DNA of 60,734 bases, the filler included. It is 3 parts of 3 records of this genome, joined end to end, with 100 filler letters (N's around TTAATTAATTAA, not from the genome) between each part and the next. Parts side by side here need not be neighbours in the genome. Positions count along the whole stretch, not along the records: positions 22,860 to 46,394 come from SRR20825019_3139; 2 more parts are not named here. One strand, 5' to 3'. Positions 1 through 60,734 of this stretch are shown here, in pieces (the stretch's first letter is position 1; every line of letters begins with the position of its first letter). The notes beneath the pieces are model-generated. The model had not been told where the DNA came from. It worked only from the letters and a program-made list of their open reading frames with translations, and made no database searches. A program made the translations under genes and the position numbers.

Positions 1-475
1 AGATGAATTTGATCATGAATAATTGAACAGTGAGAGGCCCGTGAGAGGCGGCATGGACCTGATTGAGTTTGGAATGGAATCCCTATTTGTCACAATCAAA
101 AGGAGTGCGCAGGAGTCAGTGTTTGTTTGGGGATATATATTTCGTTTTCTGTTTCGTCTTTAATTCCCGTATTGACAAATATCGATCTGTTTGCAGACAA
201 GAGGCTGTTTTCAGCGGCTTGTGATTGCCTTGTCTGTTTGCCCACTCATCCCGGAAATCGGCGACACCATGCAGGCACCCACCTCCACATGGAGTAGAAG
301 TTCCGGATCCAGGACTTGGCCCACCCCATTCCCCGCCCCATGTCGAAATACCGCACCACCCACCAGAGTTGTCATTGCAAGTTCAGGAAGAACCTCAGCA
401 TCAGCCAGCAGGGCCTGTCCCACCTCATCATGATCAAGATGAACAAGCCCAGCTTCTACAGGAAGACTAGACTCT

Positions 476-511
476 GTCTATCCCCGCGAAATCAACGTCT
501 ATCCCCGCGAA
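476..511. repeat. 15-bp direct repeat GTCTATCCCCGCGAA x2
   Basis: Copies at 476-490 and 497-511. Confidence 0.85.
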
Positions 512-811
512 GAATCCAAGTGTGTCTCCCCCCAAAACATCGTGTGTGGTTGTTGTACTGACTGCTGTCTTCACGCTCTGCTGTCTCCCCAGCCAACCAT
601 CGAATGTCCTTAGCGAAATGGATGGTGTACGTCAAACAACTCTAGCACCAAAGTAAGATTTATTTGACCGTGTATCGATCTTTCCGCCGATAGACTCGAT
701 GGCCGTAAAGACCGACACAATGACCGGCAGTGCCAGTAGACTTATGCCAGGCCCATGGTGGCTGTTGAGGAACCGCGCTTACTACAACGCTCAACCAGCC
801 ATACTGAGCTA

Positions 812-2029
812 CTACTCTTCATGCAAAGCCACAGTTGAAGTCCCTACATCGGAGCCCTGATCGTATAGGTTCCTGTTATTCATCAAGTACTCGACTACAG
901 CAGGGGGTACCAGGTCACTGAAGTCTTCGTTTTCTTTGAGCCTTTTTCGAACCATGGTTGAGCTTATGTCGGTAAGTCGATGATTTTTCACTATAATAAT
1001 ATCCTCTTCATAATCACAGAGAATATCTGACTCCGCAATGGCACTTGCTATGTTAGACCCAGGCCTTTCCAAACAAACGATTCCAAACTCAGCAAAAAGC
1101 TGTTCCAGCTGAAAGCAATACAGAAAACAATAAGCAGTCAGTCTTTTCATGCAAAGGCAAAATCACCAGCAACCCTTACAGTGGATTCTTTCCAGTGGCC
1201 AGGAATAAGCATGGACTCGATGAGGTCCGCACCGCATACCAAGAAAATTTTTGGAATTTCAGGAATGTCATCCAAGTTATTAGCCAGACTCTCTTCCAAG
1301 TGCGATAACACATGATAAGTCCTTTGAGCTCCGTCCTAATGCATATGAGCGTACGATCGGAGCTGAGACAGCAGAGGGTCCTACCTGTCGAGCCTCCCAG
1401 TCATCAAGCGTAATCCAGTTTGATTCACGTAGCGCCTCTTTAACCATATGCAGCCTGTGAGTTGCCGACGCAAGACCCTGCTGTTGAATTAGCTTTCAGT
1501 CTGCTCTTGTAGTACACACGTACAGGTTTCTTGTATCCATCGTTCACTGGAGACATGAAACCAGCGGCAACTTTCATATTTTCTCTTTTAATCATGTGGC
1601 TCTTGGCACTTTCTGGGGAACAGTTATTATTACTAAAACTATTCATTTTCAGTATCTTACCCATCATTTTTATATGCGCATTGGTGATGGGGTTGAAGCT
1701 ACCGCATGCCACCAGAACACAACAGTCAGACCTAAAGTGCATCGTAAAAAGCCGCTCACTAAAACAAATACAATATACACACTCATCCTCAACATCACGA
1801 AGCTGGACAAGATCAACCTTGCTCAAATCGATTTCGTACTCGTCAGCAGACTCTTTACCTTGCATAATCTACAATAAAAGTTAAGCACCGATTTTACTCT
1901 GCTTGGTGAGCATACCTGTGACTCTCGGAGTTCATACAGGCCATCCTCATTTCCAGTACTCTCAGCGGTGAAAAAAGACTTCACCGTCTCTGTGAGCGAG
2001 TTTATCTGAGGCCCGAAGCAATCCGACAT
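812..2029 (-). CDS. NMNAT: Nicotinamide/nicotinate mononucleotide adenylyltransferase, eukaryotic type, multi-exon
   Basis: Exons encode CGSFNPITNAH (GSFNPxTxxH), GFMSPVNDGYKK, WITLDDWE, LVCGADLIES and ISSTMVR...DLVPPAVVEYL. ATG at 2029 is the likely start; N-terminal exons are less certain. Confidence 0.9.
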
Positions 2030-2239
2030 CACCGATATTTGAACAGAAACAGAGATAGTATAGAAGCAGTAGTGACAGACTAAATACTCCTGTCGAATAC
2101 ATGTATTGATTGTTCTAGGTCTGGCCCTTTAAACAGCGAAGGTTCCTGATTCCCTCCCAAGGCTGGACTGCTATGAAAGGCTCTGTACCAATATCCCGTT
2201 GTCTTGAGCAACTGTGAGTATTGTGTCAAATAAACCGCG

Positions 2240-3000
2240 CACTCAGTAGTTCCGCGGCTCCGCTGAACCCCCGACGAAACCGAAAGAAAGGAACTTTGAC
2301 CGGCGCGGGCTGAACGCCGGGGGTGACCGTAGCTCCGAACAAAAGCCGTGCCGGGTGAGCCGGCGGGCCGGCGGACCGGACACTCCTCACCTCATGAGAG
2401 AGAGTGCGGACTCCGACCGGCCAGCCTTGGCAGGCTTTGACGAGGCTGGGGTGGTTGACTTCAACAGCCACCGGGTGGCTGAGATCGCTAGGGATTCGCG
2501 ATATCCGAGGAGTTGCCCACAACACACAACATTTGAGTGGACGAAAAAAAAAAGTCGCTTTGACTTCAGGACCCAAGCGGGGCGATCATTGACCGCGGCG
2601 GGCCGACCGGGACGACTTTTAAGTTTTGAGTTTTGAAAGTCAGGGCCCCGGCGCCCCGTCGCCACCGCGCACCGGCAACGGCGGCGCCGGCCGCGGGGGC
2701 GCCGGCGTCCCGGCCGCCGGGTCCGTCCGGGGTCCGTCCGGGACGGACGCGCCGCCCGCCGCCCGGGTGCGACAGGTCAGTTCCAAGCAGTTCTTCAGCC
2801 GACCGGCCCCGGGCCGGGCGTCCGGCCCGGCCCGGACTTAACGCCGCGCCCGCCTCCCAGCCCACTGCCGGTGGGCATGTTCGCACCTATGCATTGCCGG
2901 CGGCACAAGGGCCGGGGCCCTCTCAACACCGACGCCGCGTTTGGTGACCGATAGCACCAAGGCAGATGCGCCTGGATGTCCGGCCACCAGGATTCAGGTG
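2240..3000. promoter_or_regulatory. GC-rich island in the divergent NMNAT/LZTFL1 promoter region
   Basis: Low-complexity CCGG/GGCC-rich DNA between head-to-head start codons; only spurious Arg/Pro/Gly/Ala ORFs. Promoter role inferred from position. Confidence 0.55.
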
Positions 3001-3070
3001 GGCCAGCGACTGAATTCCATGACAAATATATGTAAGAGTTTTCGTCAATCGAGCTTGTCGCTATTTTGTC

Positions 3071-4487
3071 ATGTCGGTACGTCACGCCGTATTGTGTTGT
3101 TTGAACTTATCGGAATAGCGAGCTAATTCTCGTGGCAGCTTACGGTAGAAGGTCTTGAAGACCTCAATGACCACCACCATGACCAAATTCAAGACTACCT
3201 TACCTATTGCAGGAAGAAACGCGAGGTATTGCTAAAGGAAATTCAAATCACCATTGAAGAAGAAGAAGCCACAAGGTAGGTTTATGCTATTTGTGTTTTT
3301 GGTTGTTGACCAAAAGATCGATTGTGTAGGCTTCTGGATCCAAACTACACGAGAGAAGAGGTTGAAGATATTCTCAGCGGCCTGTCCAACATTCTGAAAT
3401 CAAACATCAACAACGAAATGATGGTTATTGATAGATGCAATGCTCTATTGGTTCGCCAGCTGTTCACCCAGGCACAATGGAAAGAGTTTTCTCTCCATGC
3501 CGACTTGGCAGCGTTAGAAAACCAGTAAGTAATTGGCATACTGTCGCAGGTGTCATAGTAATGTTGGTTTCAGCCAATTGCTTGCCGGAATGGCGAAGTA
3601 TGAAGAACTTCTCAATGTGCGCGGGCCAACGGTATGTGTACCACTTTCTTTTCCATTTTTGTACCGGTAACATTTCTTGCCCTCTTGTAGAAAAAATTGG
3701 ATGGGGTTGGTCTTGACGCTGAGAGAGGAGTGCAAATGTCCAACGAGATCAATGCCTTAAAGGACGAGAACGAGCAGTTGCGGGACCGCCTTGCCAAGCT
3801 GCAAGAGCAGGTGAGACATCGACTCTAGTCATTGTGCGCCTATCTCATGCACCACGACTAGTGTGCCAATATCATGAGGTCAAAGAGTTCTCTCAGCGAG
3901 GAGCTGGATTCTGTTCAACAGAAATATGAACAAGTAGTGAAAGACTTTGACATGATCGCACTCTCTGATGAACAGAAGGCGAAATTGGTGAGGTCCACTA
4001 ATTCTTGTGCTGTATTTCACTGGTCTCATATGTAATCAGTTGCAGTCAGGCCAGTCTGCTTTGGCAGATTTGGCGGCTCAGGGCGCCAACGACTCTGCCA
4101 GTCTGCAGGCTGAGATTGATCGCATGGCGGTAAGCTGTAGCCTATAGTGAAGTTGCTATATCTGACTAGATTTCTCAGGAAATGTTGGAGCAGAAGGAGC
4201 AGGATATGAGGGATATGGAAAGGCAATTGGTGGCACGTGTACAGGATACTGCGGTAACAAATTATTCGGTGTATATGTGTTCCTTTTTTGATGTTGTTTC
4301 CTGCAGCCCTTCCAGAATATGAAGAGGATGGTTGGTAAGAAGAATCGGGTCATAAAAGACCTCCACGGTATAATTGAGGAGTAAGTTTTCTTTATGACAG
4401 TAACGAACAGAGCTTGTGTTTACATTCGACAGGCTTGGGGGCGAGGAGTACCTGGATCGATTGGCTGACCAAGACGATGACCACTAA
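3071..4487 (+). CDS. LZTFL1: Leucine zipper transcription factor-like 1 (BBS17) homolog, BBSome regulator, multi-exon
   Basis: LNDHHHDQIQDYLTYCRKKR...YTREEVEDILSGL...NALLVRQLFTQAQ...DLAALENQ and the C-terminal TAAFQNMKRMVGKKNRVIKDL parallel animal LZTFL1. Introns include 3077-3138 and 3276-3329; TAA at 4485-4487. Confidence 0.85.
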
Positions 4488-5038
4488 TACGATGCCACTC
4501 GGGTATCGTTCCAGAGTCATTCAAGCTTCTCATGGGATGAATGTTTGTTGGGAATGGGCGCTCCCTTGGCTTTCAGTTTTTTTTTTCAACATCTGAAATC
4601 AGCGGGGCGGATAAAGTTCAATTGTCGGATTCGAGAATTTCACCACTCATCAGAGATTATCGGAAGTCGGGAGTTGATCCTGATCTATTGGAAGATGCAC
4701 ACAGTTCCGGGGCGGGCAGCTCACCCGTGGCCGGCCTCTGCTGCGTCGGCGCACAACTGACCTTCCGAGTCGTCACTACTCCCCGCTGCTTGTGGTGATG
4801 GTTACCGGCCGCTGCCCGGCACGCTTGCGGGAGTTTGGATAGCTGGCTCTCGTCGTCGTCGCCGTTGTCGTCGAGTGACTAGCCACTAGCGTCAGTTGAA
4901 CGTAGTGCCAAAAGCCCCTTCAGTTCACACAGCCCCCGTCCGGTCACACACTCACCCACACACACAAGTACAACTACCGAACTATTCAAACAAACTGTTC
5001 AGATTATTAGCAACACACATAAATTCAAGAAACTTGAG

Positions 5039-5778
5039 ATGGGCCAAGCAGTTGGTAGTGCGATGGAAGAAAATGGAAAGCGGTAATTATTGCACTTGTT
5101 CATGAGTCCTGGCAGTTGCTAAGAGTTGCTTAGCATGCAGGAAATGCAGAAAAGTATGATGCTGAAGCAAAGAGGTATGGTATGGACAACTGGTATATAG
5201 TTTCTCAGTGATGTGTTAGAAACTATGTTGGCAATACAGCTGGCTCAAGCAAAAGACACGTGAGTATGACTACTTAACAATCTGTGAGCCGGACTCATTA
5301 AATGCGCAGGTATCTTTGGTATTCAGCATTTGTTGCCACTGTGGGAACACTAGGTATTCTGCGTTTCAGTTTGCGGTTCCTAAAGCATGAGTTGACTTGC
5401 CCCAGGCTCCTTGGCAGCGATTAAGACCGGAAAGCCAGCACCGCTAGTCCCGATGGTGCCTCTGGGCTTCGGTTGGGCCTTCCAATACGATATGATTCAT
5501 GGAAACAAAATGGACCGGGTTAGGGCAGAAGCAGACAGGTTCGTGCTGTGTTCGCAAACACCCAGCGGAGCTAACTGAGACACTATTTTGTTGTGATCCT
5601 TCAGGATGTTACGAGAAGAGAGGCACAAGTTTCAGTTCCCAGAGAGTAGTGTGTTTGTAACCCCTTCTGAGGTATACCCACTGTGCTGTTCAGTTGAAGT
5701 GACTGACGAACATCTCAGTACGCGCACATTTTTCGCGATGCACCACCATACAAGAACAGCGAGGGTGAGAAGAAGTAA
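5039..5778 (+). CDS. Plasminogen receptor (KT)/DUF2368-like small membrane protein, multi-exon; not captured as a single ORF in the ORF track
   Basis: Spliced: MGQAVGSAMEENGK..EMQKSMMLKQRETMLAIQLAQAKD..AIKTGKPAPLVPMVPLGFGWAFQYDMIHGNKMDRVRAEADRMLREERHKFQFP. This resembles PLGRKT (MAMQIAWSRE...KKPAFLVPIVPLSFILTYQYD...ERMKGEAEDIL). Confidence 0.75.
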
Positions 5779-5814
5779 ATTCAAACCTATGACAACAGAT
5801 GTGTGTACAGCAAT

Positions 5815-7778
5815 TTAAACGCGAATGATGTCAGCTCTAGCACGAGTGGAGATCTTGTGGGAGACTGGCTTATCACCAAGGGGTTCCATCTCTTCCTTGG
5901 ATACAGGGTAGATTGCCATTTTGGAGTATGTCCCTCCCGCTGCACCCTTAGCAACGCGCCCCGGATTTACAACCACAGTGTCCCCAACAGTTTTGACGAA
6001 GTGCTTCAGGTCAGAAGGTACCACCAAGACGTCTGGTGTCTCCTTGAAGTTCAAGCAATCAGCCCGATTCATATCAACAGGTGCCTTGGCAGGAGGGGGG
6101 TGGAGAGGATAGAACGACCGCTGCTGGATCAAGTGGCTTGCAAGTCTACCCATGCGGTCTGCCGGTGCTCCGGGTAGGTCCCTGCGCACAGATAGGCGGT
6201 TAGATGCGTTTCAAGAGTAATCAAAACCATGCATACCTAGCGACTTCTTCGGCACTGAGGTGCATGAGTACATCTGTTGAACAGATTCCGAAGGTAACTT
6301 CGTTGAGGCGAATGGTGCATGGGTTGGGAACAACAGTGACCACATCACCCAGTCCCTCTTGCACTAGCTGCGTAAGTGCTGCATCGTCGAATTCCGGCTG
6401 TGGCAGAACATGGGGATGGAATGCATCACGGACAGAGGGGACAAGGAACGTCTGTGGCATCCTTTTGAAGTTCACCTCAAACTTGTTGATAATCTTCTCC
6501 ATGAAGATCTGATCATAACATTCGTCCAATTCGTCAGACTTTGCCATGGGATGCTGGGTGTCAACGAAGGGTCCCATCTATGCATTGCAGGAAGGTAAGT
6601 AAAAGGAAAAAAAGAACCACTTGAACACGAACCAGGATAAGAGCATCCGGCATCTCGTTAAAGACCTCGTTCATGAGATCATCGAAAGGACCAAAGTCCA
6701 TGTCTGATGAGAGGGTGAACGGTCCACATGCGATCATCACCGACATCGGTTGTCCCTTGAGATACTTCTCATCATGTGAATAAGCCAGCAACTGCTTTGC
6801 TGAAGTCGTAGAGGAGGGTGCAGCGGAGCCCTAAAGTTACATTCTTCAGTATTTCATACTGCGATGGATCCAGCAAGAACATTACCTGGATAACTTGTTG
6901 GGCCACAATCCTTCCGCCGGTGCTATCCATACCCTGAACACCAACCACCTGCCCTGGAAAGAGAGCATATCCTGGAAGCTCCCGAATGTTGAGCCGGGAG
7001 CGGTGACCTCCACTGCTCTCAAGAGTACCCTCAAGGAATATAGATGACTGGTTCATTTTGCCCTCTGTCTCGCACACAACCCGTCCAACATATGTCTGAG
7101 TAACCTGGCTAGGAACGCCCATCGAAGCAATGGACTCGGATCCAATCTGCGAGGCAATAGCCTGGGACATCTCCTCCAAATGATCGTTAAGTGCCTCTCT
7201 CCGGCGGTCGGGCTTTGTGTACATGAAGTTCTTGCTAGGCTTGCCGTTCTTTTCAACAGAAATTTTGATACGCAGCCGATTCATGGCATCACTTGTAGGA
7301 AGGGCTACCTGCAGATTCTCATTCAAAGTGCACTCCGTCTTGCCACTATTATCTCGGCTATGATACTTCTCGTTAGTGCCATTTGGAGACGAGCGCTTTT
7401 GAGACAAAAATATGTCAGACTCTTTCTTAGGGCTGGCAAGATCCTCCTCCACAGCACTTGGTTTTGCAGAGAGGTTTGCGATTCCACTACCGAAAGTCCC
7501 GTTATTCTCCTCCACAGTCACACTGAAGTCTGCAGTTTCTGCGAACTTCTTGAACATAGCCAAAACATCTTTTTCACCACTCCCCGACTCCATTTGCCAA
7601 CTTTCATACTTGCAGATAAGGTCGGTCTCGTCAAGGCCGTACTTTGCACATAGATTCATGCCTGCGAACATATCAGCACGTTTAACCCAAAGAAAAGAGA
7701 ACAAGTCATACATAAGTCGAGACACTCATCAGTGACATCAAAGTCAAACTCTTGACGAAGTGTTTCTTTGGACACCAT
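5815..7778 (-). CDS. POLA2: DNA polymerase alpha-primase B subunit, multi-exon
   Basis: VGRVVCETEGKMNQSSIFLEG, YALFPGQVVGVQG, IACGPFT, PDALILMGPFVD, LVPSVRDAFHPHVLPQP, NPCTIRLNEV, QQRSFYPLHPP, PDVLVVPSDLKHF and VVNPGRV are typical Pol12/POLA2 motifs. Confidence 0.93.
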
Positions 7779-8159
7779 GCCTTCTTGAATACTAGTTCAC
7801 GTTACTTCTTGAGTCTTCACCTTATTTATCAAGTTGCTACTCTTATTTATGTTCGGACAAAGCGAAGCTAGCAAAAGTCGTTAGAGAGTTGTCGGCAGGA
7901 GGCTCATAGACTCAACTCCTCGTGACGGAAGGACATTCAGGAACCCACGAGTTGTGAGTCGCGTTCGCAAAAGCGGGTTATCTTAGGACCGGATTTTGTT
8001 TGGTGCCCGCAAAGGCGTTGAGGAGAGAACTGGGTAATCCGGAAATGGACCTGTGGTGCATTCAGTTCAGGGTTGTTGCATGTTCAAGAGCACCTGACTG
8101 CTGGCACCATGCAAATCCGTCAGCTGAGACAACTTCTTTGCATGGCCGGGGTGCTGAGG

Positions 8160-8890
8160 TGCTCTCTGATGGCCGGGCTGCCTTAGTGTGACGGGCGGTG
8201 GGGGTCAGGTGCGGGTTCCACTGACCGGCCAGACCCGGCCACCACCCCGCCACAGTTAATCTCCCCCCGGCCGGCGGGGCCAGGCCGGGCGCGCCGCCCT
8301 TCGGCCGCCGCGCGGGACGGCGTGCCCCCGTGCGCCGGGCGCCGCCGCGACTCTCTCTGGCTCGCGGCACCGCCGCGACGGTTTTGGCGGGAAGTGTACG
8401 CACTGTGCTTCAAAACTGAGGTCTGGCACCAATTCAAAGTCTTGATCGTCCTCGCAACTGTTAGAGTCCTGGCTAGTGGTTGGCCTCCTTAAAGTGTCAA
8501 AGTCGCGGCATGACTGCAGTACTCACCGCCGCCGGGACGAGCGAGGCGCCACCAGCGGCGGGCGCCGGTCGGCCTCGTCCGCATTCCGTTTCTCGTCCAG
8601 CACTCAGCCACCGGGAGGCGACTCAAGCCGCGCCTGAGCGGCCGGTCGGCGGCTTGGCCGCATCCTGATCAACTGCCGCATCATTTCCAGGGCGGATGCG
8701 CACCTTGGCTCCAGTTATCAGTATGCCAGTGTGACTCGGGGGGGGGGCCGCTGGCCGGAACTGAAGCTGGCGTCTAGCTACCAGACCCCGGAGTCGAGGG
8801 CGTACTAGCTGCTATCGAGCGACCTCCGCTGGTGGGTGAATAACCGCGCCAGGCGGAGGTGGGGCAGAGGCCTACTGCCACCGTGCGGTG
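8160..8890. promoter_or_regulatory. GC-rich island in the divergent POLA2/RCC1-BTB promoter region
   Basis: Same composition, between divergent starts; G10 run at 8738-8747. Confidence 0.55.
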
Positions 8891-8952
8891 TTACATAAAC
8901 TTGTCCAAAGTCATTTGCAGAACGCAGGCTGCAAGCACGTTATTTGTCGACC

Positions 8953-11615
8953 ATGGCAGACGAAGTTTCTGCGGTGTCTTATGGAAGTCTGTACTCCTGG
9001 GGGGAGGACAGCTATTCCACAATGGCAGCCGTATCAAGTACTCTACCACAGCGGGTGGAAAAGCTGTCGCGGTTGAATATTGTATCGATGGGTTGTTCTT
9101 GGTGGCACTCTGTGGCAGTGTCTTCGGATGGACGCTGCTTTGTCTGGGGAGAGAATAAGGACGGAGAACTGGGCCTTGGTGAGGAATATAGGTAGGTTTT
9201 GCCTATGAGTCATGAGTGTCTTTAACTAAGGTATTGTGCAGAAACTTTTCGCAACCACAGCTGGTGCCCTTTGAAGTTGGCATCAAGATAAAGAAGGTCT
9301 CTTGTGGGAGTGATGTTCTTGGTGCCTTCACAATGTTCCTTTCCACCGAGTATGTTTCCATCTCGTGCGCTGATGACTATTATTGATCCATAATTGTGTG
9401 TAGGGGGCAGCTGTATTCCTGTGGGAGAGGCTTGGCCGGTCAGCTCGGTCACGGTAAAACAGAGAATCTGAGTGCTCCTACAGCGATTAGTGGATTCGGC
9501 AAGGAGAAGGTCATTGAGATTAGCTGTGGAGGCACGTTCGCCGCAGCAGTCACAGAGGGTGGTGCAGTATATTCGTGGGGAAAGGGTAGTAACCATCGTC
9601 TGGGCGTTGGGGACGAAATGGGTCGCTCGTCCCCAACTAAGCTGGAAGGACTCAAGCGAATGATTGGGGTATCGTGCGGAGATCGCCACGGTCTTTCAGT
9701 AGGGGTCGATGGAATGGTCTACGCGTGGGGGTGCAATAAGGCTGGTCAGTGCGGCGTCGGCAGGTTAGAAAATAAGGAAGTGCCCAGACCCAGGTTGATC
9801 GAAACGCTGAAGCACCGGAAGGTCCACACGGTTGCGGCCGGCAACAATCACTCTGCGGCATTGGACACCACCGGAGGGATGTATACCTGGGGTGGTGTTG
9901 GGCAGTCGTCTCTTGGCCATGGGAATCTCAGTCTTTATGGTATGGACTCATGGCAATTCCCGAGGAAAGTTTTACTTTTGGAGGACGAGCGCATTGTGAG
10001 CATAGCCGCTGGTGAAGCACACACACTTGCTGTGTCAAAATCGGGGCTGCTCTATTCTTGGGGTCGCGGTGCCCTTGGTCATGGAAGCCCCGGAGAGCAG
10101 CATAACCTGCCTCGCATGGTCTCCGCACTACAAACTGAGAACGTATCTTTCGTTAGCAGTGGAAGCTGGCACTCAATGGCAGTGACAGGCAGCAATCGGG
10201 TCGCGGACGACATGGGTAGATTGTTTGACTTCGAGCACTATGTCGATATGCACATTCAGGTCGACGATCAAATGATCCCTGCACATAAGTAAGAGCGTCG
10301 TGTTATCACCGAAGCCCATCATGACCGTTTGTCGCAGGTGTGTGTTATGTGCCAGAAGCGAAATGTGCAAGAGCATGCTCATGGATACGGACGTGATCGA
10401 GCTGAATGAAGTCAAGCCTGAGATTGTCCGGCACTTGGTCAGGTTTATTTACACAGATGCCATTGGTGAGGACTCAGGATGACTTGTTTGGCCTCTAGTT
10501 AAAAGGTTGCTGCGCAGACGAAGAAAATATCACTGCCGAAGACCTTGAGCTTATCTTGCAACTAGGAGAGGATCTACAGGTCCATAGCATTCGGTCTATC
10601 GTGGAACTTGGTGGCAAGGTTAACAACAAAGACTCGTTGCCTGCAACGCTTGATACCGTGATTGGCGACGAAGACAGCTATCCTGATGTCAAGTTTGTTG
10701 TGGTGGGTTGGTGTGGGGTATCCAGTAGATGAAGTTCTGAAAGTTCACAGGAAGGGGAGGAAATATGGGCACACCGCCCCATATTGGCCGCAAGGTCACA
10801 ATACTTCGATACCCTCTTCTCGGACTCAACGAATGATGATGAGTATGAAGAAGTAGATATCAACAATTTGGGAGTCAAAGAATTCAAAGAGGTGTGACGA
10901 GCACTTGCTTGTACTTAACCTGTGCTAACACTGATTTCTAGATGTTGCACTACCTATACTCTGGGCGAGCTTCTATCGAGAACGAGACTAACGCATGGAA
11001 TTTGTTGAGGGCAGCAGATCGTTTCAATCTTCAGCTGCTGAAGGATGTATGTGAGAATGTGCTAATGGAATTCGTTTCACCGAAGTCTGTGGATCACATG
11101 CTGGTGGAATCGGACGCGTACCACTGTGGCCAACTGAAAGAGGTGCGCCCGTGTTTACTTTGAGATGGCTCCTTTTCACCATGCATTCCAGGCTTGCATG
11201 GACGTCATTTTGAACAATGTAGACATTGCTAAGAGAGTAGCCCCAAAGATCGGGAAGCATCTTGTGGAGGAAATAGTCCAGAGGATTCAGATGCGTAATC
11301 TGGAAAAGTCGAAATCAGATCAGGCGAATCGCAATCGAGCCGAGATGCTTGGTGGTGAGCCTCAGGAAGAAGGTACGCATATATTTAACTCTCGCGTGAG
11401 CATTGTTCTCATTAATATATGTAGAGAAAGTGCTCACCCAAAAGGAGCAATTCATCAAGTTAGTGTGGGATGCCGCTCCCATGGCGTTCATCTTCCTAGT
11501 TGTATACCTGATGATCGTCTATGGTCGGCAGTACAATGTCAACGTGCCTCTGGTCAACGGTGTCCTCTTCTCAGGATTCATTATGTGGAGCTTGTATAAG
11601 CTTGGCTCTCCATGA
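8953..11615 (+). CDS. RCC1-repeat, tandem BTB/POZ domain protein with two C-terminal hydrophobic helices, multi-exon
   Basis: About seven RCC1 repeats (xSCGxxH...GxxYxWGxxxxGQLG). BTB motifs DMHIQVDDQMIPAHKCVLCARSE and DVKFVV...IWAHRPILAARSQYF, then LLRAADRFNLQLLKDVCE. The last exon has two hydrophobic stretches. Confidence 0.85.
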
Positions 11616-11687
11616 TTCTCCAGTGCTAAGAATGTGCTAAGAAACCAACATCTCATATTACCATCATGTCTTCTCTTTCGTTCAATG

Positions 11688-12872
11688 CTAAACGGCGTCA
11701 CCATTGTCATTGTCATTATCGTCATCGTCGTCATCTGTTGGATCCTCATCATCGATATCGTCGAAAGCAGCAGCAGAGTCGTCTTCCAGGGGGATTGCAC
11801 TAGAAGGAAGCGAGCTCTCCTCATCATCCTGAGCATTGACCATGGCCCTCTGTGCGGTATCATCCACACGGCACATATCGCCAAATTGGGATGCAATATG
11901 CCGCAGAAGATCACTATTCAGCACCGCAAGATCACCAGCGTCTTCGACGTAACTGTAATTCCTTTCTACAACAAGCTGGTTCTCGCATCGCGTATTCAGC
12001 GCGGCTTTCCGAGGAAACTCCAGCCTCTGGGCAATCACTAAGGCATAGAACTTTGGTATCATATCCTCCTTGTAGACACGTAACCATGTAGCAACATCGC
12101 GGCGCAGGTTTGACTCTGCGATATACTCAGGAGTATGTCCCTTCCGCGTCCCCGGCGAAAAAAGGGGTGGTTCTGTCCGGCAAAATAGATTTGCACCACT
12201 CAATACAAGATGCCTCACCACTTCAAGACTCGAATACCGTGCTGCACTGAAGAAGAATGAGCGTCATGTACCAACCTACTAATCACCTGTTTGAAACTCA
12301 CTAGTGTAGGGGAGTGCGGCAGGAGTCTATTGGGAGGGTTTGCGCGTTCAACAAGCTCGGTAACGCCTTCACTGCAGCACGGACCACAGCCAGGCTGCGG
12401 TTCGACATGCACATAATATGGAGCATGGTGACTCCAAGTCGGTCAGTAACCAGAGGATCAGCTCCATTGTCCACTAGAACATCGAATTCGTCAAAGTTGT
12501 GCACTGCGTGCGCCATTGCAAGTATAGGCGTTGATCCTGAGCTGTCGCCGCCTGCCCGCCTGTTAACATCGGCGCCTTGGGCCGGCGAAAAATAAGCGAT
12601 GCTACTCCAATATTTCACCCCTTCAACATACCTTCAGAGAGTAGATATCGAATGAGTTCTTGCTTTCTTTCTCGAGGGTGACTGGAGAGTGACAAAGCAC
12701 AAACGTGGTGCAGTGGCGTCAGAACACCCGCCTTGCCGGTGCCGTTCACGTCGTCTCCCACGCGTATAGCCTCCTTCATCGCGTTGATGTCTCCATTGCG
12801 TGAGGCCCAGAGGAGGTCGTTTGCAAAACCGCCCATGGCGGCGCGCAGGGAAGGATCTTTCTTGGGAGGCAT
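11688..12872 (-). CDS. Ankyrin-repeat protein with acidic C-terminal tail, multi-exon
   Basis: LLWASRNGDI..GDDVN, TPLHHVC, GADVN..STPIL, GADP..TMLH, RTPLH and LVLSGAN ankyrin motifs; Asp-rich tail. Confidence 0.8.
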
Positions 12873-12999
12873 TGCCGTAGCTGACAGTACTGCTGTTTGA
12901 GATCCCAAACAGGTCAAGCACAAGGCGACTGGGTCAAAGCTGAGTTTCCGAAAATGTTCACTAGTGAACTTTATGAGAAAAGACCTTTGACTGTGCAAG

Positions 13000-13640
13000 T
13001 AGCCCGGCCGCGGGCCTGGCTAGGGCTGATGACTATCCCCGGAGTAAACGCGTCCGTCGCCAATAGGTCAGTGTGGCCGCGGCCCGAGCCTGGCCCGGGT
13101 CCGGCCGGGCGGGCGGGCGCGCCGACGCCGGGCTGACTCTACGTACCGGGCCGGGGGCCGGGGGCCGGGGCGCGCCGGACCGCGCCGGACCAGGACGCCG
13201 CACTCAGGCCGGGCCCCGCTCCGCTCACCGGCACCGACTCTCCGGCTAGCCGCGCTGGAGCCGCGCGGGCGCGCGGCGCTACCTGACCGTGAAGGTTACA
13301 GTTACCGGTTAGCCATGTCACCGAGCCAGACCCCCCCGGGCACTCGGAGCCGCGCCCTTGAGCCGGAGCACTGTGTTGGTGAGGACGAAGACTTTGCCCG
13401 GTTGATTGCCGTCCGGTGGAACAGCCCCTACAACTAATTTCACCTAGACTGAGGCTGAATCCGGGCCCCCGGCGGAACCCGGAAGAGCGCCGGCGTCGCC
13501 CCGCCAGCCAGCCCCGGGATACCTCCGGTCGCCGCTTGCGGGCGGGGCGGACTCTCGGGCGCCGCCCCGCACTCAGCCATAGTGCAGGGGCAGACCTGTC
13601 GAATCTCCCTCATGATGAGTCTCCCGAGTCCGGCGGGCCG
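13000..13640. promoter_or_regulatory. GC-rich island upstream of the ankyrin gene
   Basis: CCGG/GGCC-rich tract immediately 5' of ATG 12872 (minus strand). Confidence 0.5.
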
Positions 13641-13763
13641 AGTGATGGCGTACAGAAGGGTCTGGTGATGCATCTCGAATGATGGACTCCCTCTCCTCCA
13701 TTCCCAACAACAATATGCAAACAAACAGGGTTCTCGAACATCTCAAGTGCGGTTGTGAGCACT

Positions 13764-15291
13764 TTACAGGCGGCACACATAAGAAGACGACTGAGTGACA
13801 TATCGCACCCAGCGGTATGGATTGTAAGACTTGTTTCGCTCCATGATCCTAAGATAGCGCACTTGAAGGTTAGAGACATTGTACATTGGAATTTCGAAGC
13901 CAAGGCTGAAACCAGGAGATTAGCGATGCATTGCAACTACCCACCATGAATCACCCACCTAATTGGACCAATCTCCTTCCTGATATTATGACATGGAGAA
14001 GATAGGGATATCTTTGCCCTCAGCGTTTTTTCTGTCCCTCCAACGAACTTCTTAATTGTCCAAACCACCTTCCTCTCACTCGCTTTGTACTCAGCTGTTT
14101 CCCCAACAACACCCACTCCCATTTCAACAGAGCAGCTTGCCGTATTCTTTGGTACCGGGAACTTGATGACCATACTGCCACCATAGTTGTGCTCCGGAAT
14201 ATCGGCACGAATCTTTAAAATCAGTTCAGCTCTGAGCTCCCCAAACTCTTCTATGAACGGGAATATTCTGAAAGGTGCCCTGAAGTCACCAGTAATTCTG
14301 TAGTTCATAACAGTAAACTCGCCATCAGGCGGGAAGAAGAATAATGTCCGATCATGGTCGAAGTCATTCAGCTTCACAACTTCGTGGAAGTTACAGTCAT
14401 CCAAAATTACACTTCCATAACCAGATTGCGCACCCCGCCCAATCACCAAGTCCTCGTTCAGTGCAAGCCTGAGCTCGGGGTTGCCACTTAGGTAACTCTT
14501 CATCTGGATAGAGCCCTCAATCTCAGAGTTAAGAATGAATCCACTGGCATTGAACAGGACTGAGAGCCGCTCCAGAATATCAACAAATATTTCGTTCTTC
14601 TTCCCCTTGCCGTCTCCTTGCATAGAAATAGGCTTGTGTACAGAAGTGCTGGGAGTTGTCTTGGGATTGAGGTCCGGCACCTTGAACTTGGGTTTCAAGC
14701 TCGACACGATACCGCTCTTCTGCTCCTCCACGGGAATAGCATCATTAAATACAAACGCCTTAAGCTGTTCAGTCGATGTCGCTTGAGGGTACCCATAATC
14801 CTGTGGGCAAGTTAGAACTATAAATTTCTTTCCAGCGTTCGCTCCATACCATAGTTTCCTCCAAAAGCTCATAAATAAGCACGAAATTCTTACGAATCGA
14901 CTCCTCTGACAAGGTTCCGCAGTAGTCCTTGAAAAGTCTAGTCAGTTGGAGCATCAGCTCCAAAATCAAATTAGGCTGAACGTTGAACTTTGTTGTGCAA
15001 ACAAAGTATAGCCCATTCTTTTTCACGTTAATGAAGTTGATAGCATCTACGTTCTTTTTAAGGGATTAGTACGAGGGCAATATTGTCAACACAATACATA
15101 CAAAAATTGGTGGAGCCTCTCCTTTCCAACCCTTAACTTTTCGGAAGAAAATTTCCGGAGTTCCCTTCAAGATGTCCCCACGATCTAACAAATAAAATTA
15201 GGCCTGGCCATATCGACATCCGCCGCAACTTACAGTCTTTGTTAATGATTGTGTCTCCCCGAGGGGATAGCACAAAGAACTGTGATATCAT
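13764..15291 (-). CDS. AP4M1: AP-4 adaptor complex subunit mu, multi-exon
   Basis: N-terminus MISQFFVLSPRGD..YRGD..EIFFRKVK..EAPPIF, then IRKNFVLIYELLEE, KNEIFVDILERLSVLF, LDDCNFHE, PPDGEFTVMNYR and C-terminal YNVSNLQVRYLRI..NPYRWVRYVTQSSSYVCRL, typical of mu4. Confidence 0.92.
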
Positions 15292-15369
15292 CTTTTACCC
15301 CACTTGACTCCTGGAATACGGAATATAAACTTATAGGCTGGTAGTTGGTCGCTGAACAGCGGAAACAAC

Positions 15370-16030
15370 GAGGTTGGCGGGCAGCGCTGATGAGCACGCC
15401 GGTAACTGCTCCACCAGCTCACTCCATCTCCGCTTCGCACCACAAGCCAGCCTCGCCGCTGCCCACGCAGACGTGGACCTCAAAGACCTACCCTCACGCG
15501 TCCAGTCCATGTCGGTGCCCAGAAGCGCGGCGGCTCACTGTTTCGGATCCTGCCACGGAGCGGGCGTGCAAGTGAACGCCCCCTCACGAAGTCCGGGCCC
15601 GGCCGCCATTGATCGTTCCGCGACCAACTGAACAACCGCGCGGTCCCGTCAGGGCCGGCCAGCATGTCACGTCCCCGGCCGGGCGCGGCCCCCGTGACCG
15701 GCTCGGGCGGGGCCCGTGCGGGCTCGTCCCGTGCTCGGCTGCTTGCACTGCAGTCCGGTCCACAACGGTGGGTCGGTCGAGAGCGAGCGCTCGTCCGTAG
15801 CACTGACTGGTATCACGGTATGGAGCTGGTGCCCGCGCCTCGCCGCCCGAGCCAGAGCGGGACGGGCACGGCGAGCGCGCCGCCCCGGCCGCCGACCGGG
15901 ACGGGACCGACGGGCCGGTCACCCCGGCCGCCCGCCTGACCCGGTGATGCACATCCGATCGTGCTCAAGGGCGTCGCGGGGTCACGGTCAGGTCAACAAG
16001 GCGCGAGGTGGCCGGGCCGCTCGCTGCAAA
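15370..16030. promoter_or_regulatory. GC-rich island upstream of AP4M1
   Basis: CCGG-rich tract 5' of ATG 15291, with several GTGAC/GTCAC words. Confidence 0.5.
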
Positions 16031-16637
16031 GACTGAAGCCATCCGATCAAGCAGGCTCGCCAACTTGGTCGATCCAACTCCAATGTGATGAAAAAGGTTA
16101 ACCGCGAAAATATCACTACAGTTGATTACAATACTGGAATATCGTAATCCGATTTATACTAAAATTATTGGAATCTTGACTCTACCAGAACTGGGATCAA
16201 TTCACACATCACTGTTTTTGCGCTTGAGGCAGAAGTCGTTTGAGCGGATCGTCGTGCAATCCTGGAGGATCCAGCAGCATCTTACTCCAGTCCGATAGGC
16301 ACCAAAGGCTTCTAGTGAAACCGATTGCACCCCGGCCACCTGACCTGATTCAAGTCGGACGCACCGGGTGATCCATCAGGCAGGCCTCTGAACACACGAG
16401 CAAGACGCCGCGGGACCACAACGAGAAGCATCACCACATCCCGCCCATAAAGATGGCCGTATCAGCCATTCACATGAAGTCTATTCAACAGGTCATCCGT
16501 GCAAGTAGTTCTATTTCCAAAACAAACAAGCCCTGCCGCACCGCGCCGAAGGGCGCCGAGTCGCCGCTGAGGCCGCCGCCGCCCGGGACCCTCGGGTACG
16601 TGACTAGTCCGAGTCTTACGACCAGATTCGCCCTTAT

Positions 16638-19600
16638 CTACTTGCGTGCATGGCGAATCTTCTCGAGCTTGCGTGACAAGGCCGCGCGCTTCTCAATCAC
16701 TTTTTGGAGCTTGGCAAATTTCTCCATCAAGAGACAACACAGGTCATAGGCGATCAATGCAAAGATAACAGACACCGCCAGGAAGTCCAGTGCCACCACA
16801 ACGTTAGAGAATACCGATCGCTGTGTTTTGGGTACCTCCAATGTTTTGAGAAGACCCAAGCACATTGTAAAATATGTCAATGCTAATAGAGCACCTTGGA
16901 TAATGTTGGAAGTGTTGGAGGCGCTCGGCCAGAATCTGGGCACAAGGATGAGAAAAGAAGAGTGGAATGACGACACCACAGAAGGACTCACCGGCAATGC
17001 ACAATCATAAATATGAACAAGATAGCAAGCGCCACGGTGATCTGAAAAGTTGCGCTCCCCCCAAGCAGGATTACTGCTCCACCGACTACAACTTTGCGCA
17101 CCATCTCTATTGCTTCCCAATATGCGTACTCGCGCTTGTAAGGCTTGTATATCGCACCAATCGATTGAAGCATCTCGGGACTACTCAACTCCTTTCGCTT
17201 CAATACTGTTATGGCTATGATAGCCACCGGCATTCCTACAGTGTAAACTATTATTGCCGCTACTGCAACAGGAGCAATAGTCCAATACTTGGCATCATAA
17301 CACCTAACGACGGTTAGCTCCAATGGCGTAGAATTAATAGAGAGCTTACTTTGTTGACAAATCGTTCTTGATGTAGAAGGTGGCACCGTCATCGAATGAA
17401 AGACCTGAAAAGGAAGAGATATATTAGGACAAGAGAAATGGGTTCAGACGAACATAACTCACAATTGAAGTACTCTATGCAAAGGTAGGATATGGGTAGA
17501 TAGCACAGCTGCCACAGCAACAAGTTATTGCTCATGACTATCCGTTTGAGCACCTCTCGTGAAATCGGACTCCTCTTGCGCAGGCATTCTACCCGTAGGT
17601 AACAAGATGTAGCTACATACATCACGACCAATGTCATAGAGAGAGCAATAGGAATGGAAACAGTGAACACAAGGCGCTCGCGATATCCGAATCCGGTGTT
17701 CTCAACAGTCTCAGCAGGGTCTTCTGAATTGGAGCTGAGTTCCCATATACATTCGAGACTTGTCGCTTTGATGAAATCAACTGTGAGACAAAACCTTAGA
17801 AACCATACCCAACGATAAAACAACAGCAACCTACGCGATACCCATCCAAAGACTTGATCCAAATAATCAAGGCTGATTGGCCAAGAAACATCAAAAGTAA
17901 GTCTGAAGCTAGTGATAAGCTGAAGAAAGTTCACTATCATCTTGAAAAACTCCGTAGACCTTAGTGATGTCATCACCTTGCTAATCCTGGCTTCTCGTTT
18001 CGCTTCTTTTGACCGCTGATCCGCAATTATCGACGCTGCTAAGGCAAAGACAATCAATGCAGTAGCAACTAAGCCCAGAACACTAAGAGAAAATACTGCG
18101 ATGCTGACAGAGGGTTCGGGGCACTGCACACAAGTGTGGGCCCCAGATTGGAAATAGCCATGATCGCACTTTCCGCACAAAACACCCGTATAGCCTCTTG
18201 CACAATTCGACTCCTCTCCACCCTGACACGCCTCCGGGTTCGGGCACGACAGAACAAGTGAGCTTGCCGGCTCCAATTTGAAGAAACCTTCCATAGCGGT
18301 CACCATGACACCGTCACACTTTCCTCCTACTGGGCAGGCCTCACACTTCATTTCTGATGCCAGTTCGCCCATCATAGATTCCTCATTCAGGTAGTGAATG
18401 TGGGTATTTGCAGGACACTGGATTTCGTCTTGAGTACACACCGCCAGCTCGGGGCATTGACGGCACTCGTACTTGCTAGCTAATGAGCGGTAAAACTTAT
18501 CCATGCATAGGCAGCGGACTATTCCCACGTTGACTCCCATGAGTCTGTACGTGAACGATATGCACTCATGGAACTCGGGAGCTTCTTTTGTAATTCCCCA
18601 TATCCCCGCATTCAGTACCTTGCCATGTCCTGTGTGTAGCGGACGAACAATGTAGTTCAGCAGATTGTTCAAATCTGGTCCCACTACCTCCCGTTCGAAA
18701 GACCCCTTTCGGAATTCATTTTCCAACATGTGTTTCTCCTCTTCGCCAATTGCGTGTCCTGTAATTGGAGAAGGGACCAACATGAGAGAGTGATAGTCAA
18801 TATGCACAGTGCTCCCCGGCTTCTTCACACCAAATCCACGTTCAATACGTGTTATGTGATTAAAGTGAAGCATGAGGTCAATACTTGCTCGTTGTTCTTC
18901 GAGGACATAGGGGAATCCTCGACCAATGCGTTCAATTCCATTGCTCGAGAAATCGTATTCGATTGTCGTTTTGGTCTTGACTTTTTTTGCTTGAGCGTAA
19001 GGCTTTCCTTCAATATCTTCGAGATCAGGCAATTCTCGCAGATTATTGAAGTCCATCCAAAGATGAGTCACATCCTGGCATTTTCATTTGTCAAAAAGCG
19101 ATGTAAAACCTACTACTCACACTCACCATCATTATCAATGTCTCCGCTCGAATGGTTTCTATGTTGCAATATCTGAGATTCAACTTATCCACGCTGATTT
19201 CAGCAAATGTATGCGGAAGCTCTGTAAAGTTATTCCCATGCAAAACTAAAAGATCAAAATGCATCTTTTCCATCGACCTTGCTGCTTCTTTGCTAAACGT
19301 TGAAATCTTGTTAAAGGCCATAGACACCGAAACCGAATTCATACTCGTCGGAACATCTCCAAATGTAGGCATTTCGCTTAAACGGTTGTAGTTTAGATGT
19401 AACTTATGCAAAGAGGGCCACCGAGGAATGCGCATGCCCTCATCTGTTAAAAGGTTATTAGAGAGTGAAAGGGCGCGGAGCCGCGTCATCTTCCTCAAGC
19501 CCTTGAGCAAAGTCTTGATTCTGTTGTGATCCAAAGAAAGATCTGCCATTTGACGCATCCTGATTATGCCAACGTAAATATCAGATGGACTTGAAAACTA

Positions 19601-21511
19601 CAGTCCATCGCCTACCTTAACACAATATCTGGGATCGTTTCAAGTTTGTTGTTAGTTATCTCCAAATTCTGAAGAGTATAAACCGAAAGTGCGTTATTTT
19701 GTAGCTCTTCTGCCGGAGGCAGATCTTGAATAATATTGTGATCTTTTCAAGAGGGGTCAGAAATACGCGCAGGTTACCATGCAGGACAACTTACTTAGAA
19801 TAATGTGGCGCAAAGGCATATCGAACAGCCATACTCCAACATCCTTGACCTGATTATTTGAAAGATCCAGCATTTTTAAGCCGGTCATATTTTTCAAAAT
19901 AGTGGGTATATGGGAGAAGAAATTCTCCTTCAATATCAAGGTTCTCGCTGTGCTCAAATATGCAATACTTGCAGGCAATGCATCCAGCGCGAGACCTTGA
20001 AGAGATACACCATTGAGCAAACCTTCGTGACACATAAACATGTCTAACTTGCAAATGCCCTCCATAGATCCCGGATGCGGAGGAATCATTACTGTGGTAA
20101 AATTCTGCAAATCTTCCATGAATTTTCCTACTGCGGCGACTATATCATTCGAAATGGCGGTCTCTTCCTTTTCTGTCGAAATGACCGGATTGTCTTTCAT
20201 CCAGAATTGAAAGGTTTCGGCCTTCCCCTGCAGAGAAGCCAAATCCCTCATTGGGGGCTTTCGCGTCAATAGGTTCATGCTCATGTCCAACTTTTCTATC
20301 GTTAATCCAAATGAGGAAGAAGAGAATATTTCCGGGAACCCCGTGAATTTGTTTTTCGACAAATCCAACATTACTATCCTTCCTTTCATATTCCGAATGA
20401 CACTTGGAATAGTACTCATACCCAAGCCAACAAGCCGCACAACGCGCATGTCATCTTTCAGTTCCATAATCTTTGTCACATTAAAGGTCGTTTGTCGCCA
20501 GTCGCCGTCTCCTAATCCAGATTTAATAGCCAGTGACCTTAAAACGGATACATTCGTTAGCTCTTTGGGCAACTCCGACGAAAAGCCATAGGTATTGTTC
20601 AGAGTAGGTGCCTGGAACAACACCTTGATCGTTTTCACACTCCTTAAGTCTCGGAAAGCATTTTGAAAGAAAGATGCTTCAAGTCTACGAGATGAAATGC
20701 ATAACTTGTCGAGCGTCTTAGGTAAGACTCCTGGGGCTGCGGTCTTAACATTGTGCCCCTTTAGCATGAAATCCCGTACACTTGATGGAAGAATGTCTGG
20801 CATATGGGTTCCATTATAGTTTTGTACTCGCCACGACTTCAGGTTCTGGAGATTCGATACATCAGGAAGAGTCCCATATATAGATATCCTCGGATCAAAG
20901 TTCAGGTTCTTCAGTTTAGGCAACTTACTAAACAGATCAGGCATAGGCATTTCTAGCTGACTTCTGGCCCCAGCCGTCCGAAAAGCAACAACTTCAAACA
21001 AGGAGTTGCATCGCACCACCCTTCTCCACTTGCAATACATCTTTCCTTCGGACATATATCTTAAGATTCGTCTAAGCGCACCTTTTGATCCTGTTCTTTC
21101 AGCTTTCCTTTCTGCATATTTGATGAAGTGCTGTCTGATAGCCATCATTACTTCATAGTCCGGAAAGTCTTGATCTTTCGTCTCTTCATCCAACTGAAGG
21201 AAGTTCAACGAACTGCTGTTGCTGTTGTGATGAGTCTCGCTTTGGCTCGATATAGACCCATCCCAAACCCTATCCCCTTCTCGAGAAACACCTCCCAATG
21301 TTACGTTGCCAGTGCAAGAACAGCAGCTCCTTTCCATTCTACTGATTTTTGTTCTTAACTCCAAAATTGTATTCGCCATTCGTTCGTACAGATCTAGCCC
21401 TTGCCGAGGAGGGCCAAAGCCAGAGTTTGGGGCACCCAGCGGTGACACCTCAACCACAAGTACCACAAGGAGCATAATCACCCGCCCACTTAGTGATATG
21501 CGGGCTCGCAT
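16638..21511 (-). CDS. Large receptor-like protein: signal peptide, many LRRs, Cys-rich repeats, multi-pass (~7) transmembrane domain; multi-exon
   Basis: Hydrophobic N-terminus (VIMLLVVLVVEV). Repeated LxxLxLxxN (LDLSKNKF, LDLSNNQV, LSLSNNLL, LHLNYNRL). CPNPEACQGG..CARGYTGVLCGKCDHGY, KMIVNFLQL and GAIYKPYKREYAYWEAIEMVRK are characteristic of a protist Cys-rich multi-TM family. Start codon inferred. Confidence 0.8.
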
Positions 21512-22759
21512 GATGAATTGTACTTGCAATAGTTTTCCACTTTCCCAAGTCACACACTTTTATTATTATCACCGTAATCTGGAGACAAGGAGTCAGCGTC
21601 AGGTCTATTGCGTCACCCCTCAGCTCACTTGTCGCAGGTTGCGCTTATCGGACTCAAATCGTCGACCAAACTGCTACTCGTCGCTTCGACCGAACTGAAG
21701 CGGGCCACACTTGTCCAGGCGGGCGGCTGTCGTTGTGCAATGCCCGAGAAGAGTTCTCGCTCTACTACTGGATCGGACGTGGAGCCGCACAAGCATGGCA
21801 AGGAGGAGAGACGCGGCCAGGCCTCACTGTTGCGGTGTGGCGGCTGCCAGGCCCGAGGGGCGTGGGCGGCCGGCCGCACCCTGTCTCAGTCTGAGCGGAA
21901 CTGACCTAACCACTGACCCGCCCAGCCGCTCCGAGCGCCCCCGGGCCCGATCCTCCGCTCACGTGACGGCTCGCACTCGAGTCACTCAGTGACTGCCGTG
22001 CGGCACGCAGAGGACTGGTAGGCCCCCGCCCGGCCGGGGGCACCCCACAACCGTGAAGACCGTGAACAAGATACAGTCGCGTAGGGTGGTAACCAAGCAG
22101 GCCAATCGGAAAATCGAGGGTGGGCATCAGTTGTGCATGTTGGACATGGGGAGGGGCCCGGAAGGGCGTGGGGTGACCTGTCAATATACCCGCACGCCCG
22201 ACTGAGCCCCGCTCTTGAGCATCGCATTCCGTTCGGGATTCGGACTGTGTTCAGTTGGCGGCCCGGCGGGGGGCGCCGCGGCCGGGCGGCGCCACCGGGC
22301 CGCCGCACGGCCGACCGGCCTCCCGCCGGCGGCCGGCTCGAGCCACGACTGACCGCCCGGCCGCCCGGCCCCTGAACCCCCACCCGCCGGTCCGGCCGGG
22401 CCGGCCGGGCGGCCGGGCGCGGGCCTGGCAGGGGGCCCGGGCCCGAGTTCCGCCGTCAGGAGTGGCGCCCGGCGCCGGGGGCCGGGCCGGGTGGCGGGCC
22501 GGGCCCCCACCGGGGGGTCCCCGCCGCACGGCCGCCGCGCGCTCGGGCGCCGTACTGCCGGCCCCCATGGCGTACTACCCCGCCCTCCCCCCTCCGCCGT
22601 GCCGCCGCCGCAAGCCGCACGGATCCGTGACTGATGCCCGGCCCGGCCCCGGGGCGGGCGCGGCCCGGCGGCCAGCGGCCGGGCACCCGGGCCACCCCGC
22701 CGGGACCGTGACTGACGCGGCGGCCGGCCGGCGGGCGGGAGGGGGGGGGGGGGGGGGGG

Positions 22760-22859
22760 NNNNNNNNNNNNNNNNNNNNNNNNNNNNNNNNNNNNNNNNN
22801 NNNTTAATTAATTAANNNNNNNNNNNNNNNNNNNNNNNNNNNNNNNNNNNNNNNNNNNN
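22760..22859. other. Artificial contig-joining spacer (N44-TTAATTAATTAA-N44)
   Basis: Exactly 100 bp, with a six-frame stop cassette flanked by Ns; identical to the spacer at 46395-46494. Confidence 0.98.
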
Positions 22860-23341
22860 TGACTTGCTGATCGGCTCGCACGCAACGTAGCTGGTATGCC
22901 GGGCACATAAGCGGCCCGGCCGGCACGAGAGCGTGGCGGCGCCAGTGACCCGCCCGGCCACCTCGATAGCCTGCTCCGCGAGGCCGGGCGGCTGGGCCGG
23001 CCGCCGCTCGGAGTCCCGGGCTCATCATGGCTGATTGCGGCCGGCCGGCTCCGGCTCGGGCTGCCCGCGGGCCGGCCGTGCTGGGCCCGGTCCGGTCGCG
23101 ACCGCTTGGCCGGCTACCGGACTCATCAGTGATCGGTTGCCGGGCCCGGCCGGGCCCTGCCAGGCTGGACCATACCGACCCGGTGTAACGACGATACTGT
23201 ATTCTCTTGCGTTCCATGTGCTGCGCCACCGGCGCGGTTCCTCGCGGTGCAGCCGGGGACACCAGGTCGGGCTGTGTCGCTGGCTGTGAAGGGTGTCGCC
23301 TGTAGCGAAGGAGAAAGCACGACTGTCACGTTACCCAAACC

Positions 23342-25736
23342 ATGCTTGGTCTGAAAGGCGCTTTGGTAATTAAAATACCGCACCTTACGAATCACGTCAT
23401 TTTGTGGCAATTTGCGGTCATGCTCCAGCATGTCTCGGGCGAGCGATATGATATGAAGTGGAAGGATCGCAACTCATCCGCTACCAGGTTGATACTGGAG
23501 ACGCTTCAAAGGCGCATAGAGTTTTCAAAAAATTTGGCCTCCTTCAACTCGCAACAAAGATGCCCCGTTACACGAATTCCGCACGTAGGCGGAGTAGATA
23601 TCGGTATGTCATTTTTTGACGCCATATTCAGCCCACAATTAATCGGCTTCGCCAGACCTGTATACCATGTTCCTCTGCGTTGTTAGTCGCGGTGGATATC
23701 AACAAGTTAGCTCAAGCTATCGCTGGGTTGAAGTCGGAAGGGTGTTGGGAATGGGACCAACATGCACGAATACCAGCTACCTGACAAAAACACACTATGA
23801 AAAATACCTACTCAAATACGAGAATCATATTCGAAGAACTGACGAAGAATATTTCACCAAGGTTACTCTTGTGGAAGATACCATGGCAGACACTCCCATT
23901 GCCGCCGGATGTCGCGGGAATCGGCTCACTACCGCAGAGTATCAATATCTCCCTGTGCTGGCCTCTGCTCCGAACTACATGCTAGAGCTCCGGAACCTGG
24001 TGCTATTTCGATGGGCCTTGGATGTGACCCGTGCCATGACAGCCACCGAGGCATTAGCTGGGATTCCTGCTGATTTTCAAGGTGATGCAACTTGTATATT
24101 CCGCTTTTTGACGCTTTTCGGGTTTATCAACAGCGGCATTGTGGACATTTCTGAGGTTGTTGCTTCTCCGGAATTCAAGGATGTCCGTGACTCCGTTGCG
24201 AAGTCAGGGCAGATTGTTGTTATTGGCGCAGGCGCCGCTGGCATTGCTTGTGCTCGACATTTGTCCCAGTTTGGAATGAAGGTAGTTGTTGTGGAGGGAA
24301 AGAATCGACTTGGCGGGAGAGTGTGGTCTACAGATCACTTTTCCAAGACTGTTGATGTTGGTGCATCCATCATTACTGGTTTGAAGGGAAATCCCATGGA
24401 TGCGCTACGCCAACAGGCTGGGCTTGCTATCCATCGACTAAGCCAGGTATGCCCGTTATTCTTCAGTCACGGAGAGAAAGTGAGTTTGGACCTTGATGAC
24501 AAAGCATCTGCAACCTACAACAAGGCGCTGGACGAAGCGATGCGAGGTCGCCTCTTGTCCATTAAGCGCGCGGCGCACCCGCTGGCCCGTCTTGACGGTG
24601 GCGCTCAAGGGGAGAGGATAGAAGACCTGTCGTTGAATTCGAATGATACGTCGCTAGGAGAGAGTCTGCGCTCAAAGCTCTTGGCCATCTCCAAGAAGCT
24701 ACCACCAGAAGAGCAGTGCTTGATCGAGTGGCACACAGCAAATCTTGAATACGGTTGTGCTGCTTCATTAAGCAAAGTGTCTAGTATGGAATGGGACCAA
24801 GACGATGTTCACGACTTTGATGGGGACCATGCCATATTCTCTGGTGGTCAGAGCCAACTTTTGGACACTCTGGCTCACGGTCTAGATGTGTCTATTGATC
24901 GCGTGGTAGAGTGTGTCCGACATAATGATGCATCTGTGTCCGTTATATGCAAGGATGGCACCATTGTAGAAGGGTCATGCTGTGTATCAACTTTGCCCAT
25001 TGGTGTCCTTCAAGCCGATTCCGTGCGGTTCGAACCTCCCCTTCCGGAGTGGAAGCGGAACTGCATATCTCGAATCGGCGCTGGATTGCTTAACAAGGTC
25101 ATTTTGGAGTTTCCATCATGTTTTTGGCCACAGGACGTAGACATGTTTGGACGTGTCCCCAGCAAAGATGGGCTACGGGACCTGAAATCGGCAGAATGGA
25201 TCCATGATGAGTCTAGAGGTCGTTATTTTATGTTCTGGGATTTGAGAAGGCCCACTGGAGCGTGTGTATTGACGTCCCTCGTTTGCGGAAAGGCGGCCAT
25301 CGATATGGAAGGAGAAAGCGACGAAGAAGTTGTGGCTCAAGTACTCGGAGCCTTACGGTCTATGTTTGGAGACCAGGTCCCTGAGCCCATCAAGTATGTG
25401 GTGACCAGATGGGGGGCGGATACCATGGCGAGGTGTGCTTATTCATACCTCCCCATAGGAAGTTGCGGGAGGATGTATGAATCAATGTCCCAACCCGTCG
25501 GTAACATTTACTTTGCTGGAGAGGCCACGCACCGCGAACATGCCACTACCGTTGCTGGTGCTATACTCAGTGGCTGGCGTGAAGCCGGAAGGATTCTTTC
25601 CAAGAGTATTCAAATTGAAGCTCCTAAGAAAGCCGGTTCTAGGCCTAGCCAGGGGTGTTTTACCATCCTCTACGATGATGATCTTCACAATCAACTCAAG
25701 AGTACCAAGAAGAGGAAGAAGCGTAAGAGGTTTTGA
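23342..25736 (+). CDS. LSD1/KDM1-family FAD-dependent histone lysine demethylase with an N-terminal ARID domain
   Basis: ARID: IPHVGGVDI|DLYTMFLCVVSRGGYQQV..RWVEVGRVLG..LTKTHYEKYLLKYE (intron 23604-23655). SWIRM: LRNLVLFRW..IFRFLTLFGFINSG. Amine oxidase: VVIGAGAAG, RLGGRV, DVGASIITGLKGNP, WHTANLEYG, WDQDD, GLLNKV, YSY, FAGEAT. C-terminal basic NLS-like KKRKKRKRF. Start codon uncertain (23342 or 23453). Confidence 0.88.
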
Positions 25737-25755
25737 AGGTTTTAATGAGGCAGTT

Positions 25756-27498
25756 TCAAATTACAAAGGAGTCCTTTACACTCGGACGAGAGTTAGAGTG
25801 GCACGATGCACAAGTCACCTGCTCCTCGTAGCGTTTGCACACTTGTGCCCAGCCATTCTCTACGGGACCACCCTGAGAGCATCTCTCAGAATGACTGCCG
25901 AGGCTCAGTAGGGGTATGACAATCCCACTGTCGGCCAAAGCGGCCTTGGTCTCCTCGGTAAGATGGTGGACATACCACATGACCGCCTCGTGACAGTGCC
26001 CATCTCTCTGTATGTTGTGCAACACGGAGGAGTCTTCATGGGATTCAACCAGACGATTCAGTTCACTCCAACCCTCATATAAATCATGGAGGTCTTTCCT
26101 CAATCGACGATTATCATTGGTGAGCTGTCAATGGACGATCAGGACACCTAACACCATTGCAAGAACGAAGACTATCACTTACCTGGTAGATGTCATCTAG
26201 TGATGACTCCCGAGCGATGTAGAGGAGGGCCTGCAGCTGCTGGATTTCTGGGGCACTCCACTCGTCACATCGCTTGGTCATCGCTGCCCCTTCCTGGATC
26301 CACTTGTTAAGAGTACGTGACATGCTTTCAAAGTCCGCTCCCTTGTAATGTTCCCGTGGAATCTTTGTGCGAGCCCTTTGCCATTCCATTTGTGTCTCAG
26401 TCTCGTCTGTCAGAACACCTCGCAATGAATTCTCGTCCTTCTGTATTCAAGAATGAGCTACTTCATTTCATTACTGCATGCGCTGCAACAAACCTTAGCA
26501 GTTTTCTTGGGATACCCGTCATCCGTGCATCCAATGCGGAATGCCGCCCCTCCCTTCTTGCACAGGGCTGGTGGAATGTCATCGAACAGACTCTCATCCA
26601 CTGCACCGGGATTTGTGCCATCTTTGAAAACCTGGAGTCCATTGAAAGGCTGATACATACGAACAATCTTGCCATCTTTTGGGGTGGACCACACGTGATG
26701 AGGCCCGAATGCCCAATGGTCAAGAATCATTTCTTTCTCCGAACTCCATTCCACACCGATCTTTTCTCTACCAATGTAAAAGAGTTGATCGGTCCAGTTT
26801 TTCTGGATGGGATACATCGATTCCTTCGTCAAATCCGCGCCTTCGTGAACCTGTGTTGACGTGTCAGCCTATCAATTACCATTACATGGTGATCCAGCTC
26901 CACCTCAGTGCAGACACATTGGTGAACACCTGCGGCATACCAAGGAAACTTGTTAACAACCCAAAAATTCAAGTCCTGGCAGGGAGTTAGATTTTAGCTC
27001 ATATCCTATGACAAGACATACCTGGTGGATGACAGTCGTCTGGACCTTGCCTACCACAGTTTTGAGAGTCAGGTCCTCGCGCAGTGCAAAGTTCTTCTCC
27101 ATGTCGTAAATCTGTTTGCCGTATTGCTCACGGTAGCACATGGCACCAACAGAGTCATTTCCCGGAAATGCTTGGAAGCAAAAAGGGTCCGTCTTCTTGC
27201 CGATGAGAATCTCGTGATAGTCATCGGCAGTCCACCTCGTACCCCAGACTGGTTTCACGAGTGTGCTAGGATCCACGCCCGTGGCGTTGGACAGCACTTG
27301 GCAACTAGTGATGGTGATTTTGTTGTTATCATCGCCAGTGGGAATGCCTCCAATTCCTTCGCACGGTCCGCAGGGAGGGCTGTAGTCCGTGTGGTCGCAC
27401 CTTCTCTTGCGGTCCCATTGGTGCGGGTTTCCATCCGCTTGGGTATACACGTGGGCAGCCAGCAAAAGGAAAACAAGGCCTACTCCAAAGTATTTCAT
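25756..27498 (-). CDS. Uncharacterised secreted Cys-rich protein, possibly with an ependymin-like domain and a His-rich C-terminal domain ending in CxxCH; multi-exon
   Basis: Signal peptide MKYFGVGLVFLLLAAHVYTQA. Clean GT-AG splicing joins the ORFs at 26953-27585, 26458-26832, 26114-26425 and 25756-26103. Motifs CGPCEGIGG, DHWAFGPHHVW, FDDIPPALC, RDGHCHEAVMWYVHHL, TCASCH. Confidence 0.75.
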
Positions 27499-27879
27499 CT
27501 CGCGATCTCTTGGTCGTCTAACCTGTTTAATTGCTTTAAAGTGTACTTTTATTCTATTCTGTTGTCTCAGTCTAAGCCGGATCACTGGAGTTTGGCCTTG
27601 GTTAGACGCTCTATTGGATCTGCTTAGAGTAACCTGTAAGGCAAAGAATACTGATACGTACTCTCTACTAGAGCATGGCAGGTGAGCCGCCAGGCGGCTT
27701 CAGTGTCGTTTCGGAGTTTCAACAGAAGGTTGATACTGAAAAACTACATGGAGAGCAGGGTTTGATGAGGTAGAATGGGCATCGGAACATCCGGAAGGCC
27801 TGGTCCTATGAGGAGGCCACAGACTGGTCTCGACGTACATACTGTGTACTGTGGCTGTCGATCTTGCTGTTTCGTGAGG

Positions 27880-28280
27880 GAACTTCCGGACCGGTACCCG
27901 CCACCAGCCCGCGGGGACTCTCAGGCTAGCGGATGATTACAGTCACGTGCCCGAAAAATGAATCCTCCGACCGAAAAAATCCCCGGAATTTGTCTTGATG
28001 AGTATAAATCGCAATATATCGGATATAAGTATTCCAGCACTTGTAACGGCTGCGACGCTGCCTGGCGGCCGGCATGGCGCCATGCTGGAGTGGTAGATGG
28101 ACGCCCGAGTGGCCGGCGTCGTGCCCGGCCGGGCGGGGGGGGGATCGGTGGGCTGGCCCGCCCCGCGCGGCGGCCGGCGGCCCGGCTGCTTCGCTGCGGG
28201 ATAATAACGCACGCCGTGGCCCGATGATGACCGGGTAGTTTCCGAACTTAGGGTTGCCTGCGCCACGCCCGGTTCCAGCG
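27880..28280. promoter_or_regulatory. GC-rich island between the divergent secreted-protein and LRR genes
   Basis: CCGG-rich tract with a G9 run at 28135-28143, between head-to-head genes. Confidence 0.5.
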
Positions 28281-28343
28281 CTCACTCGCTGTTCAAATAA
28301 AGAGATTTCCATGTGAAAGTTACTAAGTTCTCTTGAGTGAGAA

Positions 28344-29627
28344 ATGTCTATTGAAGAAGATCCCCAAGAAGATGGCTCAGGTGCTAAACAAGACGTCGCA
28401 TCAGCAGAGAATAGCAACGGGACGCAGGATGCTCCTGTCGTTGAAACTGCGGATGGAACTGGTGGATCTCTTGTGGGAGTCGAGGAGCCCAATACGCCAG
28501 AAGTTACTGGAGAGGAGATCGTAGGGTTAGACAGAGAGGATGCACAAGATCAAGCTGTATCAGCACCCGCTGTAGCAGAGGAAGCACTTGACGCAGAGCA
28601 AGCCGCAGTTGGAGATACTGGCGTAGGAGAGATCGATCAAGAACTAGGGAAGGAGGAGACTGCACCCATGTCTGCCTGTCCCGAGTGTGAAACACCGTTT
28701 GACGAAGACGGAAAGCAGATGTGCGATTGTGAAATCCAAAAGCCTGAAAATGAGGCGGCAGAACCCCAAGAAGAGGAGATAGTGGAGCAGTATGATCCTC
28801 TCAATGGAGCTCCTATGCGGCTCTCAGACATGGGTCCCGACTTGATCGCATTAGAGGCTCCTTCAGATATTATTAAGGAAATGATTGCCAAACCCATGGA
28901 TATTCCGGATGCTGCCGCAAAGAACAGGACAAACTCTAATGCAACTGCATCCAGCAATCCATCTTTTCGTCAAGAGTCAAAGGGTGGCCTTGTACCTCCA
29001 CAACCTGAAAAAAAGTATTACATCAGCCAAACGGCACTGTACAAACACAACTGCAATCTATTGAAAGTTAAGTACAACTCGCGGGTTCTGTCTCTGGTGA
29101 GTGATGTCACGTGGTGCTGCAACTTGTTGCTGACGCTATAATAGCTTTCATCCTCTATTGAGCCAGTTCGTGGCGTACCAGAGTACAACTTTGAGCGGGT
29201 ATATTTGGGGGACAAAGGTTTACTAGCCTTGATTGCACCATTGGAACTAAATCGGAACTTTTCGACACTTCGTTTGAAGGGCAATGGCATCCACAACAGG
29301 GGGATTGTTAAGCTCGCTGACATGCTCTTGGATCATGCAGCATTGACTAGACTTGATGTCAGCGACAACTTCATTTCCGATGAAGGGGCTAAGGCTTTGT
29401 TGAAACTCGTGCAGCGAAACAAGAATCTCGTAGAACTTGACTATCAGAATAAGTTTTCCCCTGATGTGAAGCTGTATAAGAGCATTAGCTCTATTGTGAG
29501 CAAGAATCAAGCCCAGTGGAAAGAGATGCTCGGTATGAAGTCTGAGACTATGGAAAAACAAATGAGGAGGAAGAAGAGTGTGCGTCGGGCAACCGTTGAC
29601 AAAATGGAGGTTTCATCTAGCAAGTAG
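28344..29627 (+). CDS. Ribonuclease-inhibitor-type LRR protein with a long acidic N-terminus (one intron near 29097-29144)
   Basis: YLGDKGLLALIAPL..LRLKGNGIHNRG..LDVSDNFISDEGAKALL, preceded by YKHNCNLLKVKYNS; Glu/Asp-rich N-terminus. Confidence 0.75.
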
Positions 29628-29697
29628 GTGGCATTAATCGTTCAATGAGTCTCGAAGCATCAAGAAAGCACATCGATCTGTCGTGTAGTGCGTGCCT

Positions 29698-32600
29698 TTA
29701 TGATGAAAAAAGTTCCTCAAGCTCATGTGTGGTCATGACCATCCGCTCATCCGGATATGACCGAATAACTATGTCCTCCCAATGACTGTATGTGTCAATA
29801 AAGTGCTTCTCGAGGATGGGCCACACCTCGGGCAAAAGGTTCATTTCATCGTCAAGGTGTTTCTGCATTTTCTTGAAGCAGATGCCGAGATTCCTCTCCA
29901 CACTTGCAAGTTCGGACTTCAGCAAACGGCGTAGATTCGCTTTAGAATATGAGTGATGAAACTGAATCTCATTCGAAGGTATAGTTTCTAGAGCCCGGTC
30001 AACACCCTCAAAGAAATCCTGCCGAAAAAAATCAGAAACCAGTAAGCAGAAAAAGCGGACAGGACTCACAAAAGACTGGCCAAAGAATCGCTTCAAAAGC
30101 TGCAATACATATGTCTTCACATGGACTTCATATCCTTCCTCTGCGTCTTTCACATACTCGGCGAGCTTTGCTTCATCCAATTCTGCCAAGTTATAGTGGA
30201 AATGATGATAATTTTCTGCAAAACATATATCAGTATATGGGCGCGTGTATCTGGAACTCTCGCATACGAAGGTTAATGAGGCACCCATGTTTGACAAAGT
30301 TATCCTTAATTCTTTTCAAGTAGCTGAACATCGCGCTGACAAAACGGTGGTATGTGTGATCGGCGACACTGCGGAGTTTCTTTCCTGTCAGCGCCAGTTC
30401 CATCCTTGCCGCAAGTTCCGGGAACTTTTGAAAGCATATCAACACGCCGCAGCGTTGGGTCGGCACTTTCTGTTCATTGATTCTCTGGATCTGTTCATCA
30501 ACAAACGCAGTAAAATTCTTGGTGAGATTTTGACGGTTAGACAAAAGAAGACTCATGACGTATTTCCCCTAAAGACAAGGGTCACTCAAAGCACATGGAC
30601 GATGCGCTGAAATCGAATGTACCTGTCCCTTATGGTCGTTCATTAGTTGCTCTGTGTCTGCGAGCATACCAAGAGTAAAGAATGGGTCGATCTTGACTGA
30701 TGCATCAATAAGCTTTTCAAATTCGCCTTGGAATTGCCCAAACAACTTATTCAATATGGCATGCATGGTGACACGCTGTCCTCCATCGTCACTATCTTCA
30801 TCTGCAGACACACGATAGTAAGCACAGACCAATACGCAATTTGCGTCCTCCTTGCCTTCCATGTTGAATATCGTCATACAGAACTCTCGAACTCCTAAAA
30901 TCGACGATATTACCTCCCGCATTATGTACAAATACGCCTTGTCGATTTTCTTGTCACTAAAACCGGATGATTGTTGACCTAGAGCCATTTGGATCTGTGC
31001 AGGATCCAGCCGCGCACTGCGTGTGGCAGCCGCTCTGCAAGGAGATAAGTTCAGGTGATGCCATCAGGGCACCAAGCAATAGCCATACCTTCCCTCCCGA
31101 CCACTACGAGCGCTGGCTGCGTCTGTTGGTTGCAGCTGTGAGTTCATCATACGAGCCATTTTCAAAGCAGCAAATGCTGCTCCAGAGTTCTCAAGTCCTT
31201 TCTCATCTGTCATGTCGAAAGTGGATACCATTGAGAAATTGTCACTGATGCACTCCCTCATCATTTGAATGAAGCGAATGCGCGCTTGCTTAAACTTCAG
31301 GCGAATACTTAGAACATACGTTTCGACAAGGGTATCAAATCTCTTCACGTCCACCTCTTTGATCGCAATTAAGACATCCTTGAATGGCTTCGCCTTTGCC
31401 ATCATATCATCTTGCCGAGGAAGCACCGGATCACCCATACTTTCATCTTCAATATCCCCTGGTTGAAAAATTGTGTTCTTCGTGAACGCAATAACTCTCA
31501 TGGCGAAATTCGGGCCATGTCGACACAGCTCTTCGTATCTGGACTTCACCACTCCCATCTGCCGCATCTCAGAATCCATTTCTTCAAATCTCCCTATGGA
31601 CTTTTGCAGAGCCTCCACTGACGCCAATGCGGCATCCCGCCCGTCAACTGTTGATAGATCCGCCTGTTGCAGATTAGTGACATCTTCCTTACTAATAAAT
31701 TCTCCTGTCTGGACTCCCAATTAATGCACTCGAAACACAATTCCCGATTCTCTTGCTTACCACCAAACCATTGAGCTCCTTAAGAAGCAGCACATAATTT
31801 TTCTGCCTTGTCTCCAGCTTATCATTCTTGACCTGGATTCTTTGTAAATCCTTTTGAAGTTGCTATTCCGACAAGGTCTATTAGTCTTGTAGTTCAACTA
31901 AAATAAGCGAAACTCACCTGAAACTTGCCCGTGAATTGGTCAAGCTGACTTGACAGGTCATTCAGAGTTCCAGGCAGATCCTTCAGTTGTTTCACTATCC
32001 TTCCCATGGTATCTGCCGACTGAAGGGTTGTATGAACATTTGCTCGTTCTAAAGCTCTCATGTTATCCTCCAACTTGTCCTGAAATTCATGCGCATTGGA
32101 TTCGCCAAGCTTGAGCCGTGTCATTAGATCGTCCATTTCCTTCTCCTCAGATTCAGACAAGAGGCTCAGTGCAAGACCACCGTCGCCAGCAGGCGTGCCA
32201 GGGGTCATAGGTATCAATTCTCCTCTCGGAGTTATAGTCTCCAAGCCATGGGGCCCACCATCGGGGGTTTTGGGCTGCATGAGTACACCTTCATACTGTC
32301 CCTGAAAGTTATATGTATCCGCTGGTTCGAAAAAAATCGTCAGCTACTTCGATAGCTATGGAAAGTGGCAACATACAAGCAAAAGATAGCTCCGCCAGAT
32401 CTATTTTTTGGGTCTTAGGCATGAAGCCGTACTTAATTCGACATATCTGCACGCTAGTCAGCCCAGTCGCGGTACACCCTGCAGTCACTAGTATACCGCG
32501 AGCAGGAGCCATATCAGTTCCATTTTGTCCACAGAGTTATCTGCAGCCCACTTTTGTTGTCCCTTGTCCTCAAACACCAGCGCAAAGAAGTCCTCTTGAT

Positions 32601-32994
32601 CGCGGGAACCACCATCTATTGCCCTAAGGTTTCCAACCTTCACTGTTGTTGGGTGAAAAACTTGCTGATTGGTGGCGTCTGGCTTCAGCTTGTGTAAGGA
32701 AAACCTGCCATTGTTGTCCACTAGAGTTGGAAAAAGTAAGTCCTCAAGTTCGGATACACAGAAGCGTCTGAATACCTGTCACACATATTAAGCGCCTGCT
32801 TTTCCCTCGTTTCATAGTCCTAGTAGCTCCTTGCATTAAGTTTTTGTCGATTTTGCGTGCGGGCATGACCTAGACGCCGTCAATTTCCGCTACAAAGAGT
32901 CACAGTGCCTTACCAAAATAACGCGTTCATTGTACTTGGGAAAAAGCTGTTTCTGTATTTTTTCCCGCAACTGGGGAGTGTTGCTCGTTTGCAT
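29698..32994 (-). CDS. EXOC1: Exocyst complex component Sec3, multi-exon
   Basis: N-terminal PH-like region (FSLHKLK..FALVFED..KWAA), LERANVHTTL coiled coil, and C-terminal FVDEQIQRI..GVL..F, ENYHHF, FFEGVD..EIQFHHSYSKANLRRLL, KKMQKHL..LLPEVW..YPD match Sec3. Confidence 0.85.
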
Positions 32995-33099
32995 CGCACC
33001 TGTTGGATATAACCTTACTCTCAAGGCCTTCAAGCTGTGTTAGTGACACCGAAACCCCAATATTTCAGTGAACAGTGTCGTCTAGAGTAGTGTGTGCTT

Positions 33100-34290
33100 C
33101 TTGTACGCGAGCCGCGTCGCCTGGATACTTGCACAGCTGCGAGTGGCGCTTTCTTCTTCAACTGCGTCGTCTCCGATTGTGGGCCCGCTTTGGGCCCGGC
33201 CTCGCGGGGGCAGTGCCGGATCAGTCCCTCCTTCGTCGTGGCCGGTGTTTGGGGCTCTCCGGCAGGCCGCCACTCACGGAGCAGTGACCGGCTGTGTACC
33301 AGCCACACGGCATCATTAGGGGGGCGCGCCGGCCGGGCTCAGCTGTCAACACTGACACTGACAGGGTCCGGCCGCCGCCCGCGCCACTCAGCGGCCGCGC
33401 AGGCGCCCGCTGCGGTCGGTGCGTCGTCCTCCGTGCCGGTGCAACGCCGGCGACTGCAGCCCGGCCGGCCCAGGCTAAGCCAGCCATGCCTCCGAGTCCC
33501 GGGGGTCAGGGTCGTACCGGCGGGTACCCGTCGGGCCCTGGCTGCAGGGGACCGGCTGCCCGGCGGGTCTGGCCGCCTGCAGGCCGGCAGCCGGGGCCGG
33601 GGCCTTGAGGACACTGTGTGACGTCACTGGCGGTGAGGGCCCTCACGACATCCTATCACCCCATTTGGGGGTCTTTTTGTACTGGGTATTTGGTGGCGTC
33701 CCGTCCCGGGTGACCACTGCCGGGCCCGGCGGCCGGCTCCCGATGATCGACAAGCCGGGCCGCGGCCGGCGGGCCCGCCCCGGGCCGTGCCGCCCCCCCG
33801 GGTCGTGGCGGGACATCCGAATGCGCGTGCCCGGCGGTGAGTGCCAATCATGAGTGGAGCCCGGCCCAGTGGGCACCACCGGCACTCCTCAACGCGGCCT
33901 CGCTGCGCCGCAGTACGGCGCTGCTCAGCAGCGGCAGAGCCGGTCAGAGTCTTGCCCCGCGGCCCTTCGCGCTCAGCGCGTTTCGCGCGTGGGCGCGCGC
34001 TCCTCCACGCCGGCCCCGGGAGGCGAGCCGCGGCGCCGGCGCGCGGCCGGCGCTCCGCGCGCCCTGCCAGTGGCCGTCAGTCCTTCCCTGCGCCGGCTGG
34101 GTGAGCAGGCTCCAGGGGAGCCGGACCGGGCACGGCGCTGAGTGCCCCGGCCGGGTCCGGCCCGGCCCCAGCCGCCGCGCAGGACGACGCACCTATGTCC
34201 GGAATCGCCGCGGGTGGTACGCCGGCGGCTAGGGCACACCTCACCAGTAACGTGAGCGGCAAGCCTCCTGTTCCGAAGTCACCAGGAGCG
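33100..34290. promoter_or_regulatory. GC-rich island between the divergent Sec3 and LamG genes
   Basis: About 1.2 kb of CCGG/GGCC-rich DNA; palindrome GTGACGTCAC at 33618-33627. Confidence 0.55.
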
Positions 34291-34338
34291 CGTATCAATA
34301 TCGCCGTTGAGATTAAATGGCCTTGTTTGGTAGCCGAC

Positions 34339-37300
34339 ATGGGACAGACCAAGAGCTCTGAAACAAAGCTTGCTAGCGAGAGTCAGCGATGGAAGGACCC
34401 GTCCATTCTAAGCTGTTATTTTGATGGACACCCTGGGTCATACTTGACGCGAGAACATGCACAACTCGCACGTCCTACCGAGGATGGGTATGCTGTTGCT
34501 GGTTGGGTGTTTATTCCACAGACAGCGCGAGAGCGTGGTCAAAAAGGACCTGGACTTTTCCACGGTTTGCTTGGTAAAGTGGACCAAGTATGTTTTCCCA
34601 CTCTGTCTTGATGGTAGAATAACGGATGAACGCAGTTTGGAGTGTATTTATCACCCTCAAGGACCGATGGTTACGACGAGGACCATCTTACTATATTCAC
34701 CAAGACGCAGGATGCTGTGGATTCGCTACCAGTTGATAGGGTGGATCCAGAAGGTGTAGAGATTGCTAGCGCTGAAGTGTACGCTCATGTACTCCTTTCT
34801 TTTCACAGTGGTAACATGTTTATGCAGATTTGACGGGTACTTTGAGATTTCGACGCTTGAGAAAGTTCCTATAGGAGAATGGTTCCATCTTTGTGTTTCG
34901 TACGATTTTTTGGGCCGGTCAGATAACTTATATGGCTTTAAGAGCGAACGGTTGGACTCTGAATGCCCCTCTATATCTGTATACATCAACGGCGAAATCG
35001 ACGTAGTATGCGATTTGCCTGGACAATTGTCGCTCAGCAAAGGGGATTTCCTGATTGGCTCAGCACCCACTGGTCTTTCCTTCAAGGGGCTTGTTGGGAA
35101 CATGATGTTTCTTAGCGAACCTATATCAGACAGTCGCGCCTTGGTATAGTGTATGGTTCCATATGTCGCATCAATGGTTGACGCACGCTTTTAGGAAATG
35201 GCAAGATGGTGCCCCATGCCCCGCCCCGTACAAGGAGAACCTGCTGCGAACGTGGTACTACTCGGGAACCGCGAGCGCCGGCCGGCATCACTCCAGCCGT
35301 CGAGGAAGATTGCCCCCACTGATCCTAATCAGCACAGTGTGCGTAGACAAACAATTGGTCCCGACGCGGGTATGCCCATTGTCGACCAAGCGAGCACCTC
35401 GAGTCAGCAGCCCTCCAGTCTCCCCACCATCCCAAAAATCCCTCCAGTGTATGCTTCCATCGTTGTCGCAATGCAGTGCGTTGTTGCCAAATACTCATCG
35501 TCATCAGCGTTTGACAAAGATGCAAGTCATCCGGTCGCTAAGACAGAGTGGAAGGTGGCATCCCGCTATGTAGCTGCTTACTACAAGTTTGTGATTGGGA
35601 AAAAGGGGGTTTGGAAAGGACTGCTCGCGTCAATTCAGGAAATTGGTGACCTCGTGAGTTTTGATAGGAAGTGATTCGATTTCTTCAAACTTATTGATAT
35701 CACCAGGAGGAAAGGGCAACATCATACCTACATGATATTGCTGAGGAGTTGAAGCTCTTTAAAGCTGTGAAGATAAGCAAGCATATGGAGAAGAGCTTGG
35801 TATGGGATGGCATTGTATCCATGTGTATTCTTTGGGAATGACACTTTCTCTGCAGGAGAGTCTAAGCCAGTGGAAAGAAAAGTTCCTGAAGTCTTCCGTT
35901 GAGATTGTCCAGTTGACAAAAGAGTATGGCGAGTCAGTGAATGATGTGCCAAATGGTGTCCGTCGTCAGCTATACGCTATTGGAGCGATCGGTGAGCCCA
36001 ATATATAATTCAAATATGCTACCATGGTGCTAAGGTACTGGCTTAGATGATATTCGCTGGTTCTGGCGAACTACGATAGATGCTATTGACTCAGAGGAGT
36101 TTCCTCATATCAAAGACTTGACGGCTTCTGTACGGCATTCCACGTCCAAGGTACGTACGCACTTGGCGGCGATTTCGAGGGCCCTAATCACGCATGCTCA
36201 TCAGGATGAGTGGAATGTATTGTTAGAAATCGTAAGGAACAACACGTCACCCGACACTCTTGAAAAGTTGGTGGCCAAAGCCAACCTGGAGAGACCACCC
36301 ACGTACTTTCGCGGCTCACAGAAGTGCGTTTTATCGATCCCATTGCGATCGAATGGCTGACGTATCAATTTGTCCCGCAGGTCTCTCACCGAGAAGAGGA
36401 CTACCCTGGAATCCCCACTTCGTGGCGGTGTTAGCGACGAACAGCGCGAAGAAATCTTGAGGAGGGCCTCAGAAATACTTGCGGCGCGGAAAGAATCTGA
36501 AAGTAGGGCGCTGGATCAGAAGAACGAAGAGGAGAAGAAACAACGTTCTAATGAGGGAACCGGAGCTGCTATGCATGGTTCTGATGGTGCCATTCTAATG
36601 GGCGGAGCTAGTGTAGCACGGAAGGGCATTGAGTCGGAGGCCCAGGAAGTCCTTGGTGCTGGAACAGGTACAAATTTCACAGGGCTGCAAGGGGAGAATG
36701 GCAACCTGAATAGAGCAGAAGATAGCGCGGTAGGCGACGGAGATAAGACATCCCGCGCCGAGGACGCGCCCATCGTTAAATCCGATGATGGGAAGAAGGG
36801 AAAGAAAAAAGCTGATTCGAAAAAAGAAAGGAGTTCCAAGGTATGGTGTTCTCATATACCCCAGACCCGAAACTGACATACCCTTCTTTAGCGTCAAAGC
36901 CTTCAGTCCCCACTCCGTGCTCAGGTTCCTGACGAAGTTCGCCAAAAGCATCGGGAAATGTTGAATTCGATAGTGAAGGAAAGGGAGGAAAGGGCTGCGA
37001 AAGAAAAGGCCGCACAGGTACGAGGGGAATACTTTCCGAGAGACCCAATGTGTCTGACGTATTCTTAGCTTGGGGTTAAATTGGCGGACCAAGGCACAGC
37101 GGAATCAAGTGTAGATGGGGCTTCGCCAAAGAACGACAAGATAGAGGATGACTCCGCAGCTCTCTATTATCGCGTTGGTGACTACGAGGGAGGACCTCTT
37201 TGGGACTACACGTGGCAGTCTCCCACATCCGGCGATATCCTGGTGGAGTTTGAGGCGAGGTGTGCTCACAGCGCAGTTATATATTTGAATGCCTTCCCTT

Positions 37301-37794
37301 CTATAGCTGGTGCCATCCGCATTGTGTTAGGAGGTGCCAAGAAAGTGGGTGGCTGCGACGTTCAGTACTGGAGTGTGGCTATCATGCCAGATGAAGCCAA
37401 CAACGCTTCAGGCAGCGGCAGCGAGGATCAAAGCAACCCGCGGTTGATATGGGATCAACCTACCGTGGTGGCGGAATTGCAGAGCACTGCCAATGCTAGA
37501 CGGGCGGAAGTGGAAATTGGAAACCCACTGGCTTTCTATGTGTACTGGATACAGCTTCACCAAGGTCTTTTGCGCGTGGGCAGAGGAGGGATGGGTCTAG
37601 AGAAAATAACTGTTCTAGAGGTCCCTTGCGACCTCAGGGCTACAGTCTGTGGATTCAGTTCTGGAAGTGACAGCACAGAACTGCGGAACATCCACATATC
37701 CGACTCAGCAGATAGAAAACTGGAGGCTACCCAAGTGGGCTGGTTGCTTCAGGATGACCTAATCAATGCGGCCATCTGTAAGTGTGCTCCATGA
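34339..37794 (+). CDS. Uncharacterised multidomain protein: LamG/concanavalin-A-like N-terminal domain and C-terminal farnesoic-acid O-methyltransferase-like domain; multi-exon
   Basis: LamG-like AGWVFIP..GEWFHLCVSYD..ISVYINGE..FLIG..FKGLVGNMMF. FAMeT-like FEARCAHSAVIYL..IRIVLGG..FYVYWIQLHQGLLRVGRGG..GFSS. The last exon is uncertain (possible donor gtaagt near 37778). Confidence 0.6.
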
Positions 37795-37866
37795 AGCTTG
37801 AATACATCATCCGGGATGCTATATAACAAGTGTAGTGTTTTGACCAAAAACCACATTGAAATACGT

Positions 37867-39449
37867 TTACTTCCTGGAAGTGCCAGCACCATCCAAATTG
37901 TCTAACATGGCCACATTAAGTTTGCGCGGTGTCATAAATGCCGTGACAATTTCATCGGTAACGTTCTTCCTTGCCTGACAATGTTGTGAGCCACTTTTGC
38001 TCCAATCCACACTACCTATATGCCTACCTGCTGGTGTGTGGTCACAATATCCGTTAGAACCTTGATCAACTCCGCCTTAACCTCCCCTGTCAGCATGCGT
38101 CCTGCAGCATAATCTTCCCCAATTTTCTTAACCCGCTCTTCTTCGAAACAGAAGGTTTTCAAGTACTGATAGGAGACATCCACGTCAATATTTGCTCCCT
38201 TGGCCCGCTGCTCCTCAAGAGTCTGCTGACCACCCGAAAAGGCGTACTTATTGATCTGCATCAAATTGTGTAAGGTCCCTTCCTTCTTTTGTTAAAACAC
38301 GCAATCATCAACCTTGTCCTTAATCATCTTAGGAGTATCAGTGAGATAAATGCAACTAGAAGTGGAGCTAGCGCTCATCTTAGTGTTGAAGCCTTGGAAG
38401 AAAACGTTAGCTCATGTCAACCACATCGCTGTCATATCTCCACCTTGCAGAGCTGGGAAAAATTTCGAATGAATGAGTGAAGGCTTCAGGTAACCGAGCT
38501 TTGGAGCACAATCACGAGTCATCCGGAAGTAGGGGTCCTGCGTGGACGCATTAGCTACACATCAGTCGCATAGTAGCGTGGCATCCAAACCTGGTCAATA
38601 GCGCAGGGAATCAAGCACTGGATATCCGTCCGATTTCCAAAGATATGAGGAAACGTGGTCGAGAAAGACGGAGCAGCTGGCATGCAACATCAGGTTATTG
38701 CATAGAACTGCGAATAACAGTGCGCATACCTTGGATGGCAGGGAAGGCGAACTTTCCGACGTTCTGGCTGTTGTCAAAGCCAAAGATACCCTTAATCTGG
38801 CTCAAAGTGAGAGTCTTCTGAATTCTAACAGTGTTAGGATACAAATATCTGCGAAAAACTAGTCATTAGAACTCAATCAATTATGTAAGCTGTTCTCGTA
38901 CTTCATGTATTCCACATCAGAAAAAATGAAAGTCTTCGTAATATCAAAGCCGCACGCGATGATGTCTTTGACGTTCTCAAAGCCCATGCGGTAAGCTTGG
39001 TCAAGGGTCATATCCTTGAACAAGAACTTTTCATCTTCGGTGATCTGAATTACCAGAGGAACGTCAAACGTATCCTGAAGCCACTTTGTGAAAAAGAAAG
39101 GAATCAAGTGACCCAGGTGCATGCTCTCAGAGCTAGGCCCTCGTCCGGTGTACAGATAGAAGGGCTTTCCCTTCTCGTACATAGACAAAACCTGCTCCAA
39201 CTCGCGATGAGAGAAAAACAGCCCTGTCTTCAACCATGGATGGGGGGGTTTCCCAGTAGCTTTCTCCATGCGTGCCAACAGCTCAGGAGTGATAAGACTG
39301 CACCCGAAGTCACGCACAAGCTTATCATAGTCTATGCCCTCGTCTCCAGCCTCCACGTCCCAAGGGGTAACAGTTTGTTCCACTTCAACATCGGTCTTCA
39401 CTTCGATCTTGACTCCCTCCAGGGAAGTCGCCACGTCGTTCACGCTCAT
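37867..39449 (-). CDS. WARS: Cytosolic tryptophanyl-tRNA synthetase, multi-exon
   Basis: [85 protein letters not shown]. Confidence 0.97.
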
Positions 39450-39529
39450 TTTCTATTCGCGTTAATTTTAATTTCTATTATCTCAAACATATCTATGTAC
39501 CCATGTTCCTACGTGGGCTGGTGCACGAT

Positions 39530-40370
39530 ATGGAAGCCGACCCGCCCAACGTGGCGGTGGGACTGGGGGGGGGGGGTGGTTGTGGGAAGTGGAACCGGGC
39601 GGCATGAAGAGAACAGTTGAAGAGCTGCAATCACATCGTCGTTGGGAGTTTTTGGACGCGCGTATTTGCCCACCCCGAACAAGACTAATCATGGCCCGCA
39701 CCGTGGGACCACTCACGCGGCGAAGGAGTGTGGTGGCCGGGCCTGCAGCGTGCCGGTGGGGGCGGCGGCGAGCCTTCGTGTGGGGAGGCCCGAGCCGGCA
39801 CCGGGCCCCCGGCCGACGTGCCGCTCGATTGCGCCTACGGCCCGGCTGCCGGGCGGTGCTGCGGTCGTGCGGGCCGGCGGCGCGCCGCACCCGGCTCCTG
39901 CGAATCAATCCGGTTGACTGCCGACTCATGATTCATTTTAGTCCCGAATGGGAAACAGTGTAAACAGTTCTGGTGTGAAACAACCGCCATTGTTTATGTA
40001 ATATCACATGAGTACATACGGCGGTGCTTGTACTCCAAACCTTGATTCCGATTGGGCCAGCCGGGCCCGGTGGCTCAGTGGGCCCCCAGACCGGCATAGC
40101 CTCGCTCTTTGATCCAACGAGGCGATACACTCAACTGAGTGACGACCGACTCAACGAGGCCGCTGACCCGCGATGTGGCAGTCAGCGCCGCCGGCGCCAG
40201 CTGGGAGTGACCGACCCGCCGAGGCCGCGCCGGGGTACGGTACCCCCCGACCCGGTGTCGATGATGGCTGGAGTGTGCACAGGTCCGCTTGAGATGGGGA
40301 AATGCCTCGGACTGCTGACGGCCGCTGACCTCACAGAGGATGACTGCGAAACTCGAGTCCCGACATGGTC
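39530..40370. promoter_or_regulatory. GC-rich island between the divergent TrpRS and hom genes
   Basis: Two GC-rich lobes separated by a short AT-richer core (~39930-40020); G12 run at 39565-39576. Confidence 0.55.
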
Positions 40371-40433
40371 GTTGAGAGGTGTGTTCAGCAGTATATCAGT
40401 GTCGATGCTAACAATACGTCTCGATGCCAAACC

Positions 40434-42111
40434 ATGAAGATTGCTATTGTCGGTGGCGGTACCGTGGGAGGGGGTATTGTTGAAGTCCTTCGCACTAAAC
40501 ACGATGCACTCGCGGAGATGGGAGTGTCTTTCAACGTATGAAGCATTTTCAATTTAATTTGTGCTATTTTTTCACAAGTTTCCTAGGTTGCGGCAATTGT
40601 TGTACGTGACGTGAAGAAGACACGGGACTACACCCCGCCTCCCGGATGTATTATTACGTCCGACTATGGTTCGGTTTTGTCGGACAAGTCCATTGACATG
40701 GTAGTGGAAGTGATGGGCGGCGTCACCGCTGCAAAAGATGTTGTTTTCGATGCCATCAGTAAGCAAGGCCATTGTGTTATCGCCTCCTGTTATTAACTCA
40801 CTTCCCTTAGAGAGTGGTAAGCACGTCGTGACTGCAAACAAAGCTTTGGTTGCGAAGCACCTTACTGAAATTCGGAAGATGTTGGAGACCAAGCCTGGTG
40901 TACGTTTTGGATACGAGGCAGCAGTTGCTGGTTTGTAGTTTGAGTATTGGTTTATTCTTGCCTGATTATCCATGTAAAGGCGGCATTCCCATCATCAACT
41001 CCATGCAGCATTCATTCCTTGGTGATACGGTGACTCAAGTGTCTGGAATTCTCAACGGCACGACCAACTTCATCCTCACGAAAATGGTCAAAGAAGGAGC
41101 GTCATATGGTGATGTCCTCAAGGAGGTATTATTCCTATCAGATTCAGTAGTTGTGTCTATTCATCGTTCTATGTCAATATCAGGCTCAAGATCTCGGCTA
41201 TGCTGAAGCCGAGCCTTCAGCTGACGTGGATGGCTACGATGCTCGTGCCAAGATTGTTCTCCTGGCTAAGCTTGCCTTTGGTATGGCCCGCCGGATGAGA
41301 CAGTCTTTGTTATTTCTCACAGTTTTTAGGTGTGGAGTTGGATGAAACTAGAGTTCCGTGTACAGGAATTACAGGTCTCACCAAGGATGACTTCACCTAC
41401 GCCAAGAATATGGAGGTGAGTGGGAATATGCTGAAGATATGGCACGAAATAACGGGGGCCCGTAGTCGACAATCAAGTTGCTTGGGGTTACAAGGGTCGT
41501 GCCTGGAGGGGTGAACTGCTTTGTTTCACCAGGTATGCTGTGGTGTCGAATGGCTATTGTAAGAATTGCCTGACCAGGTTGCAGTTGTGGTTTCATTAGA
41601 CTCAACGCTGGCGAATGTATGGGGGGCCACCAATGTTGTGGAGGTAAAATCTTCCTCGTTGCAGTCTTCCCTGTTCGTTGGCCAGGGCGCTGGTCGTTAC
41701 CCCACCGCCAATTCCTGTGTCTCGGATATGATTGCCATTGCCCAGAACCGTTGCGCTAATCCGTTCCCACTTCGCGTTCCCCAAGAGTCCACATTGGTCT
41801 CCGACTTTGAATCCCGCTTTTTCATTCGCTTTAGGGTAAAAGATGGAGTTGGTATCATCCGCAGGATCGGCGAGGTTTGCGCATCTATTGATGTTGGTAT
41901 TCACTCCATTCTCCAGATTCCCATTAAGGTTGGTTTTTCAGATGCTTGAAATGTGGCGTGGAGATATTCACAGGATTTGCAGGATCCCAATGATGTGCCA
42001 TTTGTAATTACTACTGAAATTACAACTCATGAGCGCGCCCTTGCCGTTGTGGACACCATCTTTAAGGAATCCTGGTCGTTGTCGAAGCCATTCCTCCTGC
42101 CGATTATGTAA
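40434..42111 (+). CDS. hom: Homoserine dehydrogenase, monofunctional, with C-terminal ACT-like domain; ~8 introns
   Basis: IVGGGTVGGG, VVEVMGG, GKHVVTANKAL, YEAAVAGGIPII, GILNGTTNFILTKM, AQDLGYAEAEPSADVDGYDARAK, GQGAGRYPTANS; ACT-like FFIRFRVKDGVGII..GIHSILQ. Confidence 0.93.
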
Positions 42112-42177
42112 ATGCCACAATATCTAAATATTATCTAGGAAATGTAGTCTTGGTTTCTCTAGGCGCTGGTGGCGGTT

Positions 42178-45100
42178 CTACTTTGGAAGACCACACCACC
42201 ATGCCACTCTTCCTTCGCGGAGGAGGGGTGGGCCTAATAACTCCGGTTTGAAGTCTGAACCTTAGCTTTCGGTTCAGATCCTGCTTCTTTGTTGGTAATC
42301 GTTAATACTCAACGAAATCGCGATCCATACCTGGAGTCTAGAAGCGATTCCATCTAACGTGGACAGGGAAACCATCTCTGGCCATTTCAGCGTACGCAGA
42401 GTATATGATTCTGGCACAAATCCGGGCTGATCGAAAAATGTGTCATCATATATGCCACAAAACATTAACGAAACCCTACTATTGCTTTCGGATTGTGCAT
42501 ATTGTAACGTCCTATCCGCTCGATGAAATCCATGGGTTCATTTTCGTAAATGTTCTTGAATCCCACGAATCGCCTTTCAGACTAATGAAATTTCAGTAAC
42601 AAGGATGTGTTGCTCCTGAGGCTATACCTTGAAGATATCTCGCGTCCATTCATCAATGAGTAGTTGGGCGTTCCTCCTTGTGAGCCTCACAATGCACTGA
42701 ACTATACGTTCTAGTTGAGCTCGAGATATTGAATTCCATCCTGTCACTCCCTGCGCCGCATACGCATAGTGAAGAAGGTCTTCCACCTGCACAATTAAGT
42801 TTCAGCGAGCGCACTCCGCTATGACTTCAGAGCATGCCATACGCTTTCCACCACAGCATCCATGGCCCGGAAGACTAGTCTCTGTCGCGCTCGACAAATC
42901 CAATTCCTCATAGCGGGCTTCAACAATGTTAGTCATATTCATCATAGCCTCCATAAACTCACCAGGTGGCGTGTAATGCCCCTGAGGCAGTACCAATACC
43001 GAAGAACGCGAGCATGCCAGTAGGTCACTGTGCAGTCCATCAAGGTTCCCTTAGCCGTAACCAAATGGGGCATATAGTTCCTGAAAGGAACCCCGGGGGC
43101 ATGAGCTTGGTTCTCGTCCATGTCAAAGATACCACCAAGTGCATGTTGCTGCCCTGAGGAATGTTCGGGCACGTGCTTCGGTACATGTGCACGTGCCATA
43201 GATGAAGCAACCACACGAAGATTAGGAACAGCAAGGCTCACAGCGAAGGGGCCTCTCTCCTCAGCTTCTTTCTTTCTTGCAAGCGCATTCCGGTTCCGCT
43301 CCCGTTTCTGATATGACGACAACTCATCAATCATTCTATTATCGTTTCTTTGGAGATATTTTTCGAACAACTCAGAATCGAAGGCTTGCTTGCTTCTTTT
43401 GTTGTCTTGCTCAGGTCTCACCTTGAACCTTACAAGTTCATGAAGGGTCTGTGCCTTTTCTCTATCACTTTCGATACCACCGCCCACCACTCCTTCATCA
43501 TAGTTGAGCTCTACTTGTGCGAGAGAACTCTTGATATCGTCAAGCAAGGCTCCATCCATAAATTCATCGCGCTTGGGTAGTCCAAGAAAATCGACAATAT
43601 ACTCCTCGGGTCTAAACGCCACTTTGAGTGTGGGACGAAGGAGCTCTTCAGAAAACGCTGCCACAAAGAGGTCAAGGCCTCCACCCGATCTGACCATATC
43701 ACCTGACTCAGCTTGAGTAGTGGTTAAGTCTTGGCCATTTGCATTTGCCTCAGATGTGAGGCTATCCTGTGAATTTTGTTTGGATATTGCGCGTTCTTCG
43801 TCAATGGGGTGGGCATCAGGATGGTTGGTGGTAGTGGTTGGTCGCTCGCCGGTTTCTTCTGCTATCAGTTCTATTTCAGGCCGCTCCGACTCGGGACCAT
43901 CATTCGAATTTTCTATGTCTACATCGGCCTGAGCATCGGCCTGGGCAGCCAAGTCAGACAACTTCTTGACGTGTTCCAATGATTCAGCTTCTGCCACGGC
44001 AACCACAGCATCGATCACCATGGTTTCTTGACCAAGAATTAAAAGGTTTACCCCCCTCTGAGAAGTGACTTTGGCTTTAAGGCGAGCAGCACTTCCCTTA
44101 ATATCACCGAGTTTCTCTAGGGTTTTGAGTGCATCCATCGCAGCTTGGGAGTTCGCATCAATACCCCAATGATCGAAGAAGCGAGAAATTTTGTTCCCAT
44201 CCAACTTTCCATCAGCTGAGAGAAGCTTTTCGATATCCCCAGGATCCTCCTCCTTGACCTTGTCACCACTGCTGCCGTCTAGAGCCTGCAGGATGCCACG
44301 GATTCTTGCCGCTTCATCACTACTAGAGTCCAGTCTTGACAGCATATCTTGAAGCCTACCAATCTCCTCCTCCGAAACCATGTCTCGAGCAGATAAACAA
44401 CCACGTGTAATATCACGGGATACCCCAACAGATGAAGCAATTCTAGTTGTAATATCACCCAAGAACGCACTGTCCCTTCCCGTGCTTCTTGCAGATGCTA
44501 CTGTTCCCATCTTCATATCATCTTCACTATCATGGGCATGATCACCCACATCCTCCCCTCCATCACTATCTCCAGACCCTTCTTCATTGATATCATCCTC
44601 AAGGCCCCGGATGAGATTCTGAAGGGCGCGCATTTCTTCAAGAAGACGCTTTCCTTCTTCAGAGTTCTCATCCACCTCACCTAGCCGGCGTCTGAGTCTT
44701 TCTAATTCATCTTCAAGTTCTGACTTCAATCTTCGTCTCCAGCCCTTTCCCCGATGCGGTTTGCGCTTCTTACTCCAAAACTGGAAACGACCATCCCAGT
44801 GATCCCCTTTGTACAGTCCATACATCTTCCTTGGGCTCCAGCGTTCATATTTGCTGCGTTTGAACCTGACCCTCATGCGTTGGGCGAACCCGGCAATCAG
44901 GTTGACTGCGCCTTGTTCCACCTTTTCTCTCCGGGCACGAGCATTTCTAAGCCTTTCTTCGGTTCTCTTCAACATCGCTCTTTGTTGAGCCAGTCTACAC
45001 AATACGGAATATAAGTTTTAAACCTAAAACCACTAGGAAAAAAGCCTACTTTTCTTTCGATAACGCTCTTCGTTTGATGCGCCATCTTCTTATCCATTGC

Positions 45101-45838
45101 TGTATCAACAGGACAGCATGGTCGTGAGTCATTTCCTTTCGCCTCGCCAACTTCCTTGCTTTGTTCTCCAACGTGATTTTTAGTCTTTGTTCAATAAGCT
45201 TTTGCTTCTTTAATCTCGCTCGCCGACGTGCTCTCCATCTACGTACGTACTTCTGAATAATGCGAACAGCCTTTTCACGCCTTGCCTCTCGAGCCATCTT
45301 CGCCTTATTAAACTGCCGGAAGTTCTTTTGTAATACCACCGCAGCTCGATCCTCTTTTGTTAATCGGCTTGCTGGCACCTTATCTTTCGGAGGAAATCTT
45401 TTGTTTGCCACTGGTGACTTGGGGCTATCTATGGATCCTTTCCCACTTGTGACTTTCACGATGTCAGCAACGTCTTGATGTAACCTTTCAAGCTGATGCA
45501 GAGATAAACCCATTGGAAACTTGAGTTCGCTCCTAGCATAGTCGTCCGGAACATCACTTGACTCAACATGCGCGCTGTATTCCCTAGAGCGTGAGTTAGA
45601 GTCAAGCAGCTGCAAGTAACAGGGCATAAAACACATACTGGAGCAAGAGCGACGTAAAGTCCGCCCCATTAGAGATGTCAGAGTCACTATTTTCCTTCTG
45701 TGACGTTGAAGCTCGGGCACTCTCAGTAACTAGTTCCAAGAGCTGCTTGGATATAGCCTCGAGCCGGGTGTTACCATGGCTGAACTTCTTAAGAGTCTTC
45801 CTAAACTTTGAGATAATAGCATCCTCGTCCTCTCTCAT
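42178..45838 (-). CDS. Large IQ (calmodulin-binding) motif and coiled-coil protein of unknown function, multi-exon
   Basis: Three IQ-like motifs (VLQKNFRQF, IIQKYVRRWRARR, LIQQWIRRWRIKR) and a 686-aa central ORF. GT-AG splicing gives an open frame from ATG 45838 to TAG 42178-42180. Confidence 0.65.
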
Positions 45839-45876
45839 CTTCGATTTCAATTGTCAAGACAGTGTGCTAACTACCT

Positions 45877-45904
45877 AACTCCATGACTAAAACTCCATGA
45901 CTAA
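45877..45904. repeat. Perfect 14-bp tandem duplication AACTCCATGACTAA x2
   Basis: Read directly at 45877-45890 and 45891-45904, just upstream of the IQ gene start. Confidence 0.9.
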
Positions 45905-46394
45905 GAAACTGCCACTACAGGATTTTTTGGTAGTGTACTTTACTTGTAAACAGTCGGTGTGTGGCCCGTCGGAATGCCCCTTGGCCTGGTTGTCGCAATG
46001 ATACGGCGTGCAGCACGGTATGGCATGGGAACCGACGACAGCCGGGCCACATCCGTCCGGTTGCCAGTGATTCAACACTGAAAAGGACACCGACGCTGCT
46101 CAGAACGACGGTGGGCCGCCCCCACCTTGCCCCCGCCGGGTTGTGTCGAGTGGCCGTAACCGGCTCCACGGGCGTGCCACCCGCCTGCGACCGCTTTGGG
46201 TAGTAGCCAAGTCATGCACGACTCTGTTGCTGTCCAAGGCCCGGCCACCGCACTCGACGCCGGCCCGCTCAAGTTGGCCCGCTCGTGGGCCTCCGGCAGC
46301 CTGACTGGACGTGCTGTCACAGGCCGGCGTCCATCGCCAGTGCCGGGGGAGACGGCGGCGGGGCGCCGGGCGCCGGGGGGGGGGGGGGGGGGGG

Positions 46395-46494
46395 NNNNNN
46401 NNNNNNNNNNNNNNNNNNNNNNNNNNNNNNNNNNNNNNTTAATTAATTAANNNNNNNNNNNNNNNNNNNNNNNNNNNNNNNNNNNNNNNNNNNN
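46395..46494. other. Artificial contig-joining spacer; boundary between eukaryotic and bacterial sequence
   Basis: N44-TTAATTAATTAA-N44; gene structure and base composition change abruptly across it. Confidence 0.98.
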
Positions 46495-46848
46495 AAACAG
46501 CGCGAAGTGCTGGAAAACCATGGTAATTTTCTGGCGCCGGACGTCGCGAAGCGTTTCCTTGTCGCAGGAGGCGACATCGACATCGTCGATGATGATTTGG
46601 CCGGCGGTCGGCGGGATCAGGCCATTCAGCGTCCGCACGATCGTCGATTTCCCGGAACCGGACAGTCCCATTATGACGAAGATTTCGCCCTCATTGACCT
46701 CGAAACTGACATTGTCGATTCCGACGGTGACGCCGGTCGCCTTGAAGATGTCTTCCTTGCTTTCGCCAGCGGCCAGGCGGCGCGCGCCTTCGCCGTCGTC
46801 ATCGTTGAATAGTTTCGACACGTTTTTGGCGGTCAGTTTGACGCTCAT
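46495..46848 (-). CDS. Glycine betaine/proline/choline-type ABC transporter ATP-binding subunit (ProV/OpuAA family), truncated by the contig end
   Basis: MSVKLTAKNVSKLF..KEDIFKATGVTVGIDNVSFEVNEGEIFVIMGLSGSGKST..MVFQHFALF; RBS-like GAAGGA upstream. Confidence 0.9.
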
Positions 46849-47241
46849 ACTTGTTCCTTCTCCGGCGGGCATCCGATTGTCCAGCGCTTTGTGCAAGCGC
46901 TTGTACACGTTGAAACGCAGGGTTTGCGTGCGGACGATGATCCCGCATGGGGGCGGGCATGCAAAGCCTCATACGGCTTCGCTCGGGCCTCCAGATAAGC
47001 AATGGTGGAGGCTCGCCGCAAACACGGTTTTGTCGGCGGCGTGGTTGTTGTGTAGAATTTGGGCGCACGATTGTCAAATTTGCGGCCATAAAGTGCCGGT
47101 TGGGGGCCGTTTGGGGATTGCGGCCGGTTTAATCGCATTCCGGGTGCTGGAAGCGCATTTCCATGGCCTTTCAGCTTGAACAGGCGGGGCGGGCGCGCTA
47201 GTCCATGGGACGTTGTTGAACGGGATACCAAGGGTGACGGT

Positions 47242-47883
47242 TTGATCGATCCCTATGAAGTGCTGGGCATAAATCGCGATTGCGACGGCGAGGCCGTGCG
47301 CGCGGCGTACCGGCGGCTGGCCAAGGAAGCACATCCCGACAGCGGCGGCGACGGAGACCGGTTCGCCCGTCTTCAGGCTTCCTACGACCTGTTGAAGGAC
47401 CCGGTGCGCCGCAAGGTGTATGACGATACCGGCTATGACCCCGAACTCGCCGATGCCAAGGATCTGAAAGGCGTGCTACTGCTCGAACCGCTGGTCAACG
47501 AGATGATCCTCGATGAGCGCGAGCCGGGCAGTTTCGACCCTGTGGCGGCGATGCGGCGCAAGCTTTCCGACGACATCCTGAAGAGCCGGTTCCATATACT
47601 GGAGCTGGAGCGCCACCGCGCACGGGTGCGCAAGCATATGGCGAGGCTTGCCCGGCGCAAGCGCGACAAGGGCAGTTCCGATGTGCTCGGCTCGATGCTG
47701 CGGGCGCGCAGCGAATCGATCGGGGAGGCGATCCGCAATGCCGAAACCCAGATCGAGGCGATCGAGCAGGCCTATGTGATGCTTGAAGGCTATGCCTATG
47801 AGCTGGAGCATGACGGCGAAGCGGATAGCCCTGCCGAGAAACATCTGGAAGACAAGACAGCGCAAGGCAAGGCCGCAGAATAA
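47242..47883 (+). CDS. J-domain (DnaJ class C) protein with helical C-terminal domain
   Basis: DPYEVLG..AYRRLAKEAHPD..YDLLKDPVRRKVYD with an intact HPD motif; no G/F or zinc-finger region. TTG start at 47242 inferred. Confidence 0.85.
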   Translation: MIDPYEVLGINRDCDGEAVRAAYRRLAKEAHPDSGGDGDRFARLQASYDLLKDPVRRKVYDDTGYDPELADAKDLKGVLLLEPLVNEMILDEREPGSFDPVAAMRRKLSDDILKSRFHILELERHRARVRKHMARLARRKRDKGSSDVLGSMLRARSESIGEAIRNAETQIEAIEQAYVMLEGYAYELEHDGEADSPAEKHLEDKTAQGKAAE

Positions 47884-47934
47884 CGGGGTCGCAGAACAGA
47901 CGGGCCGCGGAGTTCTGGCCGGGGAGACAGTGAA

Positions 47935-49266
47935 ATGGATGAAATGGAATGGTCGCGGCTGCTCGACCTGGAACGTCTCCATCGTCCCGACCAGAAGGCC
48001 TCTCCCCGCCGTCCGGCCTGGGATCAGGATGCCGACCGGATCTCGTTTTCCGCGCCTTTCCGCAGGCTTGCCAACAAGACCCAGGTCCATCCGCTTTACG
48101 ACCACGACCACATCCATCACCGGCTGATACACAGCATCGAGACGGCAAGCGTCGGGCGTTCGCTCGGGCTGGAGGTCGGCTATTGGCTCGAGCAGGAAGG
48201 CAAGGTCGATCCGGGCGGCCAGGCGATTGTCGCCGGACTCGTGCATGCGGCCTGCCTTGCCCACGATATCGGCAATCCGCCATTCGGCCATTCCGGCGAG
48301 GCAGCAATCGGCGCATGGTTTGCCGAACGCTTCGACCGGGGCGGGGGGCTGTTTTTTGACCGAGAGGCCTGTTTTGCCGAGGAGTTCGAGGCATTCGAGG
48401 GCAACGCCCAGGGCTTTCGCATCCTCACCCGCCTGGAAATGAACCGGCCGGGCGGAATGCGGCTCACCCACGGAACGCTCGGCGCGTTCATCAAGTATCC
48501 GGTGACGGCCAGGGTCCGCAACAAAATCGCGGTCCACGACGGCGGCCTGAAGAAGTTCGGCGTGTTCGAAAGCGAGCGCGCCGAGCTTGAAACCGTCGCC
48601 GCCCGTACCGGACTGATCGCGGGGGATGCCGCGCGAAACTGGTGGCGGCGCCATCCGCTCGTTCTCCTCGTCGAGGCGGCCGACGATATCTGCTACAATA
48701 TTCTCGACCTCGAGGATGCCTTCACCACCGGGGATCTCGGCTATGGCGACGTTGCGCCGCTTCTTTCGGATGTTGCCGGCTTTGCACCGAAGGATGATCG
48801 AGGTGATTCACCCGCCGAGAAGATCGCGGTGCTGCGGGCGGTCGCGATCGGCAGGGCATTTGAGGATTGCAGCAGGGCCTTTGCCGGGAACTACGATGCG
48901 ATCATGGGCGGCACGTTTGCCCGGGGGCTCGTCGGCGCTTCGGCCCAGGCGGAAAATTTCGCCGCGATCGAGAACCTGTCCAATGAGCGCATCTTCACCT
49001 CGCCACGCAAGACCGAACTCGAGGTCATGGGCCGCAACATGGTCCATCGCATTCTCGACGGCATCCTGCCGGTAATCGAGGCCCTTGCCGAGGCCGACTG
49101 GCAGGCCGACCGGCTCGATGGCTATCCCCGGCAGTTGCAGCGTGCGCTGGGCATCGATCTGCGTCACGCGAGCGATCCCTACAGCGCGCTCCATGCGCTC
49201 GCCGATTATGTTTCGGGCATGACCGATCGCTATGCCGTGAAGATCGCAGGGATGATCTCGCGCTAG
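47935..49266 (+). CDS. dgt: dGTP triphosphohydrolase (HD-domain dNTPase)
   Basis: DRISFSAPFRRLANKTQV, RLIHSIE, HDIGNPPFGHSGE, FEGNAQGFR, KYP, EAADDICY, DLEDA, DYVSGMTDRYA. Confidence 0.93.
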   Translation: MDEMEWSRLLDLERLHRPDQKASPRRPAWDQDADRISFSAPFRRLANKTQVHPLYDHDHIHHRLIHSIETASVGRSLGLEVGYWLEQEGKVDPGGQAIVAGLVHAACLAHDIGNPPFGHSGEAAIGAWFAERFDRGGGLFFDREACFAEEFEAFEGNAQGFRILTRLEMNRPGGMRLTHGTLGAFIKYPVTARVRNKIAVHDGGLKKFGVFESERAELETVAARTGLIAGDAARNWWRRHPLVLLVEAADDICYNILDLEDAFTTGDLGYGDVAPLLSDVAGFAPKDDRGDSPAEKIAVLRAVAIGRAFEDCSRAFAGNYDAIMGGTFARGLVGASAQAENFAAIENLSNERIFTSPRKTELEVMGRNMVHRILDGILPVIEALAEADWQADRLDGYPRQLQRALGIDLRHASDPYSALHALADYVSGMTDRYAVKIAGMISR

Positions 49267-49430
49267 CGCCTGTCCCTGATGCTTTGAACCGCGAACACGC
49301 TCCGCAGGCACCAAGGCTTCATGTCGCAAGCCACCACGCCAGCGCAATGCTGGCTTGCGTCCAACCCCATACCCGGCAGGCGAGAAGTCACTATGTTGTA
49401 ATTGACAGAGCCGAAACGAGGATTCCAAAG

Positions 49431-49571
49431 ATGAAGAACACCCGCAAGAACGAATTCAGCAATCAGCCCAATCCCCTGGTGCGTTTCGCGCGTGGCGTTG
49501 GCGAACTCTATACCGATTATCACGAACTGAGAGCCGAGGCCCGTCGCCGCTATCCGACCGTATTCCGCTGA
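49431..49571 (+). CDS. Small hypothetical protein (46 aa)
   Basis: GAGG RBS-like site ~10 nt before ATG 49431; MKNTRKNEFSNQPNPLVRFARGVGELYTDYHELRAEARRRYPTVFR; GC-rich hairpin follows. Confidence 0.55.
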   Translation: MKNTRKNEFSNQPNPLVRFARGVGELYTDYHELRAEARRRYPTVFR

Positions 49572-49582
49572 TTTGAGCCGTG

Positions 49583-49605
49583 CCGGGGGCGGAACCGCCC
49601 TCCGG
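49583..49605. terminator. GC-rich hairpin between the convergent small ORF and dctM; putative terminator
   Basis: CCGGGGGCGG-AA-CCGCCCTCCGG inverted repeat; weak U-tract. Confidence 0.4.
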
Positions 49606-49655
49606 TTCAGGTTGACGGTCTGACCGCGACATGGTCCTGCTGCCAGCGTCGGGCA

Positions 49656-50957
49656 TCAGTTCATGAGCAGCGCGGGGATTGTCATGGAGATCGCCGGTAT
49701 GAAGGTGACGAGCATCAGCATTGCCAACATGACGGCATAGAACGGCAGGGAGGCTCGCGTGATCTTCTCGATGCTGACCCCGGAAATCGCACTGCCGAGG
49801 AACAGCGTACTGCCAACCGGCGGGGTGAGTAGCCCGATACCGAGGTTGAGCACGAGAATGACGCCGAAATGTACCGGATCGATGCCGATCTTGGTGACGA
49901 TGGGCAGCAGGATCGGCGTGCAGATCAGGATCAGCGACGACATGTCCATCAGCATGCCCATGAACAGCAGGAACAGGTTCACGATCAGCATCACGACGAT
50001 CGGATTGTCGGAAACCGAAAAAATTCCGTAGGCGATCAGCGCAGGGACTTTCAGGTAGGCGAGCAGCCAGCCGAATGCCGTCGAGGTGCCGATCAGGATC
50101 ATCACGACGCTGAGCGTTTTCATCGATTGGGTGAGGATGTTCCAGAATTCGGACAGCGGGATTTCGCGGTAGACGAAGAAGGTGATGATGAAGGCGTAGG
50201 CCGTTGCAATCGCTGCGGATTCGGTCGCTGTGAAGATGCCGGAAATAACGCCCACGACCACGATCAGGACGGTTCCAAGGCCGAGAGCCGCGCTTCCGAA
50301 GGTCTTCATCAGGACCCTGAAGCTGAAGCTTTCGCCGGTCGGGTATTGCCTGACGCGGGAGACAATATAGGCGAAGATCATCAACGCAATACCGAGCAGG
50401 ATGCCGGGCACCATGCCGGCAAGGAACAGTGCGCCGACCGAAACGCCACCGGCCGAAAGGGCGTAGATCACCATATTGTGGCTCGGCGGAACCAGCACGC
50501 CCTGTACCGAACTGGTGATCGTCACGGCGGTGGAAAAGCCCGCGTCATAGCCCTTCTTGCGCATCATCGGGATCAGCATCTTGCCGATCGCGGTGGTGTC
50601 GGCGGCCGAAGAGCCCGAAATCCCGCCGAAGAACATCGAGGCGAGGATGTTGACCATGGCAAGACCGCCGCGCATCCAGCCGACAAGGGCGCTGGCAAAG
50701 GCCACAAGCTTGTCGGCAATGCCGCCGCGGGCCATGATGTCGCCGGCGAGAACGAAGAACGGCACGGCCAGAAGCACGAAAACATTCAGGCCCTTGACCA
50801 TGTTCTGCGCCACCATGGCGAGCGGCAGGCCGATATAGAAGGTGGTCAGTACGCTTGAAATGCCGATGGCAAACACGATCGGCAGACGCAAGGCGATGAG
50901 AAGCAGGAACGATCCGATCAGAAGGATGGTTGCCGGGACGTCTGTCAGGATATCCAT
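49656..50957 (-). CDS. dctM: TRAP transporter large permease subunit
   Basis: 433 aa, highly hydrophobic; LLAVPFFVLAG, FFGGISGSSAAD, VPPSHNMVIY, GIFTATESA, GIDPVHFGV, IGLLTPPVG. Confidence 0.96.
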   Translation of the reverse strand: MDILTDVPATILLIGSFLLLIALRLPIVFAIGISSVLTTFYIGLPLAMVAQNMVKGLNVFVLLAVPFFVLAGDIMARGGIADKLVAFASALVGWMRGGLAMVNILASMFFGGISGSSAADTTAIGKMLIPMMRKKGYDAGFSTAVTITSSVQGVLVPPSHNMVIYALSAGGVSVGALFLAGMVPGILLGIALMIFAYIVSRVRQYPTGESFSFRVLMKTFGSAALGLGTVLIVVVGVISGIFTATESAAIATAYAFIITFFVYREIPLSEFWNILTQSMKTLSVVMILIGTSTAFGWLLAYLKVPALIAYGIFSVSDNPIVVMLIVNLFLLFMGMLMDMSSLILICTPILLPIVTKIGIDPVHFGVILVLNLGIGLLTPPVGSTLFLGSAISGVSIEKITRASLPFYAVMLAMLMLVTFIPAISMTIPALLMN

Positions 50958-50959
50958 GA

Positions 50960-51463
50960 TCAGATTTTGCTCCCTTGTTCGATATAGCGGTCGCCGGGGA
51001 CCGACAGGATTTCGATGATGCGTTCAACCGCGGCGATGACGAGCAGGGCGCCCGAGACCGATACCGAGGCGTAGAGCCAGGAGGATGAGACTCCCATGCC
51101 GGGCAGGATGTTGCGCACGGTGAGTTGCGCGAGCTTGCCGCCTTCGACCAGCATGAAGATGCCGAAGCAGAGGACGATGGCGTGATTGATCGCGTCAATG
51201 ATGCGGATGGCCGGGCCGGGCAGGAACGCCTCAAGCAGCGTGATGGACAGATGGCTGTTGTCTCTGAGCGCCTGAGCGGGGCTCATCAGACAATACCAGA
51301 CCATGATCATTAGCGAGAGTTCCTCGCCCCAGGCCGGTGCATTATTGAGCACGAAACGCGCGAAAACCACGTAACAGACAAGCACGACCTGGAATGCAAG
51401 CAGTACGTTGTTGACATAGCGAACCGCAGCGAAAACCGGGTCGGTGAATGTTTGAAGCTTCAT
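50960..51463 (-). CDS. dctQ: TRAP transporter small permease subunit
   Basis: 167 aa with 4 TM segments; VFARFVLNNAPAWGEEL..HLSI; lies between dctP and dctM. Confidence 0.93.
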   Translation of the reverse strand: MKLQTFTDPVFAAVRYVNNVLLAFQVVLVCYVVFARFVLNNAPAWGEELSLMIMVWYCLMSPAQALRDNSHLSITLLEAFLPGPAIRIIDAINHAIVLCFGIFMLVEGGKLAQLTVRNILPGMGVSSSWLYASVSVSGALLVIAAVERIIEILSVPGDRYIEQGSKI

Positions 51464-51555
51464 CTTGAGCGCGCCTTGTTCGCAGCGAAAGCCCGAAACA
51501 CGGGGACATCAGGGGGCCGACCGCACGGGCCGGCAACCCCCGTCGTTAAGCGGTC

Positions 51556-52539
51556 CTACTGGGTCGCGAGAATCTGATCGATGGTGTCGCTGAACTCGGC
51601 GCCATATTTCTTGTAGACCGGGTCCACTGCCTTCGGCCAGTCGGCCAGGTCGGTGACCTCGATGATGGTCGCGCCCTTTTCTTCCAGCTCGGCATAAGCG
51701 TCGGCATCCGCCTTGGCGGCGAGTTCCTTGTTGAACACCTCGGTCTCGGCCGCTGCTTCCTTGAGGATGGCCTGCTGGTCTGGCGTCAACCTGTTCCAGG
51801 AAATATCCGAGATCACCATGATCGACGGGCTGTAGGTGTGGCCGTCGACCACGTAATAAGGAGCGACTTCGTAGAAGTTGTTCGCCAGATAGCCGGTCGG
51901 CGGATTTTCAGCGCCGTCCACAACGCCGGTCTGCAGCGAGGAATAGAGCTCGGAATAGGAGATCGGCGTCGGCGAGGCGCCGAAGGCCTTGACCGTGTCG
52001 ATCAGGATCTGGGTCTGCGGAACGCGAACCTTTTTGCCCTTCATGCCCGCAAGATCGGAAACCGGAGCGGACCGGAAGAAGAAGTTGCGCTGTCCCTCTT
52101 CCATGAAAGCGAGGCCGACCATGCCTGTGCCCGAGTTTTCAACGTCGGCCAGAATTTCGTCGCCGACCTCGCTGTTCAGCACCGTCCAGAGATGTTCGCG
52201 GTCGCGGAACAGGTAGGGCAGCGAGAAAATATTGGCTTTGGTGGCGCCGAAATCGCCGAGGCTGACCGCATTCGAGCGGAACATGTCGACGGCGCCCATC
52301 TGCAGCCCCTGCAGCACGGTGCGCTCGTCGCCGAGCTGGCTCGAGGGGTAGATATCGATGACAATCTCGCCGCCGCTCTTTTCGTTGACCAGACGCGCGA
52401 ATTCATTCGCAACCTTGGTCATCGGGTGGTTTTCAGGATTTAGCTCGCCGTATTTCAGCACCACGTCCTGTGCGTTCGCGCTGACCGCAATCATGCCGCC
52501 GAGCAACAGGGCGGCAGCGGATCCGAGTATCTTGTTCAT
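51556..52539 (-). CDS. dctP: TRAP transporter periplasmic solute-binding protein
   Basis: Signal peptide; IYPSSQLGDE, FSLPYLFRD, GKKVRVP (carboxylate-binding Arg), ELYSSLQTGVVDGAENP. Confidence 0.96.
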   Translation of the reverse strand: MNKILGSAAALLLGGMIAVSANAQDVVLKYGELNPENHPMTKVANEFARLVNEKSGGEIVIDIYPSSQLGDERTVLQGLQMGAVDMFRSNAVSLGDFGATKANIFSLPYLFRDREHLWTVLNSEVGDEILADVENSGTGMVGLAFMEEGQRNFFFRSAPVSDLAGMKGKKVRVPQTQILIDTVKAFGASPTPISYSELYSSLQTGVVDGAENPPTGYLANNFYEVAPYYVVDGHTYSPSIMVISDISWNRLTPDQQAILKEAAAETEVFNKELAAKADADAYAELEEKGATIIEVTDLADWPKAVDPVYKKYGAEFSDTIDQILATQ

Positions 52540-52839
52540 AAATCACTCCCTTTGGTTTTCTGAGCCAACCGCTTGCGGATTCACGAAGACGGAGCGCCGG
52601 GATTTCCAACAGACGCGTCGTCGCGGTTTTCGCAACGCGCAGCGGTCTGCTCAAGCCCGACCTTTTCCGATCCTCTTGTCTCCGCTTCCTCCCCTGATTC
52701 CTCCTGCAATACAGAAGGAGGCAAGTTTGCGGCCCGCGAGCGGGCCTCTTCCAGCTGGCATTCCTTGCCGCTTGCTTCGAGGGCCACCCGGTACGCCAGT
52801 ACCATTTCCTCGACCTTCTCCAACCACCGGCAAAGAGAC

Positions 52840-52867
52840 ATTACATACTTGTATCCAAGTGTGCAAT
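52840..52867. promoter_or_regulatory. Putative GntR/FadR-family operator in the divergent promoter
   Basis: 28-bp imperfect palindrome ATTACATACTTGTATCCAAGTGTGCAAT with core ACTTGTATCCAAGT; a GntR gene lies in the downstream operon. Confidence 0.65.
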
Positions 52868-52913
52868 AGGTTATTGAAAACTGGAATTGACAAATCAGCG
52901 GAGGAAAATTGCA

Positions 52914-54050
52914 ATGAGAATTGCGGGGGCAAAGGTATCGGCGCACCGTCTGCCGCCCAGCGTTCCGTGGGAGGATGCGACCAACAAGGTCGAGTGCCTG
53001 GAGTTCGTGGTGGTCGAGCTGACCACGGACAGCGGTCTCACAGGTATCGGCTTCACCTATACCGTCGATATCGGCGGCACCGCCATTGCGGCGCTTGCTG
53101 AGGATTATCTCGCGCCGCTGATCATCGGTATGGATCCGCTTTGTTATGAGGCCATCTGGACGAAGCTGCAGCGCCAGTCGCGCCGGCTCGGCATGGGCGT
53201 GAACGCGCTCGCGATCGCCGCTTTCGATGTCGCTGTATGGGATCTGATCGGCAAGATTCATGGCCGGCCGCTGTGGCAGCTTGTCGGCGGCGCCCGCCCC
53301 GAAATCCCGGCCTATATTTCCGAGATCAACCTTGCCGCCGCCGATACTGCCGAGGATCTGTGCCGGCGCGTCGACGACTATCTGGCGCAGGGTTATCGGG
53401 CGGTCAAGTTCAAGATCGGCCGGCCCGATATCGAGGACGACATCGAGCGGATCACCACGGTGAGGGAGCGGATCGGGGCAGGGGGGCAGCTTTTCGTTGA
53501 CCTCAATCAGCGCTGGTCATCCTCCGAGGCCGTCGCCAAGGCTGCGCGCCTCGATGGGCTTGGCCTCGGCTGGATCGAGGAGCCGATGCTTTATGACGAT
53601 GTGGAGGCGCATGCGCGCCTGCGCAAAAGCATCCGCACCCCCATCGCGCTCGGTGAAAGCCTGCATTCGCGCTCGCAGTTCCTCGCTTATCTGCGCGCCG
53701 ACGCCATCGACTTCGTTCAGGCGGATGTCGCCTTTGTCGGCGGGTTGACGGAATGGCTGCGCATTGCCCATCTCGCCCAGGCTTTCGGGCGGCAGGTGGC
53801 CCCGCATTACATGATGGAACTGTCGTTGCAGATGCTGTGCGCCGTGCCCAATGCCTTCATGCTCGAAAATGTCATCGGCGGCAGCTTCACGGAGCTTGGC
53901 CTGCTGGAGGAACCGATCGTCATCAAGGATGCCGTGGGCCGTCCGCCGGACCGGCCGGGACACGGAATTGTCTTTGATCGGGCAGCGCTTGACCGCGTGA
54001 AGGTAGAAACAGGCGGTTTGGTGCGTGATTTTAAGGGAGGAAGCAAATAG
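52914..54050 (+). CDS. Mandelate racemase-subgroup enolase-superfamily enzyme (probable acid-sugar dehydratase) #1
   Basis: DVAVWDLIGK..PLWQLVGG; KFK (KxK); metal ligands D (VDLN), E (WIEEP), E (GES); His in APH; GGAGG RBS before ATG 52914. Confidence 0.92.
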   Translation: MRIAGAKVSAHRLPPSVPWEDATNKVECLEFVVVELTTDSGLTGIGFTYTVDIGGTAIAALAEDYLAPLIIGMDPLCYEAIWTKLQRQSRRLGMGVNALAIAAFDVAVWDLIGKIHGRPLWQLVGGARPEIPAYISEINLAAADTAEDLCRRVDDYLAQGYRAVKFKIGRPDIEDDIERITTVRERIGAGGQLFVDLNQRWSSSEAVAKAARLDGLGLGWIEEPMLYDDVEAHARLRKSIRTPIALGESLHSRSQFLAYLRADAIDFVQADVAFVGGLTEWLRIAHLAQAFGRQVAPHYMMELSLQMLCAVPNAFMLENVIGGSFTELGLLEEPIVIKDAVGRPPDRPGHGIVFDRAALDRVKVETGGLVRDFKGGSK

Positions 54051-54088
54051 AACAGAGGTTGACGCAAGTCGGTAAGCGGAGGCGAAAA

Positions 54089-54799
54089 ATGCAGGGTCGG
54101 GGCAAGGCGGAGCAACTGGTTGCGGAAAGACGCACCCTTGATGGCGTGATCTACGACGAGTTGCACACACGTATCGTGACCCTCGTTTACGTGCCAGGGC
54201 AAATGATTTACGAAAACGAGATTGCCGCCGAGTTCGGTGTCAGCCGGACGCCGGTGCGCCAGGCCTTCTTCAGGCTTGCCATGGCAAATCTTCTCGAAGT
54301 CCTGCCCCAGCGCGGCGCGCGCGTTTCGTTTCTCTCCAAGGCTAAAGTGCGCGAATCACAGGAAGTGCGCGAGGTTCTCGAATCGGTCGCCGTGGCCAAC
54401 GCCGCTCGCAGATGGGTGGAGGCTTCTCCGGCGAATACGGTTTTTACCGCCGAAGTCGAGGTGATCATCGCGGACCAGGTCAAAGCCGTCGAGGCTTTGG
54501 ACTATGCCGCGTTCACCCGCCTCGACGAGGCCTTCCATTCCACGATCATGCGCTTTGCAGGCAATATCACCTTGTACAATGTCGTCACCGAGATCCGGGC
54601 GCATCTCAACCGCGTTCGCTACATCGAGCTGCAGGAAGCCCATCATGATGGCGAAGCGATCATGTTCCACCGGCAGATTGTCGATGCGGTCAGGTCCGGC
54701 GATCCGGAGTTGGCCAGCGAGCGGATGATCGCGCATCTCAAGGTGCTTGAGGAGTTCCGGGAGGAAATCTTCGCCAAGCGCGACGACATGTTCGTTTAG
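54089..54799 (+). CDS. GntR-family (FadR subfamily, FCD domain) transcriptional regulator
   Basis: HTH ENEIAAEFGVSRTPVRQA..PQRG; FCD-type DEAFH..H..H. Confidence 0.93.
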   Translation: MQGRGKAEQLVAERRTLDGVIYDELHTRIVTLVYVPGQMIYENEIAAEFGVSRTPVRQAFFRLAMANLLEVLPQRGARVSFLSKAKVRESQEVREVLESVAVANAARRWVEASPANTVFTAEVEVIIADQVKAVEALDYAAFTRLDEAFHSTIMRFAGNITLYNVVTEIRAHLNRVRYIELQEAHHDGEAIMFHRQIVDAVRSGDPELASERMIAHLKVLEEFREEIFAKRDDMFV

Positions 54800-54900
54800 G
54801 GCGCGTCCGGGAAAAGTGACCCCGGTTTTCTGTCCGGACGCGCGGAAAAACAAAAGGTTAGAGCGTGTTCGCGATTCAGGGAAACGCGGACATGTTCTAG
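54797..54900. repeat. ~104-bp double-hairpin intergenic repeat resembling Brucella Bru-RS / rhizobial MITE-like elements
   Basis: TAG...CTAG ends. Hairpin 1 GCGCGTCCGG/CCGGACGCGC with inner GAAAA/TTTTC; linker AAAAACAAAAGGTTAGAGC; hairpin 2 TAGAGCGTGTTCGCG/CGCGGACATGTTCTA. Confidence 0.75.
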
Positions 54901-55060
54901 GGCCGGCGGTCCTGCGGGCGGCAATTGCGTCTTCCTGACAGTGGATATCAGCACCTCCGATCATTTCGGATGCGGCGCGCCGTCTGCGACGCGCCCGCAA
55001 GAGCCGCACCCCAAACGGATTTCGGCCTGAGCGTTCAGGCCCTGACACAGGAATAAACGA

Positions 55061-56176
55061 ATGAAAGTCGCCAAACTCGAAACCTGGCACTGCAAACGCG
55101 ATCTCTCGCTTTTTCCGGAGAACCGGGCCGGCGCCAACATGCCGTGGGATGTCGTCGTGCTGCGGGTGGAAACCGATACGGGCCTTCATGGTCATGCCTC
55201 GGCGCTTGCTGCCCGTTCCGGCAAGATCACCGAGACCTATCTCCACGATATCATCGCGCCGGTCGTGCTGGGGCGTGAGGTGGAGGATCGCGAAGCGATC
55301 TGGCACGACCTCTGGAACGTCAACCGGCACCTGACGTTCTTTCCGGTCTATCTGCCCGGCCCGGTCGATGTGGCGCTCTGGGATATCGCCGCGAAAGCCG
55401 CAAATCTGCCGCTCTACAAATATCTGGGCGCCGCGCGAAACGGGCTGCCGGCCTATGCCAGCGGACTTTTTCACCAGAACGACGAGGACTACATCGTCGA
55501 GGCGCTGAAATACAGGGAGCGCGGAATTCCAGGATACAAGGTGCATTCGCCGGGACCGTGGCGGCGCGACATCGAAGTTCATCGCATGGTCCGCGAGGCG
55601 GTCGGCGACGACTATCTGCTGTTTGCCGATCCGGTCGGCGAATACACGCTCGACCAGGCGATCCGGGTCGGGCGCGGGCTTGAGGCGCTGGGCTATGAAT
55701 GGTTCGAGGAGCCGTTCCGGGATTTCGAACTCGCCAAATATACCGAACTCTGCAAAGCCCTCGATATCGCCGTCGCCGCGACCGAAACCACCAATGGCGC
55801 GCACTGGGGCGTGGCCCAGGCGATCGCTCAGAAGGCCGCCGATATCGTGCGCGCGGATGTTTCTTGGAAGGCGGGCGTTACCGGCACGATGAAGATCTGC
55901 ACGCTTGCCGAGTCGTTCGGAATGAACTGCGAATTGCACACCACGACGATGGCCTTCATGGATATCGCCAATCTGCATGTGTCCTGCGCCATCAGAAACT
56001 GCGAATATTTCGAACTTTTCGTGCCTGAATCCGCCTTCCAGTTCCCGCTCAAGGGACGCCTGCCGATCGACGACCGCGGCTGGGCGATGGCGCCGGAGGG
56101 ACCGGGTCTCGGCGTCGACATCGATTGGGACGAGGTCGATCGGCTCTGCGTCTCCCATCGCAGCAGCGCCTGCTGA
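55061..56176 (+). CDS. Mandelate racemase-subgroup enolase-superfamily enzyme #2 (KxH variant)
   Basis: DVALWDIAAK..PLYKYLG; YKVH; metal ligands D (FADP), E (WFEEP), E (ATET); His in CELH; PEGPGLG. Confidence 0.9.
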   Translation: MKVAKLETWHCKRDLSLFPENRAGANMPWDVVVLRVETDTGLHGHASALAARSGKITETYLHDIIAPVVLGREVEDREAIWHDLWNVNRHLTFFPVYLPGPVDVALWDIAAKAANLPLYKYLGAARNGLPAYASGLFHQNDEDYIVEALKYRERGIPGYKVHSPGPWRRDIEVHRMVREAVGDDYLLFADPVGEYTLDQAIRVGRGLEALGYEWFEEPFRDFELAKYTELCKALDIAVAATETTNGAHWGVAQAIAQKAADIVRADVSWKAGVTGTMKICTLAESFGMNCELHTTTMAFMDIANLHVSCAIRNCEYFELFVPESAFQFPLKGRLPIDDRGWAMAPEGPGLGVDIDWDEVDRLCVSHRSSAC

Positions 56177-56204
56177 GACTCACTACGACACAACGAGGAA
56201 CCCT

Positions 56205-56969
56205 ATGGATTTCAAGACCGCATTTTCACTCGAAGGTCATCGCGCGCTCATCACCGGCAGCAGTTCCGGTCTCGGCCTGGCTGCAGCGCAATGCTTCGTG
56301 AGCGCTGGCGCCGAGGTCGTGCTGGTTGCCCGTGACAGCGACAAGGTGGCTGCCGCCGCCAAGGCTCTCGGCCCGAATGCCAGGGCCTTTGCCCATGACG
56401 TCACCGATTTTGACAATGCCGAGGCCTTCGCCGCGAAGGTCGAGGCGGAAGCCGGGCCGGTGAGCATTCTCGTCAACAATGCCGGCAACACCGTCAAGAA
56501 GCCGATCGGCGAGATGTCGGTCGAGGCGTTCCGTTCGGTGCTGGACGTTCACGTTACCGGCAGCTTTGCCTGTACACGGGCGTTTCTGCCGCAGATCACC
56601 GCTCATGGACGCGGCTCGGTGCTGTTTACCGCCTCGATGAGCTCGTTTCTCGGCATTCCCAACGTGACCGGCTATTCGGCATCCAAGGCGGCTTATGTCG
56701 GCATGATCCGGGCGCTTGCCACCGAGCTCGCACCCTCGGGCGTGCGCGTGAACGGCGTCGCGCCGGGATGGATCGATACGCCCCTGTTCCGGGGCGCCAC
56801 GGCCAATGACCCCGAACGCCTCAACAAGATTCTGGGCCGGATCCCGATGGGCCGCACCGGTGAACCCGAGGATATCGGCTGGTCCATGGTCTATCTTGCG
56901 GCCGATGCCGCGCGCTATGTAACCGGTCATATAACGGTGGTTGACGGCGGTGCGTTGCACGGTTTCTGA
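56205..56969 (+). CDS. Classical SDR oxidoreductase (gluconate 5-dehydrogenase/KduD-like)
   Basis: [54 protein letters not shown] before ATG 56205. Confidence 0.9.
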
Positions 56970-57004
56970 TCCGCCGCGACCATTACCAATCAGGAGTAAA
57001 AAAT

Positions 57005-58414
57005 ATGTCCGGTTTCATCCACGACGATTTCCTGCTCGACACGGAGATGTCGCGACGCCTTTTCCACGGCTTCGCGAAAGACAAGCCGATCTTCGACTAC
57101 CACTGCCACCTGCCGCCCGATGAACTGGCGGAGAACTACCAGTTCAAGGACCTGTGGGATATCTGGCTGCGCGGCGACCACTACAAGTGGCGCGCGATGC
57201 GGGCCAATGGCGTCAGCGAGGCGTTCTGCACCGGCTCGGCGACGCCGCGTGAGAAATTCGATGCCTGGGCGCGCACCGTGCCGGCCACAATCGGCAATCC
57301 GCTCTATCACTGGACTCATCTGGAACTGCGGCGGCCCTTCGGCATCGATGACGTGCTGTTGTCGGGCGAAACCGCCTCTGCGGTCTGGGAGCGGACCAGC
57401 GAAATGCTGGCGAAGCCCGATTTTTCGGCGCGCAGCATCGTCGACCGGATGAATGTGCATACAGTCGTGACCGTGGACGATCCCGTCGACGACCTCGCAG
57501 CGCATCGCAAGGCCAACGGCGACAGCCGGTTTCGCGCGCATGTCGTGCCGTGTTTCCGGCCGGACAGGATCTGCGACATCCGCCAGCCGGGCTTCATGGC
57601 CTATCTCGAAAAGCTGGAGGCGGTATCGGGCGTCGCGATCACATCGATGGCTACTCTTTACGAGGCGCTGTCCCAGCGGATGGATCATTTCGCCGCCGCC
57701 GGATGCACGATCTCCGACCACGCGCTCGACGTCGTCAGCTATGAGGAGGCGACTGAATCCGAACTCGACGCCATCCTCAGAGGTCGTCGCGACGGGGGCA
57801 TCCCCACAGACGAACAGTTTTCCGCCTACCGCACGGCTCTTCTCGCGTTCCTCGGACGCGAATATCACCGGCGCGAATGGGCCCAGCAATATCACATCGG
57901 TGCTCTCAGGAACGTCAACACCCGCAAGGTGCGCGAGATCGGCGAGGCCTGCGGCTTCGATTCGATCAACGACCAGCCGGTCGCCATGGCGCTTGGCAGG
58001 CTGCTTGACGCGCTCGAGCAGACCGACCAACTGCCCCGGACCATCCTTTACTGCCTCAATCCTTCCGACAACGAGATGATCGCGGCGATGTGCGGCAATT
58101 TCCAGGATGGCCGCATACCGGGCAAGATCCAGTTCGGATCCGGCTGGTGGTTCAACGACCAGAAGGACGGCATGTTGCGGCAAATGACCCAGCTCGCCAA
58201 TTTCGGGCTTCTGAGCCAGTTCATCGGCATGCTGACCGACAGCCGCAGCTTCCTGAGCTACACCCGCCACGAATATTTCCGCCGCTGCCTCTGCCAGCTT
58301 CTCGGCCATGGCGTAAGGGACGGCGAAATTCCGGACGATGAGAAACTTCTCGGCCGCATGGTCGAGGACATCTGCTTCGACAACGCCATTCGCTATTTCC
58401 AGGCGAAGGCCTGA
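57005..58414 (+). CDS. uxaC: Uronate (glucuronate/galacturonate) isomerase
   Basis: [79 protein letters not shown]. Confidence 0.98.
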
Positions 58415-58439
58415 AAGAGCCCTCAGAAAGGTACGAAAC

Positions 58440-59093
58440 ATGAAAGACGAAGAGCTTTTCGCCCTATTTCGCAAAGAACTCTACACGCCCGTCGTCGGAG
58501 ATATTCTCGACGGGCTCGGTCTGTACCACCAGTTCCTGCCGCAGGCGGTCCAGCCGATACGCGAAGACTTCAAGCTCGTCGGCCGCGCCATGCCGGTGTT
58601 GATGATCGATGTCTACGGTCCGCAGAGAAAGCCCTTCGGTCTTCTCACCGAGGCGCTTGACCAGCTCGAGCCCGGCGATATCTATCTGGCCTCGGGCGGC
58701 GATATGCGCTGCGCCTACTGGGGCGAATTGCTGACGGCGACGGCGCGCACCCGCGGCGCCGTCGGTGCGGTCGTCAATGGTTACCACCGCGACACGCCGC
58801 AGGTTCTCGAACAGAACTGGCCGGTATTCTCGCGCGGCCGTTACGCGCAGGATTCCAGCGTGCGCACCGCTGTGGCCGATTTCCGCTGCCCGATCGAGAT
58901 CGGCGGCGTCTGGATCGAGCCGGGCGACCTGGTGTTCGGCGATCTCGACGGCGTATTGGTGGTGCCGAAGAAGCATGAGGCCGAAGTCATCGACAGGTCG
59001 CTCGAAAAGGCCCGCGGCGAAAAGGTGGTTCGTCAGGCGATCGAGGACGGCATGACCGCCACTGCCGCGTTCCGGAAATTCGGCATTCTCTAG
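58440..59093 (+). CDS. RraA/HMG-CHA aldolase-family protein
   Basis: [58 protein letters not shown]. Confidence 0.88.
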
Positions 59094-59177
59094 GGCGTCC
59101 TTTGTGCGCCCGGGACAGGTGGATAGCTGTCTTCGGCCACTTGCGCGAGGAGAACAGAGATAAAACGGAGGTCGGCG

Positions 59178-59507
59178 ATGGCGAGCGAATGCTTCATGAT
59201 CGACGGTCGTGACAATGTCGCGACCATGCTTTCCGCCTCTGGAGGCGGACCGGCGCGTGTTCGTAACAGCAGCGCAATTGCGGAGGTGACATTGTCCGAA
59301 GCGATCGAACTCGGCCACAAGGTCGCGCTCACCGATATTCCAAAGGGGGCTTCGATCTTCAAGTTCGGGGTGGAAATCGGTCGGGCCTCGGCCGCGATTG
59401 CCGCCGGCGAATGGGTTCACCTGCACAATTGCCGCAGCGGCTTTGACGAGCGTTCCGCCTCGCTCGACCTTCAGTCGGGCGCCGCCACGGATACCAGATA
59501 TGAGTGA
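59178..59507 (+). CDS. UxaA/GarD/SuyA-family small SAF-domain subunit
   Basis: [44 protein letters not shown]. Confidence 0.9.
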
Positions 59508-60711
59508 GGATCCCTTCAAGCGGACCTGGCGGGGGTTCGAACGAAATGATGGCGCGAAGGGTGTCCGCAACCTCGTGCTGGTGGTGCATACGGTGATGTG
59601 TTCGCGCCACGTCGCTCATGCCATTGCCGAAGGCGAGCCCGACGTGCATGTCGTGGGCTTCGATGGCTGCTACGATAATCAGTATGCGGTGCGCATGTTG
59701 TTGTCGCTGGCGCGCCATCCCAATGTCGGCGCCGTGCTGGCGGTGGGGTTGGGCTGCGAATATACCCAGCCGAAGAAGATCGCCGAGCTTGCAGAACAGA
59801 GCGGACGCCCCGCGGAGGCGTTCTATATCCAGGACGAGGGCGGGACCGCCCGTTCGGTTGCCAGAGGCAAGACGGTTGTCCGGGAACTCCGAAACCGCAT
59901 CGACGCGGAGGTGCCGCAAGTGACGATGTCGCTTGCGGATATGACCATCGGCGCGGAATGCGGCGGTTCGGATGGCACGAGCGGTCTTGCCGGCAATCCG
60001 GTAGTCGGCCGCTTCTTCGATCTGCTGGTTGACAATGGCGGGCGCGCCATTGTCGAGGAAACGGTGGAAATGATCGGATTGAAGAACGTGATCCTGCGGC
60101 GCGCCGCCGACGAGGCTGCACGTGCGGAACTCGATTTCGCCTATGCCAAGGCTGACGCCTATTGCCGTAAGGTCCGGCAATATTCCGTCTCGCCGGGCAA
60201 TTTCGCCGGCGGCCTCACGACCATCGAGGAAAAAAGCATGGGCGCCTTCGCCAAGAGCGGGTCGCGGCCGATTCAGGGCGTGATCAAGGTCGGACAGCGC
60301 CCGCCAGGTCCGGGCATGTGGATCATGGACAGTGTTCCAGACGAGAATTTCATGGATTTCGGCTACACCAATCCCAACGACACCGAGGGGCTGATGGACC
60401 TGATCAGCGGCGGCAGCCAACTCGTTCTCTTCGTGACGGGCAGGGGCAGCGTCGTGGGCTCGCCGGTCTCGCCGCTGGTGAAGGTTACCGGAAACGCCCG
60501 CACCTTCGAACGGCTTGCCGACGATATGGACTTCAATGCCGGCCGCATTCTCTCGGGCGAATTGTCGCTCGACAGCGCGGCTCGCGAACTGGGTCACTAC
60601 ATCTGCGACATAGCCTCGGGAACGATGAGCAAGCCGGAACGGCTCGGCCATTGCGAATACTACATCATGTACAAGCATCAGGACCCGGGCGTCGGCGGCT
60701 GTCGGCTTTAG
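59500..60711 (+). CDS. UxaA/GarD/SuyB-family dehydratase large subunit
   Basis: [73 protein letters not shown]; 8-nt overlap with the SAF gene (ATGAGTGA). Confidence 0.92.
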
Positions 60712-60734
60712 AGCATTTCCGGTGAAAACGGAAT
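60709..60734. repeat. Start of a second Bru-RS-like palindromic repeat, truncated at the window end
   Basis: TAGAGCATTTCCGGTGAAAACGGAAT begins at the TAG stop; TAGAGCATTTCC is a typical terminus of this repeat family. Confidence 0.55.

Follow-up and report, generated by a model that had tools for sequence, protein, structure and literature searches.

Here, we identify a two-exon eukaryotic gene at 23342-25736 on the + strand of the window, i.e., the whole 60,734-nucleotide stretch of DNA analysed, that encodes a 780-residue protein with an ARID, a SWIRM domain, an FAD amine oxidase domain and a basic C-terminal tail. As judged from its sequence, this protein belongs to the KDM1 (LSD) family and has no tower; it carries its ARID at the N terminus and the basic tail at the other end, a domain combination that is apparently undescribed. 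KDM1 enzymes work poorly on nucleosomes alone; LSD1 depends on its tower and CoREST, and LSD2 on zinc fingers and NPAC. We think it fairly likely that the protein is an H3K4me1/2 demethylase whose ARID contacts DNA in cis, a task that falls to CoREST or HMG boxes elsewhere. An ARID in cis would thereby be a further lineage solution beside tower/CoREST, zinc fingers/NPAC, HMG boxes, and SRI- and DEK_C-type modules.

The gene model comprises the following elements.

23342..23603, + strand: exon 1, 262 nt, encoding the first third of the ARID plus 57 N-terminal residues of uncertain status
23604..23655, + strand: intron, 52 nt, GTATGT...CAG, phase 1, within the ARID and exactly skipped by a contig of public run X1
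23656..25736, + strand: exon 2, 2081 nt with the TGA stop; its product alone has 692 aa
23453..23455, + strand: alternative start Met38, which would shorten the protein to 743 aa and leave the ARID whole
23150..23341, + strand: upstream stretch in which an X1 contig is colinear with the DNA; 5' UTR if X1 is RNA

The spliced coding sequence of 2343 nt consists of 780 codons and a stop, contains no internal stops, and runs from the ATG at 23342 to the TGA at 25734-25736, with an in-frame TAG (23303-23305) shortly 5' of the ATG. The splice join from 23602/3 to 23655/6, with GT..AG ends, is carried by one 250-nt contig of X1, which may be RNA or DNA; the contig skips the 52 nt, has a short side of 85 nt and a depth of 3.2. 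An intron-less allele in DNA would produce an identical contig, yet the reading frame would still be supported. The intron is present colinearly in X3, a marine metagenome contig. Thus, the coordinates, exons and 52-nt intron are as the sequence-only reading had claimed, with the intron-less join found in X1 and the frame open throughout. The upstream X1 contig spans 23150-23387 and extends 66 nt further left, and a 29-codon upstream ORF (23216-23305), in the same frame as the gene, ends in the TAG. Met residues near the N terminus are located at positions 1, 27 and 38 (780-aa numbering). A weak hint for Met38 comes from the related metagenome contig X2 (depth 2), which has a 1-nt insertion behind 23448 that would break the Met1 frame and not the Met38 frame. 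We conclude that the locus is a genuine nuclear gene with two exons from a marine protist; its product has 780 aa, or 743 aa if the start is Met38.

Could the ARID piece and the demethylase be separate genes, or the ARID piece a pseudo-exon, so that no fusion protein is made? Exon 1 alone has no Pfam match at E<=10, the nature of X1 is as described and its contigs leave 23388-23517 uncovered, and the gene begins just 480 nt from the end of its contig, which starts at 22860 and is preceded by an N44-TTAATTAATTAA-N44 linker. However, the exact GT..AG join restores both frame and domain, neither half makes sense alone because the ARID is split mid-domain, and the protein P0147 of the metagenomic contig L002 has the identical domain order in a single uninterrupted ORF. 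We therefore regard a gene-model artefact as scarcely credible.

The ARID itself is located as follows.

23513..23831, + strand: ARID, residues 58-146, in two pieces on either side of the intron (23513-23603 and 23656-23831)

Pfam detects the ARID in the exon-2 product alone (1.2e-10, 42.1 bits, cut-off 24.1), residues 1-55 covering profile positions 33-89 of 89. The remainder was assessed with our own ARID profile of 94 positions, built from 49 ARID domains of homologue-search matches; its first third was not chosen by similarity to exon 1 and is, therefore, a fair test of exon 1. With this profile, exon 2 scored 64.2 bits and exon 1 scored 14.2 bits (profile 5-32) when taken apart, and the spliced protein scored 97.5 bits across positions 5-93 of the 94 (residues 58-146), i.e., a full-length domain. 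The proposed ARID thus withstood the check by Pfam and is complete once spliced. In the structure model of the exon-2 product, the partial ARID, which lacks its first third, has a pLDDT of 33-45, and the model is therefore uninformative on the fold of this domain. When the first 185 aa were used in a word-based search for homologues, none of the 1037 candidates reached E<=0.1.

The ARID is not specifically KDM5-like. Among solved structures, the family profile A1 matches the ARIDs of Dead ringer (1c20 at 4.2e-11), ARID3A, ARID1B, ARID5B, ARID2 and KDM5A/C; the closest types are Dead ringer/ARID3A and ARID1B with 46 and 45 bits, respectively, and the KDM5 types reach 35-37 bits. In a largely unresolved ARID tree of 94 columns, the window ARID is not placed with KDM5 ARIDs. 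In the same tree, the four KDM1- or SWIRM-linked ARIDs fail to group when unconstrained, and a single fusion origin is neither supported nor rejected (p-AU 0.41).

Downstream of the ARID, the following features are found.

23919..24200, + strand: SWIRM, exon-2 residues about 88-181, all helical in the model with pLDDT 84-98
24225..24242, + strand: GxGxxG FAD dinucleotide-binding motif GAGAAG, residues 278-283 of 780
24237..25598, + strand: FAD amine oxidase, exon-2 residues 194-647, Pfam Amino_oxidase 2e-77, 261.8 bits
24537..24707, + strand: tower-site insert, 57 residues (exon-2 294-350), modelled as helical in part and as disordered at 307-320
25095..25097, + strand: catalytic-site Lys K568 (of 780), in LLNKV (565), opposite the Lys of GIIEK in the alignment to LSD2
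25707..25730, + strand: C-terminal basic cluster KKRKKRKR, read from the spliced product

That a SWIRM domain immediately precedes the oxidase is supported by an alignment to the LSD2 chain that is colinear from residue 94 onward (exon-2 numbering), by matches of profile A1 to the isolated LSD1 SWIRM chains 2l3d, 2com, 5it3 and 6e1f at 4-6e-4, and by the model; Pfam alone gives a match to the exon-2 product (1.6e-4, 22.3 bits) under its cut-off of 28.6. All three domains are accordingly found in one spliced reading frame, as expected for the proposed fusion of SWIRM and amine oxidase to an ARID. The oxidase, in which Pfam also matches NAD_binding_8 (1.5e-11, exon-2 product), retains the catalytic motifs that had been reported as intact: GAGAAG at 278, the LLNKV Lys aligned to that of LSD2 and presumably equivalent to LSD1 K661, and YSY at 683. 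In addition, WDQDD is present at 467 (780-aa numbering), and the WDQDD..GDH of the window protein aligns with the WDQDD..GSH acidic block of LSD1. The active-site Lys and the acidic block, which binds the H3 tail, both have roles in LSD enzymes. The KKRKKRKR cluster is a likely nuclear localisation signal.

Among solved structures, LSD2 matches best (1.6e-83, a single colinear alignment of 94-646 with 247-773), followed in the same comparison by LSD1 at 3.8e-83 in two stretches, spermine oxidase at 2.3e-39 and maize PAO at 6.5e-35. The model of the exon-2 product has a pLDDT of 83.6, and Foldseek ranks 1-49 are LSD1 or LSD2 only. The best superposition is likewise with LSD2, at 3.2-4.2 A across about 583 columns with 31% identity; the rmsd for LSD1 is 8.6-22 A because of the LSD1 tower. 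At the tower site, the window protein has 57 residues between blocks that are set 135 aa apart in human LSD1 (residues 389-523, chain 2xaf_A), in agreement with the short insert first described in place of a tower; together with the LSD1 match broken in two and the high rmsd, this sets the protein apart from the KDM1A subtype. With 57 residues rather than 135, no CoREST-type docking is expected. Nevertheless, the catalytic fold, the WDQDD...GxH block and the Lys are common to LSD1/KDM1A and the window protein.

Human LSD2/KDM1B (PDB 4gu0, 4fwe, 4hsu) resembles the window protein in combining SWIRM and FAD amine oxidase without a tower; the window protein is, however, about 19 residues longer at the tower site. 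LSD2 uses the cofactor NPAC according to the PDB titles, whereas the window protein has an ARID and no Pfam zinc finger. The N-terminal zinc fingers of LSD2 include zf-CW; zinc-finger families, including zf-CW, have no Pfam match at E<=10 in either exon product, and this N-terminal feature of KDM1B is thus absent. JmjN and JmjC likewise have no Pfam match in the exon products, which sets the protein apart from the KDM5 architecture.

Because the amine oxidase fold is common to polyamine oxidases, as seen in the spermine oxidase match and in maize PAO at Foldseek rank 50, and because identity to LSD1 and LSD2 is just 29-31%, the ARID might instead tether to DNA an activity on another substrate, which could be a polyamine, a protein other than a histone or a different methyl-lysine. 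The presence of the SWIRM domain, the conserved LSD1 WDQDD block and LSD matches some 44 orders of magnitude better than those to polyamine oxidases make such a substrate very unlikely.

The combination of ARID and KDM1 is rare but not unique to the window genome, and the order ARID-SWIRM(-amine oxidase) recurs in a few uncultured eukaryotes. P0147 (894 aa) corresponds exactly to the uninterrupted ORF 556-3444 of L002, contains an ARID (37.2 bits) and an Amino_oxidase domain (254.9 bits) in Pfam, and, starting at the ARID, can be aligned colinearly to the window protein (31% over 302 aa, 4e-36; 41% over 339 aa, 2e-67). Two fragments, P0130 and P0139, contain ARID and SWIRM, both above Pfam cut-offs, with ARIDs of 50-58 bits. 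Other relatives are less complete: P0190 (444 aa), which falls into one group with P0130 and P0139, has a SWIRM followed by an acidic low-complexity stretch, and the alignment of P0006 as called reaches the last third of the ARID only. The KDM5-type matches P0151, P0158 and P0167 share nothing but the ARID with the window protein.

By contrast, an ARID is found in none of the 120 best KDM1 homologues, no KDM1 cluster bearing an ARID is found in the Atlas, and a literature search returned no description of the architecture, in keeping with the initial statement that it is uncharacterised. Among longer proteins, a search with profile A1 gave four matches, all ARID-only, and missed P0147 too, making it weak evidence on rarity. 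Profile A2 represents two full-length proteins, and its narrow locus patterns (WDQDD[VE]H, EQ[CR][LV][IL]EWH) retrieved close kin only, with an ARID at one of eight loci, several of which have <1 kb of upstream DNA. In the amine oxidase tree, a clade of the window protein, P0147 and P0006 is not rejected, with a p-AU of 0.58 and a gain of 3.38 lnL for the constrained tree; this AU test used a 22-row LG+G4 tree with long branches at the placements and a clade named after the first tree had been seen. Of 40 rows, 18 were dropped to obtain this tree, namely L001 and, wherever a plant, fungal or SRI clade was well supported, its second and third members. Apart from the assembly of the window protist, all ARID-KDM1 proteins known so far come from marine or environmental eukaryotes that have not been cultured; the group illustrates a diversity of chromatin proteins that is absent from the searched reference proteomes.

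We suggest the following mechanism. The flavin enzyme would oxidise mono- and dimethyl-lysine in the tail of histone H3; as for LSD1 and LSD2, H3K4me1/2 is the most likely target. The ARID would bind DNA of the nucleosome or the linker, with at most a modest preference for particular sequences. Through this binding, the catalytic lobe would be kept on chromatin in a defined orientation, and the H3 tail would be set free. Thus, the ARID probably lets the enzyme hold chromatin DNA by itself. The equivalent task is performed in trans by CoREST SANT2 for LSD1 and presumably by HMG boxes in 37 of the 120 listed homologues. The logic that we propose to be common to LSD1 with CoREST and the window protein is that work on nucleosomes requires a module in contact with DNA; this contact comes in trans from CoREST in the former and is proposed to come in cis from the ARID in the latter. 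According to bioRxiv 10.1101/2022.01.13.476263, CoREST SANT2 is the DNA-contacting module for LSD1 on nucleosomes, and the KDM5C ARID is required for efficient demethylation of a nucleosome but not of a peptide. The window protein would offer a compact single-chain system for testing how DNA contact controls flavin-dependent histone demethylation.

The same source reports that the affinity of KDM5C for nucleosomes gains nothing from its ARID (bioRxiv 10.1101/2022.01.13.476263), which fits an ARID that does not serve DNA binding. In that case, the domain would be a protein-interaction or autoregulatory module, or a decaying remnant, and partners would recruit the enzyme as for LSD1 and LSD2. 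Variation among the relatives points the same way: the P0147 ARID spans profile 21-89 only, thus missing the first fifth, and is without the Thr/Ser-rich stretch kept by the window protein and P0130. DNA binding may, therefore, not be conserved across the group. P0006, as called, retains still less of the domain; however, its truncation may be an artefact, because metagenome gene callers ignore introns. Moreover, the window ARID is full length, and those of P0130 and P0139 score well in Pfam. Altogether, we consider a role apart from DNA unlikely, and favour the ARID as a DNA contact in cis.

A DNA contact could also be directed by sequence, and the surroundings of the gene bear on this idea.

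22860..23251, no strand assigned: GC-rich island (72% GC) that opens the contig on its 5' side and immediately precedes the gene

Islands of 65-77% GC, compared to 48% elsewhere, are spaced 5-6 kb apart, and further islands sit at the 5' ends of neighbouring ORFs. CCGCCC has a density of 2.9 per kb within islands and 0.32 per kb outside, and GC-rich DNA binding is reported for the KDM5A/B ARIDs in bioRxiv 10.1101/2022.01.13.476263. As the sequence-only reading proposed, the ARID might, therefore, read a motif in the islands, e.g., GGCCGGGC-type words, and bring the enzyme to promoters without a partner transcription factor. However, the enrichment of GC-rich hexamers in islands is explained by base composition, and KDM5 ARIDs are, as described, less close to the window ARID than those of Dead ringer/ARID3A and ARID1B. 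Dead ringer/ARID3A ARIDs are AT-rich binders. The ARID of P0147, a protein from a contig with 66% GC, is divergent. Sequence-directed targeting is, therefore, quite doubtful, and its fullest form, an autonomous sequence-guided H3K4 demethylase whose ARID reads GGCCGGGC-rich islands at gene 5' ends with no CoREST-like partner, is improbable. If true, DNA sequence would directly set promoter H3K4 methylation, and the enzyme would be a protist counterpart of KDM2A CpG-island targeting or KDM5A GC-box binding. We thus retain a DNA contact in cis with at most modest sequence preference as the preferred reading.

Like the window protein, KDM5/JARID1 (JmjN-ARID-PHD-JmjC) has an ARID in one chain with an H3K4 demethylase. 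The sequence-only reading took this as convergence on the KDM5 layout. The analogy stands, i.e., the unrelated H3K4 demethylase families KDM1 and KDM5 are each coupled to an ARID, but it extends no further: the catalytic domain of KDM5 is an unrelated Fe/2OG JmjC, its ARID is inserted within the catalytic module, between JmjN and JmjC, rather than N-terminal as here, and KDM5 ARIDs are not the nearest.

Closer parallels exist within the KDM1 family. The HMG-box families PF00505 and/or PF09011 occur in 37 of the 120 best homologues, and those with organism names are fungal; zf-CW (PF07496) occurs in one (P0035), and SRI- and DEK_C-type modules are also found among KDM1 homologues. The HMG-box KDM1 type is known from S. 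pombe Lsd1/Lsd2. As in the window protein, the HMG-box homologues have a DNA-binding module in the same chain; however, theirs is a C-terminal HMG box and not an N-terminal ARID, and the named ones form a separate, well-supported clade in the amine oxidase trees. The plant proteins LDL1, LDL2 and FLD, which are tower-less SWIRM-amine oxidases with 32-35% identity, are among the best named matches; they are without an ARID in the Pfam lists and also form a separate clade in the amine oxidase trees.

We show that the window encodes a spliced ARID-SWIRM-amine oxidase protein of the KDM1 family in which the cofactor and active-site motifs are intact and the tower, i.e., the LSD1 insert that docks CoREST, is missing, and that this arrangement recurs in other sequences. 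The enzyme family is well known, and within it the ARID-KDM1 protein is a genuine, rare domain variant. The sequence-only reading had proposed this fusion, and the gene model, a join across the intron in a public sequencing run (X1) and the domain matches all confirm it. The gene model has the following elements:

23342, plus strand: start ATG, preceded by an in-frame TAG at 23303-23305
23604-23655, plus strand: intron of 52 nt, from GTATGT to the CAG ending at 23655
23656 to the TGA at 25734-25736, plus strand: exon 2, a 2081-nt frame

Joined, the two exons comprise 2343 nt (780 codons and a stop) without internal stops. The gene stretch is partly present in three public runs, contigs of which were aligned to 23150-26100. 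In X1, seven contigs, each at least 99% alike, cover 29 of the 30 bins of this interval; 23388-23517 is without X1 coverage. A 250-nt X1 contig (shorter flank 85 nt, depth 3.2) links 23602/3 to 23655/6, skipping exactly 52 nt with GT..AG ends. The record of X1 does not state RNA or DNA. Spliced mRNA is the simplest reading of this join; an intron-less allele as its source would equally show both exons in one frame. In X3, a marine metagenome run, one contig is colinear with the intron. A second contig of X1 extends colinearly from a point left of 23150 to 23387. On the premise that X1 is RNA, transcription would begin ahead of the ARID-coding exon, in or beyond the GC-rich island.

Pfam matches of the exon-2 product (692 aa)
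Residues 1-55: ARID, profile 33-89 of 89, 1.2e-10, 42.1 bits, cut-off 24.1
Residues 88-158: SWIRM, 1.6e-4, 22.3 bits, under the cut-off of 28.6
Residues 188-243: NAD_binding_8, 1.5e-11, 44.8 bits, cut-off 21.9
Residues 194-647: Amino_oxidase, 2e-77, 261.8 bits, cut-off 19.8

Exon 1 alone has no Pfam match. We therefore scored the spliced protein and each exon with our own profile, built from 49 ARID domains among the phmmer matches described below. Residues 58-146 of the spliced protein match positions 5-93 of 94 with 97.5 bits, compared to 64.2 bits for exon 2 alone (positions 36-93) and 14.2 bits for exon 1 alone (positions 5-32), in agreement with an ARID segment joined across the intron. 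The seeds of this profile had been selected for similarity to the part encoded by exon 2, so the 33-bit gain from exon 1 tests independently that exon 1 supplies the missing first third of the domain. Searched against solved structures, a profile of four ARID-SWIRM N-termini (A1) matched Dead ringer (1c20, 4.2e-11) and also ARID3A, ARID1B (1.1e-10), ARID5B and ARID2, as well as KDM5C (3.4e-8) and KDM5A (1e-7), and its second half matched isolated LSD1 SWIRM chains (4-6e-4). Judged by this search and the ARID tree, the nearest ARIDs are not of the KDM5 type. The interpretation of the sequence-only reading is partly supported: the fusion, the motifs and the absent tower stand, and its convergence on the KDM5 layout is no more than an analogy.

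Among solved structures, LSD2/KDM1B is the best match of the exon-2 product (1.6e-83), with residues 94-646 aligned to 247-773 of 4gu0 in one colinear stretch, whereas the alignment with LSD1 (~4e-83) falls into two stretches; polyamine oxidases lie ~44 orders of magnitude below the LSD matches. Between the two conserved blocks on either side of the tower site, the query has 57 residues where human LSD1 has 135 (389-523 of 2xaf_A), and LSD2 is colinear with the query across this site. In the alignments, GAGAAG is present, the Lys of LLNKV is paired with that of GIIEK in LSD2, and WDQDD..GDH is paired with WDQDD..GSH in LSD1. We take these three elements to have their usual functional roles, and the predicted FAD motif, catalytic Lys and tower-less site are all found in place. 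The exon-2 product alone was modelled with AlphaFold2 from a 43-row alignment, with a mean pLDDT of 83.6 and a pTM of 0.83; the SWIRM and oxidase domains are mostly >90, and the truncated ARID (1-70) and residues 307-320 and 656-679 are <50. With this model, Foldseek ranks 1-49 are LSD1 or LSD2 without exception, and it superposes on LSD2 at 3.2-4.2 Å over ~583 columns but on LSD1 at 8.6-22 Å. The C-terminal end of the protein, KKRKKRKR, looks like a nuclear localisation signal.

Of 246 homologues found with the exon-2 product, the best 120 all lack ARID (PF01388) in their precomputed Pfam lists, and none of these 120 matches our own ARID profile at E<0.3. Accessory families in these best 120 of 246 are HMG-type (37), PF08236 (8), which we take to be the SRI domain, zf-CW (1) and DEK_C (1). 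The PF08236 carriers include the amoebozoans Cavostelium and Planoprotostelium, DEK_C is also found in one mostly chlorophyte cluster of the Atlas protein-cluster resource, and lineage-specific additions occur in the KDM1 homologues P0002-P0005, P0035, P0075, P0094, P0099, P0104 and P0105. In Atlas look-ups, no KDM1 cluster of at least 50 members carries ARID. An exhaustive phmmer search of 1.84 billion representatives with a 185-aa query (ARID half plus SWIRM), which as a divergent half-domain detects only the ARIDs most like the window's and misses ARID-KDM1 proteins with a different ARID, gave 66 matches at E<=1e-3, all of which were Pfam-scanned. ARID without SWIRM or oxidase accounts for 57 (3 of them KDM5-type) and SWIRM and/or oxidase without ARID for 6; the remaining 3 combine ARID with SWIRM or oxidase.

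Proteins combining ARID with SWIRM or oxidase (Pfam)
P0147, 894 aa: ARID 37.2 bits, Amino_oxidase 254.9 bits
P0130, 371 aa: ARID 49.9 bits, SWIRM 47.6 bits
P0139, 247 aa: ARID 57.8 bits, SWIRM 40.3 bits

All three are known solely from metagenomic sources (JGI/IMG, ENA and, for one MetaClust member, a scaffold named after Tara Oceans). The alignment of P0147 with the window protein has two parts: one begins in the ARID, passes through SWIRM and reaches the FAD site (31% over 302 aa, 4e-36), and the other covers the second oxidase half (41% over 339 aa, 2e-67). An uninterrupted ORF on L002, a metagenome contig of 66% GC, encodes P0147 exactly, and L002 is the only one of 8 metagenome loci found by narrow KDM1 patterns with an ARID in any frame. 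SWIRM is followed by acidic low-complexity sequence in P0190, which belongs to the P0130 cluster and is longer than P0130. In the homologue P0006, the N-terminus as called corresponds to the final third of the ARID, and an uncalled upstream exon may account for this short ARID.

The amine oxidase tree of 40 rows (C20 mixture) places the window protein on a long, unresolved branch and joins P0147 to P0006 (SH-aLRT 90). In a 22-row LG+G4 tree, in which 18 of the 40 rows were omitted, P0006 is instead the partner of the window protein (98, marked as two long branches meeting), with P0147 beside them. Constraining these three to group, a grouping chosen after inspection of the first tree, gave a tree 3.38 lnL above the free search (AU p 0.58, 22 rows). 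For the ARID itself, a tree of 53 rows and 94 columns leaves most relationships unresolved and does not group the four linked ARIDs; a constraint that unites them has a cost of just 2.45 lnL (p-AU 0.41). A single origin of the ARID-KDM1 fusion would fit the amine oxidase and ARID tree results, which are compatible with it and stop short of showing it.

By its family, the enzyme would carry out FAD-dependent oxidation of H3K4me1/2. On the most economical reading, the tower-less enzyme would have its own DNA contact in the ARID, for which a preprint (bioRxiv 10.1101/2022.01.13.476263) describes precedents: CoREST SANT2 touches nucleosomal DNA, which frees the H3 tail for LSD1; KDM5C requires its ARID to demethylate nucleosomes efficiently, whereas peptides are demethylated without this need; and the KDM5A/B ARIDs bind GC-rich DNA. 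Such a role for the ARID is plausible as a prediction. The sequence-only reading went further, with a putative sequence-specific reading of GC-rich islands by the ARID. These islands do exist, as ten stretches of 65-77% GC, compared to 48% elsewhere; however, the ARIDs nearest to the window's are of other types than KDM5.

GC-rich islands (65-77% GC, no strand)
2551-3001
8101-8751
13001-13651
15501-16051
21751-22759
22860-23251
28001-28301
33201-34301
39651-40351
46101-46394

The islands consist of GGCCGGGC/CCGGCC-type words, are spaced every 5-6 kb, and have a CpG observed/expected ratio of ~0.85-1.2 (0.79 in the 48% GC sequence elsewhere). They often lie between ORFs pointing apart, several are at ORF 5' ends, and they are present at both contig breaks. 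They look promoter-associated and probably cause the assembly gaps.

Met1, Met27 and Met38 all lie upstream of the ARID. In X2, a related marine metagenome contig (depth 2), one extra T follows 23448, just before the Met38 codon (23453); this 1-nt insertion breaks the Met1 frame and leaves the Met38 frame intact. This hints weakly at a lack of translation of the first 37 codons; alternatively, a sequencing error within a GATAT repeat may have produced the extra T. An upstream ORF of 29 codons (23216-23305), in frame with the gene and ending with the TAG 36 nt before the ATG at 23342, lies within the X1-covered stretch.

In full-text literature searches, with subscription papers (e.g., protist chromatin surveys) outside reach, no title or abstract describes an ARID-KDM1 fusion, and we found no earlier description in the accessible literature searched. 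In the main text of a chromatin-evolution preprint (10.1101/2021.11.30.470311), KDM1, LSD, ARID, SWIRM and amine oxidase are absent; its supplements might list architectures.

N44-TTAATTAATTAA-N44 linkers at 22760-22859 and 46395-46494 divide the 60,734-base window into three contigs, and features are therefore not readable across them. The middle contig (22860-46394) carries the demethylase gene ~480 nt in from the left end, and neighbouring ORFs on it have matches to Sec3, a subunit of the eukaryotic exocyst, and to leucine-rich repeats. The Sec3 homologue (29698-32343, minus strand; Sec3_C-term 1.2e-18) is spread over several ORFs, which again indicates short introns. A convergent minus-strand neighbour (25756-26446) consists of two adjoining ORFs, 25756-26127 and 26114-26446, neither of which has a Pfam match and between which there seems to be a GTAAGT...CAG intron of ~60 nt; its 3' end is within ~20 nt of the demethylase stop codon. 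The third contig (46495-60734), with ~60% GC throughout and long ORFs densely packed on both strands, looks prokaryotic.
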